Source of the DNA: a virus | Lineage: Duplodnaviria > Heunggongvirae > Uroviricota > Caudoviricetes | Reading direction: 5' to 3' (one strand) | Virus record (IMG/VR): IMGVR_UViG_2667527965_000001 | DNA: 10,116 nt | Shown here: in pieces, positions 1-10,116 of the stretch | Layout: every line of letters begins with the position of its first letter | How positions within the stretch are numbered: the first letter of the stretch is position 1 | The notes under the pieces: model-generated | Databases searched by the model: none | What the model was told of the DNA's origin: nothing | Seen by the model: only the letters and a program-made list of their open reading frames with translations | Position numbers and translations under genes: made by a program

Positions 1-77
1 AGCTGATAGAAACAGAAGCCACTGGAGCACCTCAAAAACACCATCATACACTAAATCAGTAAGTTGGCAGCATCACC
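1..77 (-). mobile_element. IS1 terminal fragment: left inverted repeat plus the first 77 bp, reverse orientation; the element continues leftward outside the window
   Basis: Positions 1-77 are the exact reverse complement of 10040-10116. The sequence read from 10040 (GGTGATGCTGCCAACTTACTGATTTAGTGTATGATGGTGTTTTTGAGGTGCTCCAGTGGCTTCTGTTTCTATCAGCT) matches the IS1 left end and the start of insA (GTG GCT TCT GTT TCT ATC AGC = MASVSIS) as I recall it. Confidence 0.85.
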
Positions 78-179
78 CAAAACATCAACTTTTTCCATAT
101 ACCTTGCTGTGAAGATGATGGGCATAGATGATGCGAACAACCAGAACGCAACAAACAAAAACTGCAATGCGTTTTTCAT
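51..179 (-). pseudogene. Small ORF truncated by IS1: 34 native codons (MKNALQFLFVAFWLFASSMPIIFTARYMEKVDVL, hydrophobic signal-peptide or TM-like N-terminus) fused to 8 IS1-derived codons (GDAANLLI, stop)
   Basis: ATG at 177-179 (minus strand) is preceded by GGAGG at 184-188. The reading frame crosses the IS1 boundary at 77/78 and stops inside IS1. It is absent from the ORF track because it is under the length cut-off. Confidence 0.3.
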
Positions 180-433
180 TATTCCTCCTACAATCAATGT
201 GCAATTACATTTAAACACACCTCAATTTGGCCGGACATATAAATATCTAAACCAGAAAAAATCACTTACATAGCGTTACAAACTCTTTAGTCTAAAGGTT
301 CATCGTAAAACATTCCCCATACTTATCAGTCCGTTCCGCGCCAGGTAGCTCATTGCCTTATCTGGCAACCTGTAATCAGGTTTCCGCTTTTTCAGTTGGC
401 TGGTCGTTTAACCGACATAGTTAATCCATTAAT

Positions 434-721
434 CTAGTTGCCGGATGTTGGTGGATTTTCGCGTTTTAGTTGTTCATAAAAGTGCACAGCTTTAACCAGT
501 TCTTCTGATGTAACTGGGACTGGTGAGGCAGTGAATAAGGCCTGAATTTGATAGTTCGGCCTGTCGTTACAATCCTCTTTTTTCGGTACATATTTCCAGT
601 CACCAGACCACTACTTCCCCTGAAAGTCCGTAACGCCTTTTTTCACGTAGCGATATCGCCATGCCACTGGTTTTGCTTGCCCCGCCGTTTCATGCCCTTC
701 CTGATAATTAATCTCGCTCAT
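434..721 (-). pseudogene. Candidate decayed gene: a 36-codon ORF (MSEINYQEGHETAGQAKPVAWRYRYVKKGVTDFQGK) followed in frame, after a single TAG at 611-613, by 58 more sense codons (WSGDWKYVPKKEDCNDRPNYQIQALFTASPVPVTSEELVKAVHFYEQLKRENPPTSGN)
   Basis: Hand translation of the minus strand. One in-frame amber codon separates two protein-like segments. No homolog recognised. Confidence 0.2.
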
Positions 722-958
722 TCATCGCCCCACTCATCACAATATGCTTCGACCGGAGTTTTTCCCGCTTCATAGTCATCACGCTAGGATTCGACATCAG
801 CAGCACTTCCACCGCGTAACTCACCATAGTCCATTAATAGTTCATCCCGCTCTTCAAAACTGATGTTATATTTAGCTGAACAAAAATCAGCCACTTTGTT
901 CTTCCTCATCGTCTTTTATTTCGTGGTATGAGTAATTGCAGTAGTTAAAGAAAATTTC

Positions 959-1069
959 TTATGCTCCGTCATGAATTTCCTCAGGTGTTGCGTCATCGTC
1001 CACTTCGAATACATCCTCAAAATCTCCACCAGCTATTCCCGTTTCAATAATAATTTTGAACTTTCGCAT
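959..1069 (-). CDS. Small acidic hypothetical protein, 36 aa (MRKFKIIIETGIAGGDFEDVFEVDDDATPEEIHDGA)
   Basis: ATG at 1067-1069 (minus strand), stop at 959-961. Upstream AGGAGG (1093-1098) is separated from the ATG by a GC hairpin (1077-1092) plus 7 nt, so the effective spacing is good only if the hairpin forms. Confidence 0.3.
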   Translation of the reverse strand: MRKFKIIIETGIAGGDFEDVFEVDDDATPEEIHDGA

Positions 1070-1076
1070 TTCACTA

Positions 1077-1092
1077 CCGCCCTTTCGGGCGG
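1077..1092. other. Perfect GC hairpin: CCGCCC, loop TTTC, GGGCGG (GNRA-type GAAA loop on the minus strand)
   Basis: Direct reading. There is no U-tract on either side, so it is not a canonical intrinsic terminator. It sits between a strong SD and the start codon of the 959-1069 ORF. Confidence 0.5.
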
Positions 1093-1331
1093 CCTCCTGA
1101 TGTTCTGAGGGTGCAGAAATCCATCCGGTTAAGGATTAAATTTTATTTACAGAACTGAATTTAATTATTCAGATATACGTATCTGTAGCCTTACGAATCT
1201 ACTCACTGGATGCCTCTTTCATAAAAATAATCCAGTGGGTTTTATCGTTTTTTCCCTGTTCGTTGACAGATAACAGGTTTTCTGTCTGTCAGTGCCAGAA
1301 TCTGGCTTACCGGTATTTGCGTTTCATTCCA

Positions 1332-1688
1332 TTAAAAAATCAGAACGCCGTGCGGCCTCAACACCCGAAAGGCTTCTTTAAATCTCTGTCGCGAATCATC
1401 ACGCCAGGCATCTTTATTCAGCCGTCCATATTTCTTTCCCATCCAGGCGTTATCACCAACACTCTCAAGATGCGGAGGGTCTAATACAACCATCGAAAAA
1501 GATGCGTCTGCAAATGATAATGCACGAAAATCTGCGATAATGTCAGGGCTGATAATCAAGCGTCTCCCATTGCGTAATGTGTATCCTTCTTTTCTGATAT
1601 CGCTGAATATCGCCCGTTCGTCAGACTTATCGAACCAGAACATGCGGCTGCCACAGCACATATCAAGAATGGTTGCCGGTGCACTCAC
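1332..1688 (-). CDS. DNA methyltransferase-like protein (SAM-dependent, probably N6-adenine type), short and possibly 3'-truncated
   Basis: The translation contains LDMCCGS (motif I-like) and VVLDPPH (DPPY/DPPH catalytic motif-like). The start ATG overlaps the stop of the upstream 140-aa ORF (ATGA). The TAA stop at 1332-1334 is followed by 29 more in-frame sense codons before the next stop at 1242-1244. Confidence 0.5.
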   Translation of the reverse strand: MSAPATILDMCCGSRMFWFDKSDERAIFSDIRKEGYTLRNGRRLIISPDIIADFRALSFADASFSMVVLDPPHLESVGDNAWMGKKYGRLNKDAWRDDSRQRFKEAFRVLRPHGVLIF

Positions 1689-2107
1689 TGCGCCACGTCC
1701 TGAAAATTACCCTGATAGAAAGCCAGTATGCGCTGCATAACTTCGCTCTTCCGGCACTCGCGACAGATTATGTTTAGGCGACTGTCGTAGCGACGTATTT
1801 CTCCGTCAGGTGATGACCAGATAAGGTCCGGATCAACCACAGCAGGTTTCTTCACCTTTGCCCTCGAGAGTTTTTTGCGGGCGTTTTGCCAGTCCTTACG
1901 CGCCTGTTCAGAGGGGAATAACCCGTAGCCGGAGTTGTATACATCGCCACTGGCTACCAGCTCTCTGGCAAGAACGCTCATCAGATATCTAGTCGCACCT
2001 GTTTTAGCTTCCAGTTGCCGTAACGTCTCACGGCCGCTCTGGCGCACGAGTTCCACCACCTGCCATTTAATTTTTTCCCGCTCTTCTTGTGTAAAAACTT
2101 TTGCCAC
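1685..2107 (-). CDS. Hypothetical phage protein, 140 aa, possibly with a winged-helix-like N-terminus
   Basis: GTG start at 2105-2107 is preceded by a GGGGG SD about 5 nt upstream. It lies downstream of the O-like gene and is translationally coupled to the methyltransferase-like ORF. No family recognised. Confidence 0.55.
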   Translation of the reverse strand: MAKVFTQEEREKIKWQVVELVRQSGRETLRQLEAKTGATRYLMSVLARELVASGDVYNSGYGLFPSEQARKDWQNARKKLSRAKVKKPAVVDPDLIWSSPDGEIRRYDSRLNIICRECRKSEVMQRILAFYQGNFQDVAQ

Positions 2108-2147
2108 AAGTCCCCCTTAAAATTACCTCATGACCTGAAATCAACAC

Positions 2148-3113
2148 TTATCCTCTGAAACCAGGCGGAATTTCTGTATCCGGTTCAGAAATATGATTAA
2201 CACAACGCTGTACAGGTGAACGTCCCAGGCGGATGACCAGTTCGTCCCATTTTTCGCGGAGCTTTGACGGGCTCATGATGTTTTTTACCCAGAATGGATC
2301 TCGCTGAACCCGACCAAACATTTCGCAAATTTGTCTGTGGCTTCTGCCATCCAGCATCCGCATTGTGCGCACGTCATTGGCCCAGGCAGTCCAGTTAGGC
2401 TCTTTTGGTCGCATGATCTCGCCATCATCACTGGCTGCCTGTTCGTAGAGACCCACGATCCGCCCCCAGATCCACTGCGCACACGCCAAATCCTCCCTGC
2501 TACCCCACTGGCGTTTTTTCGCACTAAACACAACCGCGTCGGAGTTCCGGGTTAAAAAATCCTGTTCAGTCGTCTGCGGGTCCGGTTGCGAAGCTTCCGG
2601 ACGAAAAGTGTTTTTATTCTCTGTAGTAATCTCTGTTGTATTCTCTGTAAGATCATCAGGCCATTTTGACCCGATGACATTGGGTCGTTTTGAACCAATG
2701 GAGCGTTTCATTTTGACCTCTTCCATCGTGTCATTTTGACCTGATGGAGCGGCGCATTTTGAACCGATGGATTCGCTCAATTTGCCACCATCTAAAAGCT
2801 CGCTCCCATAGTTGATCGTGTAGAAATTGGTCATATCGCGCTTTGATTTATTGAGCTTTTCACAACGCAAAAGCCCCAGCGTTTTCAGACTTGCAAACGC
2901 GCGCTTTAACGTTGACTCTGACCAGAATGGGAACTGTTCCAGCCATTGTTCCGTTGTGTTATAAATCCAGCGAACACCATCACATTCCATGCCGGAGTTG
3001 GTATCTCTCAACCAGTAGTGCAGTTGTTGCAAAACAATGGCTTCGTTTAAGCCAATTTTCATTGCCAGCTGCGTGTTTATAACCAGTGGGCGTTCAGCAA
3101 AAAGAAGGCTCAT
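2148..3113 (-). CDS. Replication initiator, lambda O-like (iteron-binding)
   Basis: It sits in the O position of the rightward-operon equivalent. Iterons are embedded in the coding sequence, which translates to a repeated IGSKRPNVIGSKWPD-like motif. The ORF track starts at TTG 3167; ATG at 3111-3113 (MSLLFAERP...) is the more plausible start and overlaps the upstream stop by about 20 nt. Confidence 0.65.
   Translation of the reverse strand: MSLLFAERPLVINTQLAMKIGLNEAIVLQQLHYWLRDTNSGMECDGVRWIYNTTEQWLEQFPFWSESTLKRAFASLKTLGLLRCEKLNKSKRDMTNFYTINYGSELLDGGKLSESIGSKCAAPSGQNDTMEEVKMKRSIGSKRPNVIGSKWPDDLTENTTEITTENKNTFRPEASQPDPQTTEQDFLTRNSDAVVFSAKKRQWGSREDLACAQWIWGRIVGLYEQAASDDGEIMRPKEPNWTAWANDVRTMRMLDGRSHRQICEMFGRVQRDPFWVKNIMSPSKLREKWDELVIRLGRSPVQRCVNHISEPDTEIPPGFRG
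2661..2790. repeat. Iteron array: about 6 direct repeats of CATTTTGA(C/A)C-N-GATGG with a 22-24 bp period; putative ori-lambda-like origin inside the O-like gene
   Basis: Repeat units start near 2662, 2686, 2708, 2732, 2755 and 2778. The flanking 2595-2660 is AT-rich with a repeated TCTCTGT motif. Confidence 0.7.
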
Positions 3114-3615
3114 AATTCCATCCAGCTTTTTGTTGGTATTGCTGTCGATACGCAAGTTTGAAAGCAATTGCTTTTTCTATAAGTTCGTCAGTTTCACGAT
3201 CCACTACGGCAGGATCAGCAAAAAGCAGTCCGGACTCCACCACATCGCCATATTCTTTGTTTAACCCGGCGATCATGCACGTGATGCTTTTTCCGTCAGT
3301 AATTTCACGATACAACCTGAAATCATTAATCCGGATAGCCTCCATAATTGCAGGCACTAGCGCCGTGAACTTTTCACGCTTATCCCTGGTGTCGATAGCC
3401 TTCCAGCGTTCAAATATCTTCACTCGATTAACGCCAAGCGCTCGCTGATCAATCGCGCCACCTTCATATGTGACACGCTGAACATCGATGTTCGGGCGCT
3501 CTTTCAAAGCCCAGAATGCTTCAGTGATTAATATCGTCGCCTGCTCCTGTGTCATTCCTGGGCGACATATCCAGGCATCCAGAGCCTCACGAGCCTGTTC
3601 AGGAGTGATTTTCAT
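3094..3615 (-). CDS. YdaT-like protein (cII-position protein of Rac/Qin-type prophages)
   Basis: 173-aa ORF immediately downstream of the Cro-like gene. The segment IFERWKAIDTRDKREKFTALVPAIMEAI resembles Rac YdaT as I recall it. Family assignment is from memory. Confidence 0.5.
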   Translation of the reverse strand: MKITPEQAREALDAWICRPGMTQEQATILITEAFWALKERPNIDVQRVTYEGGAIDQRALGVNRVKIFERWKAIDTRDKREKFTALVPAIMEAIRINDFRLYREITDGKSITCMIAGLNKEYGDVVESGLLFADPAVVDRETDELIEKAIAFKLAYRQQYQQKAGWNYEPSFC

Positions 3616-3826
3616 TGTTCAACCGCCCCGCCCGCTTCGTCTTACGATATTCATCATAAACTTTGGGATCATACTGAAGCTCCCCGCCAGATGCCTCCTG
3701 TAGACGCATCGCGCGACCTTCAGGAACCAGTATCCCCCAAGCAGCAACACTTGCCAGTCTCACCCCTGCGGCATTGGCAAGCTTTGTTTTGCTGCCAAAA
3801 AAAGTAATTGCGTCAACTTTAAGCAT
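3599..3826 (-). CDS. dicC: Cro-like HTH regulator DicC, 75 aa from the ATG at 3824-3826
   Basis: It is divergent from the DicA-like repressor, and is preceded by a GAGGGGG SD 5 nt upstream. Its size and position match dicC of Qin. The ORF track adds one TTG codon upstream. Confidence 0.65.
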   Translation of the reverse strand: MLKVDAITFFGSKTKLANAAGVRLASVAAWGILVPEGRAMRLQEASGGELQYDPKVYDEYRKTKRAGRLNNENHS

Positions 3827-3840
3827 CAAAGCCCCCTCTT

Positions 3841-3856
3841 GTTAGACTTTTCTAAC
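3841..3856. promoter_or_regulatory. Perfect palindromic operator GTTAGA-N4-TCTAAC in the dicC-dicA intergenic region
   Basis: Direct reading. An identical half-site palindrome recurs at 4352-4367, and a degenerate copy (ATTAGA-ATTA-CCTAAC) at 3890-3905 abuts the dicA start. Confidence 0.5.
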
Positions 3857-3884
3857 ATTATTGTGCGCGGGATACCTAAGTCAA
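3857..3884 (-). promoter_or_regulatory. Putative sigma70 promoter for dicC (leftward)
   Basis: On the minus strand: -35 TTGACT (plus 3879-3884), 16-bp spacer, -10 AATAAT (plus 3857-3862). The operator at 3841-3856 lies just downstream of the -10. Confidence 0.35.
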
Positions 3885-3906
3885 GAAAAATTAGAATTAC
3901 CTAACT

Positions 3907-4314
3907 ATGGATACAAGAACCCTAGGCCAGCGAGTTCTGGCGCGACGAAAAGAATTACGCTTAACACAACGAGAAGCTGCGCGCCTCGCTGGAGTTGCTC
4001 ACGTCACAATTTCACAATGGGAAAGAGACGAAACCCAGCCAGTCGGAAAACGATTGTTTGCTTTAGCGGATGCTCTGAAGTGCTCACCTACATGGCTAAT
4101 GTTTGGTGACGAAGACAAGGCACCAGTGCCTGCACAAGAACTTCATGTGGAAACAGAGCTAACTCCCAACCACAAAGAATTGATCGAATTATTCGATGCT
4201 CTTCCATCTTCCGAGCAGGAAGCCTTGCTGTCTGAAATGCGCGCAAGAGTAGAAAACTTCAACAAACTCTTCGAAGAAATGCTTAAAGCGCGTAAAAATA
4301 AATCAATAAAATAA
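3907..4314 (+). CDS. dicA: DicA-type HTH repressor (cI-like immunity repressor)
   Basis: 135-aa translation with HTH LTQREAARLAGVAHVTISQWERDETQP and C-terminal EMRARVENFNKLFEEMLKARK. It closely resembles E. coli Qin DicA as recalled, and is followed by ydfA, ydfB, ydfC, DicF and dicB in the known order. Confidence 0.85.
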   Translation: MDTRTLGQRVLARRKELRLTQREAARLAGVAHVTISQWERDETQPVGKRLFALADALKCSPTWLMFGDEDKAPVPAQELHVETELTPNHKELIELFDALPSSEQEALLSEMRARVENFNKLFEEMLKARKNKSIK

Positions 4315-4351
4315 CATTCTTTTCAAGTGATTAGTTGCGCCCACTCTTTTC

Positions 4352-4367
4352 GTTAGACCAATCTAAC
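4352..4367. promoter_or_regulatory. Second perfect GTTAGA-N4-TCTAAC operator, upstream of ydfA (dicB operon control region)
   Basis: Direct reading. A degenerate copy GTTAGG-TTAT-TCTAAA at 4388-4403 overlaps the candidate promoter. Confidence 0.5.
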
Positions 4368-4376
4368 AAAAAACAC

Positions 4377-4405
4377 TTGCCTATCATGTTAGGTTATTCT
4401 AAATT
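4377..4405 (+). promoter_or_regulatory. Putative dicB-operon promoter
   Basis: -35 TTGCCT (4377-4382), 17-bp spacer, -10 TAAATT (4400-4405). The match to consensus is weak; the call rests on its position between the operators and ydfA. Confidence 0.3.
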
Positions 4406-4482
4406 ACTTTCCATCAAGACACCGCACGGTGTTCTCAGCAAACAGTTCCGCTACCCCGGCGTTAAGGGGAAATGAGGTAAGC

Positions 4483-4638
4483 ATGGATACTATCGATCTT
4501 GGCAACAACGAATCTCTGGTGTACGGCGTGTTTCCAAACCAGGACGGCACGTTCACCGCAATGACGTATACCAAAAGCAAAACGTTTAAAACCGAAAATG
4601 GTGCCCGTCGCTGGCTGGAAAGAAACTCAGGTGAGTGA
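4483..4638 (+). CDS. ydfA: YdfA-like small protein, 51 aa (MDTIDLGNNESLVYGVFPNQDGTFTAMTYTKSKTFKTENGARRWLERNSGE)
   Basis: GAGGT SD 4-5 nt upstream of the ATG at 4483. Length and sequence match Qin YdfA as recalled. The ORF track begins 18 codons upstream at a non-ATG start. Confidence 0.8.
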   Translation: MDTIDLGNNESLVYGVFPNQDGTFTAMTYTKSKTFKTENGARRWLERNSGE

Positions 4639-4639
4639 T

Positions 4640-4768
4640 ATGGATTTCGACACAATCATGGAAAAGGCTTACGAAGAATACTTCGAAGGCCTTGCCGAAG
4701 GCGAAGAAGCTCTCAGCTTCAGTGAGTTTAAACACGCGCTTTCCAGTTCGGCAAAATCTAACGGCTGA
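4640..4768 (+). CDS. ydfB: YdfB-like small acidic protein, 42 aa (MDFDTIMEKAYEEYFEGLAEGEEALSFSEFKHALSSSAKSNG)
   Basis: ATG at 4640 lies 1 nt after the ydfA stop, with AGGTGAG upstream. It is not in the ORF track (under the length cut-off; the track shows an overlapping frame 4635-4844 instead). Matches Qin YdfB as recalled. Confidence 0.8.
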   Translation: MDFDTIMEKAYEEYFEGLAEGEEALSFSEFKHALSSSAKSNG

Positions 4769-4797
4769 TAAGCGAAACAGCACCGCGAGGAATCAGT

Positions 4798-5016
4798 ATG
4801 CAGAAACGAGAACCCGTCATCATCGCGCCAGACTATACCGATGATGAACTTTATGAGTGGATGCGCCAGAAAATTAATGCAGCGCAGGATCTGAAATGGG
4901 CTAATGAAGCCAGGGCTAAGCAGGCTGAAAATCTGTCCGCTCTGGAGCAGGATATCACCAATCTGGAAAAAGCAGCGGCATTAAGCATTGCCAGAATGAT
5001 TACATACCCGCGTTAG
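4798..5016 (+). CDS. ydfC: YdfC-like protein, 72 aa
   Basis: GAGGA SD 6 nt upstream. Its position after ydfB and its size match Qin YdfC. Confidence 0.8.
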   Translation: MQKREPVIIAPDYTDDELYEWMRQKINAAQDLKWANEARAKQAENLSALEQDITNLEKAAALSIARMITYPR

Positions 5017-5356
5017 TAGCTAATCAACAAAGCTAAGGTTAGTAATTAAGGAGTTCTCCACGGGTGAGGTGGAGTGCGTGCGCCGGACACGGGTGCGCAT
5101 CCGGAACTGACAGTTTACTGAAAGGATATTTCCCTGAAAAGTCAGACCATAACGCGAAAGCGCACGGCGAGGTAGCTGGTTCATAGATAGCCTGTCGTTA
5201 AATTTTCGTCGACCGTGCGCTTCCGGTTGTGGCAACCCGCGAAATGGCGCGGCGGTAAGTATGGCGGGGTTATTCCTTCCCCGTTGAGGACACCGGGTTG
5301 TCAGGTTGACCATACGCTTAAGTGACAACCCCGCTGCAACGCCCTCTGTTATCAAT

Positions 5357-5414
5357 TTTCTGGTGACGTTTGGCGGTATCAGTTTTACTCCGTGACTGCT
5401 CTGCCGCCCTTTTT
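5357..5414 (+). ncRNA. dicF: DicF small RNA (antisense inhibitor of ftsZ translation)
   Basis: TTTCTGGTGACGTTTGGCGGTATCAGTTTTACTCCGTGACTGCTCTGCCGCCCTTTTT matches the DicF sequence as recalled, including the GGCGG/CCGCC terminator stem and U-tract. It sits between ydfC and dicB as in the dicB operon. Confidence 0.8.
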
Positions 5415-5507
5415 AAAGTGAATTTTGTGATGTGGTGAATGCGGCTGAGCGCACGCGGAACAGTTAAAACCAAAAACAGTGTTATGGGTGGATTCTCTGT
5501 ATCCGGC

Positions 5508-5528
5508 GTTAATTGTTAACTGGTTAAC
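5508..5528. promoter_or_regulatory. Three direct GTTAA(T/C) repeats at 7-8 bp spacing, followed by a CCTGG-N5-CCAGG inverted repeat (5533-5547), just upstream of the dicB RBS
   Basis: Direct reading. The half-site resembles the GTTAGA operator half-site. No function is known to me. Confidence 0.25.
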
Positions 5529-5583
5529 GTCACCTGGAGGCACCAGGCACTGCATCACAAAATTCATTGTTGAGGACGCGATA

Positions 5584-5772
5584 ATGAAAACGTTATTACC
5601 AAACGTTAATACGTCTGAAGGTTGTTTTGAAATTGGTGTCACTATCAGTAACCCAGTATTTACTGAAGATGCCATTAACAAGAGAAAACAAGAACGGGAG
5701 CTATTAAATAAAATATGCATTGTTTCAATGCTGGCTCGTTTACGTCTGATGCCAAAAGGATGTGCACAATGA
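5584..5772 (+). CDS. dicB: DicB cell-division inhibitor, 62 aa
   Basis: MKTLLPNVNTSEGCFEIGVTISNPVFTEDAINKRKQERELLNKICIVSMLARLRLMPKGCAQ matches DicB as recalled. GAGGA SD 7 nt upstream. The ORF track begins at an upstream non-ATG codon. Confidence 0.85.
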   Translation: MKTLLPNVNTSEGCFEIGVTISNPVFTEDAINKRKQERELLNKICIVSMLARLRLMPKGCAQ

Positions 5773-5960
5773 ATTCAGCATTTGTGCTTGTTCTGACAGT
5801 TTTTCTTGTTTCCGGAGAGCCAGTTGATATTGCAGTCAGTGTTCACAGGACAATGCAGGAGTGTATGACTGCAGCAACCGAACAGAAAATTCCCGGTAAC
5901 TGTTACCCGGTCGATAAAGTTATTCACCAGGATAATATCGAAATCCCGGCAGGTCTTTAA
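5769..5960 (+). CDS. ydfD: YdfD-like small membrane/lysis protein, 63 aa
   Basis: ATG overlaps the dicB stop (ATGA). Hydrophobic N-terminus MNSAFVLVLTVFLVSGEPV. Position and size match Qin YdfD. Confidence 0.8.
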   Translation: MNSAFVLVLTVFLVSGEPVDIAVSVHRTMQECMTAATEQKIPGNCYPVDKVIHQDNIEIPAGL

Positions 5961-6052
5961 AACAGTTCCGTAATAAATATCCGGTTTCATTCTTATATGC
6001 CAGCAATGGCAGGGATTTGTTCATCCTTAAATCTGTCATGAGGTTAAAACAA

Positions 6053-8524
6053 ATGAGTAAAGTCTTTATTTGCGCCGCTATTCCTGACGAACTGGCAACA
6101 AGGGAAGAAGGCGCTGTGGCTGTAGCCACAGCCATTGAAGCTGGCGACGAACGCCGTGCTCGAGCAAAATTTCACTGGCAATTCCTGGAACATTATCCGG
6201 CTGCTCAGGACTGCGCTTATAAATTTATTGTCTGCGAGGATAAACCTGGCATACCCCGCCCTGCCCTCGATTCATGGGATGCTGAATATATGCAGGAAAA
6301 CCGCTGGGATGAGGAGTCTGCTTCTTTTGTCCCGGTTGAGACTGAATCCGATCCGATGAACGTCACTTTTGACAAGCTGGCCCCTGAAGTACAGAACGCT
6401 GTCATGGTTAAGTTCGACACATGTGAAAACATCACCGTTGATATGGTTATTAGCGCACAGGAATTGTTGCAGGAAGACATGGCAACATTCGACGGACATA
6501 TCGTTGAAGCGTTGATGAAAATGCCAGAAGTTAACGCCATGTATCCGGAGCTTAAGTTGCACGCCATTGGGTGGGTTAAGCATAAATGTATTCCTGGTGC
6601 TAAATGGCCCGAAATTCAGGCAGAGATGCGCATCTGGAAAAAACGTCGCGAAGGTGAACGCAAGGAAACCGGAAAATACACGTCTGTTGTTGATCTCGCC
6701 CGCGCCAGAGCCAATCAACAGTACACTGAAAATTCAACAGGAAAAATCAGCCCGGTCATTGCTGCCATTCATCGCGAATACAAGCAGACATGGAAAACAC
6801 TGGATGACGAACTGGCCTACGCTCTCTGGCCTAGTGATGTGGATGCCGGAAACATTGACGGCAGCATCCATCGCTGGGCAAAAAAAGAAGTTATCGACAA
6901 CGACCGCGAAGACTGGAAGCGTATCTCGGCATCAATGCGCAAACAGCCTGATGCCCTTCGCTACGACCGCCAAACTATTTTTGGCCTTGTCCGTGAGCGT
7001 CCGATCGACATTCACAAAGATCCCGTAGCACTGAACAAATATATCTGCGAATACCTGACGACAAAGGGCGTGTTTGAGAATGAAGAAACAGACCTGGGCA
7101 CTGTTGATGTTCTCCAGTCATCAGAAACACAAACTGATGCAGTGGAAACTGAGGTATCTGATATCCCAAAAAATGAAACCGCGCCGGAAGCTGAACCATC
7201 TGTAGAGCGTGAGGGGCCGTTCTATTTCCTCTTCGCAGATAAGGACGGAGAAAAATACGGTCGCGCAAACAAACTCTCTGGTCTGGATAAGGCACTGGCT
7301 GCTGGCGCCACTGAAATCACAAAAGAAGAATATTTTGCCCGAAAAAATGGCACATACACGGGCTTACCGCAAAATGTAGATACCGCTGAAGATTCAGAAC
7401 AACCAGAGCCGATAAAAGTTACCGCTGACGAAGTAAACAAAATTATGCAGGCAGCCAATATCAGCCAGCCTGACGCCGATAAGTTGCTTGCTGCATCACG
7501 TGGTGAATTTGTTGAAGGGATTAGTGACCCGAATGATCCGAAATGGGTTAAGGGGCTCCAGACCCGCGATTCTGTGAACCAGAACCAGCATGAATCGGAA
7601 CGGAACTACCAAAAAGCGGAACAAAACAGTCCAAATGCGTTACAAAACGAGCCAGAAACGAAACAGCCTGAACCAGTAGCGCAACAGGAAGTGGAAAAAG
7701 TCTGCACCGCCTGCGGTCAGACCGGCGGCGGCAACTGCCCTGATTGTGGCGCGGTGATGGGCGACGCAACATACCAAGAAACATTCGATGAAGAGTATCA
7801 GGTTGAAGTTCAGGAAGATGATCCGGAGGAAATGGAAGGCGCTGAACATCCACACAAGGAGAACACTGGCGGCAATCAGCATCACAATAGCGATAATGAA
7901 ACTGGCGAGACGGCAGATCACCCAATTAAGGTGAACGGTCATCACGAAATCACATCCACCAGCAGGACGTGTGACCATCTAATGATCGACCTTGAAACCA
8001 TGGGAAAAAATCCTGATGCCCCGATCATCTCAATAGGTGCAATATTTTTCGATCCGCAAACCGGAGATATGGGACCGGAATTTAGTAAGACTATCGATCT
8101 GGAAACTGCTGGCGGAGTCATTGATCGGGACACCATTAAATGGTGGCTTAAGCAATCACGCGAAGCGCAATCTGCCATTATGACCGATGAAATCCCGTTA
8201 GATGATGCACTGTTACAATTGCGAGAATTTATCGACGAAAACTCCGGTGAATTTTTTGTTCAGGTTTGGGGAAATGGAGCCAACTTCGACAACACGATTT
8301 TGCGCCGTTCATACGAACGGCAGGGGATCCCCTGCCCGTGGCGTTACTACAACGATCGCGATGTACGCACAATCGTTGAGCTGGGGAAAGCCATAGACTT
8401 CGATGCCAGAACGGCTATTCCATTCGAAGGTGAGCGCCATAATGCACTTGATGACGCCCGTTACCAGGCAAAATACGTTTCAGTTATCTGGCAAAAACTG
8501 ATCCCGAGTCAGGCTGATTCTTAA
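6053..8524 (+). CDS. RecE-family (exodeoxyribonuclease VIII-annotated type) multidomain protein: RecE-like central region, acidic linker, CxxC-N8-CxxC zinc ribbon, His-rich segment, C-terminal DEDDh 3'-5' exonuclease domain
   Basis: The central segment DADKLLAASRGEFVEGISDPNDPKWVKGLQTRD matches a segment of Rac RecE as I recall it. The C-terminus carries DnaQ-like motifs MIDLETMG (Exo I), WGNGANFDNTIL (Exo II) and HNALDDARYQA (Exo III). GAGGT SD 8 nt upstream of the ATG at 6053; the ORF track starts at TTG 6017. Confidence 0.8.
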   Translation: MSKVFICAAIPDELATREEGAVAVATAIEAGDERRARAKFHWQFLEHYPAAQDCAYKFIVCEDKPGIPRPALDSWDAEYMQENRWDEESASFVPVETESDPMNVTFDKLAPEVQNAVMVKFDTCENITVDMVISAQELLQEDMATFDGHIVEALMKMPEVNAMYPELKLHAIGWVKHKCIPGAKWPEIQAEMRIWKKRREGERKETGKYTSVVDLARARANQQYTENSTGKISPVIAAIHREYKQTWKTLDDELAYALWPSDVDAGNIDGSIHRWAKKEVIDNDREDWKRISASMRKQPDALRYDRQTIFGLVRERPIDIHKDPVALNKYICEYLTTKGVFENEETDLGTVDVLQSSETQTDAVETEVSDIPKNETAPEAEPSVEREGPFYFLFADKDGEKYGRANKLSGLDKALAAGATEITKEEYFARKNGTYTGLPQNVDTAEDSEQPEPIKVTADEVNKIMQAANISQPDADKLLAASRGEFVEGISDPNDPKWVKGLQTRDSVNQNQHESERNYQKAEQNSPNALQNEPETKQPEPVAQQEVEKVCTACGQTGGGNCPDCGAVMGDATYQETFDEEYQVEVQEDDPEEMEGAEHPHKENTGGNQHHNSDNETGETADHPIKVNGHHEITSTSRTCDHLMIDLETMGKNPDAPIISIGAIFFDPQTGDMGPEFSKTIDLETAGGVIDRDTIKWWLKQSREAQSAIMTDEIPLDDALLQLREFIDENSGEFFVQVWGNGANFDNTILRRSYERQGIPCPWRYYNDRDVRTIVELGKAIDFDARTAIPFEGERHNALDDARYQAKYVSVIWQKLIPSQADS

Positions 8525-8535
8525 TGTTCAACTGT

Positions 8536-8567
8536 CGCCGGTTGTGACTGGTATTCTGCAACCGGCG
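8536..8567 (+). other. 9-bp GC-rich hairpin (CGCCGGTTG, 14-nt loop, CAACCGGCG) between the exonuclease gene and xis
   Basis: Direct reading. No U-tract follows, so it is not a canonical intrinsic terminator; it may be an attenuator or processing site. Confidence 0.3.
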
Positions 8568-8596
8568 CTCGTCTGATGTAAGAGATAAAGAAATCG

Positions 8597-8848
8597 ATGA
8601 GCGAAGTAATCATGATTGTCTCTCCCGGCAAATGGGTATCCGAAGAGCAGTTAATTGCGCTGAAAGGAATAAAAAAAGGTACGTTAAAAAAGGCCCGGGA
8701 AAAATCGTTTATGGAAGGAAGGGAATATAAGCATGTCGCTCATGACGGTATGCCATGGGATAACAGTCCATGCTTTTACAACCTGGAAGAAATTGATCGC
8801 TGGATTGAGCGCCAGGCATCAGCGAGACCAAGACGTCATCTTACTTGA
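8597..8848 (+). CDS. Excisionase (Xis-like)
   Basis: 83-aa ORF immediately upstream of the integrase. It contains a GREY motif reminiscent of lambda Xis (DGREYLF). Confidence 0.6.
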   Translation: MSEVIMIVSPGKWVSEEQLIALKGIKKGTLKKAREKSFMEGREYKHVAHDGMPWDNSPCFYNLEEIDRWIERQASARPRRHLT

Positions 8849-8882
8849 CTAAAAGCCACACTAACTAATGAGAGAAGTTGAA

Positions 8883-10061
8883 ATGAAATATCCGACAGGC
8901 GTGGAAAACCATGGAGGGAAATTACGTATCTGGTTTGTTTATAAAGACGTAAGAGTCAGGGAAAATCTGGGGGTTCCTGACACAGCAAAAAACAGGCGCG
9001 TTGCAGGTGAACTACGCTCCTCTGTTTGTTACGCAATAAAAACTGGTGTTTTCGACTATGCAAAACAGTTTCCCTCCTCACGCAATCTGGAAAAATTTGG
9101 TGAGGCCCGACAAGATTTAACCATAAAAGAACTGGCTGAAAAATTTCTGGCACTGAAAGAAACTGAAGTCGCCAAAACATCACTCAACACATACCGTGCC
9201 GTCATCAAAAATATCCTGAGCATAATCGGTGAAAAAAATCTTGCCTCATCGATTAATAAAGAAAAATTACTGGAGGTTCGTAAAGAGTTACTGACTGGAT
9301 ACCAGATCCCCAAAAGTAACTATATTGTTACACAACCAGGGAGATCGGCTGTAACTGTAAATAATTACATGACAAATCTTAACGCCGTGTTCCAGTTTGG
9401 TGTTGATAACGGTTACCTGGCAGATAATCCGTTTAAGGGGATCTCGCCATTAAAGGAATCAAGAACCATTCCGGATCCTCTTTCGCGGGAAGAATTTATC
9501 CGTCTTATCGATGCGTGCAGAAATCAGCAAGCAAAAAATTTATGGTGTGTTTCTGTTTATACTGGAGTTCGCCCTGGTGAGCTGTGTGCACTTGGATGGG
9601 AGGACATAGATCTGAAAAATGGAACAATGATGATCAGGAGAAATTTAGCAAAAGACCGTTTCACGGTACCAAAAACACAGGCGGGAACCAATCGGGTCAT
9701 TCATCTTATTAAGCCAGCAATCGACGCTCTCCGGAGTCAGATGACATTAACGAGACTGAGCAAAGAGCATATCATTGATGTTCACCTCAGAGAGTATGGC
9801 AGAACAGAAAAACAAAAATGCACCTTTGTTTTTCAACCTGAAGTGTCAGCGAGAGTAAAAAATTATGGTGACCATTTTACCGTTGACTCAATAAGGCAGA
9901 TGTGGGACGCAGCGATAAAACGTGCCGGACTCCGCCATCGAAAATCATATCAGTCGAGACATACTTATGCCTGCTGGTCGCTGACAGCTGGTGCTAACCC
10001 GGCATTTATAGCAAACCAGATGGGCCATGCAGATGCGCAGGTGATGCTGCCAACTTACTGA
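8883..10061 (+). CDS. Lambda-family tyrosine integrase, C-terminally disrupted by IS1 (the last 7 codons and the stop are IS1-derived); probably inactive
   Basis: Arm-binding-type N-terminus (KYPTGVENHGGKLRIWFVYKDVRV), then catalytic-core boxes (RPGELCALGWEDIDL ... RHTYACWSLTAGANPAFIANQMGHADAQ). The frame enters the IS1 inverted repeat at 10040 and ends VMLPTY-stop. ATG 8883 has the better SD; the ORF track starts at 8868. Confidence 0.8.
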   Translation: MKYPTGVENHGGKLRIWFVYKDVRVRENLGVPDTAKNRRVAGELRSSVCYAIKTGVFDYAKQFPSSRNLEKFGEARQDLTIKELAEKFLALKETEVAKTSLNTYRAVIKNILSIIGEKNLASSINKEKLLEVRKELLTGYQIPKSNYIVTQPGRSAVTVNNYMTNLNAVFQFGVDNGYLADNPFKGISPLKESRTIPDPLSREEFIRLIDACRNQQAKNLWCVSVYTGVRPGELCALGWEDIDLKNGTMMIRRNLAKDRFTVPKTQAGTNRVIHLIKPAIDALRSQMTLTRLSKEHIIDVHLREYGRTEKQKCTFVFQPEVSARVKNYGDHFTVDSIRQMWDAAIKRAGLRHRKSYQSRHTYACWSLTAGANPAFIANQMGHADAQVMLPTY

Positions 10062-10116
10062 TTTAGTGTATGATGGTGTTTTTGAGGTGCTCCAGTGGCT
10101 TCTGTTTCTATCAGCT

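Follow-up and report, generated by a model that had tools for sequence, protein, structure and literature searches.

The systems closest to the locus described here are IS1 composite transposons, the Qin prophage of Escherichia coli K-12 and the contig breaks that IS elements cause in short-read assemblies. Composite transposons of the Tn9/Tn1681 type carry their cargo between two copies of one IS, which in Tn1681 is IS1, and are recognised by occurring as a unit at more than one genomic location or by a single target-site duplication at the outer ends. A complete IS1 has about 768 bp with insA, insB' and a programmed frameshift, and direct target-site duplications of 8–9 bp flank each copy. 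Tn9 is the classical IS1 composite, and inverted IS1 pairs around segments of 7.5 kb and 41 kb transposed as composites in laboratory evolution work that used an engineered high-activity IS1 (PMC12065110). When IS copies stand in inverted orientation, homologous recombination between them flips the intervening segment and does not delete it (PMC5009759). IS insertions are also recognised as breaking contigs and fragmenting assemblies (PMC12828178).

The window, by which we mean the whole stretch of DNA analysed (10,116 nt), begins and ends with IS1 sequence. Our best explanation, which we consider probable, is that it is a whole draft contig broken at IS1, and that the cryptic lambdoid prophage whose int-proximal 10 kb it contains, of the Qin type, received simple IS1 insertions in situ.

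IS1 ends and the limits of the contig

The arms at 1–77 and 10040–10116 are each 77 nt long and 100% complementary, with the pairing ending at base 78 (C versus T); the chance expectation for such a pair of arms in 10 kb is about 2e-39. The 77-mer is identical at 77/77 positions to nt 1–77 of an annotated full-length 768-bp IS1A from E. coli VG12A2 (L004 2625–3392), in which the InsA/InsAB' CDS begins at IS1 nt 56 (L004 2680), and agrees with the IRR end of IS1 at just 36 of 77 positions. Because of this identity and the poor IRR match, both ends of the window can be assigned to the IRL of IS1 facing inward, each showing the terminal inverted repeat next to the start of insA, as the first-pass annotation had proposed. 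Two other sources of the repeat were rejected: a single IS1 or an excised circle would put an IRL at one end and an IRR at the other, in place of the two IRLs seen, and a chance or hairpin artefact is ruled out by an independent assembly (Logan) that shows both junctions too.

The window is identical in sequence to the full contig LIVC01000090.1 (10116 nt, range 1–10116) of the draft genome GCA_001419925.1. This record is from E. coli; the dense IS1 load had earlier brought to mind Shigella or IS-rich E. coli, of which Shigella does not hold as the source, and one contig is no measure of the IS1 load of its genome. The integrase on the contig is recorded as 'integrase [Escherichia coli]' (KQJ02501.1). 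Logan contigs from ERR12409523 match window positions 52–10067 with 0 mismatches and include both junctions, although with identity over 10 kb they possibly come from the same strain and so represent an independent assembly, not necessarily an independent lineage. Both Logan junction contigs terminate within IS1 and not within prophage sequence, and they hold no more than 28 and 26 nt of IS1. How much of IS1 can be seen is therefore set by the assembler (77 nt in GCA_001419925.1 versus 28/26 nt in Logan), and since the window spans a draft contig from end to end, a length of 77 bp is uninformative on the true extent of IS1. The arm length is a contig-end effect, the repeat having been cut by the assembler.

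As IS1 is a repeat, the assembler would have been unable to pass it and would have halted after one k-mer, which would leave exactly 77 nt at each end as perfect reverse complements. We infer k = 77 for the GCA_001419925.1 assembly; a literature search found no paper citing this accession, and for this reason both the assembler and k are inferred values. The Logan contigs stop at 26 and 28 nt into IS1 and not at about 30 nt. A perfect terminal inverted repeat of k-mer-like length on a complete draft contig should be taken with caution, as the mark of a collapsed repeat and not as a measurement of the element itself.

The Qin-type interior and the genes cut at its ends

The interior (78–10039) is colinear, at 99–100% identity, with the int-proximal arm of a Qin-type prophage in 297 complete E. 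coli genomes, where the arm occupies its usual place adjoining rspB. In UC4224, where it differs by 6 mismatches, it is bordered by ydfW/flxA and by rspB. The order dicC-dicA-ydfABC-dicF-dicB-ydfD-ydfE-int beside rspB identifies the prophage as Qin-type, the rspB adjacency being seen in the relatives only. The cargo had been read earlier as a Qin-type immunity and dicBF region, and dicB, DicF and a DicA-like repressor are indeed present (Table 1). Together with DicC, the exonuclease and the excisionase, these three remain intact despite IS1. A 23-bp repeat array (repeat families D1 and D2) at about 2654–2784, inside the O-like gene, probably represents origin iterons.

Table 1. Features of the window, with strand and the basis of each assignment.
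Feature	Position	Strand	Basis
IS1 nt 1–77 (IRL and first 22 nt of insA)	1..77	−	Reverse complement of 10040–10116; identical to L004 IS1A; IS1 runs on leftward past the contig end
Truncated small ORF	51..179	−	Codons 1–34 (179 down to 78), then 8 IS1-encoded codons (GDAANLLI) and stop
Frameshifted hypothetical gene, decayed	300–721	−	RefSeq pseudogene; colinear L001 6223–6644 (offset 5923)
DUF7167 gene with internal stop, decayed	887–1069	−	RefSeq pseudogene; colinear L001 6810–6992 (offset 5923)
Short SAM-dependent DNA methyltransferase, 118 aa	1332..1688	−	phrog_954, E=6.7e-58; RefSeq
DUF977 protein	1685..2107	−	PF06163; RefSeq
Replication initiator O-like protein	2148..3113	−	phrog_391, E=1.1e-91; RefSeq 'phage replication protein O'
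YdaT-family protein	3094..3615	−	PF06254
DicC, Cro-like regulator	3599..3826	−	PF14549 P22_Cro; RefSeq 'DicC'; 65 residues identical to K-12 DicC
DicA-like HTH immunity repressor, divergent allele	3907..4314	+	PF01381; repressor PHROGs; 75/135 identical to K-12 DicA
ydfA, ydfB, ydfC	4483..5016	+	RefSeq of colinear locus; YdfA 51/51 as in K-12
DicF small RNA	5358..5409	+	Rfam RF00039, 76.7 bits versus gathering score 48, E=5.7e-16; identical to K-12 dicF
dicB	5584–5772	+	PF05358; 62/62 as in K-12
ydfD	5769–5960	+	PF07358; 63/63 as in K-12
Intact YdfE-type 3'-5' exonuclease, 823 aa	6053..8524	+	phrog_2082 full length; PF27430, PF27432, PF16473
Excisionase	8597..8848	+	PF06806; RefSeq 'excisionase family protein'
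IS1-truncated integrase	8883..10061	+	Codons 1–386 (to 10039), then 6 IS1-encoded codons (VMLPTY) and stop
IS1 nt 1–77 (IRL and insA start GTG at IS1 nt 56)	10040..10116	+	Identical to L004 2625–2701; IS1 runs on rightward past the contig end

Both junctions cut through genes, a small hydrophobic ORF on the left and the integrase on the right, as had been described from the window itself. The left junction (77/78) cuts a hydrophobic 59-codon ORF after codon 34. The intact 59-aa version is found at L001 5923–6102(−) with an AGGAGG upstream; the ORF has no annotation in RefSeq CP104472 and no match in Pfam or PHROG.

The right junction (10039/10040) severs the integrase after codon 386 of 426, by comparison with the intact 426-aa integrase of L001. 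The intact protein reads GHADAQ/MVFQVYGKW, with the last tyrosine at position 392, versus GHADAQ/VMLPTY and stop in the window. In all, the C-terminal 40 aa are lost, including Tyr392 and 34 further residues, and the Pfam PF00589 match ends at profile position 160, not 165. Tyr392 is placed as the catalytic residue by alignment to the catalytic region of Tn1549 Int. An active tyrosine recombinase carries this tyrosine after the conserved histidine (GH...Y392), and the window sequence is severed after Q386. Without Tyr392 and the C-terminal 40 residues, the prophage could not be excised by its own recombinase. By chance, a tyrosine encoded by IS1 falls at position 392 of the chimeric integrase, in an unrelated context (LPTY and stop).

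Junction searches and the origin of the two insertions

Searched against 5,426 complete E. coli genomes, the left junction nowhere aligned over 80% or more of the query, and the exact site of the right junction is absent from the same set; 13 apparent right-junction matches were rejected as two-piece matches with IS1 copies at other sites, at distances of 31 to about 490 bp. In none of 72,556 plasmids is 80% or more of the interior covered, and none carries an IS1-bounded copy, the best matches being mislabelled chromosomes or related prophages. Exact-pattern scans of IMG/VR, GTDB representative genomes and JGI metagenomes for both junctions gave 0 matches. Exact-protein look-ups of the junction chimeras led back to the source contig and the Logan contigs of ERR12409523 and to nothing else: in an index of 153 billion genes the chimeric integrase occurs on just two contigs, identical in sequence, and longer alternative-start variants of the chimeras are not on record. 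The arrangement of IS1, Qin arm and IS1 is thus private to one clone, and with the junctions absent from all of these genome, plasmid and metagenome sets there is no sign of the unit having moved.

Complete genomes do contain simple full-length IS1A insertions at three other sites of the int/rspB boundary, none of them at the window site 10039/10040. VG12A2 has a simple insertion, flanked by an 8-bp duplication, at a point 31 bp deeper in int, in H1827/12 and others IS1A lies in the int-rspB spacer, and in Z226-5 it lies inside rspB; all have IRL towards int, a common orientation that is imposed by the search, which joined pieces on one strand.

Under the favoured reading, two IS1 copies, each presumably a complete 768-bp element acquired by simple insertion in situ, would border the segment, their IRL (insA) ends pointing inward, one in the 59-codon ORF at 77/78 and the other in int at 10039/10040. 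The remaining prophage and rspB would continue beyond them. Such insertions would join the IRR end of one IS1 (GGTAATGACTCCAACTTATTGATAG…) to GATGTTTTGATATTAATATTTGGATATATAAATGCC, the rest of the small ORF, and another IS1 IRR end to AGATGCGCAAATGGTATTTCAGGTATACGG, the int C-terminus followed by rspB. Target-site duplications, if 9 bp in length, are expected as CAAAACATC on the left and AGATGCGCA on the right. Biologically, the likely effect is that the prophage decays further.

IS1 forms cointegrates, adjacent deletions and inversions, which counts in favour of a one-step origin. Here a resident IS1, for example in int, would have undergone intramolecular replicative transposition into the small ORF, leaving an inverted second copy and inverting the intervening 10 kb, so that the segment would be flipped relative to rspB now or would once have been. 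We regard this as a minor possibility. Such an event always yields two inverted copies with the same end type inward (here IRL), as observed, and by our reasoning two independent insertions would give the exact arrangement only one time in four; the sites are also just 10 kb apart, in keeping with short-range transposition and with the local hopping of IS elements analysed in PMC12065110. Stepwise insertion nevertheless predicts identical local junctions (our reasoning; see PMC5009759 for inversions generally), and because both origins predict the same junction sequences the window cannot separate them. Simple IS1 insertions are moreover common at the int/rspB boundary, and a null-model simulation placed 5.5% of simple IS insertions within 10 kb of another IS (PMC12065110).

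Much less probable again is an earlier move of the unit as an active composite transposon, with the contig being a copy away from the rspB locus. The geometry of the window is compatible with it, and the evolved 7.5-kb and 41-kb pairs and Tn9 provide a precedent (PMC12065110); the evolution experiment, however, relied on its engineered IS1, and the junction, plasmid and integrase searches above speak against a moved copy. Equally improbable is a reading of the terminal blocks as short remnants of IS1 (solo IRL fragments) or as a product of chimeric assembly, and not as the ends of complete elements. Just 77 nt are visible at each end, and partial IS elements are known in the Qin family, the K-12 Qin having an IS2E remnant of 706 bp that separates ydfE' from intQ'. 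Against a chimera, two independent assemblies reproduce both junctions exactly. Both assemblers also halted within the block, as expected for a multi-copy repeat that continues onward, and every boundary IS1 examined in complete genomes has the full 698-nt transposase CDS, the one measured being 768 bp; an artefact from a circle or a single IS1 would, as noted, not show two IRLs.

Simple insertion in situ remains our preferred reading. In structure the window resembles a composite transposon in that inverted IRL ends of IS1 bracket the cargo at both inner boundaries. For the proposed transposon behaviour we found no evidence, as neither junction and no IS1-bounded copy elsewhere turned up in the collections searched. 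Recombination between the IS1 copies had been proposed to invert or delete the segment; the inversion is retained and the deletion is not, because inverted copies invert and do not delete (PMC5009759). The 10 kb could thus be flipped by homologous recombination, as could any segment between inverted IS copies, and could in principle be mobilised as a composite transposon.

It seems highly doubtful that in the source lineage the IS1-bounded Qin arm constitutes a functional module, whether mobile or invertible. Such a module could take the form of a composite transposon carrying the DicA-like repressor, DicC, DicF/dicB, the exonuclease and xis, or of an IS1-flanked invertible segment whose orientation alters expression at its borders. 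In a more exotic variant the chimeric integrase could retain some DNA-cleavage activity, with the VMLPTY tyrosine at the exact native position 392. If the unit did move, genes for prophage immunity and cell-division inhibitors would here be mobilised naturally by an IS1 pair; the interest would be modest, since laboratory work has already shown the mechanism.

Comparison with known systems

The neighbourhood of the arm in the colinear complete genomes (flxA and ydfW on one side; int followed by rspB, rspA and ynfA on the other) is that of the K-12 Qin (b1545-b1579 region beside rspB). Both share the order dicC, dicA, ydfA, ydfB, ydfC, dicF, dicB, ydfD, ydfE, int, and DicB, YdfD, YdfA and DicF are identical in the two. 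The K-12 arm is IS-damaged too, by the IS2E remnant already mentioned, whereas the damage in the window is by IS1 in int and the small ORF. The window also differs in retaining the O-like gene, YdaT, DUF977 and the methyltransferase as well as the intact 823-aa exonuclease and the excisionase, all lost or truncated in K-12, and in its divergent repressor, which shares 75 of 135 residues with DicA.

Like Tn9, Tn1681 and the evolved pairs, the window has two IS1 copies bracketing a cargo. Inverted orientation is documented for such composites with cargo of 7.5–41 kb (PMC12065110). Unlike them, the window unit gives no evidence of transposition as a unit, having neither a second location in the collections searched nor selectable cargo, and is known from one clone only.

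The underlying biology is already known, and this is a case of routine genome decay in which IS1 disables the integrase of a cryptic prophage and leaves an IS-bounded segment that is potentially flippable or mobilisable. The overall situation is ordinary: a contig from a Qin-type prophage, broken at both ends by multi-copy IS1. With no difference found from the contig breaks that IS elements induce in short-read assemblies, the window presents their textbook pattern, each end reaching into a multi-copy IS by exactly one block of fixed length while a second assembler halts at another depth of the same repeat.

IS1 ends and the draft contig

The IS1-bounded structure is real but ordinary: a draft contig from a Qin-type prophage breaks off at both ends in IS1 junctions. 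The observation of the first-pass annotation is confirmed and its interpretation partly supported. Window positions 1–77 and 10040–10116 form a perfect inverted repeat, with complementarity over by the 78th base, and a chance origin is excluded because only about 2e-39 such 77-nt pairs are expected per 10 kb. The annotated 768-bp IS1A of E. coli VG12A2 (CP128592; L004 2625–3392), whose transposase CDS starts at 2680 (IS1 nt 56), served as the reference for block identity. Window 10040–10116 is identical to its nt 1–77 and matches its opposite (IRR) end at only 36/77 positions, which assigns both window ends to the left (IRL/insA) end of IS1, pointing inward, with the elements predicted to run outward in opposite directions. 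The terminal inverted repeat had been attributed to the IS1 left end with the insA start, and this attribution holds.

An exact-protein search with the truncated integrase identified NCBI contig LIVC01000090.1 (assembly GCA_001419925.1; length 10116, range 1–10116), whose sequence is identical to the window; the window is therefore an entire draft contig, no slice of a longer sequence, and it stops on both sides where the assembly broke. Draft assemblies are known to fragment at IS insertions (PMC12828178). Two Logan contigs of run ERR12409523 (7349 and 2690 bp) cover window 52–10067 with 0 mismatches, both junctions included, and both terminate within IS1 and not in prophage DNA, with 28 and 26 nt of the element (L003 7322–7349; L005 2665–2690) against 77 in the window. 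Since the IS1 visible in the same DNA varies with the assembler, the 77 nt are a property of the assembly; given the workings of such assemblers, they would most simply be a 77-mer overlap with the single node into which a de Bruijn graph collapses its IS1 copies. Both junctions are real because two independent assemblies give both. This agreement makes a chimera or solo fragments unlikely as the origin of the IS1 ends, as does the halting of both assemblers inside the repeat, and the two IRL ends of the window do not fit an excised circle or a lone IS1, either of which would show one IRL and one IRR. The Logan ends fall short of the roughly 30 nt of IS1 that k=31 should leave; possibly the last few flanking bases recur next to other IS1 copies of that genome, in which case the number of copies would be high.

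The interrupted genes

An interrupted integrase had been proposed for the right junction, and sequence comparison with the intact 426-aa protein (…NQMGHADAQ386/MVFQVY392GKWMSEN…), whose C-terminal region can be aligned to the catalytic end of Tn1549 Int, places the IS1 entry point after codon 386. In place of the nucleophile Tyr392 and the 34 C-terminal residues stands VMLPTY-stop, read from the IS1 end. The truncated protein, deposited under KQJ02501.1 as "integrase [Escherichia coli]", has a Pfam Phage_integrase match that ends at profile position 160 instead of 165. With Tyr392 and the residues beyond it exchanged, the chimeric integrase should be catalytically dead. The 392-aa chimera itself ends in a Tyr at the native Tyr392 position (window 10022–10061, …GHADAQMVFQVY…), almost certainly by coincidence, as the surrounding residues bear no relation to the native ones and include a proline.

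The small ORF with a hydrophobic N-terminus said to be cut at the left junction corresponds to a predicted 59-codon ORF with a good Shine-Dalgarno and two hydrophobic stretches (MKNALQ…CIEYWR in strain UC4224), interrupted after codon 34. The UC4224 RefSeq record does not annotate it, and it has no match in Pfam or PHROG. Within it, window position 127 is one of the six differences from UC4224 (Cys18 to Ser), and the Logan contig carries the window allele. The left target is 80% A+T and the right target 51%.

Distribution and origin of the IS1 pair

No uninterrupted match to either junction exists among 5,426 complete E. coli genomes, and scans for the exact patterns found neither in IMG/VR, GTDB representative genomes or JGI metagenomes; PLSDB holds no plasmid with ≥80% of the interior (window 78–10039), and the chimeric integrase is on record only in LIVC01000090.1 and an ERR12409523 Logan contig. 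As the junction, plasmid and protein searches gave no other copy, the structure is confined to one clone, with no hint that the unit ever moved by transposition. Thirteen apparent right-junction matches proved to be IS1A copies inserted elsewhere (deeper in int by 31 bp, in the int–rspB spacer, or inside rspB); the one inspected base by base is a simple insertion that carries an 8-bp duplication.

In complete E. coli genomes, IS1A occupies at least three other independent sites at the Qin int/rspB boundary (L004 2625–3392; L007 about 3396; L008 about 3581): in VG12A2 within int, 31 bp downstream from the site in the window (8-bp duplication AATGGATG); in the spacer in H1827/12, EC0026B and others; and inside rspB in Z226-5. 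Locally, this boundary may be a hot region for IS1; that these copies share one orientation follows from how the search works.

On the simplest reading, two IS1 copies inserted in situ into a cryptic prophage whose DNA is neutral and evidently prone to IS1 insertion; they would have locked the prophage in place. A single intramolecular replicative transposition (inversion-insertion) would also produce the inverted, IRL-inward geometry, but the local junction sequences are identical for both routes, so the window does not discriminate between them, and we consider this source of both copies improbable. Whichever way the pair arose, recombination between direct copies gives deletion and between inverted copies inversion (PMC5009759), and the earlier suggestion that the segment could be deleted by IS1–IS1 recombination is wrong for this geometry. 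Such an inversion, at a later stage, would flip the segment with no junction created or destroyed, so short reads are blind to it (PMC5009759). Composite transposition by inverted IS1 pairs with 7.5–41 kb of cargo has been directly observed with an engineered hyperactive IS1 (PMC12065110); the composite transposon proposed in the first pass stands as a real potential, generic and already known, with no sign in the searched collections that the unit has transposed.

The Qin-type interior

The interior aligns as a single block at 99–100% identity in 297 complete E. coli genomes, with 6 mismatches to UC4224. There the block is flanked by relBE, ydfV, flxA, ydfW and an ISNCY remnant on one side and by rspB-rspA-ynfA on the other, a position and gene order shared with the cryptic prophage Qin of K-12.

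Features of the Qin-type interior in window coordinates
Feature	Position	Strand	Evidence
Two decayed genes	300–1069		
Short DNA methyltransferase	1332–1688	−	RefSeq annotation, PHROG
DUF977 protein	1685–2107	−	
O-like replication initiator, 23-bp repeat array at about 2654–2784	2148–3113	−	
YdaT-family protein	3094–3615	−	
DicC	3599–3826	−	
DicA-like repressor	3907–4314	+	
ydfA, ydfB, ydfC	4483–5016	+	
DicF	5358–5409	+	Rfam, 76.7 bits
dicB	5584–5772	+	
ydfD	5769–5960	+	
YdfE-type exonuclease, intact, 823 aa	6053–8524	+	
Excisionase	8597–8848	+	
Integrase	from 8883	+	

The left part of the segment is degraded already in all close relatives; of the two decayed genes, one is hypothetical and frameshifted and the other, a DUF7167 gene, is interrupted by an internal stop, and the 118-aa methyltransferase spans only positions 52–165 of a 229-position PHROG profile. 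The array inside the O-like gene consists of 4–6 direct repeats of about 23 bp (consensus about CATYRGNYCRTTTTGAMCYRATG) and resembles the iterons of lambdoid origins. At k=31 the Logan assembly of this DNA breaks exactly there, L003 beginning at window 2719 and L005 finishing at 2741.

DicB, YdfD, YdfA and DicF are identical to their K-12 counterparts and DicC shares 65 identical residues with K-12 DicC, whereas the repressor at the DicA position is identical at only 75/135 residues, which suggests that the immunity allele has been swapped within an otherwise conserved Qin arm. The corresponding arm of K-12 Qin (L006 10079–12709; MG1655 1650078–1652708) is IS-damaged too, a 706-bp IS2E remnant linking a truncated ydfE' to intQ', and it is without the O-like, YdaT, DUF977, methyltransferase and xis genes that the window has.

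Follow-up and report, generated by a model that had tools for sequence, protein, structure and literature searches.

Translation initiation regions (TIRs) in which a hairpin brings a distant Shine–Dalgarno (SD) sequence close to its start codon have been characterized in phage T4, where the hairpin shortens the SD-to-AUG distance from 22 to 5 nt in gene 38 and from 27 to 11 nt in gene 25, and where a destabilized hairpin results in lower translation of either gene (PMC3014915; PMC7297116). For the gene 25 TIR (Nivinskas 1999; Malys and Nivinskas 2009), the review PMC3014915 describes an intercistronic site at the 26–25 junction of a polycistronic phage mRNA, conserved in close relatives and bound to a single orthologous T-even junction. 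Stable stem-loops within the ribosome-binding region are tolerated also in E. coli thrS, rpsA, and rpmE, where, as cited in PMC7297116, they arrange the initiation elements; these sites are chromosomal operators of autoregulation, to which the protein product of the gene itself binds. The leader described below resembles all of these sites in the placement of a stable stem within the ribosome-binding region, whereas no autoregulatory product is indicated for it. The mosaic joints of lambdoid phages, finally, carry conserved boundary or "linker" sequences, which are short and intergenic and lie between unrelated modules.

The DNA analyzed here (the window, a stretch of 10,116 nt in an IMG/VR record of a tailed virus, IMGVR_UViG_2667527965_000001) contains on its minus strand a leader of comparable layout, which reads CATC, AGGAGG, CCGCCC, GAAA, GGGCGG, TAGTGAA, ATG, CGA, and AAG in succession (Table 1). 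The SD, the hairpin, the spacer, the ATG, the 36 codons, and the acidic C-terminal half of their product (10 Asp/Glu among the 23 C-terminal residues of 36) are all located on this strand exactly where the initial annotation had placed them. The AGGAGG lies 23 nt from the ATG in the linear sequence and 7 nt from it with the hairpin folded. Like T4 gene 38, the site thus has a strong SD about 22 nt ahead of the AUG and, in the gap, a stable hairpin that leaves about 5–7 nt when folded (22 to 5 nt in T4, 23 to 7 nt here); in contrast, the two share no sequence homology, the T4 site serves a single gene whereas the present one belongs to a cassette preceding many unrelated genes, and the T4 site is experimentally supported whereas the leader is known from its sequence alone. 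Like the gene 25 site, the leader is intercistronic, lies in polycistronic phage mRNA, contains a distance-shortening hairpin, and is conserved in close relatives, but it occurs at non-orthologous junctions and in both lambdoid early operons.

Table 1 Features of the leader cassette and of the adjoining genes in the window, in the 5' to 3' order of the minus strand
Feature	Position	Strand	Remark
Upstream gene, class I SAM-dependent methyltransferase, 118 aa	1332–1688	−	Frame open past TAA to 1243
Weak AT-rich stem H0, CTGAAT/ATTCAG	1155–1172	−	Most other copies keep a G·U pair
Cassette 5' edge TGAATAATTAA, three-frame stops	1161–1171	−	Terminus of unrelated upstream genes in other prophages
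Invariant core TAATCCTTAACCGGA	1124–1138	−	Search seed
Upstream SD-like GGATGG with partner CCCTC (1111–1107), putative decoy-SD stem HP1	1107–1126	−	
Shine–Dalgarno sequence AGGAGG	1093–1098	−	−9.7 kcal/mol with 16S rRNA 3' end
Hairpin CCGCCC-GAAA-GGGCGG, perfect 6-bp stem in the SD-to-start gap	1077–1092	−	−12.4 kcal/mol alone
Spacer TAGTGAA, 7 nt, single-stranded, without an SD of its own	1070–1076	−	−0.4 kcal/mol
36-codon acidic ORF, N-terminal part of the DUF7167 gene	959–1069	−	ATG 1069–1067, premature TAA 961–959
Whole DUF7167 gene (PF23768, phrog_1997), very probable pseudogene, 60 codons	887–1069	−	Internal stop at codon 37, AAA to TAA
Downstream gene of the phrog_519 family, adjoining the DUF7167 gene	718–909	−	Inactivated, TGG to TAG at 786–784

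The hairpin is present in both the minimum-free-energy and the centroid structures of its 141-nt context (z = −2.8 for this context as a whole), and its pairing probability amounts to 0.92–1.0 in 11 of 13 downstream contexts. An SD followed immediately by a perfect hairpin of at least 6 bp and then by a start codon is observed once in the window, against 0.02 expected per shuffled window. The SD abuts the stem without any gap, and its last G can make a seventh (G·U) pair; this may hinder the pairing with the anti-SD.

The leader is not confined to this locus. With the 15-mer TAATCCTTAACCGGA, located outside the hairpin and used as an unbiased seed, at least 123 copies were collected from viral contigs; SD and hairpin occur together in 109 of the 123 leader copies among the matches listed. 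Of 5,426 complete E. coli genomes, 2,683 contain the leader, at up to nine places per genome. When positions 880–1180 were compared with phages by a distant BLAST search, the matches were confined to the non-coding leader and went no further than the ATG, and the same ~80–100 nt were found to precede unrelated genes, the similarity stopping at the start codon. At least six unrelated prophage genes are preceded in this way, the downstream families comprising DUF7167, a DUF551-type family (MTELTK...), DUF4014, Phage_antitermQ, and two or three without a Pfam match (MAELTK..., MQEIKE...), and the cassette is present in the early-left (ead/Ea22) as well as the early-right (post-replication) operons. 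Among species-representative genomes, the exact SD and hairpin in leader context are found only in Shigella flexneri, Citrobacter braakii, and one E. coli-like MAG contig, and three further matches are ordinary terminators of unrelated bacteria, in which the hairpin is followed by a T-run; the GTDB representative of E. coli gave no exact match, and the leader is absent from the Rac prophage of K-12, so that expression data for K-12 do not bear on it. Conversely, the DUF7167 gene of a Klebsiella phage has an ordinary GGAGG-7nt-ATG, overlapping with the stop codon upstream of it, without the hairpin, and the DUF7167 family and the leader are thus separable. By the initial annotation, conservation of the hairpin alone, without the ORF, in related prophages would have refuted its reading; this is half the case, the hairpin being conserved independently of the ORF and the protein family, in the Klebsiella phage, also doing without the hairpin. 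Judged from this distribution, the leader is almost certainly a conserved modular cassette. A few loci have no start codon after the hairpin, and the sharp mosaic joints include cargo inserted 13 nt past the stem.

The cassette of about 100 nt has a fixed order of elements: the three-frame stop, an AT-rich segment, the invariant core, GGAGGG with its partner CCCTC, the linker AGAACATC leading to AGGAGG, then the hairpin, and finally a short spacer rich in A. It begins at cTGAATAATTAA, a sequence with stops in all three frames that terminates the preceding gene in no fewer than six different contexts, and the weak stem H0 at this edge is paired in 94.9% of the alignment cells, without covariation. 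The upstream SD-like element has the consensus GGAGGG, from which the copy in the window deviates by G to T, its decoy SD being mutated to GGATGG; the partner CCCTC could pair alternatively with the real SD. In eight loci, in which the hairpin module is absent, the upstream SD serves directly as GGAGG-7nt-ATG (CCGGAGGTATATCAATG). The real SD is AGGAGG in 89 of 109 copies, AGGAGA in 16, AGGAGT in 2, and GGGAG followed by G or A in 2, while the hairpin has its consensus sequence in 66 of the 109, the variants being mostly C to U in the 5' arm. The loop reads GAAA, GGCA, AAAA, or TAAA in different copies, and badly weakened stems (−3 to −5 kcal/mol) occur in some natural copies.

Most importantly, the distance between the hairpin and the start codon is narrowly distributed, being 7 nt in 64 copies, 9 nt in 19, 6 nt in 8, and 11 nt in 4, with 5 copies ambiguous between 2 and 8 nt, and the linear distance from AGGAGG to ATG in the other copies is 22–27 nt. 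The spacers of five gene families contain no SD (−1.2 kcal/mol or weaker with the anti-SD), so that in these families the AGGAGG beyond the stem would be the sole SD available. The junction with the longest spacing (11 nt), that of antiterminator Q, has a GGAG of its own. The leader geometry (22–25 nt shortened to 6–9 nt) falls between those of T4 genes 38 and 25, and mainly because its distances lie between these two experimentally characterized cases, we read the SD–hairpin–ATG arrangement as a candidate split (noncontiguous) TIR of the gene 38/25 type, a reading to which we give about even odds. Of the sequence features of split TIRs, a distant strong SD, a stable stem in the gap, a folded spacing of 5–11 nt, and conservation among relatives are seen in full or in part; other potential SDs exist in the 3' arm of the hairpin and in the GGAG at the Q junction. 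For the structure-dependent ribosome-binding site proposed in the initial annotation, the layout and the 6–9-nt folded spacing in front of five SD-less families therefore speak in favor, while sequestration of an SD within the 3' arm competes as a serious alternative. Split TIRs as a kind are already known; what the leader would add is a portable cassette common to many genes.

Taken as a whole, the explanation that we prefer, with a probability of roughly 0.55, combines a decayed DUF7167 gene with a portable cassette acting as a split TIR. Lambdoid prophages of Escherichia and Shigella set this cassette before many different genes; in the model, the hairpin would stay folded, looping out 16 nt, and would put the AGGAGG 6–9 nt from the AUG; the 30S subunit would thereby be able to use an SD located 22–25 nt away in the linear sequence. 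The shared cassette would probably double as a homology patch for the exchange of gene modules. The decay of the gene and the conservation, modular distribution, and geometry of the cassette are shown, whereas the translational mechanism is inferred. Counting against this mechanism are the uninformative covariation, the badly weakened stems of some copies, the few loci lacking a start codon, the direct abutment of SD and stem, and, in the window copy, the mutated decoy SD and the dead gene downstream. Should the leader prove to be a split TIR, it would be the first of these sites beyond the T-even phages to be common to many unrelated genes, would explain the continued expression of newly recombined lambdoid genes, including antiterminator Q and moron-like cargo, and would represent a compact natural part for context-independent translation.

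An unlikely alternative reverses the role of the hairpin. The true SD would then be GGGCGG(U) in the 3' arm, 6–9 nt from the AUG and locked by the anti-SD-mimicking CCGCCC of the 5' arm, the AGGAGG would act as a standby site for the 30S subunit, and the hairpin would throttle translation. If the stem were opened, the 3' arm with the first base of the spacer could indeed form a duplex of −6.6 kcal/mol with the 3' end of 16S rRNA, at ideal, canonical spacing. Part of the conservation data, which count in favor of the split TIR as well, would also be explained. In DUF7167-linked copies, the nucleotide diversity (pi) of the leader is 0.053, against 0.127 at third-codon and 0.151 at fourfold sites of the adjacent gene, that is, 2.5–3 times lower, although the numbers of segregating sites are similar and the seed-based sampling biases diversity near the seed. 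The SD (pi 0.026) and the 3' arm (pi 0.022) are constrained like non-synonymous sites, the 5' arm, loop, and spacer being looser and the 3' arm being the most conserved segment of all, as expected for a concealed SD whose 5' partner tolerates changes. However, a stem of −12.4 kcal/mol would be open for only ~1e-9 of the time, which would mean near-zero expression even for antiterminator Q, and a mere standby site needs no perfect AGGAGG exactly at the stem base.

The pattern of changes within the stem bears on both readings. At stem pair 4, the whole viral collection contains 53 contigs with a C-to-U change in the 5' arm, all of them keeping a G·U pair, about 50 in leader context and with at least five combinations of flanks, and a 3'-arm change at this pair is found in one contig only, unrelated to the leader. 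At stem pair 5, three leader copies have changes in the 5' arm against none in the 3' arm, which brings the ratio of 5'- to 3'-arm changes at pairs 4 and 5 to about 54:0 for leader copies in the whole viral collection, counted as copies rather than independent events. At stem pair 3, an A is present in 30 copies; in 7 of these, which belong to a single lineage, a U compensates for it, and in the other 23 the A·C mismatch persists; this compensatory change from G-C to A-U is probably a single event. No changes were seen among leader copies at the tested 3'-arm positions, G2' and G3', as the repressive reading would have it. A formal search for covariation in the hairpin (96% of cells paired) gave nothing above column shuffles, the copies being too similar. 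The 5'-arm C-to-U pattern is consistent with pairing in the sense-strand RNA, and part of the excess could come from mutation that is strand-biased or from a function of the 3' arm that depends on its sequence. Since the stem remains closed with the G·U-preserving changes of the 5' arm, these reveal no tuning towards an open state, in disagreement with a repressive hairpin.

It is also conceivable, but quite improbable, that the cassette is a recombination linker only, namely, a homology patch for the swapping of lambdoid modules in which SD and hairpin are passengers, the hairpin playing no part in translation. The similarity does break at the edges of the cassette (on the upstream side at the three-frame stop, on the downstream side either at the ATG or at the 3' base of the hairpin), the same cassette is shared by the early-left and early-right operons, and a genome may contain up to nine copies. 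A mere patch, in contrast, would account neither for the five downstream families that have no SD between hairpin and ATG and are hence reliant on the AGGAGG of the cassette, nor for start codons confined to a band of 6–9 nt past the stem, nor for the constraint on SD and stem. Like the lambdoid linkers, the leader is a short conserved intergenic sequence, but it adds an internal anatomy of three-frame stop, decoy SD, and SD–hairpin, and this defined anatomy suggests a function in expression beyond homology. The linker role is compatible with that of a split TIR. We may speculate, more doubtfully than for the split TIR itself, that both roles are united in a standard portable junction cassette, in which the three-frame stop would end any upstream gene, the decoy-SD stem and the hairpin-bridged AGGAGG would start any downstream gene irrespective of context, and the same sequence would provide homology for module exchange. 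If this possibility is true, a natural, insulated, plug-and-play ribosome-binding site, so far undescribed, exists in about half of the complete E. coli genomes.

A role in mRNA processing or stability is less probable still. RNase E and protective 5' stem-loops are known to act in this way, and by this reading an AU-rich entry site for RNase E would be followed by a GC hairpin serving as 5' protection of the downstream cistron or as a 3' barrier of the upstream one in the long early transcripts. The AU-rich single-stranded stretch upstream of two stems, and a very stable hairpin that lacks a U-tract and hence is no terminator, agree with such a role; it would leave unexplained, however, the perfect SD at the stem base and the fixed distance of 6–9 nt to the start.

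Turning from the leader to the ORF behind it, the initial annotation had taken the 36 codons as a complete ORF. Instead, they are almost certainly the front part of a nonsense-truncated DUF7167 pseudogene of 60 codons, because the reading frame, as the initial annotation had overlooked, continues beyond the TAA for another 23 codons to the TGA at 889–887 (HDGA, stop, EIFFNYCNYSYHEIKDDEEEQSG, stop). The 60-aa product with the stop repaired matches Pfam PF23768 with E = 8e-14 and 51.9 bits, and the 36-aa fragment alone still scores 29.9 bits, the cut-off being 24.4; an intact relative matches phrog_1997 with E = 9e-31. The ORF is thus a member by HMM score of DUF7167 (PF23768; phrog_1997), a family without known function whose members have ~57–60 aa, and it is this full-length frame that is broken in the window copy, cut at codon 37 of 60. 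PGAP likewise labels 887–1069 as a pseudogene, "DUF7167 family protein; internal stop". Of 63 DUF7167 copies in viral contigs, 51 have AAA (Lys) at codon 37 and 10 have TAA, and therefore the allele of the window is a private nonsense mutation. As modeled by AlphaFold for an intact member of the family (pLDDT 77), the fold is beta-beta-alpha-beta-alpha, and the truncation would take away the final part of helix 1 together with strand 3.

That the 36-aa acidic peptide is nevertheless a functional small protein, for example, the small acidic regulator or DNA mimic suggested at first, is highly improbable, even though its start codon sits behind a plausible ribosome-binding site, the truncated allele has become fixed and is identical (100%) across hundreds of genomes, and small acidic phage proteins can act as inhibitors. 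Two of these, p56 and T7 Gp2, are among the Foldseek matches of the DUF7167 fold, but only at a non-significant E of about 0.9–2; the best match in the PDB has E = 0.34, and a PDB sequence search gave only weak matches to uL23 (E = 0.004), to which the fold search lends no backing. Because these searches gave no significant relative of known function, whether by structure or by sequence, DNA mimics included, the idea of a mimic or regulator is unsupported. The intact 60-aa relatives (51 of 63), the homology extending beyond the stop, the pseudogene call of PGAP, the predicted loss of one strand, and the decay of neighboring genes described below all stand against it, and a peptide from the 36-codon ORF, if made at all, would be a by-product rather than a conserved product.

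The genomic surroundings fit this picture. The segment from 600 to 1800 is 100% identical with a prophage of E. coli W, ATCC 8739, IAI39, 042, and many more genomes, and the matching region of E. coli W contains, in the PGAP annotation, ydfU, rem, hokD, relBE, flxA, dicC, dicA, ydfABC, dicB, and ydfD; from this gene set, the window is identified as a cryptic lambdoid prophage of the Qin/Kim type of E. coli. A match to DicF is located at 5358–5409 (Rfam 15, whole window). In the adjoining phrog_519 gene, 47 copies are intact against 10 with the TAG found here, and the gene beyond it is frameshifted according to PGAP. The upstream methyltransferase may be truncated as well, an intact copy for comparison being absent. 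Since two or three neighboring genes bear similar private nonsense mutations, the prophage segment around the DUF7167 gene is decaying, and within this window the leader has little significance, its ORF being to all appearances a dead gene of a decaying cryptic prophage.

The least probable reading, that the hairpin is a transcription signal, either an intrinsic terminator or a boxB-like N-utilization site, has in its favor the GC-rich stem with a GAAA loop in a lambdoid early operon and the use of the same hairpin with a T-run as an ordinary terminator in unrelated bacteria, but was rejected because the hairpin is followed by TAGTGAAATG (minus strand) and CCTCCTGATG (plus strand) without a T-run on either strand and is omitted from the terminator scan, no boxA-like match occurs at ~1100–1200 of the minus strand, the loop is not kept as GNRA, the element lies far from the early promoters, after the replication genes, and a 6-bp stem with a 4-nt loop differs from lambda boxB, which has a 5-bp stem with a pentaloop.

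Several further candidates were also discarded. Termination–reinitiation from a small ORF ending at the conserved TAA/TAG after the hairpin is excluded, as its frame has no start codon, and the prophage sRNAs of Pas/STnc100 type treated in a 2026 preprint concern other loci. The leader is no better a target for DicF than a shuffled leader in duplex energy (p = 0.41). Rfam 15 gave nothing at 1070–1172, the matches in the window at E ≤ 1 being only DicF and a weak STnc100-like one, and no sigma-70 promoter was detected inside the cassette by scan or by eye. The searchable literature contains no mention of DUF7167, the hairpin sequence, or this element.

The leader has also left its mark on the databases. 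Entries of 87 aa, in which the leader appears as a coding N-terminal extension, stem from a GTG that lies in frame within the leader, and this interpretation was rejected: the frame of the leader differs between downstream genes, and in most copies a TAA in the same frame immediately precedes the ATG. If the leader is a split TIR, such mis-starting of genes, or their extension through the leader, by gene callers would be explained. In one of the 87-aa alleles, the true ATG is mutated to AGG, and the gene callers take the GTG of the leader.

Three adjacent genes on the minus strand of the window, those for DUF7167, phrog_519 and a methyltransferase, each carry a nonsense codon with an open frame beyond it, and the 1.2-kb stretch that holds all three stops is 100% identical in hundreds of E. 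coli genomes of different lineages, and likewise in Shigella flexneri. This pattern points to defective prophage DNA that is old, fixed, and strikingly uniform.

Interrupted genes and small-RNA matches in the window
Feature	Position	Strand	Remarks
DUF7167 gene nonsense codon	959-961	minus	AAA to TAA; frame open past stop
phrog_519 gene nonsense codon	784-786	minus	TGG to TAG; frame open past stop
Methyltransferase stop	1332-1334	minus	TAA; frame open past stop
DicF sRNA gene	5358-5409	plus	76.7 bits
STnc100-like match	5407-5616	plus	34 bits, sub-threshold (gathering score 47)

The intergenic leader that precedes the DUF7167 gene seems to be a cassette of at least two separable modules, because some loci have its upstream half but lack the hairpin module (seed region of L021, L044, L058, L072, L080, and L091; L105, L106, and L125). 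In some of these hairpin-less loci, the upstream half is an ordinary Shine–Dalgarno sequence (SD) that is used directly (CCGGAGGTATATCAATG; protein MSNAQKVINAEKY...); elsewhere a genuine terminator (GGGCCGCGAAAGCGGCCCTTTTTTTT) comes after it. Within the part of the cassette at window 1107-1126 (minus strand), CCCTC has two possible partners, the upstream SD-like GGAGGG and the real AGGAGG, and so represents a potential two-state switch. Predicted accessibility of the SD ranges from 0.0 to 0.75 across contexts, being 0.24-0.75 in all but one. The copy in the window has a mutated upstream partner for CCCTC, GGATGG.

Downstream of the hairpin, three loci in E. coli and Citrobacter prophages (L046, L098, and L133) contain a convergently oriented insert that starts 13 nt past the hairpin, reaches to ~1500 nt past it, and encodes a 184-aa multi-pass membrane protein together with a 97- or 310-aa protein; it may represent cargo of the moron or defence type. 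A 228-aa ORF begins 62 nt past the hairpin in L116 and L124 and encodes a putative QueH-like protein, as judged by eye. Two leader copies (L027 and L064) are present in one 84.7-kb viral contig (IMGVR_UViG_2913112809_000002), and other prophages carry the leader either in the ead/Ea22 region of the early-left operon or behind the replication genes in the early-right operon. Where a single prophage has it in both, recombination within that prophage or co-regulation could become possible.

The non-canonical SD spacing leads automatic start-site calling of DUF7167 genes astray. The database entries P0002, P0004, P0005, and P0010 (84-87 aa) are N-terminal extensions through the leader, beginning at an in-frame GTG inside it (as at 400-490 in locus L135), and the P0004 allele (139 member sequences) carries a mutation of the true ATG to AGG. 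The DUF7167 family profile (alignment A3) gave weak matches in the PDB to ribosomal protein uL23 (E ~0.004; residues 10-41 against 20-50), which are probably due to chance, because the fold search gave no support for this relation.

On the plus strand, the STnc100-like match lies directly 3' of the DicF gene; STnc100 has been tied to PasD prophage sRNAs (2026 preprint).

Follow-up and report, generated by a model that had tools for sequence, protein, structure and literature searches.

Does a Qin-type prophage whose integrase gene runs into an insertion sequence still encode a working recombinase, or has it lost the means of leaving the chromosome? The question is raised by the window analysed here, a stretch of 10,116 bases which is the entire draft E. 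coli contig LIVC01000090.1 (assembly GCA_001419925.1), and whose integrase is deposited in GenBank as KQJ02501.1, a product of 392 aa labelled 'integrase [Escherichia coli]'. The genes called in the window and their Pfam assignments are DUF977, a 321-aa hypothetical protein, YdaT, a Cro/DicC-like protein, an HTH_3 DicA-like repressor, ydfA (DUF1391), dicB, ydfD (DUF1482), an 823-aa YdfE exonuclease, a DUF1233 excisionase and the integrase. The features of the prophage needed below are:

3599-3826, minus strand: dicC-like gene
3907-4314, plus strand: dicA-like gene
5358-5409: DicF small RNA (Rfam RF00039, 76.7 bits), in its expected place upstream of dicB
5584-5772: dicB
6053-8524: ydfE-type gene, full length (823 aa)
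8597-8848, plus strand: intact xis, directly upstream of int (Pfam PF06806, putative excisionase, 108 bits)

According to this Pfam and Rfam content and to collinearity, the gene order is that of Qin, dicC-dicA-ydfA-ydfB-ydfC-dicF-dicB-ydfD-ydfE-(xis)-intQ. With the exception of a divergent immunity segment, positions 78-10039 run collinear to their counterpart in the Qin-like prophage of E. coli ATCC 8739 at 98.8-99.8% identity, and the gene order is also collinear with the K-12 cryptic prophage Qin, so that the Qin-type assignment proposed for this integrase in the initial annotation holds. In ATCC 8739 the CDS collinear with xis encodes the excisionase family protein WP_000005552.1, with the same length and the same position relative to int. 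The integrase has the two attributes of the heterobivalent lambda-type enzymes, an arm-binding domain (PF12167, 78.6 bits, aa 4-67), which the protein of the window retains, and an adjacent xis. In the collinear complete genomes examined int is adjoined by rspB, a flank that in the window lies past the contig end.

Other traits of this prophage were observed along the way. The 823-aa YdfE-type protein combines YdfE_N, YdfE_C and a C-terminal Rv2179c-like 3'-5' exoribonuclease domain. The immunity segment (3737-4234) is an allele unlike those of K-12 and ATCC 8739, its flanks being 99-100% identical; the DicA-like repressor shares only 76 of 135 residues with K-12 DicA and the DicC-like protein 66 of 76, with the differences clustered at the N-terminus. 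From this divergence, the Qin prophage of the window could be a hetero-immune variant. Moreover, approximately positions 300-1200 are 99.8% identical to a stretch of ATCC 8739 that contains a RefSeq DUF7167 pseudogene (with an internal stop) and a frameshifted hypothetical gene. Judged from these pseudogenes, the prophage was evidently cryptic before IS1 inserted; the insertion would cost it the capacity to be lost by excision, not the status of a viable phage.

The integrase frame and IS1 meet within codon 386, and the junction is made up of the following parts:

8883-10061, plus strand: hybrid integrase open reading frame, from the ATG at 8883 to the stop TGA at 10059-10061
8883..10039, plus strand: native part of the Qin-type integrase gene, codons 1-385 and two bases of codon 386
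10040..10116, plus strand: IS1 left (IRL) end, first 77 nt, with the terminal inverted repeat at about 10040-10062 and the insA GTG start at 10095; the contig ends here
10041..10061, plus strand: IS1-encoded C-terminus, V387 M L P T Y392 at 10041-10058 (Tyr codon TAC 10056-10058), then TGA 10059-10061

The program-made ORF list begins this frame at an upstream ATG (8868), and 8883 was taken as the gene start. When 5426 complete E. coli genomes were searched by megablast, positions 8868-10039 showed 100% DNA identity to the intact alleles of many of them, and the identity ended exactly there. Codon 380 (ATG) begins at 10020, His382 occupies 10026-10028 and 10039 is the last native base; the first IS1 base (G) turns codon 386 into CAG, the native codon being CAA, and Gln is kept. 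The translation then ends as ...ANQMGH382ADAQ386-VMLPTY392-stop, with the VMLPTY codons and the stop all contained in the 23-bp IS1 terminal repeat. The IS1 part opens at 10040 with GGTGATGCTGCCAACTTACTGA... (in a longer read-out of the same bases, GGTGATGCTGCCAACTTACTGATTTAG...) and it is identical in 77 of 77 nt to the left end of the IS1A copy of E. coli VG12A2 (L005 3704-3780), in which the RefSeq transposase CDS starts 55 nt in, that is, at the GTG found at 10095 in the window. The piece has, in this way, both the terminal inverted repeat of IS1 and a left-end sequence with the insA start. A query containing it matched tens of thousands of places in E. coli genomes, and therefore the identity to IS1 is not due to chance.

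The junction between int and IS1 is real. It is also present in a second assembly, from run ERR12409523 (L004), which is 100% identical over 7349 nt, and its presence in this independent assembly makes an artefact of a single pipeline unlikely; the two assemblies probably represent the same clone. The junction was found in none of the 5426 complete E. coli genomes searched by megablast, and an exact scan for the left junction gave no matches in GTDB species representatives or JGI metagenomes.

What the gene has lost can be read from the intact allele of ATCC 8739, which shows 100% identity up to 10039 and in which ADAQ386 is followed by MVFQVY392-GKWM...EAMKN-stop, giving 426 aa in total (the native continuation from ADAQ being MVFQVY392 GKWMSENNNAQVALLNTQLSEYAPTMPHNEAMKN). 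The last 40 codons (387-426) are missing from the window integrase, which amounts to the MVFQVY392 segment plus a tail of 34 residues. The initial annotation had placed the end of the integrase frame inside IS1, and its coordinates and translation were correct; the alignment to the ATCC 8739 allele also bears out that the native C-terminus was exchanged for an IS1-coded VMLPTY-stop with no tail, and it sharpens the description of the IS1-supplied Tyr, said to stand at about the right spacing, to the exact native position, residue 392. The annotation had further considered that full-length homologs might end naturally at this point, and they do not. A total of 134 related sequences were collected, and the QMGH...Y motif is present in 122 of them, homologs of at least 60% identity; in 121 of these M-[VLI]-[FY]-x-V-Y is followed by a tail of 32-42 aa, the protein of the window being the sole exception. 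The other 121 homologs all have M387 and V391, and Pro never occurs at position 390. In the tail, G393, W395, M396, Q403, L407, L411, P416 and P419 are at least 90% conserved in alignment A1, which comprises 30 homologs down to 60% identity.

The isolated temperate phages PhiR42_1, HannyBb, mEp460_ev081 and Tritos have the full 426-aa form at 98.8-99.8% identity. Together with the intact Qin-like allele WP_000876960.1, the integrases of mEp460, Tritos, HannyBb and PhiR42_1 are 98.8-100% identical to the window protein over residues 1-386 and share its arm-binding and catalytic domain architecture, but they have 426 aa, with MVFQVY392 and the 34-aa tail, whereas the window protein has 392 aa and ends in VMLPTY. 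Furthermore, of the 2970 complete E. coli genomes with the 3' 300 nt of the gene, 2955 have this region without interruption.

The remaining catalytic residues all lie upstream of the junction:

9570-9572, plus strand: R230
9672-9674, plus strand: K264
9957-9962, plus strand: R359/H360
10026-10028, plus strand: H382

The hybrid has in consequence the catalytic Arg-I, Lys, Arg-II and His/Trp-III residues of a tyrosine recombinase, and R230, K264, R359, H360 and H382 are, like Y392, invariant in the 30 homologs of A1. The PF00589 catalytic-domain profile matches the native protein over residues 201-392 (66.2 bits); its match to the hybrid is still significant (59.7 bits, the gathering score being 27.1) and covers residues 201-386, ending at Q386, the last native residue. 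What the hybrid lacks is the native nucleophile Tyr in its conserved segment, and the C-terminal segment after it. The closest solved relative, according to a phmmer search of PDB sequences, is the Tn1549 integrase, which is only distantly related to the window integrase (E = 4e-9). Tn1549 Int has the corresponding residues at the positions aligned with R230, K264, R359/H360 and H382, and the alignment of MGHADAQMVFQVYGKW with MGHSNITMTLNYYAHA sets Y392 opposite Y380. In a PDB profile search, lambda Int, XerD and XerH were matched over the Arg-I region only. Native Y392 is assigned as the nucleophile on the basis of its invariance in A1, its alignment to Tn1549 Y380, the published work on that enzyme (PMC5871717) and the extent of the PF00589 match. 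An AlphaFold2 model of the native 426-aa integrase, built from the 30-sequence alignment, had a mean pLDDT of 58.8 and lends no structural support, since values under 50 were obtained for most of the catalytic domain. It was also noticed that this integrase family has an invariant Tyr, Y356 (in YQSRH), three residues before the Arg-II residue R359, near 9948-9962, at a place where Tn1549 Int has His (tpHamRH).

We propose that IS1 transposed into codon 386 of the int gene of a Qin-type lambdoid prophage, six codons upstream of Tyr392, and that the gene has since then encoded native residues 1-386, the six terminal-repeat residues VMLPTY and a stop. The predicted product keeps the arm-binding domain, the core-binding domain, R230, K264, R359 and H382, and has lost MVFQVY392 and the 34-residue tail. 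The segment after the tyrosine, which is swapped between protomers in solved tyrosine-recombinase complexes, couples the protomers there, and with this segment missing the hybrid would probably bind its DNA sites without coordinated strand exchange; Int/Xis-dependent excision would be abolished or greatly reduced and the prophage 'grounded'. In Tn1549 Int, Y380 is required for strand exchange and for excision in vivo, and the subunits exchange the helix that follows the Tyr, a feature also noted for Cre, XerH and lambda Int (PMC5871717). The truncated form 381C of this enzyme, which ends one residue past the Tyr, retains DNA cleavage, with strand exchange greatly reduced, and the forms 384C and 390C, from which 13 or 7 residues were removed, are hyperactive (PMC5871717). 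Like the window protein, the engineered truncations 381C, 384C and 390C, and W350ter of lambda Int as well, lose the protomer-exchanged segment after the nucleophile, but they keep the native residues up to the Tyr, whereas in the hybrid the five preceding residues are foreign and nothing follows. Because these five residues are foreign as well, the window protein can be viewed as a more severe 381C. The phenotype to be expected of it is one in which DNA binding, and possibly cleavage, are retained and strand exchange and recombination are impaired. From the conservation of the lost residues and the truncation data (PMC5871717), the most likely outcome is a loss of recombination and excision, and we hold with good confidence that the insertion of IS1 into codon 386 leaves a recombination-defective hybrid and a grounded prophage; the view of the initial annotation that the prophage is most likely locked in place is accordingly a reasonable one. 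Excision could still be possible if Int were supplied in trans by another prophage whose integrase has the same specificity.

The presence of a Tyr at the native position deserves consideration in itself. When the first base of the IS1 left end falls at codon position 3, it reads x-V-M-L-P-T-Y-stop. In the two remaining phases the outcome is GDAANLLI-stop or a stop codon straight away. For the right end, whose frame was read by eye, phase 3 yields V-M-T-P-T-Y-stop, and accordingly every phase-3 insertion of IS1, in either orientation, ends the interrupted protein in PTY-stop. In a gene of 1281 nt such as this one, a Tyr at 392 would be expected from about 1 in 1280 IS1 insertions at random sites. 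A selective origin of Tyr392 was considered and discarded as unneeded in view of this frequency, of the many sequenced E. coli genomes and of the single clone observed; chance is an adequate explanation, with Tyr392 as a by-product of the IS1 end sequence.

The same Tyr could nonetheless have a function, and it is here that the loss-of-function reading has to face an alternative, namely that IS1 restores the nucleophile at 392 and that the hybrid is still catalytically active, with cleavage or topoisomerase-like nicking and perhaps a low-level or deregulated recombination, so that the prophage would not be fully locked. The tyrosine is indeed at the identical position and the upstream catalytic residues are all intact, and three of the five substitutions exchange one hydrophobic residue for another (M to V, V to M and F to L). 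The lambda Int mutant W350ter is said to show enhanced cleavage and topoisomerase activity while being recombination-defective, the papers on C-terminal truncations of lambda Int reportedly being those of Tekle 2002 and Kazmierczak 2002. In Tn1549 Int, 381C still forms the covalent cleavage product and, as mentioned, longer forms are hyperactive (PMC5871717). However, all five residues between Q386 and Y392 are unlike those of the 121 homologs, including the invariant M387 and V391, a Pro stands two residues before the Tyr and nothing comes after it, the PF00589 profile stops short of the IS1-coded residues, and 381C itself is poor in strand exchange. In addition, the hybrid allele was seen in just two assemblies, whose DNA is 100% identical, and not once among the 5426 complete genomes, which gives no sign of selection. 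We therefore regard an active hybrid as improbable, and it is a little less probable still that the terminal repeat rebuilds a working nucleophile in such a way that the 392-aa protein would be cleavage-proficient but strand-exchange-deficient, or deregulated. If this were true, the hybrid could nick or relax att DNA, be dominant-negative against incoming phages with the same integrase specificity, or allow rare excision.

The other alternatives concern the origin of the junction and not the activity of the protein, and they arise from the other end of the contig, where there is one further feature:

1..77, minus strand: left end of a second IS1, the exact reverse complement of 10040-10116

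The Qin early region at 78-10039 (9962 bp, with the immunity genes, dicBF, ydfE, xis and the interrupted int) is thus bracketed by inverted IS1 copies with their IRL ends inward, an arrangement that resembles a composite transposon and is also a signature of IS1-mediated inversion. On either side the contig reaches only 77 nt into IS1, leaving the far junction, the int 3' remnant and the att site outside it. Inverted IRL ends on both sides are the layout expected from intramolecular replicative IS1 transposition, and with the far junction outside the contig the int-IS1 boundary might mark the edge of a rearrangement brought about by IS1, either through intramolecular transposition (giving an inversion or a deletion) or through IS1-IS1 recombination, and the int 3' remnant and att would then have been displaced or lost; if so, this alone would block excision. 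We consider such an event unlikely. Two independent insertions give the same layout one time in four, and there is collinearity with ATCC 8739 over the interior, 78-10039. IS1 has also used the left site (77|78) independently: MB57 has an IS1 (L008 12257-13024) at the same 9-bp target, CAAAACATC, in the opposite orientation to the left IS1 of the window, and its int is intact. Likewise, the int gene of VG12A2 carries, 11 codons further downstream, an IS1 that arrived by simple insertion and is accompanied by an 8-bp duplication of its target, AATGGATG. These observations in MB57 and VG12A2 favour two independent insertions over an inversion, although the contig alone cannot decide between them. 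A simple insertion would be laid out as int, 768 bp of IS1, AGATGCGCA-AATGGTATTTCAGG... and rspB, and its right junction was expected to join the IS1 IRR, the target duplication and the int remnant as GGAGTCATTACC + (A)GATGCGCA + AATGGTATTTCAGG; an exact scan of GTDB species representatives and JGI metagenomes gave no matches to this right junction. Much less credible is an assembly chimera, produced by the collapse of short-read contigs at a multi-copy IS1. The contig does end exactly 77 nt into IS1 on both sides, as it would at a graph break with k=77, but genuine junctions normally leave contig ends of this kind, reaching one k-mer length into a repeat; the break between native sequence and IS1 is clean, falling at the first IS1 base, and the junction recurs in the separately assembled ERR12409523.

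Regarding the left site, shared ancestry of its IS1 with that of MB57 was rejected on account of the opposite orientations, and 77|78 looks like an IS1 hot spot. The element there cuts a small unannotated ORF on the minus strand, whose ATCC 8739 version has 59 aa (L006 14773-14952; MKNALQFLFVAFWLFASCMPIIFTARYMEKVDVLILIFGYINALFLGVFMAVMCIEYWR).

Returning to two independent insertions and a recombination-defective hybrid as our preferred reading, the allele can be compared with other defective integrases of this family. The Qin prophage of K-12 carries intQ, a pseudogene of the same gene family, in the same prophage type and in the same neighbourhood (dicC, dicA, ydfABC, dicF, dicB, ydfD, ydfE and int), and in both cases a prophage is left with a defective integrase. 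In K-12, however, an IS2E remnant with a deletion has cost ydfE its 3' part and intQ its N-terminus and has eliminated xis altogether, and the C-terminus of intQ is intact; only a truncated ydfE pseudogene is kept beside the IS2E remnant. In the window ydfE (823 aa), xis and 386 int codons are intact and only the C-terminus is replaced, by IS1. No excision could be detected for K-12 Qin, with its inactive intQ (PMC3105296), and intQ is mutated in most Qin prophages surveyed (PMC6379469). Another comparison is offered by the int::IS1 allele of VG12A2 (NZ_CP128592.1), an independent IS1 in the same orientation and in the C-terminal coding region of the same int. There the element (L005 3704-4471) follows ...YGKWM396, so that the native Tyr392 is kept, both junctions are visible, and RefSeq labels the gene a pseudogene.

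Other IS1 copies and other decayed forms of this integrase were encountered in public sequences. In several further complete genomes an IS1 lies in rspB or not more than a few hundred bases downstream of this int (matches H1-H19). Among proteins of public assemblies (P0002, P0003, P0004, P0006 and P0031) there are 555-aa fusions of the YdfE N-terminus to Int, in which a deletion took most of ydfE, xis and the start of int, an integrase that passes, after residue ~336, into a fragment of a Tn3-family transposase, one that changes frame after ...AGAN372, and one in which a deletion joins residue ~256 to att-proximal intergenic sequence.

Finally, with regard to what this allele means, both of its partners are, by sequence, known elements at 100% identity, a Qin/mEp460-type integrase and IS1A, and the event is an ordinary one, as there is ample documentation both of insertion sequences inactivating prophage integrases and, in particular, of Qin being grounded. 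The hybrid gene should be considered a disrupted integrase gene and not an integrase; it retains the architecture and four catalytic residues, and the nucleophile segment and the C-terminus are gone. For annotation, this implies that the 'integrase' KQJ02501.1 is a truncated IS1 fusion that ought to carry a pseudogene label, such as RefSeq gives to the analogous allele of VG12A2. That a Tyr is restored at exactly the nucleophile position is a curiosity, and it provides a natural construct for probing the segment around and after the catalytic tyrosine in this integrase family. The significance is small: the insertion of IS1 into int would add one more to the documented ways of fixing a Qin-type prophage in the chromosome.
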